64,000 nucleotides of DNA. It comes from Candidatus Poribacteria bacterium. GTDB lineage: Bacteria > Poribacteria > WGA-4E > WGA-3G. The number at the start of each line of letters is the position of its first letter. Positions within the stretch are counted from its first letter, which is position 1. Shown here piece after piece: positions 1 through 64,000 of this stretch. Where the stretch lies: contig CBDANF010000003.1 of assembly GCA_965197475.1 (NCBI GenBank), positions 1 to 64,000 of the forward strand, given 5' to 3'. The notes beneath the pieces are model-generated. The model was not told the origin of the DNA. It searched no databases and worked only from the letters and a program-made list of their open reading frames with translations. The position numbers and the translations under genes were made by a program.

Positions 1-221
1 TTCGGTTGCTGTTTCCATGTCTTACCGCCATCTATTGTATTTAATATCGTTGAATTGCTACCGACAATCCATCCGTGTTGAGCGTCTACGAAAAAAACAT
101 CAGAAAAAGAACCTTGCCACTGAGATTCGCTTACCTTCACCCACGATTTTTGGGCAAGCACGAAGGGTGTTGTGCAAAGCAACAAAGTCAAGACTATTGA
201 AAATAAGATTCCCCGCTTCAT
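1..221 (-). CDS. YCF48/BNR-repeat secreted beta-propeller protein, N-terminal part (runs off window)
   Basis: Not in the ORF track. ATG at 221 with GGAGG RBS. Translates MKRGILFSIVLTLLLC...FSDVFFVDAQHGWIVGSNSTILNTIDGGKTW: signal peptide plus TxDGGxTW BNR motif. Confidence 0.8.
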   Translation of the reverse strand, partial: MKRGILFSIVLTLLLCTTPFVLAQKSWVKVSESQWQGSFSDVFFVDAQHGWIVGSNSTILNTIDGGKTWKQQP

Positions 222-649
222 AAAAATTCCTCCTACATTTATTCTAATCAATTTTTACACTAATTCGGTGGTGCGTGCTTCGGAAACACGCCCTTTATAT
301 TATGAGATAATATCTGTAAATCCGTTAAAGTATACCACGTTATAAATTATACGTCAACGTGAATTTGAGTTGTAGCAGAGGCATTCAGTTTTCGGTTTTT
401 TGTGTGTTTTAATCGTAAAGTCGCGACCGAGAGGTCGCTCCTACAGAGGAGGAACCTTGAGCAGAAGGTAGCAACTACTGGAGAATTGAATGGCTCTGGA
501 GTTGTAGCGAGGGCATTTGGACCTGGCAAAATATACTTGTCAAAACGATGTATATTTGCTATTATTGAAGGCAAAATAGCACTTGGTTGTTGAACTTATA
601 AAAAACATTCTTTTGGTTAAGACAGAAGTGTTGCCTTTAGGGAGAAATT

Positions 650-1777
650 ATGGCAAAATTCGCAAAAGGTTCCGTTCATCCATCAGAACTACAGGAATTT
701 GAGGATCAAAATACGAGAGCGCATATTTATCAACTTACAAACGATACGACCATTAACCATAACCTCTATTTTCTAACCCCATCCTTTACGCCAGACCAAA
801 ACCATCTGATTTTCACCTCCTATCGTTCAGGGAAAGCGAATTTCTTCAAACTCGAATTTCCTAATGGAGATATTGTGCAGTTGACGAATGGTGACGAAGT
901 GCATGGGTATTCTGGTGTAATCACAAAAGACGGAACAGAACTCTTTTACACAGAAGGAGATTCTATTAAAGCGATTCATCTTGACACTTTTGAGGAACGT
1001 GTACTTGCAGAATTTCCGGATGGTAGCCTTGGGGAATGCAGTGTGAGTGCAGATGAAAAGTTTATCGTAACAGCGATGAAACGTGATGGGAAATCACACA
1101 TTACTGTCACTGCGACCGATGGCAGCGGCGGTGAGATTGTCTATACCTCACCGGAACAGACGATTATCCATCCTCAGTTCCATCCGAAACATGCGGATAT
1201 GATTGCCTATTCCGGTGACCCCGCGCCACGTATGTGGACTATTAACCGTGATGGCACCGAAAATCGAATGCTGTATCAGCATGGTAACAACGAGTTTCTT
1301 GTCCACGAGGCCTTTCTTGGATCGCAGGACGAATTGATTGTAACACATTGGCCTTATGCCTTGCGGCGCATATCGTTAGATACGCTTGAGATGCAGACAA
1401 TCTCAGACTTTAATGCGTGGCATATTGCGAGTAATCGGACTGGGACAAAGGTGTTGTGTGATACTGTCCATCCAGATATCGGGTTGCGGTTGGTTGATGT
1501 GAAAACGGGGGAACATGTGCCTATCTGTTATCCGCAGAGTTCGTCAAGTGGAAGTCAATGGAAAAAGGATCGGTATGCACTCGCTGCGGATTGGGCAGCA
1601 GCACAACAGGCAGGGGATCGTGAGAAATCGTTGAGTTGGATGGAGATGAAAGTGGATACGGTGTATGGTCCGCAGTGGACACATCCGCATCCATCTTTTA
1701 GTCCTGATGAAACGGCGGTGGTGTATACCTCGGATGTATCGGGGCATTCGCAAGTTTACGTTGCTGTGATTCCTTGA
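650..1777 (+). CDS. Oligogalacturonate lyase-family / TolB-like beta-propeller protein
   Basis: HNLYFLTPSFTPD, HPQFHP, VHE and HPHPSFSPD motifs typical of Ogl family. Confidence 0.75.
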   Translation: MAKFAKGSVHPSELQEFEDQNTRAHIYQLTNDTTINHNLYFLTPSFTPDQNHLIFTSYRSGKANFFKLEFPNGDIVQLTNGDEVHGYSGVITKDGTELFYTEGDSIKAIHLDTFEERVLAEFPDGSLGECSVSADEKFIVTAMKRDGKSHITVTATDGSGGEIVYTSPEQTIIHPQFHPKHADMIAYSGDPAPRMWTINRDGTENRMLYQHGNNEFLVHEAFLGSQDELIVTHWPYALRRISLDTLEMQTISDFNAWHIASNRTGTKVLCDTVHPDIGLRLVDVKTGEHVPICYPQSSSSGSQWKKDRYALAADWAAAQQAGDREKSLSWMEMKVDTVYGPQWTHPHPSFSPDETAVVYTSDVSGHSQVYVAVIP

Positions 1778-1822
1778 AGTTGCAAAGGAAATGCAATCAT
1801 ACAATCATTTAGATGATTGCAA

Positions 1823-2509
1823 TTAGGGGAGTACAGGCACAATGTGCTTTAGCGCGCCTTCTTTCTGAGCAAAATCTTTGAGCTCCGGATCAAGGTTTAC
1901 CGCTTGCTTAAGGGATTCTAAAGATTTTTGCGGTTCATCCGAAAGGGCATAAGCACACGCAAGGTTATAGTGCAATAGTGGAGCTTCGGGAAAAGTTTGT
2001 AGCGCATGTAGGCATATCTTACGGGCATTGGTAGGTTCGTTTTTCTGGAGATAGACGGTTGCCAAATTGACATAAACTTCTGCCATATACGGTGCCATCC
2101 GTATCGCTTTCTTGAAGGTTTCAATGGCTTGTGAATATTGATTCGCCTGTAAGTAAGCTTGTCCAAGGTTATTGTACGCAGAAGGAGCATTTTTGAAAAA
2201 AATGGTACGACTTTTGTTTTTGATCGCTTTTTGATATGCTTCAATAGCTTGTTCGGGTTCGCCGTTACGCATGTGGAAGGATGCTTTTCGATAGTTGTCA
2301 TTGAACTGTGTTTGATGGTGCCAGACCCACAAAAACAGTAATGTCACCGCAAGGCAAAACGTCATACAACCGATTCTGAAAACTTTATTTGTTGGTGCTT
2401 GTTCAGCATCGGAATCTTCAATAGATTCATGTTCTTGAGTTTCGTTCGGATCCGTGTCAAGTTCGTCTATAGGTTCATGTTCTTGAGTTTGATTTTCGTT
2501 TGAAGCCAT
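1823..2509 (-). CDS. Membrane-anchored TPR protein
   Basis: Single TM helix then AYNNLG, YVNLA, HYNLACAYA TPR motifs. Confidence 0.8.
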   Translation of the reverse strand: MASNENQTQEHEPIDELDTDPNETQEHESIEDSDAEQAPTNKVFRIGCMTFCLAVTLLFLWVWHHQTQFNDNYRKASFHMRNGEPEQAIEAYQKAIKNKSRTIFFKNAPSAYNNLGQAYLQANQYSQAIETFKKAIRMAPYMAEVYVNLATVYLQKNEPTNARKICLHALQTFPEAPLLHYNLACAYALSDEPQKSLESLKQAVNLDPELKDFAQKEGALKHIVPVLP

Positions 2510-2583
2510 AATTAAAATTTATTATAAAGTCGCAGTTCAAAATTTCAATTGGGGTTTCTTAGCTCACAGAAGGAATACAAAAA

Positions 2584-3639
2584 ATGAAAACTTACGGTTT
2601 TGGTATCATAGGGTGTGGAATGATTTCTGATTTTCATTCTGCCGCAATTTCCGATTTAGAACACGGTCAATTAGTTGCTGTGAGTTCTCGAAATGCGGAC
2701 AACGCAAAACGACTCACAGATAAATACAACGTTGAAGGTTATGCCGATTACACCGAGATGCTCAAACGGGACGATCTTGATATCGTTTGTGTTTGTACGC
2801 CGAGTGGTGCACATCTTGAACCGGCTGTTGCCGCCGCAGAAGCAGGTAAACATGTTATTGTTGAAAAACCGCTGGAAATCACTTTACAACGGTGCGATGA
2901 AATTATCCAAGCCTGCGATGAAGCAGGTGTTCGACTATGCGCCATTTTCAATTCACGATTTACTGAGGGGGCACAACTCATAAAATCTACAATTGACAGT
3001 GGACGGTTCGGTAAGTTAACCTTGGGTGATGCCTATATCAAATGGTATCGTTCCCAAGAGTATTACGATAGCGGCGGTTGGCGCGGCACGCGGAACCTTG
3101 ACGGTGGCGGTGTCCTGATGAATCAATCTATACACGCTATTGACCTACTACAGTATTATATGGGTCCCGTCCAGTCTGTGCAAGCATTTACTGATACGTT
3201 GGCACACGAACGCATTGAAGTAGAAGATGTCGCTGTTGCTGCGCTTCGGTTTGAAAATGGCGCGTTAGGTGTCATTGAAGGCACAACCGCTGCTTACCCC
3301 GGTATGTTTAAGAAGACTGAAATCTGTGGCACAAAAGGCACCGCGATTTTAGAGGAAGAGGACATCGTGAAATGGGAATTTGACCCTGAACTTCCTGAAG
3401 ATGCAGAGATTCGAGAAAAATTCGCTCAACAGACAGATACTGGCGGTGGTGCCTCTGACCCCCGTGCCATCAATAACGCGAATCACCGTCGGCAGATGGA
3501 GAACCTTATCAATGGTCTTGAAACCGATGCATCCCATTTGGTTGACGGTCGTGAGGGACGCAAATCGGTTGAAATTATCCTCGCTATTTATCAATCAAGC
3601 CGTGAGGGGCGTATCGTTGAATTACCTCTTTCTGTTTAA
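2584..3639 (+). CDS. Gfo/Idh/MocA family oxidoreductase
   Basis: GIIGCG Rossmann, VEKPL, GGGVLMNQSIHAID. Confidence 0.9.
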   Translation: MKTYGFGIIGCGMISDFHSAAISDLEHGQLVAVSSRNADNAKRLTDKYNVEGYADYTEMLKRDDLDIVCVCTPSGAHLEPAVAAAEAGKHVIVEKPLEITLQRCDEIIQACDEAGVRLCAIFNSRFTEGAQLIKSTIDSGRFGKLTLGDAYIKWYRSQEYYDSGGWRGTRNLDGGGVLMNQSIHAIDLLQYYMGPVQSVQAFTDTLAHERIEVEDVAVAALRFENGALGVIEGTTAAYPGMFKKTEICGTKGTAILEEEDIVKWEFDPELPEDAEIREKFAQQTDTGGGASDPRAINNANHRRQMENLINGLETDASHLVDGREGRKSVEIILAIYQSSREGRIVELPLSV

Positions 3640-3724
3640 TGGTAGTACGCATTAGGCGGGCTTACAAAGCCCTCCTACAAGAGTTTCGTCAATTGAATGG
3701 TTCAGTACTTTGTAGAGAAACACC

Positions 3725-4690
3725 TTACGGATAATCAAATACTATCTTGACTGCTTCATCCTTCTTATGCAGTGCCATCTCAAAGCCTTTTTGTGCTTCG
3801 GTGAACGGCAGATGGTGTGTGATAATCGGTGACACGTCAATACGACCTTGGGCAATCATATCCATTGCTAACGGGAAGTCGTTCGGCACATCGGGACCAA
3901 CCGAACCGAGGAATCGGATATTTTTCCTGAAGAATTCAGCGAACTGAAAATTGTATACCTCATCGTCTGGCACTCCGAAAGCGAGGAGTGTTGCGCCCCG
4001 TTTCAGCAGTTGCAGGCACGTGTTGATTGTTTCTGTTTGATGCCCCACGACTTCAATCACAAGGTCAGCCATTCTGCCATCAGTTATCTCTTTAACAGCG
4101 GTAACAATATCTTCATTGGCGGAATTTATCGTATGTGTGGCGCGCATCTGCTTGGATACTTCAAGTCGAAAGTCCACCAAATCAGTTGCTATTACTGTTT
4201 TCGCACCGAGGTTGCTCAACATGTGCGTAAAAAGCTGTCCCATCGGTCCCTGCCCTATAATGACTGTATCCAAATTGAGCAGATTTCCTAACTTTCGACA
4301 TGCCCAAACAACGGTTCCGAGAGGCTGAGACATCAGGATACAATCTTTCCGATGATATTCTACTAACGGCACAGTAACACTCTCATCGGATAGAAAGTAT
4401 TCTGAACATCCACCGATATGACGCGGGAGCGCGAGTACTTCGTCCCCAACTTTGAATTTCTCCGACTTACTATCGGTAACAACGCCAATTGCCTCGTGAA
4501 TGGAAAGCCCCTTCCCAAGCGGATAACGATCAGCAGGATGTTCAAGTACAAAAGATGGCATATCACTACCACAGACAGCACTGTGGAGGGTCTTAATCAT
4601 CACTGTGCCATCTGGATAGTCTGCCAGATTTGGTTTATCTATATCAATAATTTCAATATGATGTGGTGCAACAATTTGCCCTGCTTTCAT
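3725..4690 (-). CDS. Zinc-binding (MDR) alcohol/sugar dehydrogenase
   Basis: CGSD, HE, GQGPMG motifs; ATG at 4690 preceded by AGGAG. Confidence 0.85.
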   Translation of the reverse strand: MKAGQIVAPHHIEIIDIDKPNLADYPDGTVMIKTLHSAVCGSDMPSFVLEHPADRYPLGKGLSIHEAIGVVTDSKSEKFKVGDEVLALPRHIGGCSEYFLSDESVTVPLVEYHRKDCILMSQPLGTVVWACRKLGNLLNLDTVIIGQGPMGQLFTHMLSNLGAKTVIATDLVDFRLEVSKQMRATHTINSANEDIVTAVKEITDGRMADLVIEVVGHQTETINTCLQLLKRGATLLAFGVPDDEVYNFQFAEFFRKNIRFLGSVGPDVPNDFPLAMDMIAQGRIDVSPIITHHLPFTEAQKGFEMALHKKDEAVKIVFDYP

Positions 4691-4832
4691 AAAATCTCCT
4701 TTTATAGTAGATTTTACAATATAACAATACACCGTCCATCGGCGCGCTTACAAAGCGCGCCTACCAGTAGGTGTTTACTTATTTTCATATTTCACCATAG
4801 TTTTGCCCAATAGTCATTAGTAAAAATTCGTC

Positions 4833-5810
4833 TTATAAAGAAGATATGATTGACAAAACCTGCTTATGTAACGTTCTATTGGTCGCCACGACACCGCGAT
4901 TGTCGGTCATGCGTCTGCCGCTAAGGAAACTCAACGATTTTCCGTTCGCATCAGTTACTTTTCCGCCAGCCTCTTCAACCACAATAAGCCCTGCAGCATG
5001 GTCCCAAATACATTCGCGATAGTCAGGATACTCCGGATTCGGAAGACGAATATAGAGAGACGCTTCGCCGCGTGCGACTATACCGTATTTTGCTTGACTG
5101 TCAATTTGAAGTGGCGGTTTATTAAGTCCGAGTTTGTTCGCAATTTGGGTATGCGTATTGCTGTCGCCATGTGTGAATTCAAAACTTTCTGCTAACCGAG
5201 ATGCGTTTTCCGAAACGCGTATTTTTCCTAATAGTTCACCTTTTGTTGTATAGATAGTTGTGCCTTCACCACGAACAGCAACAAAGAGACAGCCGCGTTC
5301 AGAATCGGTAACATCCAATTGATGCGGTAGATTCGGACATCCTAAAACTCCAAGTTGAACTTCGTTATTAACTATCCACGCCAAAGCAATTGCGTACTGA
5401 TCTTGGCGAAGAAAGCCTTTGGTGCCATCAATCGGATCAAGCGTCCAAAAACTTTCCTCTATTTCACCGCTTCCTCTGTCAATCCATTCGCAAACGTTTT
5501 GAGTGGAAATATTTTCTTGCTGCTGTGCGTCTTCCGTTACAAACTGATTGACATATTCTGTAACACGTCCCAGAAGTGTGGGATTTTCTTTAAGGGATTG
5601 AGCGTCCTCTTCAGCAACAATAATGTCTTCAGGAAAAGCATCCCCAATCGCTTTGCATATCAGTGCTTGCGATCCAAAATCTGCTACGGTTACAGGACTA
5701 CGGTCACTTTTTTGAATAGCATCCGTTGATACCATCTCATCCTGTACCTGTTGGCAAAGTTCTCCCGCTTTAAGGACAGCCTCTATTGCAATCTGTTTTT
5801 TAGAATTCAT
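4833..5810 (-). CDS. 3'(2'),5'-bisphosphate nucleotidase, HAL2-type
   Basis: SPVTVADFGSQA, DPIDGTKGFLR, DSQAKY, IWDHAAG. Confidence 0.9.
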   Translation of the reverse strand: MNSKKQIAIEAVLKAGELCQQVQDEMVSTDAIQKSDRSPVTVADFGSQALICKAIGDAFPEDIIVAEEDAQSLKENPTLLGRVTEYVNQFVTEDAQQQENISTQNVCEWIDRGSGEIEESFWTLDPIDGTKGFLRQDQYAIALAWIVNNEVQLGVLGCPNLPHQLDVTDSERGCLFVAVRGEGTTIYTTKGELLGKIRVSENASRLAESFEFTHGDSNTHTQIANKLGLNKPPLQIDSQAKYGIVARGEASLYIRLPNPEYPDYRECIWDHAAGLIVVEEAGGKVTDANGKSLSFLSGRRMTDNRGVVATNRTLHKQVLSIISSL

Positions 5811-5849
5811 TCTTTGTGGAGGCGCGCGGTGCGTTCCTAATAATATCCT

Positions 5850-6482
5850 TTAAAAAAGTGTTGATTTCGGAATGTCTTTAGCCTGATCCAGTTTCCGTTT
5901 CGCTTCCACAATATCGTCTATGATGGTTCGACGCGTTGTAGTAAAATTATCCCCTTCTTGTCGTAAAACGTAGGCTGGATTATAAGTTGCCATAGCAAAA
6001 GGTGCATAACGAGTATCCGTAAACCACTTGCCGCGTTCTTCTGTAATACGGAATCGGGGATGAATAAGTGTTTTTGCAGCGGGAGCACCTAAACATAAAA
6101 TTACCGAGGGTTGAATCAAAGTTAATTCACTATCAAGCCATTTTGAACATGCCTTAATTTCTGCTGCCTTCGGTAAACGGTTTTTCAATTCACCGTCTTT
6201 CAATCCTACTGCACGGCATTTTATAATATTCGTTAGCCAGATGTCACTCCGTGTGAGTCCATTTGCAGTCAGCACTTCATCTAACATGTTGCCTGCGGGA
6301 CCTGAGAATGGAAATCCTGTGTGATTATCTGCGGCAGATGGACCTTCACCAACAATAACTAATTTTGCGTTGACATCGCCACTGCCACAGACAACATTAA
6401 CTCGGGTTTTCGCCAAATCGCAATCTGTACAAACGCTTGCACGTGTTTTGATGTTTTGGATCTGTGTTTGGCGATTTGTCAT
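5850..6482 (-). CDS. Uracil-DNA glycosylase family 4
   Basis: CxxC Fe-S cysteines, VGEGP, PFSGPAG, TNIIKCR, YNPAY. Confidence 0.85.
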   Translation of the reverse strand: MTNRQTQIQNIKTRASVCTDCDLAKTRVNVVCGSGDVNAKLVIVGEGPSAADNHTGFPFSGPAGNMLDEVLTANGLTRSDIWLTNIIKCRAVGLKDGELKNRLPKAAEIKACSKWLDSELTLIQPSVILCLGAPAAKTLIHPRFRITEERGKWFTDTRYAPFAMATYNPAYVLRQEGDNFTTTRRTIIDDIVEAKRKLDQAKDIPKSTLF

Positions 6483-9073
6483 GATTTCGGGGTGCCACCT
6501 ATTGTCTTCGTAAATTGAATGCTCGCGTGGATCAACGACTCAGTTGCACCAAAAGTCAACTGATAAATAGGTCTGTCCCAACTGTATTGATAATCGCTGC
6601 CGTAACCAGATACACCGATCGGGATATAATCCTCTGGCACATGAATAAAAAATGTTCCCGCTGACTGCCTCGTTGGTTGACAGATGATGAGATAACTTTG
6701 GCTGTGGCTATCCCAACCTGCTGACAAAATCTCAACGCTTCCTTGTGTATAATGGATGTCCGTGGAGAGCAGTTGTGGTACCTCTTGTTCTTCACGGAGA
6801 CACAAAAGTTTTGTGGTCCGAGGTGCCATATTCAACAACGTTACATTTTTAGAAACAACACCTAAGTATTGGCGCATCCAAAAATCGTGAACGAGATAGT
6901 CTTTATCTGGATTAAGTCCAAATAAATCTAAATTCAGATGGATATCGTCTTGTTGGTCTTTCCAATTAAAGACACCAACAAGATTCCAATCTTCACGCGG
7001 TGTTTTAACAGGCAAGTGCCAAATTTGTGGAAACGGTTCGTCGTACCGGTCAATCGGGGTCGCTGCATTACCGGAAAGTGGTAATAATTTTGCCACTAAT
7101 CCAGCCCTTAGTGGTGAAATGGTCGTAGGCGTATTCACACATAAAACTGTAGCACCACTCAAAGCAGCGGTAGTCATTTCAACAATCGCCTCATTTATAG
7201 GACGCGGTTCATCAACAAATAAGTCACCGTAAACATGATTCCAGAGGGTGTCATGTGCGTTTAGATACCCAGCATAGCGACTCAGTCTGTGCTTTGTTCC
7301 ATTTTGTTGATGCCAAGAGTCACTGCTATCTACTTGCTTCTGACGCAAAAGCGGGTAATTAAGATCAAAACTTCCAATACAGACACTCTCAATTATGTTA
7401 TAACCAGCGAGAATAACCTTATTTTCAGTAGACTCTACCACTTCTTTGAGCAAACGGACAGCCAACCGGTACAATTCTGCTGAGGTAAGAGAACTGTCAT
7501 GCCACGTCACATTTGGTGCGACCGTCATCATACCACTTGTATAACTCGACAAATCTATCTTAATTAAGTCGTATCCCCATTCATCTACTAACTTTTTAAT
7601 TACTTTCCGGACGTGTGTCTGTGTTTCTGGATGAGAAGCATCTAATATGGCAAGTGCTGCTTTACTCCCGGGTAAATGGACTTCAACAGGTGCATCAACA
7701 TCTGCGGGTTTTGCCTTACCTTTTCCTGATGGCGTTTTTTCTCTGTTTTTAGATCGTAGGCATACTTCAGGATACTTTTGGATTAATTCTGAATTACGTT
7801 CAATCCCAAACGGATCAATACAGATGCCCGCTTTGAACCCATTATCGTGAATTTGCTCAACCACCGATGCCATGCCTTCAGGAAAATGATCCGCGTTCAA
7901 TGACAAATAACCGCGACTTACCTGCCATCCCGATTCCAGATGAATGTAGTCTATTCCGCCCGTAAGTTCAGGTTTAAACAGGGGATTTTGAGCAATTGAT
8001 CGGGTTTGTTCACCAATTGAATTCGCTGACAGCTCTCCCTGCATATTTCCCGATGACAAGCTCCAACCAGTGAAAATATTCCGGTGAATACGGTTTTCGG
8101 ATGGGACGTTGTCAGAACTGTTTTCTGCGGCGAGGCGTTCGGTATAACGCGTATACGATGATGCGGCATCCTCTGAAAAATCGAGATATCCAATTTCCGA
8201 TGTAACCTCTTCGCCTATTTGACACGTTTTGTGTTCACAATCATGGTAAAGTGCCCAAGTTGTTAACCCTTGTTGAGATTTGCGTTTTGAGCCTTGATAA
8301 CCTATCTCCATGCGAGGCCACCACTTGTTGGCTGTGATAAACCCGAACAAGAACGACTTCTGGCTATCGGTGTCGTATAGAATGCCATCCTGACACGGTT
8401 GTAAGGTATTATCCTGGTTTAAACGGAATCCATCATAGATTTTACGATGGGTGTCAGCACTGGGAGATATCGGCGGCATTTTGAGGAAAAGATGGTATTG
8501 AGACGGGTGACCACCCAATTGCACTGCGCCATGCTGTGCTGAAATATCAATAAGCGTGATATTTGATAGGCAAATCGGTGTTGAGTTTAAGTTTTCAACG
8601 CCAACTTTCAGTAAAATATAGGGGTGGTCCGCGTAGCAGGTGAGGTAGGTATGTATACGGACACCGGTGCCATCAGATACATCATTCGCATCCACATCAA
8701 CATCTTGCGGTGAACCCGAATTGGGTGCTTGTTCCAAGTTGTCAGGCTTTTCACCCAAACTGTGAGCATCGCCGTTCTGATGCTGCTTCTTGGTTGCTTC
8801 GGTTTCATAAGAAAACCGTAAGGTTTGATGGATCCCAAAATCGTCTGTTTTCACTGGTCCCGTGTAGAATTCCCGAAACCCAGCATTAGACGTTTTCAAG
8901 ATGATTTCATCTTTCAGGCTAATTTGTGTGAACGCGTTTTTGATAATTGTTTTGTCGTTTTTATTGCTATAGTTCCATGTTCCTTTTGATAAATTAAATT
9001 CGATTTGGTATTTTGGATGGTTTATTACGACGAGTTTTCCCTGCCGTGATATGGCTATATCCTCAAGTTTCAT
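6479..9073 (-). CDS. Alpha-galactosidase-like glycoside hydrolase (GH36/GH27 clan, divergent)
   Basis: IHLESGW, FPEGM, LDASHPE, WGYDLIKID, VGVFNW...YLVHDFW; probable start MKLED at 9073. Confidence 0.65.
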   Translation of the reverse strand: MKLEDIAISRQGKLVVINHPKYQIEFNLSKGTWNYSNKNDKTIIKNAFTQISLKDEIILKTSNAGFREFYTGPVKTDDFGIHQTLRFSYETEATKKQHQNGDAHSLGEKPDNLEQAPNSGSPQDVDVDANDVSDGTGVRIHTYLTCYADHPYILLKVGVENLNSTPICLSNITLIDISAQHGAVQLGGHPSQYHLFLKMPPISPSADTHRKIYDGFRLNQDNTLQPCQDGILYDTDSQKSFLFGFITANKWWPRMEIGYQGSKRKSQQGLTTWALYHDCEHKTCQIGEEVTSEIGYLDFSEDAASSYTRYTERLAAENSSDNVPSENRIHRNIFTGWSLSSGNMQGELSANSIGEQTRSIAQNPLFKPELTGGIDYIHLESGWQVSRGYLSLNADHFPEGMASVVEQIHDNGFKAGICIDPFGIERNSELIQKYPEVCLRSKNREKTPSGKGKAKPADVDAPVEVHLPGSKAALAILDASHPETQTHVRKVIKKLVDEWGYDLIKIDLSSYTSGMMTVAPNVTWHDSSLTSAELYRLAVRLLKEVVESTENKVILAGYNIIESVCIGSFDLNYPLLRQKQVDSSDSWHQQNGTKHRLSRYAGYLNAHDTLWNHVYGDLFVDEPRPINEAIVEMTTAALSGATVLCVNTPTTISPLRAGLVAKLLPLSGNAATPIDRYDEPFPQIWHLPVKTPREDWNLVGVFNWKDQQDDIHLNLDLFGLNPDKDYLVHDFWMRQYLGVVSKNVTLLNMAPRTTKLLCLREEQEVPQLLSTDIHYTQGSVEILSAGWDSHSQSYLIICQPTRQSAGTFFIHVPEDYIPIGVSGYGSDYQYSWDRPIYQLTFGATESLIHASIQFTKTIGGTPKS

Positions 9074-9644
9074 GCACGTTTTCCTTAGTGTAACGGTAGA
9101 AACTAACACATGTGTCCCCATACTGCTTTTGTCTATTACATCTTAGTGATCCGATATCTAAAGGCAATTCAGTATGTTTGTGGTGTTCTACCAATAGCAT
9201 TCCCGTAGATTGAAGTATGCAAGCATCTGAAATTTGCATGAGGCATCTGATGTAAATCTCCGCACTGTAAGGCGGATCAAAATAGATCAACTCAAATGCC
9301 TCATCCTGCATGCGTAACGTAACAATACCTTTCGTAACATCTCTCCGTATCAACTGAACTTTCGGATCACTCGTCTCTAAACCGCATGCTTGGAGATTCC
9401 GTTCAATCAAACGAAGGCACTTCAGGTTTTGTTCCAAGAAGGTTACTTGCTTAGCACCACGACTCAGAGCTTCAATCCCAATGTTGCCAGTGCCAGCGCA
9501 TAAGTCAAGAAACCTGGTATTAATCACGTGTTCCCGTAAAATACTAAAAACAGACTCTTTAACTCTATCGGTCGTAGGGCGGACGGTCATGTTTTTAGGT
9601 GTAGCCAAACGTCTACCCTTAAATTTGCCAGCGATAACTCGCAT
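9063..9644 (-). CDS. rsmD: 16S rRNA m2G966 methyltransferase
   Basis: MRVIAGKFKGRRL, RPTTDRVKES, LDLCAGTG, EALSRGA, DPPY. Confidence 0.95.
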   Translation of the reverse strand: MRVIAGKFKGRRLATPKNMTVRPTTDRVKESVFSILREHVINTRFLDLCAGTGNIGIEALSRGAKQVTFLEQNLKCLRLIERNLQACGLETSDPKVQLIRRDVTKGIVTLRMQDEAFELIYFDPPYSAEIYIRCLMQISDACILQSTGMLLVEHHKHTELPLDIGSLRCNRQKQYGDTCVSFYRYTKENVHET

Positions 9645-9758
9645 TTCGCACCTTGTGCAAGGTCCCTACCATCTGAATTGTAAAACTACGTTTGAGTTTG
9701 ACAGGTTATCACATCCAGTGGTTGAGGTATTGGATTTCGCTGCGCTCTACCCTTATGT

Positions 9759-9990
9759 GTCAACTTAGCGTCTAATCTTTCTTATGGGAGGGTGATCCAC
9801 TCTTGTGGGAGGGTTTTTCAAACCCGATTTTCGATGCTACAAGACATAATATGGGGGCTTACAAGGTTTCCCTCCCACAAGATAAACGCTTGATTAGCAA
9901 CGGGCGCGCTTAAAAAGCGCGCCTACCTTGAGTTAGGAAATCGGGCGGACAAGGTTTCCCTCTCACAAGAAAATCAATTCTTAAATTGAC
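9759..9990. repeat. REP cluster bounded by GTCAA(C/T)TTA(G/A)-type inverted ends
   Basis: Several GTGGGAGGG/CCTCCCAC and GGCGCGCTT..AAGCGCGCCTAC palindromes between gtcaacttag and ttaaattgac. Confidence 0.65.
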
Positions 9991-9997
9991 TCATCTT

Positions 9998-11320
9998 TTA
10001 TACAAACAGTTCTTCAATGACAGTACCTTCATTGACGACCCGTATCGGACGACCAGAACGAGACATATTCTCTTCTTGATAGTCAATCCCCAGCGCAAAG
10101 CAGAGCGATGCAAATAGGTCCTGCACAGCAACCGGAGCGGAGACAACCTTTGTTCCATCTTCGTTTGTGCCACCAATGACTTGTCCACCCTGGGTACCGC
10201 CGCCTGCTATAACAGCTGACCAACCGTTCGGGTGGTGGTCGCGTCCATCGTCCATATTAATTTTCGGTGTTCGTCCGAATTCGCCAAGCCATAGGATGAT
10301 GGTTTCGTCAAGCAGATCACGTTCGCTCAGGTCTTTGATAAGCATTGCAAATGCTGGGTCAACAAGGTTCAGGAGTTCTTTCGTTCTTTCAAAGTTGTTT
10401 TCGTGCGTATCCCAACCATCAAGCGTGATTTCAACAAATTTAACGCCAGATTCAACAAGCCGTCTCGCCATCAAACAACCTTGTCCGAAACGGTTCATAC
10501 CGTAAGCTTCACGTACCTCAGCCGGTTCTTCCTTAAGTTCAAACGCTTTAACATTGGGTGAGTTAATGAGTTCGTCAGCCTTTTTGTAGATAGCTTCATG
10601 CGCTTCTGTCCCAAGTCCAGGACGTTTGGCGATGAAATCTTTCTCAAGGTTCTTAAGCATTTTGAGACGTTCGCGAAAACGGTGTGTATCCATCTGTGTG
10701 GGATACTTCAGATCATCAACCGGTTTCAACGGATTATTCACAACAAACGGATCGTGTGATGCGCCAAGGAACCCACCGGAGTATGTTGGCGAATTGATAT
10801 TCACACAACTTGGCAAGTGAGATGCGTCGTCATCAAGATAGTAAGAGGTCAATGAACCCAAAGTGGGGTGTCGGACTGCGCCGCCGGGTGCGTAGCCGGT
10901 ATGCAGTAAATATCGTGCGCGTTCATGGTTGCCTTCGCGAGATACCATTGAACGAATAACGGAAAGGTGATGCGCCTGTTCAGCAACAAAGGGGAGATGT
11001 TCGGAAAACTCAATACCTTTAACACTCGTAGGAATCGGCAAGAAAGGTCCGCTGTTTTTTACCGAAGGTTGTTTCGGGTCGAAAGTATCTAACTGACTCG
11101 GTCCGCCGCTCATAAACATTACGATACAGTGTTTCGCTCGCGGAATAACCTCTTCCAGCTGTGCGGCACCTGTCGTACCAAAATGTTGCATTGCAACGAG
11201 CCCCAGAAAACTACTTACCCCATATTTGAAAAAACTGCGCCGGGAAATCTCTTGGTGCCATAATTCAGGCGTATCATATTCGGGGATCCATAATCCTGAT
11301 CTCATTAATTTTTTATGCAT
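9998..11320 (-). CDS. DUF1501 domain protein (Tat-like N-terminus)
   Basis: SRRSFF, GGPSQLDTFDPK, FGQGCLMARRLVE, WDTH, GEFGRTP. Confidence 0.9.
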   Translation of the reverse strand: MHKKLMRSGLWIPEYDTPELWHQEISRRSFFKYGVSSFLGLVAMQHFGTTGAAQLEEVIPRAKHCIVMFMSGGPSQLDTFDPKQPSVKNSGPFLPIPTSVKGIEFSEHLPFVAEQAHHLSVIRSMVSREGNHERARYLLHTGYAPGGAVRHPTLGSLTSYYLDDDASHLPSCVNINSPTYSGGFLGASHDPFVVNNPLKPVDDLKYPTQMDTHRFRERLKMLKNLEKDFIAKRPGLGTEAHEAIYKKADELINSPNVKAFELKEEPAEVREAYGMNRFGQGCLMARRLVESGVKFVEITLDGWDTHENNFERTKELLNLVDPAFAMLIKDLSERDLLDETIILWLGEFGRTPKINMDDGRDHHPNGWSAVIAGGGTQGGQVIGGTNEDGTKVVSAPVAVQDLFASLCFALGIDYQEENMSRSGRPIRVVNEGTVIEELFV

Positions 11321-11615
11321 TCTCAACGCAAGTATCTATACTTGGGAATGCAACTCCTTATTTTGACCCGCTATGTGCATGAAAATAATATTTACACCTG
11401 CGGGATAGGTGCAAATTCTGACGCTGTTCATACAAAAGATTTTACTATTACGTATGCTGCTTCTTTAATGACTTCATAGTTCTGCAGGTGAACATTAATA
11501 ATATGATAACATACTTGCATTTCGAAAACAAGTTAAAAATAAGAATTTTGTGCTATGTTTTTGACATTGACCCTTCCCTCTTTCTTGTGGGAGGGCTTTC
11601 TAACCCCGATATATT

Positions 11616-12656
11616 AGACATTATAATGATTTAAATAACAGAAGTTTCATAACGCCAGGGTCTAAAGTTTAGTCGGAAGTTGTGTAAACCACAACAAGTT
11701 TCCATAACTAAATCACAAAACCCTTTCTTCCAATTCCTGAGTTTATCTTTGACAATGCGGCATCTTTTGACACCACTAATCGCATGTTCAACGCGTATGC
11801 GTATAGACGCTATCTTTCTATTGTTTTCTTTTTCTTCATTCGTCCGTTCTCTACCTCTCGGTTTTTTCTTCGGTTGAATGATGTTTATATCCGGGAGAAC
11901 GAAACCCTGAAAACCGGTATCTTGGGACAATGTGCTACCCTGTGGCACACAATAGCCCACCATATCGGCTATGTGTTTGTCAGGGTGTCTTCCTTCAAAA
12001 GAAGGTGTCAATAGGACGACTTTGCAGGTCTCATTGATAATCAGATTATTTTTCACTGTATGGCATTTCTTTTTACCACTATAATACGCCTTTTGAGTTG
12101 ACGGGTCTTTTGGGCGTCGTATCGGGCGTTCGGTGCTATCATGAAAAAAATGTTCTCCTTCTTGATTTTGAGTTGATACTTTTGATGGAGCACATATAGG
12201 GGCGGGGTCTGTTTCCCGAGATGGCAACTCTCCAAGTTCTGCTAATGCTTTGTTCAATATCGATAAAAGCAAGTGAATCCATCTATTAGCAAGAGGTTGA
12301 GACATGCCAAAGAGCGCACCGAATAGCACTTGTTTCGGTGCTTCACGAAGGTAAATCAGTATAAATAGCAACATATCTTCAGGTGTATCAAAACGACTAT
12401 TTTTATACGGTTTATATCTCCGTTTTTTGCGCGGTTTTCCTGCAAGGGTATGTGTTTGAACATACTCTAAAAAACATTTAGTAAAATAAGGTGATAGTTC
12501 AGTCCAATCTTCTAAGGTATATCCGGTGAGGGACAGGAGCGTATCAGGTTTGTCCCTTAGTTCTTGAAAACTTATCATGAGTTAGCCTCCTATTGTCCGA
12601 TTGTAATAAGTATAATAGAGACTAACCAAACGGACAACTAATTAGTTATAATGTCT
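11616..12656 (-). mobile_element. IS5-family (ISL2-like, DDE_Tnp_4) insertion sequence
   Basis: Perfect 11-bp TIR AGACATTATAA; 3-bp duplication ATT at 11613-15 and 12657-59; inserted in a REP-rich spacer. Confidence 0.85.
11631..12578 (-). CDS. Transposase (HTH + DDE_Tnp_4)
   Basis: DSTERPIRRP, YSGKKKCHTVK, DTGFQG, RIRVEHAI. Confidence 0.9.
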   Translation of the reverse strand: MISFQELRDKPDTLLSLTGYTLEDWTELSPYFTKCFLEYVQTHTLAGKPRKKRRYKPYKNSRFDTPEDMLLFILIYLREAPKQVLFGALFGMSQPLANRWIHLLLSILNKALAELGELPSRETDPAPICAPSKVSTQNQEGEHFFHDSTERPIRRPKDPSTQKAYYSGKKKCHTVKNNLIINETCKVVLLTPSFEGRHPDKHIADMVGYCVPQGSTLSQDTGFQGFVLPDINIIQPKKKPRGRERTNEEKENNRKIASIRIRVEHAISGVKRCRIVKDKLRNWKKGFCDLVMETCCGLHNFRLNFRPWRYETSVI

Positions 12657-12891
12657 ATTGTGTAGGTTGGGTAGAGCTTGCGAAACCCATAGGTGTCAAT
12701 TTAGTGTGCTATATGCAAAAAAAAAAAGATGTTGATTTGTGATGAAAGCAGCACCAGCGGTGCGGAATGTGTCCAGAAAACAGCCTCAAACAGTCTCTTG
12801 AACCCCAGCGGGGTGACAGTGTCTGACAACACGTACACATATACACCTTTCGCCCCTCTGGGGCTTAGATATCCAAAATATAGGTTTATTT

Positions 12892-13000
12892 TGTACTGCC
12901 ATCGGAAATTCGGGCCACTCTCTAAGACAAGATTATGGTATAATATCCATCTCCTTGAAAGGAGTATCCGATGGCGAAACGAAAACGAAGAAACTTCACC
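12892..13000 (+). mobile_element. IS3 left-end fragment (109 bp) abutting the right end of the full copy
   Basis: Near-identical to 40644-40752 and to the reverse complement of 14138-14246; ends in orfA codons MAKRKRRNFT. Confidence 0.9.
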
Positions 13001-13040
13001 TTGAAGTGCTACCGTTTATTCAGACCAAAATTTAGCAAAG

Positions 13041-13871
13041 TTAAGACAAGTTTTTTTGCTCAAATTCCACAGGTGTCAAATACCCTAACGCAGAGTGAGG
13101 GCGTTTGTGATTATACACTTGTGTAATAAAATGCCCAATGCGGGTTCTTGCTTCGTGGATGTCCTCATAGTCATTGAGATGAACTTCTTCTTCCTTGAGC
13201 GTGCGGATAAGTCTTTCAGCATATCCGTTCTCCCAAGGACACCCTCTCCGGGCGACTGAAATCTCAATCCCATGATGCCTAAGCAGTGAGATGGACGCAT
13301 TTGAAAGATATTGAACGCCTTGATCAGAATGATGGATCTCTGGGACACTTTGACATAATGCTGTCTCCAAGGGTTTCAACGTCAGAGATTGCGTCAAGTG
13401 TTGACTGATATGCCACCCTCTGATCATGCGAGTGAAGACATCCATGAGCAGACAAACATAGATAAAGTGTCCTTTGAGGCGGACGTAGGTAATATCGCCC
13501 ACCCAGACCTGATTACATCGGGAGACATCAAGGTTTTCAAGGCGATTGCTCCAGGGACGCACACCCGCAACGGATGTCGTGGTTTGACAGACACGCTTGA
13601 CAGAAACCGAGAGGTTGGCGGACTTCATCAATCGGGCAACACGTTTATACCCGATGGTGTATCCGTTACGCACCAACAAATGTGTGGGACGCCTATATCC
13701 GTATGTTGGATATAGCAAAGATAACGTCTCTATTTCATCCTGGAGGCCCGTTTCACACGGGGCCTGCTTGGAGTGATAATAGAGGTTGCTTCGGTTGAAA
13801 CCGAGTGTCTCACATATCTGCCGAACCGAAAAGTCTGTCCGTAATGCCGTAACCATTTCTCGCTGCTCCAT
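13041..13871 (-). CDS. IS3 transposase OrfB (rve DDE)
   Basis: YGYRR, WVGDITY, HHSDQG, ENGYAER. Confidence 0.95.
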   Translation of the reverse strand: MEQREMVTALRTDFSVRQICETLGFNRSNLYYHSKQAPCETGLQDEIETLSLLYPTYGYRRPTHLLVRNGYTIGYKRVARLMKSANLSVSVKRVCQTTTSVAGVRPWSNRLENLDVSRCNQVWVGDITYVRLKGHFIYVCLLMDVFTRMIRGWHISQHLTQSLTLKPLETALCQSVPEIHHSDQGVQYLSNASISLLRHHGIEISVARRGCPWENGYAERLIRTLKEEEVHLNDYEDIHEARTRIGHFITQVYNHKRPHSALGYLTPVEFEQKNLS

Positions 13872-13876
13872 CGAGG

Positions 13877-14167
13877 CTAACTCAAGTAAGTTGAGGCTTT
13901 TTTTTGGATGTCAAGTGCCAAGGTCAACCGCCCAACGAGTTGCTCAAGTTGGGCGATCCGCTCCGCAGAGGCATCAGACTGTTTATCAGCGGGTTCAAAG
14001 AGGGTCGCCGCTTTTTCAAGAAGCTGTCGCTTCCACTTTGAAAGTTGTTCATCGATGAGGTTATGTCGCCGACACACTTCTGCTTGGGAACTTTCAACGC
14101 TGAGAGCCTCAAGAACAACTTCGGCTTTAAACTCGGGGGTGAAGTTTCTTCGTTTTCGTTTCGCCAT
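13877..14167 (-). CDS. IS3 OrfA (HTH_Tnp_1)
   Basis: RRNFTPEFKAEVV HTH; A8G slippery run near the 3' end. Confidence 0.9.
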   Translation of the reverse strand: MAKRKRRNFTPEFKAEVVLEALSVESSQAEVCRRHNLIDEQLSKWKRQLLEKAATLFEPADKQSDASAERIAQLEQLVGRLTLALDIQKKASTYLS

Positions 14168-14246
14168 CGGATACTCCTTTCAAGGAGATGGATATTATAC
14201 CATAATCTTGTCTTAGAGAGTGGCCCGAATTTCCGGTGGCAGTACA

Positions 14247-14453
14247 ATTAGTTGGATATAAATAACCTGTTTCATCTTGAAACTTGATATAATCACCTAT
14301 TGTTACCTCTGTTTTATCTAACCAAAATTCGTTTTCTATCAGAATCATATTGTCTATGATTATAGGATCTATCAATATATTATTAGGGATACACCCCTGG
14401 CTAAATACAAATATTGATATTACTAATATAAACCATCTTTTCCATTTCAACAT
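14247..14453 (-). pseudogene. FGE-sulfatase (SUMF1/EgtB)-domain lipoprotein, truncated by IS3
   Basis: Lipobox-like FSQGC, then FWLDKTEVTIGDYIKF typical of FGE domain start; frame runs into IS3 end at 14246. Confidence 0.65.
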
Positions 14454-14522
14454 TTCGATATACTCCTTATATTTTTGGTGTGTTACTAACTATGAGTGCG
14501 GTTTTCCGGAATGAGTCTTGAA

Positions 14523-15134
14523 CTAAGATCCGTACAGCGGGAACTTTTCAGTTATCAGCATAAGCGGGTTTCCATTCGCGACGATTCTATAGGTTCGACT
14601 GAGAAAAGGTTCCCCTTCAAAATGCGCGATGCTACTTGGCATACCAGTTACCTGTTCAATACCCCACCAAAGTAAGTCACGGCGGGTTTCCAATTGACTG
14701 TGTTGCAAAAGGACACCCAACCCATTTATTCCCGCATCTAATCCGTCAACAACCGTTTGCGGCAAACGTTCATGGACGATTTGAGATACCGCGTAGACAT
14801 GGGTCTTCGGAGTCTGATTTTCTGTGGAGGGTGTCTGTAAAACGACTTCTCGTGCAATAATATTACCTCCTGTTGGAAGTTCAAGCCAGATATGTTCGTT
14901 GTGTAGTGTACGCCTTGCTTGGTACAGAAGTACAACCTGCACAGGTAAAAGTTTATACGCCTCAATGAAACGCGTGACGGTTCCGTCTGCAACCAATAAG
15001 GCACGTTGGAAAGGCGTTAATCGGGTAAGGTTGATATCCTTCAAACCTGCAGGTCTTTCGGATTGAGCGACAAAAAGTTCTTTTACACGTTTATTGACAA
15101 AAGTATCAAGGTTGGTAAGGGAGTTTATATTCAT
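14523..15134 (-). CDS. Chorismate pyruvate-lyase-like (DUF98) protein
   Basis: RALLVADGTVT, REVVL, SRTYRI, LITEKFP. Confidence 0.75.
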   Translation of the reverse strand: MNINSLTNLDTFVNKRVKELFVAQSERPAGLKDINLTRLTPFQRALLVADGTVTRFIEAYKLLPVQVVLLYQARRTLHNEHIWLELPTGGNIIAREVVLQTPSTENQTPKTHVYAVSQIVHERLPQTVVDGLDAGINGLGVLLQHSQLETRRDLLWWGIEQVTGMPSSIAHFEGEPFLSRTYRIVANGNPLMLITEKFPLYGS

Positions 15135-15702
15135 TATTTATTTTGCGAAAATTGCCCACAATACCCAAAATCCAAATGTGCCAAATTTTCTATATGTGCG
15201 CTTTGGATATACTTGGTAGCTTTAGGAATCAAACGATTTTCAATTTTTCTATCAAATATTGTGGCTGTTGTAATTTGGTGTGGCGATTTCTGGTTTCTGT
15301 TGTTCTTCATCGGAAATACTTGCTAAAGAAACAATAGGATATATGTATATAGGATACCTTAAACTAAGTGCGTCATGCAACTGGAAAGTGCGCTCTGTCA
15401 AAACCATGCTGCTCTTGTAGATTGTAACATTAAATTATACTGTTCGCACTTGTTTTTCTTTAGTTCAATGTCTATCAAAAATTAGACATGTTGAAGCCAA
15501 AAAGGTTCGTGATTGAGTTCACTCTCATTAGGATTTCAGAAATATCTGGTATCTTCTATTTATTCTAATTTCACACGCAAAGGCGACATATATGTTTAAT
15601 TTTCCATGTCCTGTAAATGTGCTTGTCAAAATTATAAGAGTATGTTAATATCTCTACATAGTTGATTGACCTTCATACATTAACATGAGTTTGATAATAG
15701 GG

Positions 15703-15957
15703 TACGGTTAGAAAACCGCACATAAGCGTCAATTTAGCGGGCTCCGCCTCTGTAGCACAAACTAAAAGTCTGTGCTACAACACGCCAGTGATTCAGACAA
15801 GCGCGCTTGCAAAGCGCACCGACATTGTGGGAGGGTGCCCATTCTTGTGGGAGGAAACCTTCTAAGCCGATTTGTTATCGGCGTTGAAAACGCCTCCCAC
15901 AAGAATATCTGGCACTAAATTGACATCTATAGTGCGGTTAGGAAAACCGCACCTACC
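15703..15957. repeat. REP cluster with nested 10-bp IR-bounded unit (15728-15924)
   Basis: GTGCGGTT..AACCGCAC, GTAGCACA..TGTGCTAC and GTGGGAG..CTCCCAC palindromes; GTCAATTTAG/CTAAATTGAC ends. Confidence 0.7.
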
Positions 15958-16060
15958 AGTGTGTAGGTTTTTGTGGGTAAAGTTCGCTGAAATGGTGAAT
16001 TATGTTCAACATTTACAATAAATCGAATTCACGTTATATTACGAAAATAAGGAGACGGAC

Positions 16061-16483
16061 ATGGCGGTATTTTTACATACACGGGTTCGCGTCAGCGATC
16101 TTGATAATTCCATTCAATGGTATTGTGACCATTTGGGGTTCAAAGTTCTGAGTCGGAGCGATAAATCCCCCGCAGGCAACCAAATCGTGCATCTGGAGCT
16201 TCCGGGTAACGCGCACACTTTGGAATTAACTTATTCCCCTGATTTTGATCTTCAGGTGCAGGAAGACCTGATGCATTTTGCTATTGGTGTCCAAGATATT
16301 GTCAAATTTTGCGACGGTTTGGAGAAAGCAGGATTGGAAATTTGGCCGGATGAATGGCGTAAGCAGTTTACTTCGGGTGGAATGAAGATGGCATTCATCA
16401 CGGACCCAGATGGCTATGAAGTTGAACTGCTGGAACGTAAAGATGCTTCAGGGGATCCGCTTGATGTCCTTGATAAATCTTAG
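16061..16483 (+). CDS. VOC family protein (lactoylglutathione lyase-like)
   Basis: LHTRVRVSDL, LELTY, HFAIGV, FITDPDGYEVEL. Confidence 0.9.
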   Translation: MAVFLHTRVRVSDLDNSIQWYCDHLGFKVLSRSDKSPAGNQIVHLELPGNAHTLELTYSPDFDLQVQEDLMHFAIGVQDIVKFCDGLEKAGLEIWPDEWRKQFTSGGMKMAFITDPDGYEVELLERKDASGDPLDVLDKS

Positions 16484-16604
16484 TACATATCGGGAACCTA
16501 TTAAAAGTTCTTTGACAGAACGGGTAGAGCAGAGGTGTAGACAACATTGGATTGCTATTGAGTTGCACCTTGCCCTACCAATTTGGTTTAAAAGGCAAAC
16601 GGTT

Positions 16605-17420
16605 TTAGACAAAAGGCCAGAACTGATTCCAAGCTGACATCCAATCTTCTGCGCGGCTTTCAACGGTGACAGGTCCTGTTATTTCAATGCCTGGTCGTCC
16701 TTTGAAATCTGCAAGTTTATCCACACTTGAGAGTTCAATTCTGATTGTTGTTGGCTGGGCAGGTATGTATGGACGAACCTTCGTTAAATCCGAGAGTGCG
16801 TCTTTGGCTGCTTGTTCTATCATCTCGCGAGCGCGTACGGGTGGGAGTTGTCTTGCACTAAATCGGCTGAGTCCTTTTTTAACCGCAACCGTTGGTAGTT
16901 CATCACCGAGCAGCTCTTTTGCTTCTCTACACACTGCCGTATCACCGGTGACAAGTGCAATGGGAACACCGTAATGTCCGTTGAGTGCAGCGTTTACGCC
17001 GGTTTCTCCAACAAGTTCATCGTTGAACCAAAGGTTTCGATATTGGACAGTAGAAATAGTATGGCACAATACACCGTCGGGGGTGCCGTTTCGAGCATGC
17101 ATCCCGATAAGCAAGCACGCGTCGCATCCATCTTTCCACATATCATCAAACCGTCCCCATCCGTGGTGTGCCACCCATTCACAATCGGGATGGATTTTAT
17201 CTGGGATAAGCGAATTAAATGTCCAACCTTTTCCTGCCCCGTGGCAATCGACAACGACGATCTCTGTAGCACCAGCGGCTTTGGCACCACGCACAGCGGC
17301 GTTAATCTCTTCTGTGTAGAGGTGTCTGCCCTCTTCAAACATCGCAGCCCCGCCATCAACCTGATCCCACACGACAATGCCGCTTACACCCTCCATATCA
17401 GACATGATCAATACTTGCAC
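16605..17420 (-). CDS. M55 D-aminopeptidase (DppA family)
   Basis: SDMEGVSG, VDCHG, IGMHA, LCHT, VGETGVNA. Confidence 0.9.
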   Translation of the reverse strand: MQVLIMSDMEGVSGIVVWDQVDGGAAMFEEGRHLYTEEINAAVRGAKAAGATEIVVVDCHGAGKGWTFNSLIPDKIHPDCEWVAHHGWGRFDDMWKDGCDACLLIGMHARNGTPDGVLCHTISTVQYRNLWFNDELVGETGVNAALNGHYGVPIALVTGDTAVCREAKELLGDELPTVAVKKGLSRFSARQLPPVRAREMIEQAAKDALSDLTKVRPYIPAQPTTIRIELSSVDKLADFKGRPGIEITGPVTVESRAEDWMSAWNQFWPFV

Positions 17421-17486
17421 AATACGATTCCTTTCTTTTCAAAGCTATGCTTTTTAGAAAAATCCGAAAATACGTGAACACCCTTT

Positions 17487-17513
17487 GTAGGTGCGGTTTC
17501 AAACCGCACCTAC
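17487..17513. repeat. GTAG-type REP palindrome
   Basis: Perfect hairpin GTAGGTGCGGTTT-C-AAACCGCACCTAC; relatives at 4741-4764, 9903-9926, 26836-26859. Confidence 0.75.
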
Positions 17514-17651
17514 TGAACGTAGAAAATTATGAGTATTATTTGAGTATAAATCAGTGGCTATAAATTTGCAAGCGTAAAATGGGATTGGTAAAATTAGGAT
17601 ACAGTCCAAGCGGTAAGCGACTTGTCTGTCCTACTGGCAGTAAGGATATAA

Positions 17652-19040
17652 ATGAGTACAACACGAGGTGATTTGACACAAGGCAGCCTTCTCCGCCATC
17701 TGTTACAGCTTGCAGTACCAATAACGCTTGGCTACATCCTCCAAGATGCATTCAACGTTGTTGATATGATTTTCGTTGGAAGATTAGGACCTGCCTCAAT
17801 AGCAGCTGTTGGTGTAAGTGGCAATTTGCTAAGGTTAATTGGCGTTTTCTCACTCGGCATCTCGACTGGTGCAGGGATTATGGTTGCACAGTACCTCGGC
17901 GCGAGAAATCTCGCGCAAGCCGGACACGTAGCAATGCAAGCGATCCTACTCGCTTTTTTCTTTGCTATCGGCATCGGTATTGTTGGTTACCCGTTGGCTG
18001 AATTCGGTTTGCGTGCTGTTAGAATAAAAGACCCGGAGGTGCTCAGACTCGGTACAACTTACATCCATATTATTCTTGTCGGCATCAGCACACTGTTTTT
18101 GTCAATGACGCTTGGGTCTATCTTCCGTGCTAGTGGTGATGCTGTCACTCCCATGATTGTTCTGATTTTTTCAACGTTGATTAACATTACCCTCGATCCG
18201 TTACTGATTTTTGGACTTTGGAAATTCCCAAAATTAGGAGTCGCAGGGTCAGCGTATGCAACACTCATCGGTAGGGGCGTAGGTGTGATTGTGCTCCTTT
18301 TTCTCTGTTTTAGTGGACACGCCCCAATATCGTTACGAAACGTACAATTCCGTGCTGACCTCGTCGAAATGCTTGACATTTTAAGGTTAGGGATTTATAG
18401 TTCTATGCAAGGATTCTGGCGACATTTATCTCGCCTCGGTTTTCTTTGGGTAATAGGTCCTTACGGCAAATATGCAGTTGCTGCCTATACGATTTGCATG
18501 CGGTTACGAATTCTGGTAATGAACCCTGGTTTTGGAATAGCCAACGCTGTTGCGCCTGTCGTGGGACAGAATTTAGGTGCGAACCAGATAGAGCGCGCTG
18601 AAAAATCGACGCGGATGGGAAATATATTAGGCACAACGGTTATGGCGGGTATCGGCGCGCTTTTCCTCATTTTTCCGCAGATGTTTATTCAAATTTTTAC
18701 CAATGATTCAGAAGTAATCAAAATTGGGTCCGTTTATCTTCAGTTTCTATCTCTCACATTTGGATTTATCGCTTTTTCTCTGGTGTTAGGGAAAGCACTT
18801 AACGGTGCAGGCGACACATTTTCACCGATGATTATTACCCTTGCTGCACAGATGGGAGTCGGTTTGGGGCTTGTTATTCTGTTGTCACATTTTATCGGAC
18901 TGGAAGGCGTTTGGATCGGTATTGCACTTTCAAATGTGGTGCAAGGTGCTGCCATGTGGCTTTGGTATCGTACCGGAAGATGGAAAACAATAATGCTTAT
19001 TAAAAATGGTAGTGAAAATTCTACCAGAAAGGTGGTTTGA
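17652..19040 (+). CDS. MATE family efflux transporter
   Basis: DLTQGS..LAVP, GDAVTPM, LGVAGSAYAT, GQNLGA; about 12 TM segments. Confidence 0.92.
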   Translation: MSTTRGDLTQGSLLRHLLQLAVPITLGYILQDAFNVVDMIFVGRLGPASIAAVGVSGNLLRLIGVFSLGISTGAGIMVAQYLGARNLAQAGHVAMQAILLAFFFAIGIGIVGYPLAEFGLRAVRIKDPEVLRLGTTYIHIILVGISTLFLSMTLGSIFRASGDAVTPMIVLIFSTLINITLDPLLIFGLWKFPKLGVAGSAYATLIGRGVGVIVLLFLCFSGHAPISLRNVQFRADLVEMLDILRLGIYSSMQGFWRHLSRLGFLWVIGPYGKYAVAAYTICMRLRILVMNPGFGIANAVAPVVGQNLGANQIERAEKSTRMGNILGTTVMAGIGALFLIFPQMFIQIFTNDSEVIKIGSVYLQFLSLTFGFIAFSLVLGKALNGAGDTFSPMIITLAAQMGVGLGLVILLSHFIGLEGVWIGIALSNVVQGAAMWLWYRTGRWKTIMLIKNGSENSTRKVV

Positions 19041-19042
19041 AA

Positions 19043-19876
19043 ATGGCGTACAAAGGTTATGAGAATCCGCAACTGGTAATTTCAGTTGAGGAATTGAAAA
19101 ACAGCCTTGACGATGAAACGTTTTGCATCGTTGATACACGTCCGACACATGAATATATCCGCGGACATATTCCAGGAGCACTTCATCTGGATCTGTTTGG
19201 GTTGAGTCTCATCAACACGCGCAAAGAGACTTTTGATACTTTTATGTGGATGATCGCTTACCTGTTCCAACAACGAGGTCTTCATCCAGCTAAAACAATT
19301 ATTTGGTATGAGGACATTTCAGGAACACACGCCTCTCGAGGATTGTGGTTTTGCGAGTATTTAGGTCATTCTAATACAAAATTGCTGGATGGAGGTTTCA
19401 AAGCATGGTTAGCAGCAGACGGACCAGTCAGTACAGATGGTGTTGAACCTCCTGAAGTACCACAATTCCCAGTTGAAGCAGCACACGATACGCACATGGA
19501 TGCTGACGTGATTCATGCCCTACTAAACCGAGACGATTTCGTCCCCCTGGACACGCGTACGGATGATGAACATTACGGTAGAGTCGCTCGCGCAGAACGC
19601 GCAGGTGCAATTCCCGGTTCTATCCACATTGAGTGGCTCAATAATCTCGATGAAACTGGTGCGTTCAAACCAGCTGCTGAACTTAGAGAAATGTATGAAG
19701 CAGTTGGAATCACACCGGAAAAACAGGTAATGTGCTACTGACAGGGCGGATACCGCTCTTCCCAAACCTATTTGGCACTGCGGCTTATCGGTTATCCGAA
19801 AGTAAGCAACTACATTGGGTCATGGAAAGAGTGGGGAGACCGGCTGGATTTGCCGGTTGAAATTCCTGAGGAATAG
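19043..19876 (+). CDS. Two-domain sulfurtransferase (SseA/TST rhodanese) with in-frame TGA at the catalytic position; probable selenoprotein
   Basis: [23 protein letters not shown] at 19739-41 is followed in frame by [32 protein letters not shown]...PEE-TAG (19874-76). Confidence 0.85.
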
Positions 19877-19932
19877 CGATTTATAGTAATATCTAAAATA
19901 TGTAAACACACCGACATGGATAAATGGCGCGG

Positions 19933-20670
19933 TTAGTAAAATGTCTCTACGAAATTGATACAAATTTCAGCCACTTCTGCAGGACATTCGTGGGGCAAAT
20001 AATGTCCTGCAGAAGGCACCCATATTAACTGAATATTGGGATTGGGCGGGATGCACAACTTCTGTTCAGTCAATTCATTCCTGCCTTTTCCACCAAAAAC
20101 CTCATAAATAGGAATATGTGCTTGTTCAAGGTAGTCGTAAGCGTCAAAATTTTGGACAGATGTCCAAAAACTTTCCCAGACACTGGGTTTAAACCCGCCC
20201 CTCATCTTTCCAGCCTTCCGCTGAATCTGATTTATCGCTGTTCCGTCCAATGAACCGTAAAATCGTCTTGCGTCAAACGCACTGCCTGCTGATGAAAGAC
20301 TCGTCCACCCCTCAAGCAAAATAAGCCCAACAATATCCGATGAACGTTTAGCGACATCCATTGCAACCATACCGCCAAGGCTATGTCCAACGAGTATTAT
20401 CTCTTGAATCCCTATAGTATCTATAAAGTACAGAATATCATCACCAAGACTATCTAATGTAAACGGTTCCACAGGTACATTACTCTGTCCATGCCCACGA
20501 AAATCAAGCGCGATATTGCGCTGACTACTCGGTAATCTTTCAATTACCGGTTCCCAATCTGTTGAATCACATCCTGTCCCATGCAAGAAAAGTAGAGGCA
20601 GACCTGGTGCACCAGAATCCAAGAAAGCCATCCTACCCCAAAATCTGGTAATTGCTTTAACTTTAGCCAT
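19933..20670 (-). CDS. Alpha/beta hydrolase
   Basis: LHGTG, DFRGHGQS, GHSLGG, AGHY. Confidence 0.9.
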   Translation of the reverse strand: MAKVKAITRFWGRMAFLDSGAPGLPLLFLHGTGCDSTDWEPVIERLPSSQRNIALDFRGHGQSNVPVEPFTLDSLGDDILYFIDTIGIQEIILVGHSLGGMVAMDVAKRSSDIVGLILLEGWTSLSSAGSAFDARRFYGSLDGTAINQIQRKAGKMRGGFKPSVWESFWTSVQNFDAYDYLEQAHIPIYEVFGGKGRNELTEQKLCIPPNPNIQLIWVPSAGHYLPHECPAEVAEICINFVETFY

Positions 20671-20681
20671 AGCAGTATTTT

Positions 20682-21884
20682 TTAGAGCAAAAATTGGGCA
20701 TCCACTGTCGCGCCAGCGTGTAAGGTTACACCTGCGGGAATGGTTATCAATCCATTCGACAATACAAGGGAATGAAGAATGCCGGAACCTTGCGGTCCAG
20801 TTGTTTTGGCAATGTATTGTCCATCCTGCTCCGTGAGGATAGCACGCATATAATTAACCCTGCCATCTTTGTTCGTAACATCTGCTGCTAAGATAGCTTT
20901 GAAGGTTGGACGTAATAGATCGGTGTGACCTGCCATTTTCAGGAGCGCAGGACGAACAAATAGCTCAAACACAACAAGTGAAGACACAGGATTACCCGGC
21001 AATCCAAAAATCGGTTTTCCATCAATAATGCCGTAAGCCTGTGGTTTTCCTGGCTTCATCGCGACACGCCAGAAGTTCATCTTTCCTAATTTCGTCAAGA
21101 CGTTTTTCACCACATCATGTTCACCGACTGAAACGCCGCCACTTGTAACCAGAGCATCTGCTTTAGCAAGGGATTCACGGAAGATTCGCTCAGTTTCCGT
21201 TTCATCGTCAGGCGCAATACCCATATCAATTGGAGTGCCGCCAGCATTCTGAACTTGCACATAGATGCCGTAACGATTGCTATCCCGAATTTTGCCCGGC
21301 ATTAACGGTTCACCAAGCGGTGTGAGCTCATCGCCTGTCGAGACAATGGCAACTGTCGGCTTTTGATGTACCATCACTTCTGCACAATTAAGTGAAGCCA
21401 GCATTGATATTTCTGGGGGACGTAGCAGTTTTCCTGGTGACATTACACAATCACCTTGCTTAACACTCTCACCGGTAAAGCGAACATTCTCTGTTTCCTC
21501 AACACCTTCAAAGATTTTAACCTTATCTCCAACATGCTCAGTTACTTCCTGCATGACGACAGCATCTGGCCCGTCAGGCATCATCGCACCTGTCATAATT
21601 CGCGATGCTTGTCCACTTGAGACATGTTTTTTAGGTGCATATCCTGCAGCGATAGTCTCAACGACTGAAAGTACCGCAGGATTCTCTTTGGATGCATCCT
21701 TCACATCTGCCGAACGAACCGCGTATCCATCCATCGCAGAATTGTTAAACGGTGGTATGTTTTCTGTGGCATGTAATGTCTCTGCCAGAACATAACCTGC
21801 ACATTGAAGCATCTTTCGCTTTTCTGTCGGTAAAACAGGAATACTCTCTACCATCTGTTGACGTGCTTCTTGAACACTTAGCAT
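20682..21884 (-). CDS. moeA: Molybdopterin molybdenumtransferase
   Basis: SAMDGYA, RIMTGA, STGDEL, TSGGVSVG, KPGKP, GLPGNPVS. Confidence 0.95.
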   Translation of the reverse strand: MLSVQEARQQMVESIPVLPTEKRKMLQCAGYVLAETLHATENIPPFNNSAMDGYAVRSADVKDASKENPAVLSVVETIAAGYAPKKHVSSGQASRIMTGAMMPDGPDAVVMQEVTEHVGDKVKIFEGVEETENVRFTGESVKQGDCVMSPGKLLRPPEISMLASLNCAEVMVHQKPTVAIVSTGDELTPLGEPLMPGKIRDSNRYGIYVQVQNAGGTPIDMGIAPDDETETERIFRESLAKADALVTSGGVSVGEHDVVKNVLTKLGKMNFWRVAMKPGKPQAYGIIDGKPIFGLPGNPVSSLVVFELFVRPALLKMAGHTDLLRPTFKAILAADVTNKDGRVNYMRAILTEQDGQYIAKTTGPQGSGILHSLVLSNGLITIPAGVTLHAGATVDAQFLL

Positions 21885-22032
21885 TTATTTCGCTCCAGTC
21901 GGTGGATGTGTAAAATATTTTATTAAAGGGCTATAAACATTTCGCCCCGCTGGGGCTGCCAATTATAGTAAAACTGATATTTCTTACAAAAGTGTAGAAC
22001 CTAATAACAATCAACACAAAGCAGGCATATCG

Positions 22033-22450
22033 TCATGAAAATGCGATCTGTTTTGTAGATTTTGCTTGACTTTTTGCGTATGGGATATCATCCTAATTAA
22101 CAAAACTTACCTCTTAATTGAGAATTAGGAGGATATCTCATGCAACATCAGATTATCAAATCCACTATGTTTTTTCAAGTACTTCTTTATTCTTGTTTTT
22201 GCACATTGACATCACAACTCGTTGAAACCTTATTTTGCTGTCAACCGGTCATCTGTTTGGTCTCTATAACCCGGATCAAGTGGCAGATGCGTTGTCAATA
22301 AGGTGCGTATGCGAACTTAGGCATGAAAGTGTTGAGCTACCTGCTAATGCAGCGTGTGAGTCGTTCTATGCGGCGCACATTTCATCAAATTCAACTTGAA
22401 CTTTCAGGGCAAAGACAGATGTTGTGTGAAATAAGCGCGCATTTTCATGA
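22033..22450 (+). mobile_element. Internally deleted IS remnant (MITE-like)
   Basis: Perfect 13-bp IR TCATGAAAATGCG at both ends; holds a putative transposase start (ATG 22140) and a C-terminal fragment; left end homologous to 40491-40643. Confidence 0.7.
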
Positions 22451-23863
22451 ACACGATACAGGATAACGCTGATAGCTATTGAAATCAGAAGGATTTTGAG
22501 ATATATCAGTTCCAATTAAATACCCTTTGGTCTCTTGGTAGCAAGAGGTGACGGCAAGTATAACCACAAGCAAGATTTGAGCGAAATCGGGTAATCTCTC
22601 AATTGTGATAAGGTCCGTGGCTCCGTAAACTACTACAAAACCGAAAAGCCAACAGATTAAATGAAATAATAGTTTGTACGGTTTTTGTAGTATGAATAAC
22701 AGTGTCTTTTTGGCAATCATGAAATAGAAATCGAAGTCCGTATTTTCTGAAAAAGGTGGTCCTTCAATAACACCTTCCTGCTGTTTTGTTTGCTGCGTAT
22801 ACCACTTATCCCGTACCTGCTGTTTCGAAGCAATACCTTTTAAGTAACCTCTCGCCTCTCGGTAACTGATGATAACTGCGAAAATTGCTGCAGGTATAGT
22901 AAATTGAAGGAGAAGTCTCACAACTTCCTGTACTGAGGGAAATGCCCAGTGACCTGCCATGATGCCAACTGATATAATGAGGAACATAGTTATCCCAAGT
23001 AGCCAGGATATAAAATGAATCAAAATTGACTTAGGGTTACGAAGCATGAATATCACTGTCTCTGTTGCTGTCTTGAAATAGGATTCAACCCTCACTTGTT
23101 CCGACGAAGGTGGTCCCTCAAAATTGTTACCACTTGTTATTGCAGCATGTTGCCGATTATACCACTCCATCCACACGTTTCTTTCAGCAACAACTCCTTT
23201 TTGGTATCCTTTCGTCTCTCCATAGCATGAGATGAGAGCAAGTATAGCAGATGGAATCAGAAATCCCGGAAGAGCCCCTATGGAATGATGTATGGCTGCA
23301 ACTATCCCACTGTTGAGTTTAAAGATAATGGTTAGGAACGCAAAAGCAGTGATCCAGTATACAAAATGAACGATAAGTTGCATTGGAAAACGAAGCATGA
23401 GTTGAGCTGTTTCTCTAATGCTCTTAGGGTAGGATGCAACCTGCAGGTTTTTCGATGAAAACGGTCTTTCATAAGAACCACTTCGTTCCTTCATCTCGTG
23501 CTGTCTGCCATACCAGTCCATCCATTCTCTTTTTTCGCCATCAATACCTTTTATGCTTCCTTTCGCTTCAAGGTAACCTATAAGAAAAGCAGGACCGATT
23601 ACAAACCAAAATCCAACGTATGACAAATCATGTGCGATTTCCTCAATCATAAGCGATAAGGCTGTACACAGTTTCCAAATTGACCAAGGCAATCCATTAG
23701 CAGAATCTCTTACCTCATCAGCTGCATCTGGTAAGGTGCCATATATGAAAGGGTCGTCTGCTATGGTGCCTAACGCTGAAAACAGAATCCAGCAAATAAG
23801 AAAATATAGGAACATAGGTGTCGGATTGTGAACCATGAATTTCAATGTTTTTCGGATTTTCAT
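22445..23863 (-). CDS. Hypothetical membrane protein with four internal ~110-aa repeats
   Basis: Recurring FMxxxP..HFxxW / YxE(A/T)(K/R)G / WxxWYxxQ / PPxS motifs. Confidence 0.75.
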   Translation of the reverse strand: MKIRKTLKFMVHNPTPMFLYFLICWILFSALGTIADDPFIYGTLPDAADEVRDSANGLPWSIWKLCTALSLMIEEIAHDLSYVGFWFVIGPAFLIGYLEAKGSIKGIDGEKREWMDWYGRQHEMKERSGSYERPFSSKNLQVASYPKSIRETAQLMLRFPMQLIVHFVYWITAFAFLTIIFKLNSGIVAAIHHSIGALPGFLIPSAILALISCYGETKGYQKGVVAERNVWMEWYNRQHAAITSGNNFEGPPSSEQVRVESYFKTATETVIFMLRNPKSILIHFISWLLGITMFLIISVGIMAGHWAFPSVQEVVRLLLQFTIPAAIFAVIISYREARGYLKGIASKQQVRDKWYTQQTKQQEGVIEGPPFSENTDFDFYFMIAKKTLLFILQKPYKLLFHLICWLFGFVVVYGATDLITIERLPDFAQILLVVILAVTSCYQETKGYLIGTDISQNPSDFNSYQRYPVSCS

Positions 23864-24027
23864 GTCATTTCCTCCTGATGTAAAAGTTATTTATCACTTT
23901 ATTCATAGAAGCCGTGAAGGTGGAGTTTCTGCAATGGAAGCTTCATTGGTTTATACTTGTTGGTGGGATACCTCTTAATCTATGTGTATCGTTCTATAGA
24001 ATTCATTTTAGTTTCCTCAACCTCAAT

Positions 24028-24897
24028 TTAGTGGATGAGAAATACAAGTACAGCAATCCAAGGTAGGAACAGAACTCCGTCCCAAGTTGTATTTAAAATA
24101 AGCAGAACCGCTAATAATGTAAAAAATATAAACAAGGAGATAAAATGAATGCTCAAGGATATCGGGTTCCGACTCATGAATAATTTTGCAGTTTCATTTG
24201 TGACGAGGAGGGGTGGGTCCTCTAAAGTATTCCGTTGAACTTGCGTATTGATTTGCCGTTGATACCATTCCGACCATTGTTGTTGTGCTTTAGCGATTCC
24301 TTTTATGTTCCCTCTTGCCTCTTGGAAACTTATGATTATCACGAGTGTCGCAATGAAATATAGAATTGAGAAGAAATCACTCTTGAACTCTATTGCAAAA
24401 TAACGGATAATTTCCAATAAATCTGGCCATTCTTCTCTGAATGTGTACTGCATGGGGTCGTCTAACAATCTACCCAGAAAAGAAGTAGAAAACCAACATA
24501 TAAAAGGAAAGATCACTATCATGGGGTTACGAACCATGAATAAGAGTGAACTTTTTACTGTCCCGAACACTGAATCAAGTCTAATATTTTTAGAGGGCGG
24601 AGGTTCATCAGGACTCTGATCTGTTGCTATATGGTGCTGTTGATCGTTATACCAATTCATCCAAACTTGCTGTGTTCTTGCAATGCCATTTAGGTTGCCT
24701 CTTGCCTCTCGGTAACTTGTGATGATGGTTAGAATAACAATTAAAACCAGTCCATCACTGAAAGCCCAAAAAATACTTTTAAAACTCATGCTCAGTAGGA
24801 CTGTAAGTAGAACTGCAAACAAAATCCAACTCATAAAATGAACGAGAATAGGCATCGGATTACGAAACATATACACAAGCGTGTTTCGAATTTTCAT
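24028..24897 (-). CDS. Paralog of 22445-23863 with about 2.5 repeat modules
   Basis: Same MKIRxTL start and same module motifs; third module ends early. Confidence 0.7.
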   Translation of the reverse strand: MKIRNTLVYMFRNPMPILVHFMSWILFAVLLTVLLSMSFKSIFWAFSDGLVLIVILTIITSYREARGNLNGIARTQQVWMNWYNDQQHHIATDQSPDEPPPSKNIRLDSVFGTVKSSLLFMVRNPMIVIFPFICWFSTSFLGRLLDDPMQYTFREEWPDLLEIIRYFAIEFKSDFFSILYFIATLVIIISFQEARGNIKGIAKAQQQWSEWYQRQINTQVQRNTLEDPPLLVTNETAKLFMSRNPISLSIHFISLFIFFTLLAVLLILNTTWDGVLFLPWIAVLVFLIH

Positions 24898-25117
24898 GAT
24901 ATTTCTCCATGCATAAATATATTGGTGAGATGCCGTTATGTCAATAGATAAACAGATGAGATATGTGAGTTTTCTTATTTATAGTTGCATTTTGGAGGGA
25001 TTTTCTTCAAAAAATGGGAATTTTTAAAATGCAGCTATAAACAGATCATGACAGAGCGCAAAGAGAGTCGTGCTTACAACACACTCCCAGAACAATTTTG
25101 TAGAGAGGATTCTAAAT

Positions 25118-26185
25118 TTATTTCGCCTTAATTTCTTCCCAAGCGCGGTTGTATTGTGGCGTAAAATCACCTTGTTCTTTTATCCATTCAAGGGATTCCA
25201 ATATCTCTTTAGATGGATAAATGAATTTATGTTTCAGTAAATCTTCCGGTAAGTGTTTTTTGGCAGCAGGCACACATGTTCCATATAGGGTAAAAGCAGA
25301 AACTTTGGCATTAACTTCTGGACGAAGGAGATAATTGATGAACTTTTCTGCAAGTTCTTTATGCGGAGCGGATTTTAGAATACAAACATTGTCAATAAAC
25401 CGGCTCGAACTCTCTTTTGGAATCACATAACGGATGGATGGACGTTTCTCAGCAGCGCGGAACGCATCGCCACTCCAGCAATGCGCCATAACAACATCTC
25501 CTGCCATAAGAAGTTCTTCAGCTTCACTTTTGTACTGTTTAACAAGTGGTCTCTGCGCAATTAATTTTTCTTTTGCCTGTCTAAGTTGTTCTGGATCGGT
25601 TGTATTGAGACTATATCCAAGAAGTTTGAGTGCAACACCAAGCGTTTCACGCTCGTCATCAAGCATACTGAATTGATTCTTATATTTTTCATCCCAAAGT
25701 ACCGTCCAACTATCAGGTGCCGGTGAAACAACTGACGAATCATAAGCGATACCTGCAGTGCCGAAGGTGTACGGCACAGAATAAAGGTTATCGGGATCGT
25801 AGTACTTGCCGAGGTACAACAGACTTATGTTCTGAAAGTTAGGAATGTTGTCGCGATTCAATTCAGCTAACAGATCTTCTTTTATCATGATAGAAACCAT
25901 ATAATCTGATGGCATGATGATGTCATAACCTGTTGCGCCAGCAGACAACTTAGCAAGTAGGGCTTCATTGTCTCCGAAAGTGTCAACAATGACCTTCACA
26001 CCGAATTCCTTTTCAAAACCTGAGCGAATCTCTTCACTAACGTATCCCGACCAAGTAAAGACGTTCAATTGCTTTTCCTGATCCCCGCAACCACTTACAA
26101 AAAAAGTGAAGAGAAGAAATCCCAAGAGTGTGTATATTATTAACATATTTGACAAACTGAAACGATTTTTAGAAAAAAGTAGCAT
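25118..26185 (-). CDS. potD: Spermidine/putrescine ABC substrate-binding lipoprotein (PotD-like)
   Basis: LNVFTWSGYV, YDIIMPSDY, YSVPYTFGTAG, FINYLLRPE. Confidence 0.85.
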   Translation of the reverse strand: MLLFSKNRFSLSNMLIIYTLLGFLLFTFFVSGCGDQEKQLNVFTWSGYVSEEIRSGFEKEFGVKVIVDTFGDNEALLAKLSAGATGYDIIMPSDYMVSIMIKEDLLAELNRDNIPNFQNISLLYLGKYYDPDNLYSVPYTFGTAGIAYDSSVVSPAPDSWTVLWDEKYKNQFSMLDDERETLGVALKLLGYSLNTTDPEQLRQAKEKLIAQRPLVKQYKSEAEELLMAGDVVMAHCWSGDAFRAAEKRPSIRYVIPKESSSRFIDNVCILKSAPHKELAEKFINYLLRPEVNAKVSAFTLYGTCVPAAKKHLPEDLLKHKFIYPSKEILESLEWIKEQGDFTPQYNRAWEEIKAK

Positions 26186-26310
26186 ATTTTCTCCATTAAT
26201 ATCTGGTTTAGTGTTGCAGGACGATTACGTTTACTAAAACGGAATCGTCCTTTCTCTTGAAACTCAAAATTGACAAAGGCTCCTAATTCTGCTAATCTAA
26301 TACGAGTGGC

Positions 26311-26676
26311 TTATTTATCGTTTTTTTCAGTTGGTAGTTCCGCTGCTTTCCAACCACGGAAACCTCCTGTTAGCACTGAGACGTTCTCATAACCCATGTT
26401 TTTTAAGGTGTGTGCCGAAAGTGTTGCACGAGTTCCACCGCCACAATATGTAACAAGATGTGTGTTCTCATCGGGTGCGACCTCATCAATGTCAAGTTCA
26501 ATATAACCACGCGGAAGTGAAACCGCATTCGGTAAGTGTTCTTCATCGTAGTCGGGTTCGTCACGGACATCCAATAAGATAACGGAATCACCTGCTTCTG
26601 TAAGTTCATCAGGTGAAATTTGCCCAACATTCGCTTTTGCTTCAGTAAGAAGTTCTTTAAGGGTTTTTATCGGCAT
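26311..26676 (-). CDS. Single-domain rhodanese
   Basis: LDVRD, HLPNA, YCGGGTRA, GGFRGW. Confidence 0.9.
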   Translation of the reverse strand: MPIKTLKELLTEAKANVGQISPDELTEAGDSVILLDVRDEPDYDEEHLPNAVSLPRGYIELDIDEVAPDENTHLVTYCGGGTRATLSAHTLKNMGYENVSVLTGGFRGWKAAELPTEKNDK

Positions 26677-26907
26677 TGTTGTCCTCCACAAGTGTTGAAG
26701 ATGTGTTTTAGATTTGAGATAGTTTGACGTTCTTCATAGCCAAAACGGGTACGTAAAATATATCATAAAGTTGGAAAACCGTCAAATTTTTCTGTTATTG
26801 ATTTATGGTGTAAATAAAAAAAGAAACGCTTGCCTGTAGGCGCGCTTTGTAAGCGCGCCTATCAAATGTGTCGTTAATTGTAATATTTACTACAGAAAGG
26901 AGAATAA

Positions 26908-27351
26908 ATGGAATTGATTAAAAAATCTGTTCAATCTGTAATTGACAAGGATCGTATAGGAAGTCCGGTGTTTCTGCGCTGTGTACTGAATGTGGTTTGT
27001 GAGGCAAGCAGCCTGCTGCAACCTACCGCCGAAGTTGTTGCTCTCGCAAATAGTTGGATGCCGTCCCAGCCACAAAGCGTTTATACACAAGGCGATGTAA
27101 ACGCAACACAGGCTACGGTGATGGTTAAATATGCAGCGGGACAGATGGCAGTGTTGAGCGTGAATCGGGTTGAGGCGGAATCAGCAATTGACATCATGTT
27201 GGTTGGCAACAAAGGTGTTATCTACCATGAAACGCCGTTAGGGAGACATTATCAAAGTGCGACCCCACCCCAAATCTGCAATTCGAGTGAACTTACGGAT
27301 GTGATCGTTAAGGCATTTGAAAGTGATAAACCTATTTCATTGGAGGACTAA
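26908..27351 (+). CDS. Hypothetical protein resembling a Gfo/Idh/MocA C-terminal domain
   Basis: RIGSPV..R, IMLVGNKG; no Rossmann part; AGGAG RBS. Confidence 0.55.
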   Translation: MELIKKSVQSVIDKDRIGSPVFLRCVLNVVCEASSLLQPTAEVVALANSWMPSQPQSVYTQGDVNATQATVMVKYAAGQMAVLSVNRVEAESAIDIMLVGNKGVIYHETPLGRHYQSATPPQICNSSELTDVIVKAFESDKPISLED

Positions 27352-27354
27352 AAC

Positions 27355-28503
27355 ATGCAAAATAACGAGAAATATGGTGTCCTCTTGCTTGGTGGACATC
27401 GCACGCACCAAGAAAACTATGCCCAACTTTTTGCGAATGATCCCCGTTGTAAATTAGTTGCGTTCGCTGATGAACAGGATGCACCTGTAGAACGTGTGGC
27501 ATTGGCACGGTCCCTCGCAGCATCGCTAAATTTACCCTTCATTTCTGACCTTAATGAGGCGTTAGCACGCGATGATGTACACATAGTAAGCCTCTGCACT
27601 GAAGTGGAACGGCGTGGACATGTCGGTGCGAAGTGTGCAGAAGCAGGAAAGCACGTCTATCTTGATAAACCGATGGCACTTAATTCAGAACAAGCACAAC
27701 AGATTGTAGATGCTGTTGCCAAAAGCAGTGTTTGCACGCAGATGTTTAGCAATATTCATAGCACATGGGCTCGGACTGTAAAACAAACTTTGGAAAGTGG
27801 ATGTATTGGTGAACTGCAAGCGATCCATTGTGACGTATTGTTCGCAAAAGGTCATCCGGGAAGCGCGCCTGTCAGTAAAAAACGGATAGAGAAGCCAATT
27901 AGGGAACGTTACAGTTTTGTAGAAGCAAAACCTGAAATGTTCGACATCGGTGTTTATGCTGTATCAATGGTGAATTGGTTGACGCGTAAACGGGTAAAGC
28001 AGGTGTTCGGTGGAACAGCAAATTACTTTTTTAAAGAACATCACGGGTGCGATGTAGAAGACTTCGGTGCCTTAGTCTTAACATTGGAGAATGAGGTTAC
28101 CGCAACGATTGCTGCTGGACGCTACGGTTGGCAAAGCCATGCCAAAGGTGGTGTGCAGAAGGTGCATCTCGTCGGCACTGATGCTACCTTAACCTTTGAT
28201 GCCTCGGTAAACAGACTGGAGGTGTTCGTCGCAGAACCGGCGTTTGAACCTCCAACACCACACCCGCTTGACCCAATGGGGATGTGGAGTAGCACACAAG
28301 CAGAGATTAAAATGCGACCAAAGCAGCATTGGATAGATGTCGGTAGTGGAAATGATGGACAACGTGAATTCAGCGCGTTTATAGATTGTATTGAAAACGA
28401 AGTGGAGAGCGAAATGAACGCTGAATTTGCGGCGCATTCCGTTGAAATAATTTGTGCTGGTTACCGTTCTGCTGCGAGTGGGGAGGTAATCAATATCAGT
28501 TGA
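27355..28503 (+). CDS. Gfo/Idh/MocA family oxidoreductase
   Basis: AGKHVYLDKPMA, IGELQAI, FDIGVY, VEDFG. Confidence 0.85.
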   Translation: MQNNEKYGVLLLGGHRTHQENYAQLFANDPRCKLVAFADEQDAPVERVALARSLAASLNLPFISDLNEALARDDVHIVSLCTEVERRGHVGAKCAEAGKHVYLDKPMALNSEQAQQIVDAVAKSSVCTQMFSNIHSTWARTVKQTLESGCIGELQAIHCDVLFAKGHPGSAPVSKKRIEKPIRERYSFVEAKPEMFDIGVYAVSMVNWLTRKRVKQVFGGTANYFFKEHHGCDVEDFGALVLTLENEVTATIAAGRYGWQSHAKGGVQKVHLVGTDATLTFDASVNRLEVFVAEPAFEPPTPHPLDPMGMWSSTQAEIKMRPKQHWIDVGSGNDGQREFSAFIDCIENEVESEMNAEFAAHSVEIICAGYRSAASGEVINIS

Positions 28504-28527
28504 AAGAATAGACACACCTCATAATAT

Positions 28528-28787
28528 AGAATTTATATAGTATCCGTTTTTAGAGTAGGTGATTTTAGTTGTTGACACAATTGTTAAAAAGCATTCCATG
28601 TTTAAATTAATAAACCGTTTGACCTGTTTTTATGCTTTACGCATCAGGCGAACCCATACTAAAAACGCATAGCTGCGTAGATATTGATAGCAATTATGAC
28701 TTGTTGGTTTTGCCATCTTTATTGACTTTTTCACAGACCATATTCGTGTTTTGGGAGGCTATGTCAAGTATTATTGCATAAGTCCTA
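28528..28787 (-). mobile_element. Degenerate internally deleted IS701-like remnant
   Basis: Minus strand starts AGGACTTATGCA, then MAKPT fused to AFLVWVRL...GQTVY..KHG..QQLKSPTLK (IS701-type termini) with stops and frameshifts. Confidence 0.55.
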
Positions 28788-28822
28788 AATATAACAAAAC
28801 TCTGCTCTTATGTCAATTCAAT

Positions 28823-29104
28823 TTACATTTCAAACTCCAACGCCATTGATTCACCCGGCACTAAATTTTCCCATTCCTGCAACAGTTTTCGCAAATGTTG
28901 ACGCATTGTCTCAATCTGTTCAATGGTAATGTTAGCGGGAAGTTCTTGGCTATCAGGTTGAAGCAGCGGATCGGGGAAACTTTCCCATAGTTCTGCTTGT
29001 AAGAGCGCAACAATCGGTTCTACTGTCATTGCTTCTGCTGGAATCTTGAAAGGTCGTTTTGATGTTGGCAGGTTAAAATCGGGGATGTCGTAACCTTTTG
29101 CTAC
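28823..29104 (-). pseudogene. C-terminal fragment of a hypothetical protein cut by the IS5-like element
   Basis: Frame extends upstream of the ORF (VAKGYDIPDFNLP...) to the IS end without a start. Confidence 0.5.
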
Positions 29105-29775
29105 AAGTCGAACTCATAGCGAGTAAGAGCTAAGCATCGTTGAAAGTTCTCCGAAAGTTTATCATTGAATATGCTAAATTACGAAAACCTAAGCGTGTTT
29201 CTTTGAGTTTATCATAACTAAGGGCAAGTTTCCGATAAGTCCCTTGCCAACCCAAGGTTCGCTCCACTTTATATCGGTCTTTGTCCATTTCTTTGTTAAA
29301 CCACCGGAACGGACGGGCAATTGCAATAGGTTCTTTGGCATTCCGCCGGTTCGGATATATCACTGGGAGCAGCCCGTGTTGTTTGATAATCTTATGATTC
29401 TTTTTGGAATCAAAACCGGAGTCCAGTGTTAGAGCGGAAGCATTGAGGTCCATTCCAATACGATTAGCAAAGGCGATAAGATCGGTGAATGTTTCGGGCA
29501 AAATCTTTGTCCCATCTTGGTTGACAGGTTTGATGGTTATCGGGCTGATGATGAACCCTTGATTGTCAGTGATGATCAACTCTTTTTCACCTTTTTGATG
29601 TTTGTGGCCTGAATAACCGATGTTGTCACCCTTTTTTCACGACGGTATTTGACCCATCTCCATGAAGTTGAGAGGTGTCAAGTTGGTCGGTGTCAAGCAG
29701 GTGTATCACTGATGCCTCAAAAAGTTTCTGATACGAGCCATCTTTTGACCACCGATTATGCCATTTATAGATATT

Positions 29776-30761
29776 GGCTCATGTAAAAAGTAAGTGCTAT
29801 TTTTTCAAAGTTATGTTAGAGTGTTACCTATGGACTTTCCAATACAATCTCTCATGGATGAAGAAAAAACTCAAGCGTGGGTGTTGGATCATTTCCACCC
29901 TCAAGGGCTGTGTTGCCCAAAATGCCAAGCGAGCGTGGCGGAGGCACGCAAGTTCCGTCCGACTGAAACAAGTGGTCTACAAGTGTATCGCTGCAAACAC
30001 TGTGAGAGCATCTACAACCTCTATACCGGGACGGTCTTTGCTGGCACGCAGTTTCGTCCCTCACAGGTCGTTCTGCTTTTGCGCGGTGTCTGTCAAGGTG
30101 TTTCAAGTGCACAACTCGGGTGTGAACTGGGTCTAAGTCGTCAAACCGTTCTTTCTATAAGACGTAAACTCCAAACTTCGGCAGAGCAGATACAACCCGA
30201 AGCTGCTTTACCTGATGCTGAAGTCGAAACAGATGAGATGTTTCAAAACGCCGGTGAAAAAGGCGATAAGCACGTTGATGCTTCGGATCCGCCGCGTCGG
30301 CGTGGCAATAAACGCAGGGGACATGGGACTTATGACAATGATCGTCCGCCTATTGTTGGGACGAAAGGTCGCGAAAGCGGTCTCCTGAGATTACGTGTTG
30401 TGCGGCACACCGATTCTGCGACGCTTTCAACACACGTTCATCAGTGGACGTTGCCGACTTCAACGGTGTATACGGATGGTTGGCGTGGCTATAACCGTAT
30501 TCAGCGCGCCCGTGAGATTGTTCTCCATAAGGATGGCGAGTAGGCAAGAGACGCAGACGGTGATGGTCTTTACGAGATCCATACAAGGACGATTGAAGGT
30601 GTCTGGACGACGCTGCGAAACTTCCTTCGTCCCTTTCGTGGCGTTCATAAAAAGTTCCTCGCCGGTTACGTCGCAATCTGTGAGTTCGTCATGAATCTAA
30701 AAGCTGTCAGTGTTGATTTTATAGCAAAACTCGTCAAAAGCACTTACTCTTGACATGAGCG
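29776..30761 (+). mobile_element. IS1595-family element (986 bp)
   Basis: Imperfect TIR GCTCATGT.AA.AGTAAGTGCT; exact 8-bp duplication TAGATATT at 29768-75 and 30762-69. Confidence 0.92.
29830..30753 (+). pseudogene. IS1595 transposase with premature TAG at 30541-43
   Basis: CPKC..CKHC Zn ribbon, ETDE, YTDGW; after TAG the frame continues ARDADGDG..HTRTIEGVW..RGVHKK to TGA 30753. Confidence 0.85.
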
Positions 30762-31202
30762 TAGATATTAGACCAATGGAGTTCAGGATGCCGGGTTCGG
30801 AGTTGATCCCATTGAATACCCGTATGTAAAACATAGAGGATATAGTTGAATATCTTGTCCAAGGAGAGTTTCGGTTTCGGGCCTTTGACTCGTTTCGCTA
30901 AATGTGGTAAGATATAATGATTGAAATCTTTACGGGAAACCTGTTTGGGAATACATTTGTATTTTGGTGATTTTTGAGCCTCGTTTGCCATAATAACACC
31001 TTTTCATAAAGTAAATCGGTATCTGAAGTGGAAAGAAAGGGACATAAATTATACCCTTTTCTTTCCCTATTTTACCACATCTTTATGTTTTACTCAATAT
31101 GACTTCACATTGTTTTTACGCGAGTTTAACGTCTCCCTGTAGGACGTTGAGTGAATCGTTTTTTGTTGCGGATATTTGTTCACGTCTCCGCGGGGCGAGG
31201 TT

Positions 31203-31829
31203 TTAACGTCTGCTTTTCAGAAGTTGTTTGAAGGGTAGATCTGTGATAGTCCAACTCAAATCACGATTTTGTTTCATTCTCAGACAATTGTCTGTGCCCC
31301 AACATTTTTCATAAATACCCGCTTTCATGGAAATTCCACCTTTACCTTTAAGGTTACTTTCTACGGGCTCAAGATATTCATATCCTGTTTTTTTAATTGT
31401 AAGTGTAAACTTCAAAATCGAGTTTCCTGACTTATAACTATAACTAAGAGTTTCCCCCATTTTTAAAACCGATCCAACACTGTGTGAACAACAAACTTTA
31501 GCCGGGCCTGGTCCTCCAGGGGAAGGTTTGAAAACACGTGGCTTGCTATTATAATCTACTGTTATGATATAAATTTCGCGTACGCCGTTCGTGATGACTG
31601 AAACTCTTAATGTTTGCAGAAATTCCAGTTCGTATGAATCGAAGATGTGCCCGTTTATCCAGTTTTGAGAATCTTGTACACTCATCAACTGGTAGCCACC
31701 TTTCTCTGTTTCCACTACAAAGGAATTCCACTGAGCAACAGGATTAGGTGGAGGGTGAGGGGGTTTAACACAACCTGAAAATAGACAGGTGGAAAGAAAA
31801 ATGAGTGAAATTGTATGTTTGTTATACAT
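31203..31829 (-). CDS. Hypothetical lipoprotein
   Basis: AGGAG RBS, lipobox LFSGC; no recognisable domain. Confidence 0.65.
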   Translation of the reverse strand: MYNKHTISLIFLSTCLFSGCVKPPHPPPNPVAQWNSFVVETEKGGYQLMSVQDSQNWINGHIFDSYELEFLQTLRVSVITNGVREIYIITVDYNSKPRVFKPSPGGPGPAKVCCSHSVGSVLKMGETLSYSYKSGNSILKFTLTIKKTGYEYLEPVESNLKGKGGISMKAGIYEKCWGTDNCLRMKQNRDLSWTITDLPFKQLLKSRR

Positions 31830-32071
31830 TCAAATCTCCTTTGTAAGTGCGGAGGGTTTGCTTCTTCCCGCAGGACGTATTATGAAACGTTTTTGTTGCG
31901 GATATTTATCCACGCTTTCGATGAGACGAGTGTAAGGTCAACGATATTCACAGCACTATCATCATTGACATCTTCCAAGAGTTGAAATGAATCTCACCGT
32001 CTAAATCGGGAGAATGTGGATGGTAGTATTGATACCACCTTTAATCTATCAAGTCTAAATTGCACAAATTT

Positions 32072-32575
32072 CTAATGCATACCTATAGAAAATTTATAGC
32101 TAAGAATTGTCACCAAAATATACGTTCCGACCAACACTATCCCAAACGGACGTTTCAATTGACTCCCCGATACGAAAATTCCACACCGGAAAACGATCAA
32201 AATAAACACCATCGCAGGAAACAAGAATTGGAAAAATTTTCCAGATGCTTGTAAACCTGATGGCGTTGCAGCTGCTGAGACTCCAGCAACAAAGAGGACA
32301 TTCAGAATATCCGCACCAATGATGTTTCCGACTGCCAACTCATCATGTCCACGTCGTACTGCTGTTATCGCTGTTACAAGTTCTGGGAGTGATGTGCCAA
32401 AAGCGACAAGTGTTGCTGCAATGATTTCCTCTGGCACATTAAACCTAATTGCAAGGATCTTCACAGTTGGGATGAGGATTTGTGCAGCAATAACAACAAT
32501 TGCAATTGACCCAATGAGTTTAAAAAGTGTAACAAACGTACTAGATCCATCCGGCTCTGGTTCTTCATCGTGCCC
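32072..32575 (-). pseudogene. Na+/Ca2+ antiporter (YrbG-like), C-terminal half only
   Basis: Single alpha-repeat AFGTSLPE...GNIIGADILN; apparent start MEVVGIEPTS is antisense tmRNA/tRNA sequence. Confidence 0.75.
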
Positions 32576-32604
32576 GGAAGTGGGTTCAATTCCCACCACC
32601 TCCA
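32576..32604 (+). ncRNA. 3'-terminal fragment of tmRNA (ssrA) or tRNA-Ala; att-like scar
   Basis: GGAA-GTGGG-TTCAATT-CCCAC-CACCTCC-A = T-arm plus Ala-type acceptor strand; no 5' part adjacent. Confidence 0.6.
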
Positions 32605-32630
32605 TTGAAGTGTATATTGCAACACTTCAA
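32605..32630. terminator. Perfect 9-bp hairpin, possible terminator
   Basis: TTGAAGTGT-ATATTGCA-ACACTTCAA; no clear U-tract. Confidence 0.45.
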
Positions 32631-34258
32631 CCAATCGCTTCCCTCGCTTCCAAAACCTTTTCAACGACCATTTTTACATCTTCTTCATCAACAAACGGGG
32701 ATAGAATAAACGATTTTAAAGCAACAATTGGCTCTCCATAAGTGGTTTTACGGTAGCAATCGGTCGTCGAGATAAAAACACCTCGTCCCTCCATCGCCTC
32801 AGAATTCACGTATTGGAAGATTTCGCGATTGTAAACGTTGTGGGCAATTAAAATGTCCCGATTAGTAGCATCTTCAAATTCCTGCCGTTTGATTTCAAAT
32901 GTATCTACACCGACTGGATAAGCACGGAAAAGTGTAACAGTCCCGAAATTTCCCCGATTCAGGACGGTTGTGCCTTCGTGTCCTCCCAGATGTTCTCGTA
33001 GAAGTTGCGTCATTTCAACGATGTGTCCAAGAATAGCGCGCAACCCTTCTTCCCCGAACAATCGTAGATTAGCAAGGGCAGCAAGAGTTCCTGTACCAGC
33101 TCTTGAGGTTTCAAGCGTAAACATTCCAGGGCGATACTGCCCAAATTGGAATAGAAAAGGCATCTGTTCAGGAGACCTTTTCAACATATCCAGATCAGCT
33201 TGATTTTTGACTAGTATGAGGCTGGAAATATAAGGCGCGAAGCCAGTTTTGTGGAAGTCAATGCCGACAGAATCTGCAAGGGAAAGGTGTCGTATCCTCC
33301 TGCAAGCACCTGCTAAAGCACGGATAGTACGCGGACGAAATCCTAATGGGTTCTCCTCCCAATCGTAGTTGTTGAAAACAGACCATGCCCATCCGATGAC
33401 AGCGTCAGCGTGGATATGCGGTTGATAGTCAAGTCCAAATTCCTCAACAAGGGTTTCACGCAATGCAACGATTTGCAGTAAATTGTCCAAACCGAATGCA
33501 TCGGTAGTACCCAATGTAGCAATAATACAGGCAATCTTTTTTCCGTTCGTGAGTGCTTTTCGCAACTCTTGCTCAAGTAATTCAAGGTCAATTTCGTTTT
33601 CAACAGTTGTCGGAATAGTAATCAGATTGTTTGTGCCTATTCCGAGCCAACCAGCAATAGTCGCAGCACAGTAATGTGCCGCATCTGACACAAAAATGAC
33701 GGCATCTTCAGGTGTTCCTTTTTGAATTGTCTCTGGATATGCTTTTTCTAACCCGATTTTCACCCCATAGAGAGTGGTTCCAGTTCCACCAAAGGTAAAC
33801 ACACCACTTGACTGTTCTGGATCATATCCGATCAATTTTGATGTCATGGCAACGACTTCAACTTCAGCTAATGCCACTAATCGGCTGGATTCATCCCAAA
33901 CAAGGTTCGGATTATGCAAAGAAGCAAGGAGTACCCCTATTAGACTCGGAATTGTCGTGGGTCCAATAACATTTTGTTGCGTGCGCGGGTGCCCAAAGAT
34001 CGTCATGCCTCGGAGATAACTGACAAGGTTAGTTGTCACTTCTTCAACTGAGGAAATTGTTTCCGGTAACTCTGTCTTCTTTGCTGCTTCAAAATCTGCG
34101 GTAACGATACTGTCAAGCATCGGCAGATGTGTTTTTAGTGCGTCTACCTGGTCCAAGGCACGCATCATGGAATGCACAAAGTATGAGTCATGTATAGTAT
34201 TAGATACAGGTTGAGGAAATGCAAGTTTTATTTTTTCTAAAATGTTTCGGTATGTCAT
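32627..34258 (-). CDS. Group II PLP-dependent amino-acid decarboxylase
   Basis: GVFTFGGT, AHYC, TLGTT, HADA, DFHK (PLP lysine), TLETSR. Confidence 0.88.
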   Translation of the reverse strand: MTYRNILEKIKLAFPQPVSNTIHDSYFVHSMMRALDQVDALKTHLPMLDSIVTADFEAAKKTELPETISSVEEVTTNLVSYLRGMTIFGHPRTQQNVIGPTTIPSLIGVLLASLHNPNLVWDESSRLVALAEVEVVAMTSKLIGYDPEQSSGVFTFGGTGTTLYGVKIGLEKAYPETIQKGTPEDAVIFVSDAAHYCAATIAGWLGIGTNNLITIPTTVENEIDLELLEQELRKALTNGKKIACIIATLGTTDAFGLDNLLQIVALRETLVEEFGLDYQPHIHADAVIGWAWSVFNNYDWEENPLGFRPRTIRALAGACRRIRHLSLADSVGIDFHKTGFAPYISSLILVKNQADLDMLKRSPEQMPFLFQFGQYRPGMFTLETSRAGTGTLAALANLRLFGEEGLRAILGHIVEMTQLLREHLGGHEGTTVLNRGNFGTVTLFRAYPVGVDTFEIKRQEFEDATNRDILIAHNVYNREIFQYVNSEAMEGRGVFISTTDCYRKTTYGEPIVALKSFILSPFVDEEDVKMVVEKVLEAREAIG

Positions 34259-34487
34259 TTTTGCTCCTAAAGTGAAGTATATTTCTACTTGGATTTTCCA
34301 CAGATACTTAGCTCAAGAAAGTGCGTTTTTGTGGGTAGGATTGGGGTTTAGATATGAATAGACGTATCTGTGTTTACATTAAATATGATAACATTTCACT
34401 TTACGGATTTCAATGTGATTTGAGTATAGGAGTTCGGGATTAAGCGAAAGGTTGTCTGCGACTTTTTAATGTAAAACGGTTGAGTCT

Positions 34488-36881
34488 TTAAGAGAGTTTT
34501 GCACGGATAGCCTCAAAATCAGTTCCTTTCGGCATGACGAAGAGACACTTCCCGTTACTACGCGCTTCCCACAATTTGCCGATTTCGCGTTTTTCTTTTG
34601 AATCATCATTTGACCATAGATGACTGCCTTTGGATTCAATAACTAAATAGCGTCCATTGGTTAAGAGACAAACAAAATCGGGGTAAAACCTATCGGTTGA
34701 AGTCTGTAACCAAAAAGAAAGTGCTGGCTGGCGTTCAATATTACGTACCCAATACTTAACTTGGGGCAATGTGTCAATAAAATGGGCACACTTGAATTCT
34801 TCACCCTCTGCTTTCAGATCACCAACGTGAGGGTAATAGTGTTTTTGAAATTGATATGGTCCTTCATAACGAGTGTTGTAAGGGTAACGGTGTGAGTCAA
34901 AGGAAAAGCAATGATCCGGTGAAACAACAACTGGCGTTGCGCATTCAGGCAAAAGAAGATTATGGTATGCGCCAAGGTGTACGTTTTGGCGATGGCTGTC
35001 AATTTTCGCTGCAGCGGCATCTTTGAGAGCGTACTTGTTCCGGATAAGGACATCTATTGTCATCTCTCGATCTTCAATAAGATGCTTAACTAACCGCTGA
35101 AGGTAGGGAAGTGACTCGCGGCGTAGAATATCCAGATGCAAAATAGCTCTGTCAAGCCAGTCAGCGAGACGTGCAGCATCCCAGTTTTTGTCAGGTGCAA
35201 GGAGAGTCATCTGTTGATGTAGGACACCTAAATATTGCATCTCAACTCTTCCTTCTTCAGAAATACCGATTTCACCATGTTCTCCTGTATTGAATTCGGC
35301 TGGAAATTCTTCTTCAGTAAGTTCAGCATCACATTCGGATAACTGCCATACAGTTTCTAAAAAACGGGATGCCTCAAAATCAAGGAATGTCTGATTCTGC
35401 TGGACCATTAACTTCGGCACTTTAAAGGTTTCCCCTTGTTCAGCAGGGGCAGGCTCAGGATCAGGTGGTGTTAAACCTTCAAAAATGGGAAGAACGGGTT
35501 GTTCCTCGTCTATAGGGCGAATAAGTTCAGCAGCTGCTTGCTTCTGAAATCCGTTCTGAACGAGACCATCGGCTAAGGCGGAAGCAGCATCGTAGAAGTT
35601 CCGAGAGGCAACAAAAGCGTAGGCATTATTAAGGGCTGCCTGTTTCTTACGTTGTGCTTTCGGCAGGCGCATGACTCTGCCCAATATCTGTTCAACAGCA
35701 GTTGAGGATTTCATTTCGGCGACAGAGCAAAGAACATAGGCGAACGGACAATCCCACCCTTCCCGCAATGCTTGCACTGTGATAACGTAACGGATTTGAC
35801 ACTCCGGATCATTGATGTCTACGTCGTCAAGTTCCTTGTCCTCACCTGTGGCGCGAGCGATTTGTTCCTTGGGGATGTTGTGCTCTTCAAGTAGACACTT
35901 CTCAACGACTTCAACAGTCAAAGTTTCTTTGTCTTTGTGTCTTGGTTGTGCCTGAAGCAGCATAATAGGACGGATGTATTCACCTGTTTCCTCCCGTTCT
36001 CTCTCTGCTTCTAATTCAAGTGTGTTGCGTTGTGCTATAGCTGCAGAGAGCAGCTGTTTCCAATCCAGTTTGGTTTCTAACAGGATAGGCATTTTGATCA
36101 TGTCTTCCGCCTGCAGTTCCGCTGCGGAAACTGTATAGAGAACATTGGAAGGGTTTTGGGTTGTATCGGGTGTTGCGGTAAATTCAATGATTGCCGATGG
36201 ATTGAATCGGGCAAGTGTATCAAAAGAGAGTTCAGTCCGTGCATTGTGCGCTTCATCAACGATCACGAGCGGACGTTTGACGCATAGAAGGTTCGCGAGC
36301 GAATAGATAGGTTTACCACTTTCATCACGCTCAATTTCGGAGAGCGTTTCGTCAGACAGGTGTGTGAAATGTCCCATCAACGTACCCGACTGCTCGTAAA
36401 CTTTGCGCCCATCCGTGTCTTCAACGCGAAATGCTTGCATCGTCGAAACAATAATTGTGGTTTTGGTGTTCAGAATATGTAGCGGCAGGGAGAGTGCTTC
36501 ACCTATCGTGAAAACTTCTACTTTGCGCCTCGCGGATTCGAAAGCATCTCTGTAAGGATGTAGCGGATTTTTAAGTGCACTTAGTGTCTGATCGCGGATG
36601 GCATTTGAAGGCGTAAGCCAAAGCACAAGCGGCGTATCGGTCTTTAAAAGTTCAGATGCAGTGATGCTAACAGCATGGCACGCGACTAACGTTTTTCCAC
36701 CACCTGTAGGCAAACGCAGACAGACATAAGGCATGCCGGACAAGGACTCAATAGGCGCGTAGGGACGTTTGGTAAGATCGTAGAATGCGGTGTTAGCACT
36801 CTTGAAATGAAGGAATTTTTGATAGTATTCTGTCAACGTTTCAAGGGTGCGTTCTTGATATTCTTTGAGGGGGAGGTGCAT
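34488..36881 (-). CDS. Type III-like restriction endonuclease (Res) subunit
   Basis: PTGGGKT, DEAH, TATP, LREGWDCP, QILGRVMR; C-terminal FYPDF...IESKG nuclease motif. Confidence 0.9.
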   Translation of the reverse strand: MHLPLKEYQERTLETLTEYYQKFLHFKSANTAFYDLTKRPYAPIESLSGMPYVCLRLPTGGGKTLVACHAVSITASELLKTDTPLVLWLTPSNAIRDQTLSALKNPLHPYRDAFESARRKVEVFTIGEALSLPLHILNTKTTIIVSTMQAFRVEDTDGRKVYEQSGTLMGHFTHLSDETLSEIERDESGKPIYSLANLLCVKRPLVIVDEAHNARTELSFDTLARFNPSAIIEFTATPDTTQNPSNVLYTVSAAELQAEDMIKMPILLETKLDWKQLLSAAIAQRNTLELEAEREREETGEYIRPIMLLQAQPRHKDKETLTVEVVEKCLLEEHNIPKEQIARATGEDKELDDVDINDPECQIRYVITVQALREGWDCPFAYVLCSVAEMKSSTAVEQILGRVMRLPKAQRKKQAALNNAYAFVASRNFYDAASALADGLVQNGFQKQAAAELIRPIDEEQPVLPIFEGLTPPDPEPAPAEQGETFKVPKLMVQQNQTFLDFEASRFLETVWQLSECDAELTEEEFPAEFNTGEHGEIGISEEGRVEMQYLGVLHQQMTLLAPDKNWDAARLADWLDRAILHLDILRRESLPYLQRLVKHLIEDREMTIDVLIRNKYALKDAAAAKIDSHRQNVHLGAYHNLLLPECATPVVVSPDHCFSFDSHRYPYNTRYEGPYQFQKHYYPHVGDLKAEGEEFKCAHFIDTLPQVKYWVRNIERQPALSFWLQTSTDRFYPDFVCLLTNGRYLVIESKGSHLWSNDDSKEKREIGKLWEARSNGKCLFVMPKGTDFEAIRAKLS

Positions 36882-36979
36882 CTTTTGGTTTTCGGAAATT
36901 ATAGATATTTTGTTTTAGTCAAGGATTTATACAGATTGCCCAGAGCCGTTTCGGTCCTTGAATTATTGATGTCTAACAC

Positions 36980-37297
36980 TTAGAGTTCTGCCAGTTTTGG
37001 AATGTGTTCACTTTCATAATCTTTAATGAGTGTACCAACGAAATGCATCAAGGGTGCCAAGGGGTGATTTTCTGATCCATCAACGAGATCCAGTAAATCA
37101 TCTAGTCGGGAAGCAAGCTGCTGATATTCGATTTCCTGCAATGGAACTGGTATGTGATTTTCGTTTTGGGTCATGAGGTCAATTAAATCGCATAACACTT
37201 TGACAAGTAGTTGCAATTCGCTTTTACCGCGTGGGCGAAAGGCGATTGATGTTTCCATTGGAGATATATTTGGTGTAATTTGTGTTTTAGGGACCAT
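36980..37297 (-). CDS. HigA-like antitoxin lacking the C-terminal HTH
   Basis: EYQQL..LDDLLD..ENHPLA.LM..VGTLIKDYE is HigA N-domain-like; directly follows higB. Confidence 0.6.
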   Translation of the reverse strand: MVPKTQITPNISPMETSIAFRPRGKSELQLLVKVLCDLIDLMTQNENHIPVPLQEIEYQQLASRLDDLLDLVDGSENHPLAPLMHFVGTLIKDYESEHIPKLAEL

Positions 37298-37300
37298 CGT

Positions 37301-37588
37301 TTACTCCTTCCATCTTCCTCTATCATACTCGGCATGTGTTAGGACATCCCGAATGTAGATCCTCTGTTCGCCATAGAAGATATAAGTGATAAGACGTGCC
37401 TTGTTACCAGCAATGTTGAAAACCGTCAAATTTCCTACCCGATCTGCGTGGGGGAACACTGAACGTAACTCTTCAAACGAACTAAAATCTCTTTCCTGCA
37501 TTAAACGATACCAACGGTTGAGCGATGGTTTTGTATTTGGATGTTTCTGTGCAAATTCAATGAGTCGGTCTTGCCTGATAATGTCCAT
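37301..37588 (-). CDS. higB: HigB toxin (type II TA)
   Basis: FPHADRVGNLTVFNIAGNKARLI, LTHAEYDRGRWK. Confidence 0.9.
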   Translation of the reverse strand: MDIIRQDRLIEFAQKHPNTKPSLNRWYRLMQERDFSSFEELRSVFPHADRVGNLTVFNIAGNKARLITYIFYGEQRIYIRDVLTHAEYDRGRWKE

Positions 37589-37695
37589 CGGAAATCCGTA
37601 TGACGTGCCGCTTTCTCAAGTGTTGCACTACTTTCCTTAGTCTGCCTGCTCTGTTAGGTGAGAAGCCGCATATAGGATTCTACCAAACTTAATTT

Positions 37696-37724
37696 ATTAT
37701 ACAGTGACGGAGGATCGTTAGCAA
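37696..37724 (-). promoter_or_regulatory. Sigma70-type promoter upstream of higBA
   Basis: TTGCTA-17 nt-TATAAT on the minus strand. Confidence 0.6.
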
Positions 37725-37758
37725 CTAAAATTGTGCCGTGGCACAGGATACACGCCTG

Positions 37759-37865
37759 GATATGTATAGTTTTTGCCAATTTCTATACATATCATGGACA
37801 ATATGTATACTTTCTATACATATCATAACCGATATGTATAGTTTTTGCCAATTTCTATACATATT
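37759..37865. repeat. Three tandem palindromes (ATATGTATA..TATACATAT)
   Basis: 35-bp units at 37759 and 37831 (34/35 identical) with a shortened copy at 37800-37824. Confidence 0.85.
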
Positions 37866-37905
37866 AAGTTTAGACATGTTCTCTTTTCAACTAGCTGCTG
37901 GATTG

Positions 37906-39543
37906 CTACACCAAATTATACGGCATTTGGCGGAAGGTTATCCCGCGTTCCTTTAACAACCCTATGCTGAGTTGCGTGCCGCCGCAATGGATAATCTTTC
38001 TGTCATCATGACACGGCAAACGGTTTATGAGCTCGTCGTTAAGGACATCTTCATTGTTGAGCAGGTAGACAGCGGCACCGTCCACGCTCCCTAAAAAGGC
38101 GCGTTGGTGTCTTTCAAGAGTTGTGCAGGAGGCATACGACGGTCTGTCCCCTTCCATAAGATTTAGCACTGTGTCAGCTGCAATCGGAGTACCTGTCTCC
38201 TTGAAAAAGAGGTACTGCGCCATTTCATGAAATGGAATTTCCGATCTTTCCAAGAAGGTCTCACCAACGTGATAATAAGCAAAGGTGTCTTTAGTGCCAA
38301 AACCTTGCAATAGTGTGTTCTCCCGATCAAAGGTGTAGCCTTCACTGACGCGTTTGAGACGTTCCGCTGTAATTTCACGGGCTATCTTCGGCTCCAATTC
38401 AACTAAAATGAATTGGCGATTGCCATTGTCGTCTCGGTTTTGTGCGAGGACAGCGTGACCTGTTGTGCCGCTGCCTGCAAAGGAATCTAAGACAATTGAG
38501 TCAGGACCAGTGGACAAAAAAATCAAACGCTTAATTAGGTCTACAGGCTTACTATTATCAAAAACTTTTTTTTCAAAAATTGCTTTTTGCTCATTTGTGG
38601 CATCAGTTGTTGTTGCAATATCGTAATAAATGCTACGCTCTTTAAGAATTTTCGCTTTGTCTCGTTTCTCATCGAAATAGATAATTTCGTACGGTGTCCA
38701 ACGCCCACTTCTTTTTTCCCAATGAATATGATCTTGATCCAAAGCAGTAGGGCGAGTTCGCCAATTTCCATCATTTCCATCGGGGGCTTGCGGATAAAAG
38801 GGATTCCCATCTGGATCTTCAATTGAGTAAAACATTGTCGGTCTGTCCTCTCTATATGCGTTAGAACCCCATTTTTCAAGTTTCACGAATTTACACTTTC
38901 GTCCGTTTTTGACTTTAGGAAATTCGGCTTGAGTCCTTTCCGCTGTTCTGAATTTCATAGTAAAGGCATCACTTTTTCGGTAACAGAGAATGTATTCATG
39001 TTCTCGTGCGTAGTATTCGGAGTCTTGACCGCCTCCCGATTTTTTTCTCCAGATCAGATTGGCTACAAAGTTGGTTTCACCAAAAATTTCGTTCATTAGT
39101 AAACGTAGGTTCGGTTGTTCGTTATCGTCAAGCGTGATGAAGATCACACCATCTTTTCGGAGGAATTGATGAAGTAAGCAGAGGCGTGGATACATCATGC
39201 AGAGCCATTTGTCGTGCCGAGAAAGATCTGCTGCCAACGAACCGACAGTTTTTCCAAGCCATTTCTGGATGGTTGGGTTGTTAACGTTATCGTTGTAAAC
39301 CCAACTTTCGTTGCCAGTATTATAGGGAGGATCAATAAAGATACATTTGACTTTGCCAGCGTAGTAGGGTAGGAGTGCCTTGAGCGCGGTAAGGTTGTCA
39401 CCTTCAACGAGGAGATTGCCAATGCCAAGCGGTTCATTATCGTATCCGAAGGATCGGTCACGGTCGAGCGTGAGGGTGTGTATCGGCACCTCATCGTGGT
39501 GATTGATAACTGCTTCTTTTCCTATCCAGTTCAAGGTAGGCAT
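37906..39543 (-). CDS. Type III-like R-M methyltransferase (Mod, N6-adenine)
   Basis: MPTLNWIGK start, EGDNL, IDPPYNTG, KPVDL, LDSFAGSGTTG. Confidence 0.92.
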   Translation of the reverse strand: MPTLNWIGKEAVINHHDEVPIHTLTLDRDRSFGYDNEPLGIGNLLVEGDNLTALKALLPYYAGKVKCIFIDPPYNTGNESWVYNDNVNNPTIQKWLGKTVGSLAADLSRHDKWLCMMYPRLCLLHQFLRKDGVIFITLDDNEQPNLRLLMNEIFGETNFVANLIWRKKSGGGQDSEYYAREHEYILCYRKSDAFTMKFRTAERTQAEFPKVKNGRKCKFVKLEKWGSNAYREDRPTMFYSIEDPDGNPFYPQAPDGNDGNWRTRPTALDQDHIHWEKRSGRWTPYEIIYFDEKRDKAKILKERSIYYDIATTTDATNEQKAIFEKKVFDNSKPVDLIKRLIFLSTGPDSIVLDSFAGSGTTGHAVLAQNRDDNGNRQFILVELEPKIAREITAERLKRVSEGYTFDRENTLLQGFGTKDTFAYYHVGETFLERSEIPFHEMAQYLFFKETGTPIAADTVLNLMEGDRPSYASCTTLERHQRAFLGSVDGAAVYLLNNEDVLNDELINRLPCHDDRKIIHCGGTQLSIGLLKERGITFRQMPYNLV

Positions 39544-39689
39544 GTATGCGGTTTCCTTGTTATCCCTACGGGCACGGGGACATATTCTGCTCACAAGGTC
39601 GGGAACGGTGACTAAATAGATGTGGGACAATCCATGCCGATATGTCTTACAATGACGGTTTTTGTTGAGGTCTTCTGTCTACGGTTTCG

Positions 39690-40394
39690 TTATCGTTTGA
39701 TTCTTCTGTTTTTTTTACGATCGGATGGTGGCACATAATACGACACCACTTTCATGCCTTTCCGTTTGCACTCTTCTTGAACCTTTCTCAAATACGCTGA
39801 GAGTTCTTCAACAGAATTGAATTGGGCATTGAATTCTTCTTTCATTCGGTAGCACTCTTCAAGAATCGGATCAGTGTAATTTTCAAGGTTTTCTTTCATC
39901 TGATACCTCTCAATTAATTCTGCAGGCGTACAGATAATTATTGGTTCAAAACCTGCATCTAGACAAACTTGGTTGATATTTTCTTGTTTGTTTTCATTAA
40001 CAATATGCTTCTGGTTCCATGATACAAGGTATTCAACACCGTGTACCGTGGCAATAGCGATATGTTCCGCATCTGACCGAAAACTGTGTGGTACTGCTCC
40101 GGAATCCAACAATTTCTGGGTGAGTATATCAGTTTCAGGTAAAACTTCCAATACCGTTAGATGTGATAAAACTTCACGTCGCCGCTTTGCTGCGTCTGCG
40201 TCCCCCTCATTTGCCTCGGTGAGAACTACAGGCGAAATTACAAATGTGAATTTATCCTTATAGTCTTCCCAGAATTGCCGTGTTATCTGTTGCCAAGACG
40301 CTAACGCTGAATGTTTACTAGGCCTAGCCGCCAAATAACTAATAACCGTTGTCTCAAGGTAGACCCTTGATTTTCTCTCTGTATAGTATACCAT
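39690..40394 (-). CDS. PIN-domain protein with fused C-terminal small helical domain
   Basis: VYLETTVISY, DAEHIAIA, LVSWNQKHI, IICTP; tail MKEN...DPILEECYRMKEE. Confidence 0.8.
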   Translation of the reverse strand: MVYYTERKSRVYLETTVISYLAARPSKHSALASWQQITRQFWEDYKDKFTFVISPVVLTEANEGDADAAKRRREVLSHLTVLEVLPETDILTQKLLDSGAVPHSFRSDAEHIAIATVHGVEYLVSWNQKHIVNENKQENINQVCLDAGFEPIIICTPAELIERYQMKENLENYTDPILEECYRMKEEFNAQFNSVEELSAYLRKVQEECKRKGMKVVSYYVPPSDRKKNRRIKR

Positions 40395-40490
40395 GAAATG
40401 TTGTTGTTTTGAAGAATAAAAATAATAATACTGATATTTCTCAGAATGGTCTTGAACCTAATAATAATCAATAGAAACAAGGTATAGCAC

Positions 40491-40643
40491 CATGGAAATG
40501 CGTTTTTGCTGTGTCCATTTTCCTTGACTTTTATAGCATGAGATAGCATCCTAATTACAGATTTGAATATAAACAAACATTAGGAGGATATCTCATGCTA
40601 ACTCAGCTTATCAAATCTACCACTTTTTTTCAAGAACTTCTAT
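40491..40643 (+). mobile_element. Left end of an IS related to 22033-22450, truncated by IS3
   Basis: CATGGAAATGCG end, same GGAGGATATCTCATG start, N-terminus MLTQLIKSTTFFQ vs MQHQIIKSTMFFQ. Confidence 0.6.
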
Positions 40644-40722
40644 TGTACTGCCACCGGAAATTCGGGCCGCTCTCTAAGACAAGATTATGGTATAATATCC
40701 ATCTCCTTGAAAGGAGTATCCG

Positions 40723-41013
40723 ATGGCGAAACGAAAACGAAGAAACTTCACCCCCGAGTTTAAAGCCGAAGTTGTTCTTGAGGCTCTCAGCGTTGAAAGT
40801 TCCCAAGCAGAAGTGTGTCGGCGACATAACCTCATCGATGAACAACTTTCAAAGTGGAAGCGACAGCTTCTTGAAAAAGCGGCGACCCTCTTTGAACCCG
40901 CTGATAAACAGTCTGATGCCTCTGCGGAGCGGATCGCCCAACTTGAGCAACTCGTTGGGCGGTTGACCTTGGCACTTGACATCCAAAAAAAAGCCTCAAC
41001 TTACTTGAGTTAG
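40723..41013 (+). CDS. IS3 OrfA
   Basis: Identical protein to 13877-14167. Confidence 0.9.
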   Translation: MAKRKRRNFTPEFKAEVVLEALSVESSQAEVCRRHNLIDEQLSKWKRQLLEKAATLFEPADKQSDASAERIAQLEQLVGRLTLALDIQKKASTYLS

Positions 41014-41018
41014 CCTCG

Positions 41019-41849
41019 ATGGAGCAGCGAGAAATGGTTACGGCATTACGGACAGACTTTTCGGTTCGGCAGATATGTGAGACACTCGGTTTCAACCGAA
41101 GCAACCTCTATTATCACCCCAAGCAGGCCCCGTATGAAGCGGGTCTCCAGGATGAAATAGAGACGTTATCTTTGCTATATCCAACATACGGATATAGGCG
41201 TCCCACACAGTTGTTGGTGCGTAACGGATACACCATCGGGTATAAACGTGTTGCCCGATTGATGAAGTCCGCCAACCTCTCGGTTTCTGTCAAGCGTGTC
41301 TGTCAAACCACGACATCCGTTGCGGGTGTGCGTCCCTGGAGCAATCGCCTTGAAAACCTTGATGTCTCCCGATGTAATCAGGCCTGGGTGGGCGATATTA
41401 CCTACGTCCGCCTCAAAGGACACTTTATCTATGTTTGTCTGCTCATGGATGTCTTCACTCGCATGATCAGAGGGTGGCATATCAGTCAACACTTGACGCA
41501 ATCTCTGACGTTGAAACCCTTGGAGACAGCATTATGTCAAAGTGTCCCAGAGATCCATCATTCTGATCAAGGCGTTCAATATCTTTCAAATGCGTCCATC
41601 TCACTGCTTAGGCATCATGGGATTGAGATTTCAGTCGCCCGGAGAGGGTGTCCTTGGGAGAACGGATATGCTGAAAGACTTATCCGCACGCTCAAGGAAG
41701 AAGAAGTTCATCTCAATGACTATGAGGACATCCACGAAGCAAGAACCCGCATTGGGCATTTTATTACACAAGTGTATAATCACAAACGCCCTCACTCTGC
41801 GTTAGGGTATTTGACACCTGTGGAATTTGAGCAAAAAAACTTGTCTTAA
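41019..41849 (+). CDS. IS3 transposase OrfB
   Basis: DDE motifs intact; reachable by -1 frameshift at the A8G run 40985-93. Confidence 0.95.
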   Translation: MEQREMVTALRTDFSVRQICETLGFNRSNLYYHPKQAPYEAGLQDEIETLSLLYPTYGYRRPTQLLVRNGYTIGYKRVARLMKSANLSVSVKRVCQTTTSVAGVRPWSNRLENLDVSRCNQAWVGDITYVRLKGHFIYVCLLMDVFTRMIRGWHISQHLTQSLTLKPLETALCQSVPEIHHSDQGVQYLSNASISLLRHHGIEISVARRGCPWENGYAERLIRTLKEEEVHLNDYEDIHEARTRIGHFITQVYNHKRPHSALGYLTPVEFEQKNLS

Positions 41850-42100
41850 CTTTGCTAAATTTTGGTCTGAATAAACGGTAGCACTTCAAATGGTTAATGC
41901 CGAAAACTTTACACACCCCATAACTTAAAACGGATTGCAAAATAGAAACAAATATGCTAAACTGAAAACCATAGAAAATATCTGTATCTTATAAGCTGTT
42001 ATACCAAATTAACGGGATTAGTCTTATTTTTCTAGGCAGACAGCGCGCTTACCGAGTGGGATCAAGTTAATTTGGTATTATATCTTCGATTAGATTTCCA

Positions 42101-42952
42101 ATGAATTTGAAACGTGCTGTATTATTTTTCCTTATGCTAACCCATCCATTTTTCTGCGATTTCACTGCAATTGCAGAAAAGAATCCGCTTGTGCTGGGTG
42201 CCCATTTTTTTAAGTTGGAAAATTATGATGCTGCTATTACAGAATACAAACGTTTTCTGTTCTTCCATCCGGATGATACGCGTGCAGCAGAAACCTACCA
42301 CAAAATCGGACTCGGCTATAGAACACAAGGGTTATGGCAACACGCAATTTCAGCCATGCGAAACGCTGTGCAACACGCCGCCGCGAAAGAAGAGAAATCG
42401 GAATACCAACTTGAACTCGCGGTAACACTTATCGCTACGCAGAACTACGATCTTGCACGCCTTGAATTGATAAAAGTAACAATTCGTAACCCCTCTGGAC
42501 CTCTATATCAACGCGCGCTTTTCTTGCAAGCCGTTGCACATATTTATCAGTTTCAATGGGAGCAAACGCGTGAGGTGTTGCGAAATTATACCACAGATGA
42601 AATGCTTGATAAACTTTTAGAAGATGCAGTCAATCTCCCACGTAAATCTACCAGAGTCGCAAAAGTGTTATCAGCGATTCTTCCGGGGGCAGGGCAAATC
42701 TACGCTGGCAATTGGCGAAGTGGGTTAAACGCGCTTGCGTTAAATGGTGCTCTTGGATTCGTCGCGGTTGATACGGCATTAGACAGGCATTACGTAGATG
42801 CAGCCTTATGGACGCACTTTATTTTCCTGCGATATTATCAAGGCAATTTTTACCGCGCCGGAAAGGCAGTAGATGAATTCAATGAGAACGCATCCCGCCG
42901 TGCAGCTGATAACATATTGAAACGACTTCAAGAGATTGTTGAGACACCGTGA
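42101..42952 (+). CDS. Secreted TPR protein with C-terminal hydrophobic segment
   Basis: Signal peptide, AITEYKRF TPRs, LSAILPGAGQIY. Confidence 0.75.
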   Translation: MNLKRAVLFFLMLTHPFFCDFTAIAEKNPLVLGAHFFKLENYDAAITEYKRFLFFHPDDTRAAETYHKIGLGYRTQGLWQHAISAMRNAVQHAAAKEEKSEYQLELAVTLIATQNYDLARLELIKVTIRNPSGPLYQRALFLQAVAHIYQFQWEQTREVLRNYTTDEMLDKLLEDAVNLPRKSTRVAKVLSAILPGAGQIYAGNWRSGLNALALNGALGFVAVDTALDRHYVDAALWTHFIFLRYYQGNFYRAGKAVDEFNENASRRAADNILKRLQEIVETP

Positions 42953-42957
42953 AAGGT

Positions 42958-44850
42958 TTATGATTCTGATCGCTTTTGAACTATAAACACGGCGGCGACA
43001 AGGACTATCGCAACAATGAACGTCCAAAGCGTGTTAGTATATGCAAGAAACGCTGCGATCGCCAGCAGAATTGATTGATACCAGCGCGTTTTCCGCATAA
43101 AGTACCCCATTGTTACAATTGAAAAGATGATAGTACCGACCAATGCTGTTGCGACAGACATTGTATTTTGAAGTAGTGTGCCTGAAAACAGGATATGCGT
43201 ATACGCGAACAGCAGCGGCATGATATATAACAGTTTGGCGAACTTAAAGCATGCCCACCCTGTTTTCCACGGGTCGGCACGGGCGATCGCAGCTCCCGCA
43301 TAAGCCCCTAACGCAACTGGTGGTGTGATATTAGAATCTTGGCTAAGCCAGAAGATAATCAGGTGCGCAGCAATAATTGAAATACCCATCTCAGGTGTTG
43401 TTAGAATTGGTACAGCGAGTTCTGAGGTAATCAGATAGGCGGCAGTGACGGGAATTCCCATTCCAAGGATTAAAGATGCAGCTGCAAGGAGTAACACCGC
43501 AATAGCCCGATTATCACCCGCTACAGATAACACCAAATCTGGAAATATCCTACCTAAGTCTGTGAGGTCTATGACACCGACAATGATTCCGATGGTGCCA
43601 ACTGCGCCACCGATAGCGAGAGAATTTTTAGCACCGGTGACCATCGCTTCCCAAACCCGTTTCGGTGTCAGTCGTGTTTCTGGGCGGAAGTAACTCACCC
43701 CAAGCGTAACAAGAATTGAGAAGAAAGCCGCTTTGTAAGCAGAATAACCTACCATAAGTGAACCGATTAGGGTTACCAACGGTAACAGGTAATACCATCC
43801 AGTTTTTAGAAGTGTAGAGAGTTTCGGAATCTCTGAGGAGGGTATCCGTTCAAGCCCTTGTTTCTTTGCCTCAAAATGGACCATCACCCATACAGACAAA
43901 AAGTAGAGGACCGCAGGCACTATTGAGATAAGCGCGATTTTGCTATATGCTACACCTGTCCGTTCCGCTATCAGGAATGCTCCTGCCCCCATGACCGGTG
44001 GTAGGAATTGACCGCCAACAGAGGCTGATGCTTCAACGGCACCTGCGATGTGTGGACGAAAACCGGTCCGCTTCATCAGCGGAATCGTAAACGCCCCAGT
44101 CGTAACCGTGTTTGCGATGGCACTCCCCGCGACAGAACCGAAGAAGCCAGATGTAACAACAGATACTTTCGCAGCACCGCCAATTGACCGGCCCGTAAGC
44201 GACATTGGTAAGTCAATAAAGAACTGTCCTACCCCGGATTTCTCTAAAAACGCACCGAAGAAAATAAAAAGAATTACATAAGTCGCCATCACGTTTGCCA
44301 TGATGCCGAAGACACCTGCTTGACTAAAAAAGCCATGTTCGATAATCCGTCGAAACGAGAAGCCTTGGTGTGAGATAGTTTCTGGCATTACACGACCAAA
44401 AAGTGCGTATAGGATGCCGACAGCAGCGATAATAGGCAACCCCCATCCAACCGTGCGCCGACTCATCTCAAAACTGATGATAAGTCCGATAGCACCCATC
44501 ACAATATCTAAATGTGTATATGCGCCTGCTCGGTTTGCGATATTGGGATAATCTATTATCCAATAACCGATTGAACAGACGCTCAGGCATACGAGTAAAA
44601 TATCGAAAATGGATGGACGCGAGGCAGGAGAACCTTGAAAGACTTTATAAAGGATGGCAATTAGAGAGAATGTGAAAAGCAAATATAAACCGAGATGGTA
44701 TTGTTCCGAAGCTGTGCCGAAACCTGCGCTATAGATGTAGAAACCAACGAAAAAGACGGCACTAATTTCAAAAATCCACTTTGAATTGCCTTTTAATTCA
44801 GTGCGTTGCGTTGTAAATGTTGTGACATCTTTTTCTTCTGTTTGTTCCAT
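42958..44850 (-). CDS. TRAP transporter fused permease (4TM/12TM)
   Basis: GGAAKVSV, GSAIAN..TG.FTIPLMK, GGQFLPPVMGA, ITPPVAL. Confidence 0.92.
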   Translation of the reverse strand: MEQTEEKDVTTFTTQRTELKGNSKWIFEISAVFFVGFYIYSAGFGTASEQYHLGLYLLFTFSLIAILYKVFQGSPASRPSIFDILLVCLSVCSIGYWIIDYPNIANRAGAYTHLDIVMGAIGLIISFEMSRRTVGWGLPIIAAVGILYALFGRVMPETISHQGFSFRRIIEHGFFSQAGVFGIMANVMATYVILFIFFGAFLEKSGVGQFFIDLPMSLTGRSIGGAAKVSVVTSGFFGSVAGSAIANTVTTGAFTIPLMKRTGFRPHIAGAVEASASVGGQFLPPVMGAGAFLIAERTGVAYSKIALISIVPAVLYFLSVWVMVHFEAKKQGLERIPSSEIPKLSTLLKTGWYYLLPLVTLIGSLMVGYSAYKAAFFSILVTLGVSYFRPETRLTPKRVWEAMVTGAKNSLAIGGAVGTIGIIVGVIDLTDLGRIFPDLVLSVAGDNRAIAVLLLAAASLILGMGIPVTAAYLITSELAVPILTTPEMGISIIAAHLIIFWLSQDSNITPPVALGAYAGAAIARADPWKTGWACFKFAKLLYIMPLLFAYTHILFSGTLLQNTMSVATALVGTIIFSIVTMGYFMRKTRWYQSILLAIAAFLAYTNTLWTFIVAIVLVAAVFIVQKRSES

Positions 44851-44882
44851 TAGTTTCCAGCTATCGGTATACGTCCACGTTT

Positions 44883-46271
44883 TTAAAAATCGCTACTAAT
44901 GCCAACCATGATCGAAGTTTTATGGATAGGTTCAAATTGTGAAATTCCCTCATCCGTTTGAACGCGCCTGAATCGGTACTCGTTAATAACGATTGTTTGA
45001 ACAGGTGGAAAGACTACATAACGGATTTCGAGGTTGAGTGCTGATTTATCATCCAGATCAAAGAGGTCAGAGAAGAAGTTAGATTCACCATCTTCCCCAA
45101 TGTTGCGTTTTGTATAAAATGCCCGAAACGTGAGACGTGGCACTAATCCTGATTCTTTAATCCCAAGATAGATTTTGGATGTATTATTGTTGTAGTTTTC
45201 AAAAGCACCTAAGAAATGAAGTTGCGGCATTGGTTGCCAGATGATTTGTGTGAAAAATCCGCGTCTTGCCTCACTGCTTTCCTCGTATCCCCAAAATTCA
45301 GGCATGCCAGCTTCGTAAGTATAATCAAACACAGTGGGAATGTAGCCATCACTAAAGATGCGGCACTCGAATTTGAAAATGGCTTTGGTAGAAGCTAAGC
45401 CAATACCAACGGCGTTTCCCCATCCCAATTCTGTTACAGAGTTTTCTGAATGTGATTTAGATTTTTCTTTAGCGGCTATAGGCTCTAACGTAATATCTTC
45501 CGGATTAGGGGGTGGATTAATCATAACGAAATCGTTATATAGATCAAGCCGAAAAGAATTTCGTTCAATAATAGGAAATCCCACATCAAAACCGACCGCG
45601 TCCAAAGGTTCTTCGCCTTCTTCCAGCGAATTTGGGTCAATATCGGTGAGATAGGTGGCACCGAGTTCAAATCGTGTTAGAAGGTTATTGTTTTCGGGAC
45701 GTTGAAGAGGTCGGTAAAAACCACGTCCCCCGAAGATTGTTGGGTTTCCGAGGTCATTGACCATGGTTTCAATACCGTATTTATTATCGGATTTTCTGAG
45801 GTTCAGGTGCAGCCCACGTCGGTCATGATTAGAATAGCCAGACATAATTGATCCATGTCCGATGGTAAGATAGTCAAATTCACCAAGTCTGAAATAAAAC
45901 GGGTCATAAGGTTTTCCATAACTGATGTAACGAATCAATCTCAACCATGTGCTTGCGCTGTCCCATGCTTCGCCATCTTCTGCAAGAAACTGATCTGCAG
46001 AATTTTCCGCGTAAGGATTGTAGAGTAAAACAAGGTCTAAACCCAAGCCGACTTTGCCAATAGGAAGCTCCGGTTGAAGTTGAAGCCGGACGTAGGCATC
46101 ACCGTTGATGAATGTTAAACCGCCACCGTACAACCCGCTTGTAAGGAAGTTGCTTTCTACCATTGGGGTTAAATGTTCTTGCGCGGAAATTGGGGTAACC
46201 ATTGCCAGAATCAAAATTATAGAAGCAAAAATGCCGCTACTAAAAAAAATAATAATTTTTTTATCTTTCAA
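44883..46271 (-). CDS. Hypothetical exported protein (possible beta-barrel)
   Basis: Signal peptide, amphipathic beta strands, C-terminal Phe. Confidence 0.6.
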   Translation of the reverse strand: MKDKKIIIFFSSGIFASIILILAMVTPISAQEHLTPMVESNFLTSGLYGGGLTFINGDAYVRLQLQPELPIGKVGLGLDLVLLYNPYAENSADQFLAEDGEAWDSASTWLRLIRYISYGKPYDPFYFRLGEFDYLTIGHGSIMSGYSNHDRRGLHLNLRKSDNKYGIETMVNDLGNPTIFGGRGFYRPLQRPENNNLLTRFELGATYLTDIDPNSLEEGEEPLDAVGFDVGFPIIERNSFRLDLYNDFVMINPPPNPEDITLEPIAAKEKSKSHSENSVTELGWGNAVGIGLASTKAIFKFECRIFSDGYIPTVFDYTYEAGMPEFWGYEESSEARRGFFTQIIWQPMPQLHFLGAFENYNNNTSKIYLGIKESGLVPRLTFRAFYTKRNIGEDGESNFFSDLFDLDDKSALNLEIRYVVFPPVQTIVINEYRFRRVQTDEGISQFEPIHKTSIMVGISSDF

Positions 46272-46942
46272 GATGTAATTATCCTCCCATCTTTCATGTG
46301 AATAACGCGATCAGCGTTTTCTTTTAACCCCTCATGATGGGTTACAATTGCTATCGTGGTTTGATGTTCCTGTCGGAGTTCTTGAATCAGGTTCATCAAG
46401 TTGTCGCTTTGTCGACTATCTAAGTTCGCAGTTGGTTCATCGGCGAAGATGATTTTGGGTTGGTTCGCAAGTGCTCTGGCAAAAGAGACGCGTTGTTTTT
46501 CACCTCCGGACATTTGCGCAGGGCGATGGTGAAAACGTTCACTTAAGCCGACTCGTGTTAGCAGTTCTATTGCTCGTTGTTCTGCTTCAGTAGCGTTTGT
46601 TTTAGCGATGTCCATGGCAATCATGACATTTTCAAGCGCGGTGAGGTATGGTAACAGGTGGAACAACTGAAAAACAAACCCGATTTTTTCTCGGCGAATC
46701 ACACTTAGGTCTTGGTTTACCAGATCAATTACGTCACCGTCAATTCGGAGTTCCCCAGCATCAGGTGTTAAAATACATCCGAGCAGACTAATCAGGGTCG
46801 TTTTTCCGCATCCGCTGTCTCCCATAATCATCACCAATTCGCGTTCTTCGATTCGGATATCAACCGAATCAATTGCGATGACAGCGGCATCACCGATACC
46901 AAAACGTTTGGTCAAACCGATTCCTTCTATGATTGTTGCCAT
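46268..46942 (-). CDS. ABC transporter ATP-binding protein (LolD/MacB-like)
   Basis: GDSGCGKTT, MSGGEKQR, ADEPTANLD. Confidence 0.92.
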   Translation of the reverse strand: MATIIEGIGLTKRFGIGDAAVIAIDSVDIRIEERELVMIMGDSGCGKTTLISLLGCILTPDAGELRIDGDVIDLVNQDLSVIRREKIGFVFQLFHLLPYLTALENVMIAMDIAKTNATEAEQRAIELLTRVGLSERFHHRPAQMSGGEKQRVSFARALANQPKIIFADEPTANLDSRQSDNLMNLIQELRQEHQTTIAIVTHHEGLKENADRVIHMKDGRIITS

Positions 46943-47030
46943 GATAATACCTTTTAGCGTTTTGTATCGGGCGGACAAAGCCCTCCCACAGTTTTATGAA
47001 ATATACTGGTATAGTCTGATGTGATGCTTT

Positions 47031-48251
47031 TCAAACTTCCGCGTCTGAGTAAGCAAAATTTTGATTTTGCTGTGTATGCCCACTATCAATTTCGCCACGA
47101 AACGCTATCATCGGATCAACCCTAATCACTTTTCGTGCTGCAAGATAACCGCTTCCACAACAGACAACGAAACTGATGCACGCCACGATGATCGATTCAA
47201 CAAGATGAATCGCTACAAAAATAGGTGCTGCAGCCGCAAATATAAAGGACAAGCAAAACCCTACGACCACCCCCGCTATTGAGATGATGGCGACCTGTTT
47301 TAGTAAAAGTGACATCACATAGTTGTTTGAAGCACCGATGGCTTTTAACACGCCAATCTCCTGTGTCTTTTCAAGCATCGTCACATAAGTAATCATCCCA
47401 ACGAGCAACCCCGCAGCTAACCATAGCATGACTCGCAGAAATTGCACCGCTTTCATCGGTTCGTCAACATAATATTCAATAATGTCTTTCAGTGTCTGAT
47501 TTAAGGTGCGTGCTTCAATAGCTGCTGAAGCATCTAAGTTAGCTGCGACCATTTCTGGTTGTTCAATCTCTTCTGGTTGTCTGTTCTTATCTATTTGTTT
47601 AATTGGTTTTGATTTAGCAATCATCATATTGACACGTGGGTAGTTGCCAAGTAGTACATTTTGCGCAACACGGATATCCATAAAGAGCAGCGGCGTATCC
47701 AAGACAAACATAAGGCTTTTTGTCTTTCCAACAACCCTCACTGTGTCGGTGCCGATCGTAATCTGTTCGCCGATTTCAAGCCCCATCTTTTCATCAACAA
47801 TTACTTCGTGGGGAACAGGGTCTTCAGGACGATAACCCTCAAATTCACTTGACTTGAACATTCTGCCATCAACGACGTGCTTGGGACCGCCAAGTTTGTC
47901 CATCATATAACCGACAACAATTGCCTTCGTAGATTTTCCACGTATTGTGGGTCGAGCTTGTGCGAAAATAAGGGGAGACACAGTGCCAGCTTTCAGGTCT
48001 TGCGATGCATTCAATGGTGCCATATTTTCCTCAATAAGGAGGGAAAACCCGATGAAAGCACCGCCGGAACCTTCGGCTGAAATCCAAATGTCTGCACCCG
48101 TGGATTTTACGTATTGTTGCGCTTGTATACGCATGCCGTTCATAATACCACCTAACAGCAGAATAAGTGAAATCAGCACAGTGATTCCGAGTGCTGTTAG
48201 CACAACTCTAGCTCGACGATATCGCATGTCTTTGAGGAATAGATTTTTCAT
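47031..48251 (-). CDS. ABC permease, FtsX/MacB family
   Basis: N-terminal TM, periplasmic domain, EIGVLKAIGA, DPM. Confidence 0.88.
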   Translation of the reverse strand: MKNLFLKDMRYRRARVVLTALGITVLISLILLLGGIMNGMRIQAQQYVKSTGADIWISAEGSGGAFIGFSLLIEENMAPLNASQDLKAGTVSPLIFAQARPTIRGKSTKAIVVGYMMDKLGGPKHVVDGRMFKSSEFEGYRPEDPVPHEVIVDEKMGLEIGEQITIGTDTVRVVGKTKSLMFVLDTPLLFMDIRVAQNVLLGNYPRVNMMIAKSKPIKQIDKNRQPEEIEQPEMVAANLDASAAIEARTLNQTLKDIIEYYVDEPMKAVQFLRVMLWLAAGLLVGMITYVTMLEKTQEIGVLKAIGASNNYVMSLLLKQVAIISIAGVVVGFCLSFIFAAAAPIFVAIHLVESIIVACISFVVCCGSGYLAARKVIRVDPMIAFRGEIDSGHTQQNQNFAYSDAEV

Positions 48252-48263
48252 TTTAGATCAACC

Positions 48264-49160
48264 TTACATATTGGCAATTCGTTCAGGCATTATCTGCCGT
48301 TTTCGTCTGTGTAGTTGGACGTGATCCAAATATGTCCCAGTGTCTGCATCGGTGCCTGTTTCACGGTCTAAAAAGAGCGGAAAATCGGATGCGGGCGGTT
48401 TCGCGTTGTGATAGGCGTGGTTATAACTCCGCATTATGATACGTTGTTCACGGTTGAGCGTCTTTAACCACTCTGGTGAGGAATGGAATCGATCCGCTGG
48501 TGTAACCCAAGATGGACAATACGCAACGAAGATATTGTAGCGTACCACATCGCTTTCGTTCGTCTCCACACGATGCCAGATACTGGAGTGCATTACCGTC
48601 ATTGTGCCTTTGCGAGGACAGACAACCAACTCTCCTGGGAGGCTCTTGTGTGTATCGTATCCATCCATATACTGGTGCCGGTGACTTCCCGGAAACACAA
48701 CGAGGTTACCCATCTTCTCACGCGGGAGGTCTGTTAGCCAATACCCGATTTTGATTTGCAACGGCAATTTCGGTGAAAACACACCGTAGGGAAGCGCGCG
48801 TGCCCCATCCGGATGCCACTGATTGTACTGTTTACCACCAGGCGGTCGCAGGAAAAATTGGCTCTGATGCAGTTTGAGAAGTTCTCCGAAAAGATCGTAA
48901 GCAAACCCGACATGCCGTTGGTGATCGATTAAACTTGTAAAGATAGGGTCGCGTTCGACAATGTTCTCCATGCCGAGGTAGCCGCCTGGCGTGTATTTCG
49001 GATTGCTGACTGCAACGCGATCTATTGCATCAATATAAGTATCAATGTCTTCATCGGAGATAGCGTCTTCAATGAAGATAATACCGTCTTCGTTGAAAGT
49101 TTTCCACTGTTCCGATGTAAATCCGGGTGGTGCAGGACGATATTTTTGTTCGGTTTCCAT
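48264..49160 (-). CDS. Phytanoyl-CoA dioxygenase (PhyH) family protein
   Basis: WHPD, GNLVVFPGSH, IWH, R (2OG-Fe motifs). Confidence 0.88.
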   Translation of the reverse strand: METEQKYRPAPPGFTSEQWKTFNEDGIIFIEDAISDEDIDTYIDAIDRVAVSNPKYTPGGYLGMENIVERDPIFTSLIDHQRHVGFAYDLFGELLKLHQSQFFLRPPGGKQYNQWHPDGARALPYGVFSPKLPLQIKIGYWLTDLPREKMGNLVVFPGSHRHQYMDGYDTHKSLPGELVVCPRKGTMTVMHSSIWHRVETNESDVVRYNIFVAYCPSWVTPADRFHSSPEWLKTLNREQRIIMRSYNHAYHNAKPPASDFPLFLDRETGTDADTGTYLDHVQLHRRKRQIMPERIANM

Positions 49161-49252
49161 TGGACGACTCCTTTCGTTTAATAATAGCAATAGCAAATTC
49201 TGTGCCAATCTGAGATATATTCTGTTTTTTGGTGGCTAAGGAGCGTGCTTTC

Positions 49253-49750
49253 TCAATTTGTATCTGTTGATTTATCCTTTTTTGGATTGGCGATCTCGAA
49301 CTGATGGATGGCGTGTCTATAGATAAGTACCATCTGGTTATTTACATTCATTGTAAAGTTATATTCATTGTATTCTACCGGTATGCCGTAAAGGATATGT
49401 CCGTTTCGGAGTGTCACCTTGACGTTTTTCTGTGCCAACTTGCGCATGGGGCGTTTCCCAATGATTTTCGGTCGCTTATGTGGGTCTTTATCGGTTCGGA
49501 GTTTTTCAGCTTCAACTTCTTTGTTTATCCGCAAAGCGTTTCCTAATTCATCCGCGGATTCTGGCATCAGGCAGAAGAGAATATCTACTTTGGGGAACGA
49601 GCCTGTAGATGTCCGGATCTCATATTTCTCTATTTCTGTGATATTTACCTTTTTGATACCGTCATAAGTTACGAGCAGCACGGGACCTTGAAACCTATTG
49701 AGCAAGGTTGTGGTTTCAAGGTTTTGTGTTGGACCGTTCTGTTGCGTCAT
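49253..49750 (-). CDS. Hypothetical protein with C-terminal Hfq/Sm-like domain
   Basis: VKVTLRNG..LYG...YNEY...LIYRHAI resembles Hfq Sm1/Sm2 (YKHAI); GGAGG RBS. Confidence 0.6.
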   Translation of the reverse strand: MTQQNGPTQNLETTTLLNRFQGPVLLVTYDGIKKVNITEIEKYEIRTSTGSFPKVDILFCLMPESADELGNALRINKEVEAEKLRTDKDPHKRPKIIGKRPMRKLAQKNVKVTLRNGHILYGIPVEYNEYNFTMNVNNQMVLIYRHAIHQFEIANPKKDKSTDTN

Positions 49751-50043
49751 AGGATGGACCTCCAAAATAATAATTTTTGATATTTTACCGTAAATATAAC
49801 TTGATTTGTTAATCTTTGTTTAGACAGTCTACATAACTGATGGACTGCTTTGTGAAATGTCTGAGAGAACTGCACAAAAAGGTGCAAATTTTATACCCGA
49901 TTGCACGGAATTGGGCAGTGAGTTAGACTCACGTTATTACTTATAGTTTGTATCAAATGACCCCATGAGTTATACTATTAGTATTCGTTAAACTAACGAG
50001 TAGATGTCCTCGGATCCCCGATAATCTATTCATGGAGGTCAAT

Positions 50044-50844
50044 ATGAACCGCAAGAAGGATACCGCTTACGGTATCACTCGGCTCGAATCCAAGAATGCC
50101 AGAGCCGCGATTATTCAGAAGATTTCAGCAGACTTTAATCTCATGCCTCTCGTTGCTGAAGCCTACTATAAACAGATTTCTACCTACTTTGAACAACATG
50201 CCGATGTGCAACTCACATCAGGGCAAATCTGCTACGAGGCAGTCGCCGCTGAGGAACCCGCAGGCAAACACATCGCTTTAGCGAAAAAAGTCTCCTGTCG
50301 ACTCAAACTCAACGATGTTGAAGCCGACCTTGAAGTTTTAGCGACTTATGGGCTCGCAGGACTCAGACGGCATCGGATCCTCCGATTGACCCAAGAAGCT
50401 TATGACCAAGAAGCCTTGCTGAGTTATGAGGATTTGGCGGTGTTATTAACCACCAGTCCTGCCACCGTCAAACGCGACATCCGAGCGTTGAAGCAGTCCG
50501 GCTATTTCGTGATGACGCGCGGGGCGAAACACGACATGGGCCCGGGACTGTCTCATAAGACGCAGATTCTCGAGCTGTACTTCAAAGCATACACCTTCAC
50601 CGAGATTGAGCAAAAGACGAACCACTCCGAACGGGCTGTCTACCGCTACTTGAGGGACTTCACACAAGTTGCCACGCTCCATCATCAAGGGTTCCCTAAC
50701 GCTCAGATACGCCTGATTTCTCATCTCTCTGACCGGTTGATACGCGAGTATCTCTCGCTGTTCAAGGAATATCAACACACCGATCGCATGACCCAACTCC
50801 TTCACCCAGAACCAGAGGACACAAAAAAGGAGGATCTCTCATGA
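50044..50844 (+). CDS. DUF1670 domain protein A
   Basis: RILRLTQEAYDQEALLSYEDLA, TRG..HDMGPGLSHK, HS..AV.RY. Confidence 0.85.
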   Translation: MNRKKDTAYGITRLESKNARAAIIQKISADFNLMPLVAEAYYKQISTYFEQHADVQLTSGQICYEAVAAEEPAGKHIALAKKVSCRLKLNDVEADLEVLATYGLAGLRRHRILRLTQEAYDQEALLSYEDLAVLLTTSPATVKRDIRALKQSGYFVMTRGAKHDMGPGLSHKTQILELYFKAYTFTEIEQKTNHSERAVYRYLRDFTQVATLHHQGFPNAQIRLISHLSDRLIREYLSLFKEYQHTDRMTQLLHPEPEDTKKEDLS

Positions 50845-51725
50845 GCAAACCTCTAACACGCACGCAAATCAACGAGAAGAAATTCAGACGCATCAACGAT
50901 AAATCCCTACGACAGTTGCTTATCCATCGCTTTCTCAATGACTACGGGTATGACAAAGGCGAAGTCACTGCCACCGCCATTGTTGATGATATTCTCAAGA
51001 CCGTTGAAGACTATTTCGTAATTACCCTCCCCTTGGAAAAACTCGCCACCGGTGATCAACTCCCAGATGAGCGTTTCCTAAGTTATGGACAACTCGTTTG
51101 GATGGCCGTCCCTATTGATGAACATCCAGAAAGAGGAAAGTCCATCGTCAAAACTCGGATGAAACCCATCATCCTGACCTACCTCGCCGCAGAGGATATT
51201 GAATCTTTTAGAAACGGTTTCACCTCCCGGCAATTGCGGATCAATCGCTTGGTCCGCTGGTGTCATCAAGCTTATGACCAAGGGGCATTATTGACACAAC
51301 TCGACTTGGCAGTTTTGCTCAATGTCTGCGATGCCGTTGTCTGTGATTATGTTAATGAATGGCAAAAAACCACTGGAGAACTCTTGCCCACCCGTGGCAA
51401 TATCCATGACTTATCGGGGGCTATTACCCATAAGAAAGAGATCATAACCCTCTATCTTCAAGGACATCTCACCCCCAGGATTGCCGCAAAGACCAAACAC
51501 TCTAAGGAGGCAGTTGATAGATACATTCGCGATTATGAGAGCGTCAAAGTCGTTCGCACCGCTACCACAGATATTGATAAAATCTCACAGATCACCCGAC
51601 TTTCTAAACGCGTTATCACTCAATATCTGGACCTGATTCCGCAGCCCCAACTCCAAGCCATAGATGCAAACCTTGCCAATTCAGACTCAAACGATGAAGC
51701 CACTCACCAAGGAGAAGCCCAATGA
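50841..51725 (+). CDS. DUF1670 domain protein B (paralog, ATGA-coupled)
   Basis: AYDQGALLTQLDLA, PTRGNIHDLSGAITHK, HSKEAVDRY. Confidence 0.85.
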   Translation: MSKPLTRTQINEKKFRRINDKSLRQLLIHRFLNDYGYDKGEVTATAIVDDILKTVEDYFVITLPLEKLATGDQLPDERFLSYGQLVWMAVPIDEHPERGKSIVKTRMKPIILTYLAAEDIESFRNGFTSRQLRINRLVRWCHQAYDQGALLTQLDLAVLLNVCDAVVCDYVNEWQKTTGELLPTRGNIHDLSGAITHKKEIITLYLQGHLTPRIAAKTKHSKEAVDRYIRDYESVKVVRTATTDIDKISQITRLSKRVITQYLDLIPQPQLQAIDANLANSDSNDEATHQGEAQ

Positions 51726-51792
51726 GACCCTAATCCTATGTTCCCGACGAACTTTACTTCGCAAAACCGGGGCAGGTGCCTTGAAAATATGG

Positions 51793-51821
51793 TTGACAAC
51801 CGCTACCGGTTTTGCTATACT
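51793..51821 (+). promoter_or_regulatory. Near-consensus sigma70 promoter inside the element's right end
   Basis: TTGACA-17 nt-TATACT. Confidence 0.7.
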
Positions 51822-51952
51822 TTAGACACGTTTATCGCTAAACGCATCATTTCTCAAAGAGGATGCTCGCGATCCCAACGCAACCCACTCATCAACGATC
51901 GCTGGGAAGCCAATGAACATCAGCCTTCCAGCTATCCTATGGTCATTTGATA

Positions 51953-54049
51953 CTATTTTCTTATTAGCATTTTTCTGGTAGCAGTGAACTTGCCTACGGT
52001 TAACGTATAGAAATAGATTCCACTTGCCACAGGTTCACCCACATCATTTCTACCATTCCAATACGCCGCACGGCTGCGACTTTTATAGATACCAGCATCC
52101 TGATGTCCCAATACTAAGGTCTTAACTATTTTACCATTTGCAGCATAGATTGTCAAACTCACCTCAGCAGGTTTAGCAAGATGATAGGGTATCCACGTTT
52201 CTGGATTAAACGGATTCGGATAGTTTGCAAGCAGCTTTGTTTTTTCAGGAGTCAACGATGTTAGAAGCCTCTGGAGATTCGCTATGCCCTTTCGAAAAAC
52301 AATAGAACCGTCGTTTTCTATCTGCGCCTGCGTTATCCATGCTCGTATCATTGCGGGCATTAATTCTTCACTATTTATCACAACAAGATTCATATCAATG
52401 CCACGGTTGGTAATTAATGTCGGAGCAGATGCGGTTGTCTCACCTATATGCTGTGCAACAGCGATGAGGTCTAAGATGCCGATCGTCCCATCGCTGTCCA
52501 CGTCAGCTTGTGGCGTGACGGATGCATCTTTTCCCAAGTATTGTGCCACCTGCATTAGATCTAAAATGCTCACTTGCTCATCCTGATTTACATCCCAAGG
52601 CAAGAACACACGCTCTTCCACAGTGATAACAAAATCAGGAATGCTCAGAGAAATTGTTACCAAGTCACTTGAACCTGCATATAAGTTGGTAAGTGTTACT
52701 TGCGCTTCGCCAATCGCCTTTGCCATAAACGTTACCGACAGCAGCTTGCCTGTGCCGCTTACGCCGTCTCTGCTCAGACTTATCGCGCCGAGTCCGGTGA
52801 TTTTCCCTGCTGTGTTATCAATCGTGCTTTCAAGAAAGAATGTCGTTCTATCATCTTTCTTCAAGAAATCACCTTCGCTCACCTCAACTGCTTCAAGGGC
52901 AGCAGGGTCAAATACAATATTACATAACCATCCCGCTAAATCAGTGGTGTTTTCTACGTTGAGATGTAGTGTAAACGTATCATCAACGCGAACAGGGAGT
53001 TCATCTATAGAAAAAGAGAGATTGGCACTATTCACATCCGATACGGTGATCACAATCTCTGGAATACTCAGAGGAATTGCTACCGACTCGCTTGAATCTG
53101 CATATAGGTTGTTAAGCGTGACTTGTGCTTCGCCAATCGCCTTTGCTACAAATGTCACCGACAACAATCTGCCTGTGCCGCTTCCCCCGTCTCTGCTCCG
53201 GCTTACCGAGCCGAGTCCGGTGATTTTCCCTGCTGTGTTATCAATCGTGCTTTTGAGAAAGATGGTTGTTGCATCGCCTTCTTTCAAGAAATCGCCTTCG
53301 ACCACTTCAACAGCTTCAAACACATTCGGGTCAAACACAATATCACATTGCCAACTGGCTAAGTTGGTGATTTCATCTGCATTTAGATAAAGCGTAAATG
53401 TATCTCCGATGACAACAGATGTCGTATCAATGGAAAAGGAAAATCTGGGATCGCTCTCATCCAATTCGGGTTGCTCTTCCACAGTGATGACAATCTCTGG
53501 AATACTCAGAGTCAGAGGAATTATCTCTAAAACACCCGCCTCTGAGACATTACTCGAACCTGCCTTTAAGTTAGCAAGAGTGACCTGCGCTTCGCCAATC
53601 GCCTTTGCCACAAATGCTACCGACAACAATTTGCCTGTGCCACTAACACCACCTTTGGAAGTTCGTGCCGCGCCGAGATCAGTGATTTTCCCTGCTGTGT
53701 TATCAATTGCGCTTACAAGAAAGTGGGTTTTTCCACTACCTCCTTTCAAGAAGTCGCCTTCAACCACTTCAACTGCTTCAAGCACATTGGGGTCAAATAC
53801 TATATTACATTGCCATCCTGCTAAATCGGTGACGTTTTCTACATTCAGATGCAACGTAAACGTATTGTCAACGTGTACGGGTGTTTCATCTATAGAAAAG
53901 GAGAGTAGTGCTTCTTCAACAGCGGTAGGTTGATTATCGTCAGGGATGTTAACATTTTGTGCCACTATTGTAAGTGGAAACATCAAAAACAACATTGCAC
54001 AAATCCCAAAAGTGTAAACAAAATTATATTTTTCATTAACTATATCCAT
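51953..54049 (-). CDS. Secreted protein: 3x cohesin + dockerin-like + FlgD/T9SS-like C-terminal domain
   Basis: Three LAGWQCNIVFDP..IDNTAGKIT..GTGKLLSV repeats; DVNQD/DVDSDG loops; LANYPNPFNPETWIPY...ASGIYFY. Confidence 0.88.
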   Translation of the reverse strand: MDIVNEKYNFVYTFGICAMLFLMFPLTIVAQNVNIPDDNQPTAVEEALLSFSIDETPVHVDNTFTLHLNVENVTDLAGWQCNIVFDPNVLEAVEVVEGDFLKGGSGKTHFLVSAIDNTAGKITDLGAARTSKGGVSGTGKLLSVAFVAKAIGEAQVTLANLKAGSSNVSEAGVLEIIPLTLSIPEIVITVEEQPELDESDPRFSFSIDTTSVVIGDTFTLYLNADEITNLASWQCDIVFDPNVFEAVEVVEGDFLKEGDATTIFLKSTIDNTAGKITGLGSVSRSRDGGSGTGRLLSVTFVAKAIGEAQVTLNNLYADSSESVAIPLSIPEIVITVSDVNSANLSFSIDELPVRVDDTFTLHLNVENTTDLAGWLCNIVFDPAALEAVEVSEGDFLKKDDRTTFFLESTIDNTAGKITGLGAISLSRDGVSGTGKLLSVTFMAKAIGEAQVTLTNLYAGSSDLVTISLSIPDFVITVEERVFLPWDVNQDEQVSILDLMQVAQYLGKDASVTPQADVDSDGTIGILDLIAVAQHIGETTASAPTLITNRGIDMNLVVINSEELMPAMIRAWITQAQIENDGSIVFRKGIANLQRLLTSLTPEKTKLLANYPNPFNPETWIPYHLAKPAEVSLTIYAANGKIVKTLVLGHQDAGIYKSRSRAAYWNGRNDVGEPVASGIYFYTLTVGKFTATRKMLIRK

Positions 54050-54231
54050 TCAGCTATATCTCCTTCTATCAAAACTTTAGGAAAGTCTTATTTTATCACG
54101 CTTCCAATACCAAATTCCAATGCTACATTTTCGCTTGAATCTATAGAATCAAACCGAAAATCACCTGCCATTTTTCTCATGATGCCATTATAACATGAAC
54201 CGCTATAAATGGCAAGAATTTGACGATTAAT

Positions 54232-54260
54232 TTGCAATTGTCAAGAAAATGTATTATAAT
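54232..54260 (+). promoter_or_regulatory. Promoter of the tRNA operon
   Basis: TTGCAA-17 nt-TATAAT. Confidence 0.65.
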
Positions 54261-54295
54261 ATAAGCACCTAATTTTAAGAGATGTCTTACACTAT

Positions 54296-54371
<76 letters not shown>

Positions 54372-54378
54372 TCCGCAT

Positions 54379-54452
<74 letters not shown>

Positions 54453-54462
54453 TATTGAACAC

Positions 54463-54535
54463 GGTGGATGTAGCTCAGGGGTAGAGTGCCTGACTGTGGA
54501 TCAGGAGGCCGTGGGTTCAATCCCCATCATCCACC
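54463..54535 (+). tRNA. tRNA-His(GTG)
   Basis: CCTGA-CT-GTG-GA-TCAGG; encoded G-1 and C73. Confidence 0.93.
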
Positions 54536-54545
54536 TTTTTAGGAT

Positions 54546-54618
54546 GCGTCCGTAGTTCAATGGATAGAGCAATAGCCTTCGGAGCTATAAGTTGGGGGTT
54601 CGAATCCCTCCGGACGCG
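54546..54618 (+). tRNA. tRNA-Arg(TCG)
   Basis: ATAGC-CT-TCG-GA-GCTAT. Confidence 0.92.
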
Positions 54619-54619
54619 G

Positions 54620-54692
54620 GTGCCGTTAGCTCAATTGGCAGAGCATCTGACTCTTAATCAGAGGGTTGAAGGTTCGATTCCTTCACGGCGCA
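54620..54692 (+). tRNA. tRNA-Lys(CTT)
   Basis: TCTGA-CT-CTT-AA-TCAGA. Confidence 0.95.
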
Positions 54693-54707
54693 TCGGTTCT
54701 GCAAAAA

Positions 54708-54792
54708 GGGCGGGTGCTGGAATTGGTAGACAGGATAGACTTAGGATCTATTGGGGTTATGCCTCGTGAGGGTTCAAGTCCCTCCTCGCCCA
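54708..54792 (+). tRNA. tRNA-Leu(TAG)
   Basis: ATAGA-CT-TAG-GA-TCTAT; long variable arm. Confidence 0.93.
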
Positions 54793-54949
54793 TCCCACAG
54801 TACTGCCGAGGTGTCGTAAGAAAATTGAAGCAAGTCTTTATCCTTGAAACGTGAGATGCTTTGCCGCAGTCCTATTAGAGAATAGAGACTTGACAAGACA
54901 GTACTGCACCAGATAGACCTTTTTGTCCGCTGACAAGGGAGATTCTAAC

Positions 54950-56257
54950 TTGAGAGTTGAAGTCGAAACGCTGGATAGCACGCAAGTCAAAATAGAAATT
55001 GAGGTACCTGCGGAGGAAGTAAACGAAGCATTACAAGAAGCGTACCAAGTCTTGCGTAGTTATGTATCGTTGCCGGGTTTCAGAAAAGGACGAGTGCCTT
55101 TAGCCATACTTAAGTCCCGATTCCCAGAACATATCAATAACGAAGTCGTAAGGCAGCTTGTTTTTCCTGCTTACGAAGATGCACTGATTACTAAACACCT
55201 CATTCCCCTTGCACAACCGACTTTCGACCCATCCTTGGATCAGCTGAAAGTCGCAGAAAATCATCCTCTCGTTTTCACTGCCACCGTTAATATAAAACCG
55301 ACTTTTGAACTTCCAAATTATGAGGAGATCGAAACAGACAAGACACCGATCAACGTGCCGCGTGAAGACGTGGAGGCTTTTATTGCAGAGTTACAACAGA
55401 AATCGGCAACTTTTGATCCGATTGAGGAAGACCGACCTATCCAAGCATCAGATTGTGTAAGGATAGATTGGACATGCTCCGTAGACAGCGAAGAACTTGA
55501 AAGCGAATCAGGACAGGATGTAGATATTGACCTAACAAAGAAAGATTTTCACAACGACCTAATAAACGGTCTAATTGGAATGCGTATTGGTGAAACAAAG
55601 TCAATTAAGGTCAGTTTTGATACCACACACCGCGCACCTGAACTGGCTGGAAAACAGGCGATATACAATGTAACACTGCACGCAATCACACAAAAACACC
55701 TACCGCAACTTGATGATGAGTTCGCGAAAGACCTCGGTTATGAGACCTATAACCAGTTGCATGGTGTTATCTGGAACAATTTAGTTGAAGAGGAACGAAT
55801 TCAGCATATTGATAAGCAAAAAGTTGAAATACTGGAGCAGCTTATTGAAAAGACAAACATAACAATCCCCGATGAATTGGTTGACCAATACGTGCAGCAA
55901 TCTTTACAAAATGTGCATAAGCAGCTAAAAGCACAGCACCAAACACCCGAAGAAGCAGGCGTTGATTTGGAGGCGTTGCCTTCAGAATTAAGACGAGACG
56001 TAATTCAGCAGACAAAACAGAATTGGATTTTTGATGAAATAGCCGATTTTGAAGGTATTTACGTGAGTGATGATGAATTGGAGTGGGAGATTCGCCGCGC
56101 TGCGGAACAACAGAATCGAGATGCCCAAAAATATGCCGATTTGTTGAAGGCGAGCAATCGTTTAGAAGATTTCAGGGTGCAATTACAGCATGAGAAAATT
56201 TATCAGTTTTTAATTCAACAAGCATCAGCGAAAAAATCATTGATTATTACCAGATAG
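54950..56257 (+). CDS. tig: Trigger factor
   Basis: LPGFRKGRVP, LDDEFAKDLG; upstream of clpP; probable TTG start after AAGGGAG. Confidence 0.92.
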   Translation: MRVEVETLDSTQVKIEIEVPAEEVNEALQEAYQVLRSYVSLPGFRKGRVPLAILKSRFPEHINNEVVRQLVFPAYEDALITKHLIPLAQPTFDPSLDQLKVAENHPLVFTATVNIKPTFELPNYEEIETDKTPINVPREDVEAFIAELQQKSATFDPIEEDRPIQASDCVRIDWTCSVDSEELESESGQDVDIDLTKKDFHNDLINGLIGMRIGETKSIKVSFDTTHRAPELAGKQAIYNVTLHAITQKHLPQLDDEFAKDLGYETYNQLHGVIWNNLVEEERIQHIDKQKVEILEQLIEKTNITIPDELVDQYVQQSLQNVHKQLKAQHQTPEEAGVDLEALPSELRRDVIQQTKQNWIFDEIADFEGIYVSDDELEWEIRRAAEQQNRDAQKYADLLKASNRLEDFRVQLQHEKIYQFLIQQASAKKSLIITR

Positions 56258-56401
56258 TTTCAAAGTATCTGAGTTACAAGCACATATTGGTCCCGCATTC
56301 GCTATCTTTACCACCTTATTTGATAAAATAAAAATCGTTAGCTGCTTCATAAATTTTTAATATAACAAGAATATAATATACATCACCCTACGGACACGAA
56401 A

Positions 56402-56992
56402 ATGAATCTTGTACCCTTTGTTGTTGAACAGACAAACCGAGGCGAACGGTCCTATGACATCTATTCTCGGTTGCTTGAAGACCGAATTATCATGGTTGGT
56501 ACTACGATTGCGGATGATACTGTAGCAAATCTGGTTACTGCGCAAATGCTTTTCCTTGAAGGAAAAGACCCGGATGCGGATATTATCCTTTATCTGAATA
56601 CACCAGGAGGTTCGGTTTCAGCGGGTTTAGCAATTTACGACACCATGCAGTATATCAAGGCGGATGTGCAAACGTGGTGTTTAGGACGGGCCTACAGCAT
56701 GGGGGCTGTCCTATTGGCTGCCGGAACCCCCGGCAAACGATACGCATTGCCACATGCAAAAGCACTGATTCATCAACCTATGGCAGGTGGAATTGGTGGG
56801 CAAGCAACGGATATCAGCATCTACGCCAACGAAATTTTGAGGGAACGGGAACGGCTTTACACTATTTTAGCGCGACATACTGGGCAAAACTTCGCAAAAA
56901 TCGAAACAGATGCCGATAGGGATTTTTATATGACAGCAGAAGAAGCACTTGAATACGGCATCATTGATACAGTTGTCGCCCATCGTCAATAG
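56402..56992 (+). CDS. clpP: ATP-dependent Clp protease proteolytic subunit
   Basis: [29 protein letters not shown]. Confidence 0.97.
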
Positions 56993-57064
56993 AATAAATT
57001 AAGGGTATGCCTCCACACGATACATCAAAACGACATACCCACGTTATTGAAAGTCAGAGGAAAA

Positions 57065-58354
57065 ATGTCAGAATCCATTGATGGTAGAGTGTTTTGTTCA
57101 TTCTGTAATAGAGAACGCAGCCAAGTAGGTCAACTTCTCCAGGGAGTTGAGGCGAAGATATGCGACGTATGCATTGATCAATGTAATAGAATACTCGCCA
57201 ATGGAAATCCCGCCGTAGATTTACCAGAACCACTCCCCGACGTTGAGGATCCGAGCGAGGAAGATATTGAGCCTCCCGTGTTACTTCTTGAACCATCTGA
57301 GATTAAAGCGAAACTTGATGAATATGTAATCGGACAAGAACACGCCAAAAAAATCCTTTCCGTCGCTGTTTACACACACTATAAACGCTTGCAGCATGAT
57401 AACACAAGTGATATTGAATTGGATAAAAGCAACATTCTGTTGATAGGTCCCACTGGGACAGGTAAAACGCTGCTCGCGCAGACCCTCGCTAAGGTATTAA
57501 ACGTTCCCTTTGCTATCGCCGATGCAACTACCGTCACTGAAGCCGGTTACGTTGGTGAAGACGTAGAAAACATAATCCTAAAACTGGTTCAAGCTGCAGA
57601 TGGCAACATCAAACGTGCCCAAAATGGCATTATTTACATAGATGAAATAGACAAAATCACCCGAAAATCCGAAAATCCATCTATTACTCGCGATGTTTCT
57701 GGTGAAGGCGTGCAGCAAGCACTCCTCAAAATCTTAGAAGGCACCGTGGCTAACGTTCCTCCCCGTGGTGGGCGGAAACACCCACATCAAGAGATGTTAG
57801 AAGTTGATACAAAAAACGTTCTTTTTATCTGCGGTGGCACTTTCATCGGATTAGAGAACCTTATTAATGATCGACTCGGAAAACGGAGTATCGGCTTTGG
57901 GTCAGTGATTCAATCCAAACAGAAACAAAAAATTCACGAAATTCTTGAACATGCTACCGCTAAAGACCTGAGCAAGTATGGATTTATTCCTGAACTCATT
58001 GGGAGATTACCTATTGTTGCGATTCTCCATGAATTGGATGAACCCGCACTCATTAGAATTCTGACCGAACCCAAAAACGCACTTGTTAAACAATATAGGC
58101 AACTTTTAGCGTACGAAGGTGTGCAATTTGATGTAACCGATGATGCGCTCTCTGCAATTGCGCATCAAGTAATAGAACGTGAAACAGGCGCGCGCGGCTT
58201 ACGGGCAGTCATGGAAAAGATCATGCTTGATACAATGTATCAGATACCCTCACTTTCCGAAGTACACGCTTGTCAGATAACCGAAGATAGCGTCTTAGGA
58301 AAAAGTCCTCCTGAATTAATTAACACTGCATCTGAAGTTCTTAAAACCGCGTAA
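57065..58354 (+). CDS. clpX: ATP-dependent Clp protease ATP-binding subunit
   Basis: CSFC Zn finger, [25 protein letters not shown] loop. Confidence 0.97.
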
Positions 58355-58365
58355 AGGAGCAAACC

Positions 58366-60858
58366 ATGAACCCAGAATCTGAAAGACTCGCCAGCGATTC
58401 GGATGTCTTTTTGCCTGTTATCGCTTTACCAGCAGATTTTGAGACCTTTTTTCCAAAAACTAAAACTATCGTTGACCAAAGATTAAGGGATTGGACACCG
58501 TTGCGTATTGCAAGAAAAACGAATATCCTTGCCGCGCGGACAGCACTCAACACAAATTTGAAGGTCTTGCTCATCCATCAAAAAAAGGAACTTGAGGAAA
58601 ATGTTGAACCGCAGCTAGAGGACCTCCATACCATCGGGATTGTAGCGACCATTGTCCATGACTATGACCCAGGAGATGGAACACTACATATCGCAATTGA
58701 GACATCCTATCGTGCTATAGCCGCCCACTGTACACTGGTTGATGGTTACTTGAGGGCATCAGTCAAAATCGTTTCTGAACTCACAGGTGTAGCAGATGCC
58801 GCTGTATCATTCATAAAAGAAGCGAGAACTGCTTTTCAAAGTTATGCTAAGGCAAATCCAAAGCTTATTCTACCCGATGCAGAAAGACACATTCGTGACT
58901 TAACGGAGCCCGGTATCCTTGCAGACAACATAGCACGTTTTGCTGACATTCCTTCCCCGAAACGGCAAGAAATCCTTGAAGAATTGAACCCTATCAAACG
59001 GCTCAATTTTGTCACCGCACTCCTTGAAGCTGACCTTGACCTAATTGATCTGGAGGAAGAAATTCTCAGCGAGGTTAGCGAGTCCGTTAAGAAAACCAAT
59101 CGTGAATTCTATCTACAAGAGCAGCTAAAAGTCATCCAACGGAAACTCGGCCGCGGGGATGAAATTGATGAGATTGATGACTTGCGCGAACAGGTGAAAA
59201 ATGCTGGCATGACTGAAGAAGCGGAGAAGAAGGCACTGAAGGAGCTTGACCGTCTGGCACAAATACCGCCTATGTCCGCAGAGTCCGGCGTTATTCGCAA
59301 CTACGTCGATTGGCTCCTTGCTGTCCCGTGGAAAGATCGCACAGAAAATACCGTTGAACTTGATCAAGCAGAAAAGATTCTCGACGAAGACCACTATGGA
59401 TTAGATAAACCTAAAACTAATGTTTTAGAATACCTTGCTGTCCTGAAATTGGTTGAGCAGTTGAAAGGACCCATTCTCTGTTTAGTGGGTCCCCCAGGCG
59501 TTGGCAAAACATCGTTGGGCAAATCAATAGCGCGCGCAACCGGTAGAAAATTTGTCCGTATGTCCCTTGGTGGTGTGCGTGATGAAGCCGAAATCCGTGG
59601 GCACCGCCGCACCTATATCGGGGCGATCCCAGGACGTATTATTCAAGGATTGCGTGATGTCAAAACGAAAAACCCGCTCTTCCTGCTTGATGAAATTGAT
59701 AAACTGAGTTCTGACTGGCGCGGTGACCCCGCCTCAGCACTCCTTGAAGTGCTTGACCCAGAACAGAATGAAACCTTCCGAGACCACTACTTGGACGTTG
59801 AGTTTGACCTCTCGGATGTTATGTTCGTTACCACTGCTAATACGCGTATCACGATACCAGCCGCGCTTGAGGATCGGATGGAAGTTATTGAACTAGCTGG
59901 TTATACCGATTTTGAGAAACATAAAATAGCAACGTTTCATCCAAACGGGCTAATTCCAAAGCAGTTGAATAGCCATGGTCTGAAGGAAGAAAATGTTGCG
60001 TTTGCGGATTCTGCCATTTTTGACATAGTCCACAAATACACCCGTGAAGCAGGTGTGCGAAGTCTTGAACGCAGTATTACCAGTATCTGCCGAAAAATAG
60101 CAAAGCAGATTGTTACTGACGATTCACCGGACCTAAAGGTTAAGGTTACCAATCTCAATTTAAGTGACTACCTCGGACCGCCAAAATGGACTCGTACCAA
60201 GGCACAAGAACATGATGAAGTCGGTGTCTCAACAGGAATGGTCTGGACACAGGTCGGCGGCGATATTGTCTCGGTTGAAGCGACCCTTATGCCTGGTAAG
60301 GGCAAGTTAAATATGACAGGACAACTCCAAGATGTCATGCAGGAATCTGTCCAAACAGCTGTAGCCTATTTCCGATCACGCGCTGCACATTTTGACATCC
60401 CTAAAGAGACCTTTGAGAAAAATGATATTCATATTCATATTCCGGAAGGGGCAGTACCTAAAGACGGACCTTCTGCAGGTATCACTGTCGCTACCGCGAT
60501 TCTCAGTGCCATAACCCAGAGAAAGGTGCGAAAAGATGTCGCGATGACAGGTGAAATAACCCTCCGTGGGCATGTCCTCCCAATCGGCGGACTCAAAGAA
60601 AAGGCACTCGCAGCCTATCGTAACGGCATCGTTGACATCATAATGCCGGACGAAAATGAGAAAGACCTTGCTGATATCCCAAGTGAAATTCGGGAAAATA
60701 TCCGATGGCATCAGGTTAACGACATAAAACAGGTACTTGAGTTAGCACTGAAAAGCGAAACTGAGGACGAACCTGAAAACGAGCATGAAGGAATCGCTCC
60801 TGCTACTGAAGACGCAACGTTACAGAATCCAGATGTAATCGGTCAGACTGGAAACTGA
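58366..60858 (+). CDS. lon: Lon protease
   Basis: [34 protein letters not shown]. Confidence 0.97.
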
Positions 60859-60899
60859 TATGCGATTGAGACAAGATAAGCCTGGGCGTACATAGGAAA

Positions 60900-61163
60900 A
60901 TGCGAGTAGACAAATTTCTGCAAATTTCACGACTCGTCAAAAGGCGAACTGCTGCGAATACATTATGTAACCGAGGTAATGTTTTAGTCAACATGAACCC
61001 AACAAAAGCGGGAAAAATGCTTAAGGTCGGTGATAGAATTACAATTATTGCAGATCGACTTCCTACAGAGGATGCAGAACAGTTGACGTACGAGGTGTTA
61101 AAGATTCCGACAGGGAATGTGCCGAAAACCCATGCGGCAACACTGTATCGTCGTGTTGAGTAG
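60900..61163 (+). CDS. S4 RNA-binding protein (YabO/HslR-like)
   Basis: MRVDKFLQISRLVKRRT..LKVGD. Confidence 0.88.
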   Translation: MRVDKFLQISRLVKRRTAANTLCNRGNVLVNMNPTKAGKMLKVGDRITIIADRLPTEDAEQLTYEVLKIPTGNVPKTHAATLYRRVE

Positions 61164-61208
61164 GTTATAGTAGAACAATTGATCGTTCATATTCCATATT
61201 AATCAAAT

Positions 61209-62318
61209 ATGTTGCCACGTATCGGGATAACTATGGGCGATGCTGCTGGCATCGGTCCCGAAATTATCATTAAAGCTCTCTCCAACAAAAACGTCTACCA
61301 GATGTGTCAACCGATTGTCATCGGGAGTTCGGCAATAATTCAGGACGCGCTCAGATTCGTTTCCTCAAAAGACATTCTATCCAAAGCTCAAGAGAACCTT
61401 CCCAAAGTTTCACGTATCCATTCACTAAAACACGTTACCGCAATCCACGGTAGGATTGATGTGCTTGATGCAAGTTCATTAAAACCTGAAGATATTTCGC
61501 ATGGAACAATAGATTCTTGCTGTGGTACTGCTGCAGTTCAGGCGATTGAGACTGCGGTGAAACTGACATTGGATGGTATGCTTGACGGTATAACAACCGC
61601 CCCAATTTGTAAGGCATCAATTCAGCGCGCAGGTTCACCATTTCCCGGTCACACTGAGATGCTCACAAGTTTGACACAATCCGAAAAATCTGTTATGATG
61701 CTCAAAACGTGGGACACTTCCCTTCAATTTAAGTCAGAATTCAGTGTGGATTTAAAAAAAGAGAAGAAAAATTCTTGTAACTCAACTAATCTAACAAAAG
61801 ATCTTACTGTCTCTTTTGTCACCAACCATATTCCGATTGCAGAAATTTCGCAGCAACTATCAGTGGAAAGAATTAACGATGTCATTCAAATAACATATGA
61901 CGCATTAGTTCGATTTGGGATTGAAAATCCACGTTTAGTTGTAGCAGGATTAAATCCACATGCCGGGGAAGAGTGTATGTTCGGTAAAGAGGAAGAGACT
62001 TACATCGGACCAGCAATTCGGCAGGCACACGCGGCAGGTTTGCAAGTTGACGGTCCCCTACCTGCAGATACGTTATTCAAAAAAGCAATCCGTGGTGATT
62101 GGGATGCTGTCATCGCAATGTACCATGACCAAGGAAATATCCCGATAAAACTGATTGGATTTGGACAGGTTGTAAACATCACATTAGGGTTGCCCATTGT
62201 ACGCACCAGTGTTGACCACGGCACGGCGTTTGACATTGCTGGACAAGGTATTGCGAGTGAAACCAGTCTCATTGCTGCTTTAGCAGCTGCATCACAATTA
62301 GCGAGTTCTCAATTATGA
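61209..62318 (+). CDS. pdxA: 4-hydroxythreonine-4-phosphate dehydrogenase
   Basis: MGDAAGIGPE, GHTE, LNPHAGE, MYHDQG, RTSVDHGT. Confidence 0.95.
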   Translation: MLPRIGITMGDAAGIGPEIIIKALSNKNVYQMCQPIVIGSSAIIQDALRFVSSKDILSKAQENLPKVSRIHSLKHVTAIHGRIDVLDASSLKPEDISHGTIDSCCGTAAVQAIETAVKLTLDGMLDGITTAPICKASIQRAGSPFPGHTEMLTSLTQSEKSVMMLKTWDTSLQFKSEFSVDLKKEKKNSCNSTNLTKDLTVSFVTNHIPIAEISQQLSVERINDVIQITYDALVRFGIENPRLVVAGLNPHAGEECMFGKEEETYIGPAIRQAHAAGLQVDGPLPADTLFKKAIRGDWDAVIAMYHDQGNIPIKLIGFGQVVNITLGLPIVRTSVDHGTAFDIAGQGIASETSLIAALAAASQLASSQL

Positions 62319-64000
62319 TAAAACGTTTCCGATTCTTTCTAATTTTTTTCTGTTTTTTTATAGGTGTTCTACAAGTTGAGTTTAATATGGGAGGGTTTTG
62401 CAACCCTAATAATGTTCCAGCACAATACCAAGGGCTGATTGGCAGTTCTTACACAAACCACAATAGTCCGATAGAGGTACTAAAAACAGAACCACATTTT
62501 CTTATTCTACGATTCCGCCTTCCTGTACTTGAAATACAAAAACATCTACAGAATGGAAAATCCGCTACACATATCCAATTTGATGGTGCATATTGGACAA
62601 CCGAAATAGGAAAACCGAAACTTCCTGTCTATACCGCCCAAATTGGGCTGCCTTCGTCAAGTAGTGTTAGCGCAACGGTGCTACAAAAACAGAGTTCCTT
62701 CAAAAAAGTGGAACTTCCGCTAACCACAAATCTGGCATCAGATCCTTTTTTCTCGGATGCACAGGAAAGAGACGACTCCACTATATCTAATGCATTTAAA
62801 ACATCTACGCTCTATCCCGCTGAGTTGGTAGAGGTCATACCGGTTGGGTTTGTGCGATCACAACGGATCGGTTCTCTACACATCCATCCGGTACAATACA
62901 ACAGTACAACACAGCAGATAAAAATCACCAATGACATCACGTTTCGTATTGATTTTTATGGTGCTTCAACAGCTGTTCCTACCCCTCCTTCATCTCATCT
63001 TCTTGATAGTGCTGCCTATGAAAATCTGTTTCAGACAATGTTGATTAACAATACTCAAGCATCTGTTTGGCGTCAAAGACGAAATGCAATAGGACGAATG
63101 CCGATTCAAGGTGCCCCTAATGTCCCAGTCGCTACGCGGAGACGTTTTAAAATTTCCATTACACAAAACGATATGTATCGTATCAGCTACAATAACCTCA
63201 GCGTAGCTGGTGTTACACCTGAAACTATTGACTTAGACAGCATCCAAGTGGAAACAAGCAGACAAAAAAAGGGATTTTATATTTTTGATGAAAACCAGAA
63301 TGAAACCCTTGATCCAGGAGATATGATTGTTTTCTATGCGCGCGGCTTGATTAATAAATTTACGGATACCAATGTCTATTGGTTTAGTTTTGCCGAAAAA
63401 GGTGCTGAGAGTGCAGTAGGTGAAACTGTTGCAGATGACACATTACGTATTGGCACTCGGTCAGCTGCACCGATTGCTCGTAATATCCAACCTCCAAATG
63501 CTTTTTTCACGAAATTACGGTTTGAAGAAAATGTCTTTCACGATACACTTGATGGAGATAATGTCAGAGACGACTTGGCGGATCACTACTTCTGGACCGG
63601 TCTCAGAGGGGACGGTTCTGATATAAGTAAGAAACCTTTTAGGGTTGAGCTGCCTGGTGCTGTCTCACGCCATAATATTGAACGGGATGCTACTATTCGT
63701 ATAAGATTCCAAGGTGCTTCACGCAAAAGCGCAGCAAAACATCAAGCGTTAATTCATTTTAACGGAAGGCAACTCGGCAAGATCAAAGAATGGAACCTAC
63801 AGAACGCCGTGACTGCTACACGCGATATTCCACAAAAATTTATACATCATAATGCCATCAATGATTTGCGGATTGATGCACTTGACAAAAACGAAACACC
63901 AGAAGGGTCTTTCGACTTTTACTTGGATTGGTACGAGTTTGAATACTGGCACAATTTTCGCGCAGAATCCAAACGGCTTGCGTTTAACTCAAAAACGGAC
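62315..64000 (+). CDS. Peptidase C25 (gingipain/PorU-like) large secreted protein, partial
   Basis: Not in the ORF track. ATGA overlap with pdxA; GKPKLP, LYPAEL...IHPVQYN propeptide, FKISITQNDMYRISY, FTDTNVYW. Confidence 0.75.
   Translation, partial: MIKRFRFFLIFFCFFIGVLQVEFNMGGFCNPNNVPAQYQGLIGSSYTNHNSPIEVLKTEPHFLILRFRLPVLEIQKHLQNGKSATHIQFDGAYWTTEIGKPKLPVYTAQIGLPSSSSVSATVLQKQSSFKKVELPLTTNLASDPFFSDAQERDDSTISNAFKTSTLYPAELVEVIPVGFVRSQRIGSLHIHPVQYNSTTQQIKITNDITFRIDFYGASTAVPTPPSSHLLDSAAYENLFQTMLINNTQASVWRQRRNAIGRMPIQGAPNVPVATRRRFKISITQNDMYRISYNNLSVAGVTPETIDLDSIQVETSRQKKGFYIFDENQNETLDPGDMIVFYARGLINKFTDTNVYWFSFAEKGAESAVGETVADDTLRIGTRSAAPIARNIQPPNAFFTKLRFEENVFHDTLDGDNVRDDLADHYFWTGLRGDGSDISKKPFRVELPGAVSRHNIERDATIRIRFQGASRKSAAKHQALIHFNGRQLGKIKEWNLQNAVTATRDIPQKFIHHNAINDLRIDALDKNETPEGSFDFYLDWYEFEYWHNFRAESKRLAFNSKTD

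Follow-up and report, generated by a model that had tools for sequence, protein, structure and literature searches.

A right end of two probable layers, a cis-acting DNA end and an outward promoter, in a gene-sparing DUF1670 mobile element of Candidatus Poribacteria

In a Candidatus Poribacteria genome, we analyzed the right, non-coding end of a mobile element with two DUF1670 genes and found that it is best explained as two layers: a recombination end that would act in cis and an outward-facing sigma-70 promoter (P_out) that would read into the left end of the element when the two ends are joined. We put the probability of this reading at roughly 55%. The window referred to below is the whole 64,000-nt stretch analyzed here, and all positions are counted from its first letter. 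The features of the element and its target are as follows.

49941 to 49942, plus strand: left copy of the duplicated target TT, the end of the original Lys and stop of the target gene (TTACTT, reverse complement AAGTAA)
49943 to 49962, plus strand: left terminus ATAG-TTTG and 13-bp terminal inverted repeat (TIR) GTATCAAATGACC (TIR at 49950 to 49962)
49948 to 49976, plus strand: candidate inward promoter TTGTAT-17-TATACT, weak (-35 box matching at 3/6 positions), from direct reading and the left-end alignment
50032 to 50844, plus strand: ORF A, DUF1670 (Pfam PF07900, 1.1e-60)
50841 to 51725, plus strand: ORF B, DUF1670 paralogue (Pfam PF07900, 1.5e-61)
51761 to 51770 and 51806 to 51815, plus strand: 10-bp inverted repeat GCAAAACCGG and CCGGTTTTGC, flanking the -35 box and perfect in the window
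51793 to 51821, plus strand: P_out, with -35 box TTGACA (51793 to 51798), TG (51813 to 51814), and -10 box TATACT (51816 to 51821), 17-nt spacer, from direct reading and a promoter scan
51834 to 51873, plus strand: nested 5' hairpin, ATCGC/GCGAT around stem 1 GCATC/GATGC (51844 to 51848 with 51862 to 51866), main clade only
51869 to 51902, plus strand: stem 2, GCGATC/GATCGC (51869 to 51874 with 51897 to 51902), present here and unconserved
51897 to 51936, plus strand: P3, a subterminal hairpin (GATcGCTGGGA with TTCCAGCtATC) that extends stem 3, with an 18-nt loop containing the near-invariant AATAAACATC
51941 to 51956, plus strand: right TIR GGTCATTTGATAC (51941 to 51953) and terminus CTAT (51953 to 51956)
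51957 to 51958, plus strand: right copy of the duplicated TT
51953 to 54049, minus strand: target gene, encoding a cohesin/dockerin protein of 698 aa with a T9SS C-terminal sorting domain (CTD)

The mobile element spans positions 49943 to 51956 (2014 bp), with ATAG...CTAT termini and a TT on either side, limits that were fixed by empty sites. The window's insertion site is empty in two genomes of the same genus, where it reads CATTACTT/CAAAATAACC (ACTT/CAAAAT, with the slash at the insertion point). Across unique insertion sites, the TT duplication was found on the right side at 74/74 and on the left side at 73/74. The source genome holds 18 full copies, one internally deleted copy, and one short derivative, with sharp ends that are common to the copies; the element thus has the terminal inverted repeat, the target duplication, and the many copies with common ends by which transposon ends are recognized. 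The short derivative (G000:C3:94085-94567) consists of the first ∼300 nt of the element joined to its last ∼155 nt, and its right-end part begins at 51803. Relatives of ORF B were found in 46/176 genomes of the phylum, and homologous proteins at 91% identity carry the source label Candidatus Poribacteria. The true start of ORF A is likely the ATG at 50044, which is preceded by GGAGG.

Some copies in the source genome deserve separate mention. One (G000:C3:434717-436536; L019/L022) lacks ∼232 bp, corresponding to element positions 118 to 349, and with them the start of ORF A. Two others, L002 (G000:C3:843685-848706) and L003 (G000:C2:1159043-1164064), are both 100% identical to the window's copy and share the same 70-nt left flank while their right flanks are unlike, one being a CTD gene end and the other not. 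Recombination between copies, segmental duplication, or an assembly join could possibly have produced this flank pattern.

Insertion leaves the product of the target gene whole. Read on the gene strand, AAG TAA closes the empty site and AA-A TAG the filled one, in which the final A and the TAG come from the element. Because the element end supplies these 4 nt, the target protein retains its final Lys and its stop. In T9SS CTD genes, the insertion point lies between base 2 and base 3 of the last Lys codon. Of 74 unique sites (loci L001 to L103), 15 lie in the loops of REP-like hairpins and 59 elsewhere. At the 59 non-REP sites, the right flank is the antisense end of a CTD gene (with the protein ending YFY.L.AG.F.ATRKMLI.K and stop) in 53, and the left hexamer encodes Lys plus stop likewise in 53. 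The copies at REP-like sites (L064 to L087) come from four genomes (G023, G033, G036, and G021) belonging to two other families and lie in the loop of the hairpin GAAACCGAGTTTT-TT/CTTC-AAAACTCGGTTTC. Counts of this hairpin in intact form were 398, 40, 40, and 26 in the four genomes, compared with 0 in the source genome. Lineages of the element thus differ in target class, some using CTD gene ends and others REP-like hairpin loops.

Two further observations concern the flanks of the window's copy. A promoter-like TTGACA-17-TAAAAT with TG (11/12) lies on the minus strand at 52156 to 52128, in the 3' portion of the CTD gene, and faces the element's right end. Just left of the element, also on the minus strand, a 170-aa ORF (49253 to 49765) has a weak Hfq-domain match (E value 6e-5 and 23 bits, with a Pfam cut-off of 27).

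The region of P_out and the hairpins had been placed, in a preliminary description made from the sequence alone, in the non-coding right end of a DUF1670 element, and both the boundaries given above and the pattern of diversity bear this out. Among the 18 full copies, diversity (pi) at codon positions 1, 2, and 3 was 0.026, 0.028, and 0.138 for ORF A and 0.014, 0.005, and 0.073 for ORF B. For the 233-nt non-coding right end it was 0.017, which is about that of codon positions 1 and 2. Because this value is far below synonymous-site diversity, the region is functional. Apart from a 70-aa reading frame within the right end, which is considered and dismissed below, the two DUF1670 paralogues are the only ORFs in the element.

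P_out, which can be read directly in the sequence as TTGACA-17-TATACT, matches the consensus at 11/12 positions and has a TG ahead of the -10 box, and it therefore has the makeup of an extended -10 sigma-70 promoter; its transcript is predicted to start near 51828. The region contains 8 promoter-like sites, compared with 4.7 ± 2.4 in shuffles, and it is by its conservation that P_out is judged to be more than a chance match. Among 37 distinct autonomous right ends from across the phylum, the promoter matches at least 10/12 positions in 34 and at least 9/12 in 36, the TG is present in all 37, and the spacing is 17 to 18 nt throughout. The distance from the -10 box to the element end is 134 to 136 nt in 32 of these right ends and 102 to 103 nt in the other 5. 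Right ends were also aligned from relatives with ORF B proteins that are 79 to 98% identical (32 sequences); mean column identity was 78%, and the invariant positions were T and G in the -35 box, T, A, A, and T in the -10 box, and the TTG that precedes the latter. The promoter of the preliminary description was therefore upheld. The perfect 10-bp inverted repeat that had been described as overlapping it exists in the window but is not broadly conserved: at least 9/10 positions pair in 8/37 distinct right ends and at least 8/10 in 14/37, and in most copies of the source genome a C>T change that creates G-T makes the repeat imperfect.

This conservation might instead be that of a protein-binding site, that is, a site for the element's own HTH proteins that resembles a sigma-70 promoter and is not transcribed. 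A Pfam Sigma70_r4_2 match in ORF A (1.3e-4, below the cut-off) is in keeping with such a site, and the transcript start is a predicted one. However, the -35 box, the TG, and the -10 box are all kept at a spacing of 17 to 18 nt, which is the recognition signature of RNA polymerase, and, unlike a site used in transposition, this one is dispensable in amplified nonautonomous copies (see below). We give this alternative little credence.

Those nonautonomous copies separate the right end into two parts. A covariance model of the right end has matches in 84/151 genomes, compared with 46/176 genomes for ORF B, and both MITE-like derivatives of the element and its right ends on their own (solo) occur widely. 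We examined 20 right ends (L109 to L128) from genomes in which matches to the model outnumbered those to ORF B, a sample that was hand-picked and not random. The point at which they begin to resemble the window's element is downstream of the -10 box in 16/20, within the spacer in 2/20, and upstream of the -35 box in 2/20, and a 10/12 promoter is present in 2/20. P3 and the TIR, in contrast, are kept in 20/20, and the 16 that start downstream of the -10 box nevertheless retain the last ∼90 to 125 nt. A left end lies 206 to 1437 bp upstream in 7/20 (MITE-like), and the flanks are CTD-like, as judged by eye, in 19/20. One genome has six copies of a single promoter-less architecture at six different CTD gene ends.

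Because these derivatives keep the last ∼90 to 125 nt without the promoter, that stretch would suffice in cis and the promoter would not be needed for being moved; the same pattern of retention suggests that the stretch is required in cis for movement. P3 lies in the part that promoter-less derivatives keep, so a cis role at the DNA level could explain its conservation without any RNA. Since the promoter appears dispensable for mobilization, it would serve expression in autonomous copies, and its distribution suggests that P_out is maintained by, and relevant to, autonomous copies only.

In the two-layer reading, the first layer is the last ∼90 to 125 nt, with a conserved CTCA motif, P3 and its conserved loop, the 13-bp TIR, and CTAT. 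It would act at the DNA level and presumably be bound by both DUF1670 helix-turn-helix proteins. The second layer is the extended -10 promoter P_out, placed 134 to 136 nt from the end and probably firing outward from its predicted start. A scan for a GC-rich hairpin followed by a T run listed no terminator-like site at 51700 to 51960, and with no terminator inside the element the transcript would run across the end. P_out would drive ORFs A and B from a right end that abuts a left end head-to-tail, whether in an excised circle or in a tandem; in the integrated resting state, its transcript would merely be antisense into the flank. Head-to-tail joining should be possible because insertion recreates a target-like CTATTT/C at the right junction. 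Reading across a junction, which the preliminary description had offered as one option, is the most economical role that we can propose for P_out. It is important to note that the left end has its own conserved promoter-like sequence, TTGTAT-17-TAnACT, and therefore P_out would not be strictly needed for expression of ORFs A and B. The element's first 27 nt are invariant or almost so in 33 distinct left ends, and the left-end alignment shows the -10 box as TAnACT in nearly all lineages; this candidate inward promoter is absent from the list given by the consensus promoter scan.

Exact head-to-tail junctions were rare, with 1 in 176 genomes (G052). In that genome, at about position 247725 of contig C1 (L050), a full element lies directly next to the right end, now degenerate, of an older element, with TT between the two. 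The right junction seems to remain open to further insertion. A different element forms head-to-tail arrays in G021 (L129, G021:C4:242165-245190, and a second at G021:C4:493907-495270), with 3 and 2 junctions that are 1.26 to 1.34 kb apart; it has similar termini (ATCG...CCAT) and TT between units, and its cargo is unlike DUF1670 but for a 92-nt match.

Four sponge metatranscriptome runs, all from one study, gave RNA-library contigs that span the complete element, including the right end. Summed contig depth was 44 to 706 across the element's bins and 0 to 18.5 in the flanks, and these contigs show no start, strand, or level. Because the element is multicopy and DNA may have been carried over, this depth does not establish transcription. 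No circle junction (back-joint) was listed among those contigs.

A second reading is that P_out makes a discrete, trans-acting noncoding RNA of ∼130 nt, made up of the hairpins at its 5' end, P3, and a TIR copy, that works with the DUF1670 proteins as a guide, an end mimic, or a regulator; the preliminary description had proposed an RNA of ∼120 nt bound by DUF1670, as a guide or regulator. We consider this unlikely, although several results speak for it. The right end is under constraint and keeps its promoter at a set distance from the terminus, and promoter loss is confined to noncoding copies; promoter-less derivatives would then borrow the RNA from autonomous copies. The predicted fold of 51828 to 51958 (-28.4 kcal/mol; z = -2.04) was equaled by 5/200 shuffles, and its stability is thus marginally above chance.

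Of the three consecutive stems that had been described as making up a hairpin-rich RNA, stems 1 and 2 are both present by direct reading, but only the hairpin built on the third is conserved. Stem 3 (GCTGGGAAGC with GCCTTCCAGC, 51901 to 51932) is itself imperfect, with 8 Watson-Crick pairs, one G-T pair, and one A-C mismatch, and its outer two bases overlap stem 2; it nevertheless forms the core of P3, which single-sequence folds place in every lineage, ending just before the TIR. Stem 1 and the hairpin nested around it belong to the main clade. This 5' hairpin is missing or different in distant lineages and is shortened by a 33-nt deletion in L043 to L047. Stem 2 is not conserved: the 5' arm finds its partner upstream, and the 3' arm is part of P3. 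In stem 2, 68.5% of cells are paired, with two pairs broken in 17/27 and 18/27 sequences, and the three stems together have 76.1% of cells paired. Over 34 distinct sequences, mean z was -2.87 for the 3' domain (P3) and -1.14 for the 5' domain.

Aligned right ends gave a mixed answer on covariation, which had been proposed as the check. RNAalifold found no consensus structure in 32 right ends (-0.16 kcal/mol, 3 pairs). In the main clade alone (32 sequences), 90.3% of cells were paired and no pair (0) was changed on both sides. When 43 distinct right ends were aligned to the covariance model, which was built from the main clade and toward which the alignment therefore leans, 86.4% of cells were paired and the covariation score was 0.132, compared with 0.084 in shuffles, a value reached by 0/500. 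The same model-fitted alignment held 7 pairs changed on both sides against 4.7 expected, a count reached by 46/500 shuffles, so such pairs were no commoner than in shuffles. For P3, 90.6% of cells were paired over 10 pairs in the 43 distinct sequences; for the extended hairpin alone, the values were 79.1% and 4 both-side-changed pairs (reached by 57/500 shuffles). The non-Watson-Crick cells of P3 include 62 G-U and 25 A-C. We take these alignments to suggest one conserved hairpin, P3, with modest compensatory support. The excess of G-U over A-C, together with z values of about -2 to -5 for the 5' hairpin in many main-clade sequences, would fit a functional top-strand RNA and counts against the two-layer reading. 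Against a discrete RNA stand the variation and partial deletion of the 5' third between lineages, the terminator scan given above, and a search of Rfam with positions 49700 to 52300 on both strands, which gave 0 matches at E ≤ 1.

The idea that such an RNA guides the element to its targets was put to three tests. Ungapped comparison of both ends of nine elements with their reconstructed empty sites, on both strands, gave best complementary runs of 5 to 8 nt, which were reached by 12 to 99% of shuffles. Target PWMs (54 CTD and 15 REP sites) scanned over whole elements had no top match in the right end. A likeness of the P3 loop AATAAACATC to the target AATCAACATC, seen by eye, was dropped since the PWM scan found no target-like site there. 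Nor did inspection of the sequences find positions in the right-end RNA that tell REP-targeting from CTD-targeting copies. L048 and L082 are inserted in different targets (a CTD gene end and a REP-like hairpin, respectively), yet their right ends are 92% identical, and the right end of L083, which sits elsewhere, is 99% identical to that of L082. The expectation that loop sequences would covary with the target thus failed, and near-identical right ends occur in different targets. As for a regulator, no duplex with the ORF A leader rose above shuffles in 12 lineages (z from -1.9 to +0.6). A guide is therefore not supported by these comparisons, with pairings of 4 to 6 nt falling below the sensitivity of the tests.

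We also considered that the DUF1670 pair might be a recombinase of a new kind, for which the P_out transcript, an RNA copy of the right end with P3 and the TIR, would be a required cofactor. This seems quite unlikely to us. If it were true, the cofactor RNA could be a scaffold or could use short pairings of 4 to 6 nt to place the element in the last codon or in REP-like loops. The AlphaFold2 model of ORF B, made with 81 aligned relatives, has a mean pLDDT of 86 and is mostly helical with one beta hairpin. Foldseek found no match to this model in the PDB at E ≤ 0.001; its weak partial matches were to wHTH repressors, paired domains, and the Tc3 DNA-binding domain. Sequence searches of PDB chains with ORF A and ORF B found none, a PHROGs search gave just weak matches of ORF A to regulators, nothing useful came from PADLOC or NCBIfam, and tblastn found no match in plasmids. 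Thus, as modeled, the DUF1670 proteins appear to be without a recognizable catalytic fold. H197 and Y228 are invariant in the ORF B alignment. Four proteins of 930 to 952 aa (P0134, P0135, P0140, and P0145) each contain three DUF1670 stretches and are fused forms of the paralogues that are separate in the window. A full-text literature search found no publications on DUF1670 (PF07900, IPR012872), and in the accessible part of the literature on Poribacteria insertion sequences we found no publication on this element.

It is improbable, in our view, that the purpose of P_out is to transcribe the neighboring host gene in antisense and so silence or tune a T9SS cargo gene. The right end does lie head-on against a CTD gene end at 53/59 non-REP sites, with no terminator between P_out and the gene. 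However, the promoter and its distance from the end are unchanged in the lineages that target REP loops (15 unique sites), and insertion otherwise leaves the protein as it was. Finally, the statement that no substantial ORF follows the promoter is not literally true, as a 70-aa ORF (51738 to 51950) overlaps the region, but we reject as hardly credible that the right end encodes this protein: the frame reaches the same end in only 14/37 distinct right ends and is altered in the remaining 23/37 by 1-nt indels, the 33-nt deletion, or other frame changes, its product has no Pfam or NCBIfam match, and it starts upstream of the promoter.

If the two-layer reading holds, P_out is separable from the cis-acting end, being kept by autonomous copies and dropped by amplified derivatives, and this gives a testable view of how the element controls itself. 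Together, the two DUF1670 HTH genes, the TT duplication, the rebuilding of Lys and stop, and the switch to REP loops in sister lineages provide a first functional context for DUF1670. The element is also a natural system of precise, gene-sparing insertion.

A sigma-70 outward promoter within the end of an insertion sequence is a known kind of feature. Outward and junction promoters are known from IS10 (pOUT), from ISAba1- and ISEcp1-type elements, and from the circles of IS911, IS2, and IS30. P_out resembles them as a sigma-70 promoter inside the end that faces out and would read into the next left end. Junction promoters, in contrast, consist of a terminal -35 box that needs the -10 box of the other end, whereas P_out is complete and lies 134 to 136 nt inside; further, unlike for IS911, IS2, and IS30, no circle was observed for this element. 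P_out also differs from the promoter of IS10 RNA-OUT, an antisense regulator, in lying downstream of the ORFs and pointing in the same direction.

The IS110/IS621 bridge RNA and the IS200/IS605 omega-RNA are element-encoded guide RNAs, and the right end described here is like their sources in being the constrained non-coding end of a site-specific element, with a promoter and a hairpin. As in IS621-type elements, some lineages insert in REP-like hairpins. The likeness does not extend to target-complementary loops or an Rfam match, and here the hairpin is kept in promoter-less derivatives. Moreover, the partner of an IS110-type bridge RNA is a DEDD recombinase, while this element has DUF1670 ORFs only, with no PDB fold match, and the omega-RNA overlaps the 3' end of tnpB, while neither ORF here has a TnpB domain.

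Subterminal hairpins or multiple transposase sites are found in the ends of IS200/IS605 elements and in the multisite ends of the Tn7/Mu type. With 13-bp TIRs and a 2-bp duplication, the present element differs from IS200/IS605, and its proteins are without a recognizable catalytic fold. It is like both groups in its asymmetry, in its orientation-specific insertion, and in a terminus-adjacent hairpin or inverted repeat that is probably needed in cis.

Islands and phages that target tRNA and tmRNA genes rebuild the 3' end of the target gene. Unlike in those systems, what is rebuilt here is 4 nt (A plus TAG) at the last Lys codon of a protein gene family, and no integrase is present. Like them, the element carries a replacement gene end and leaves the host gene intact.
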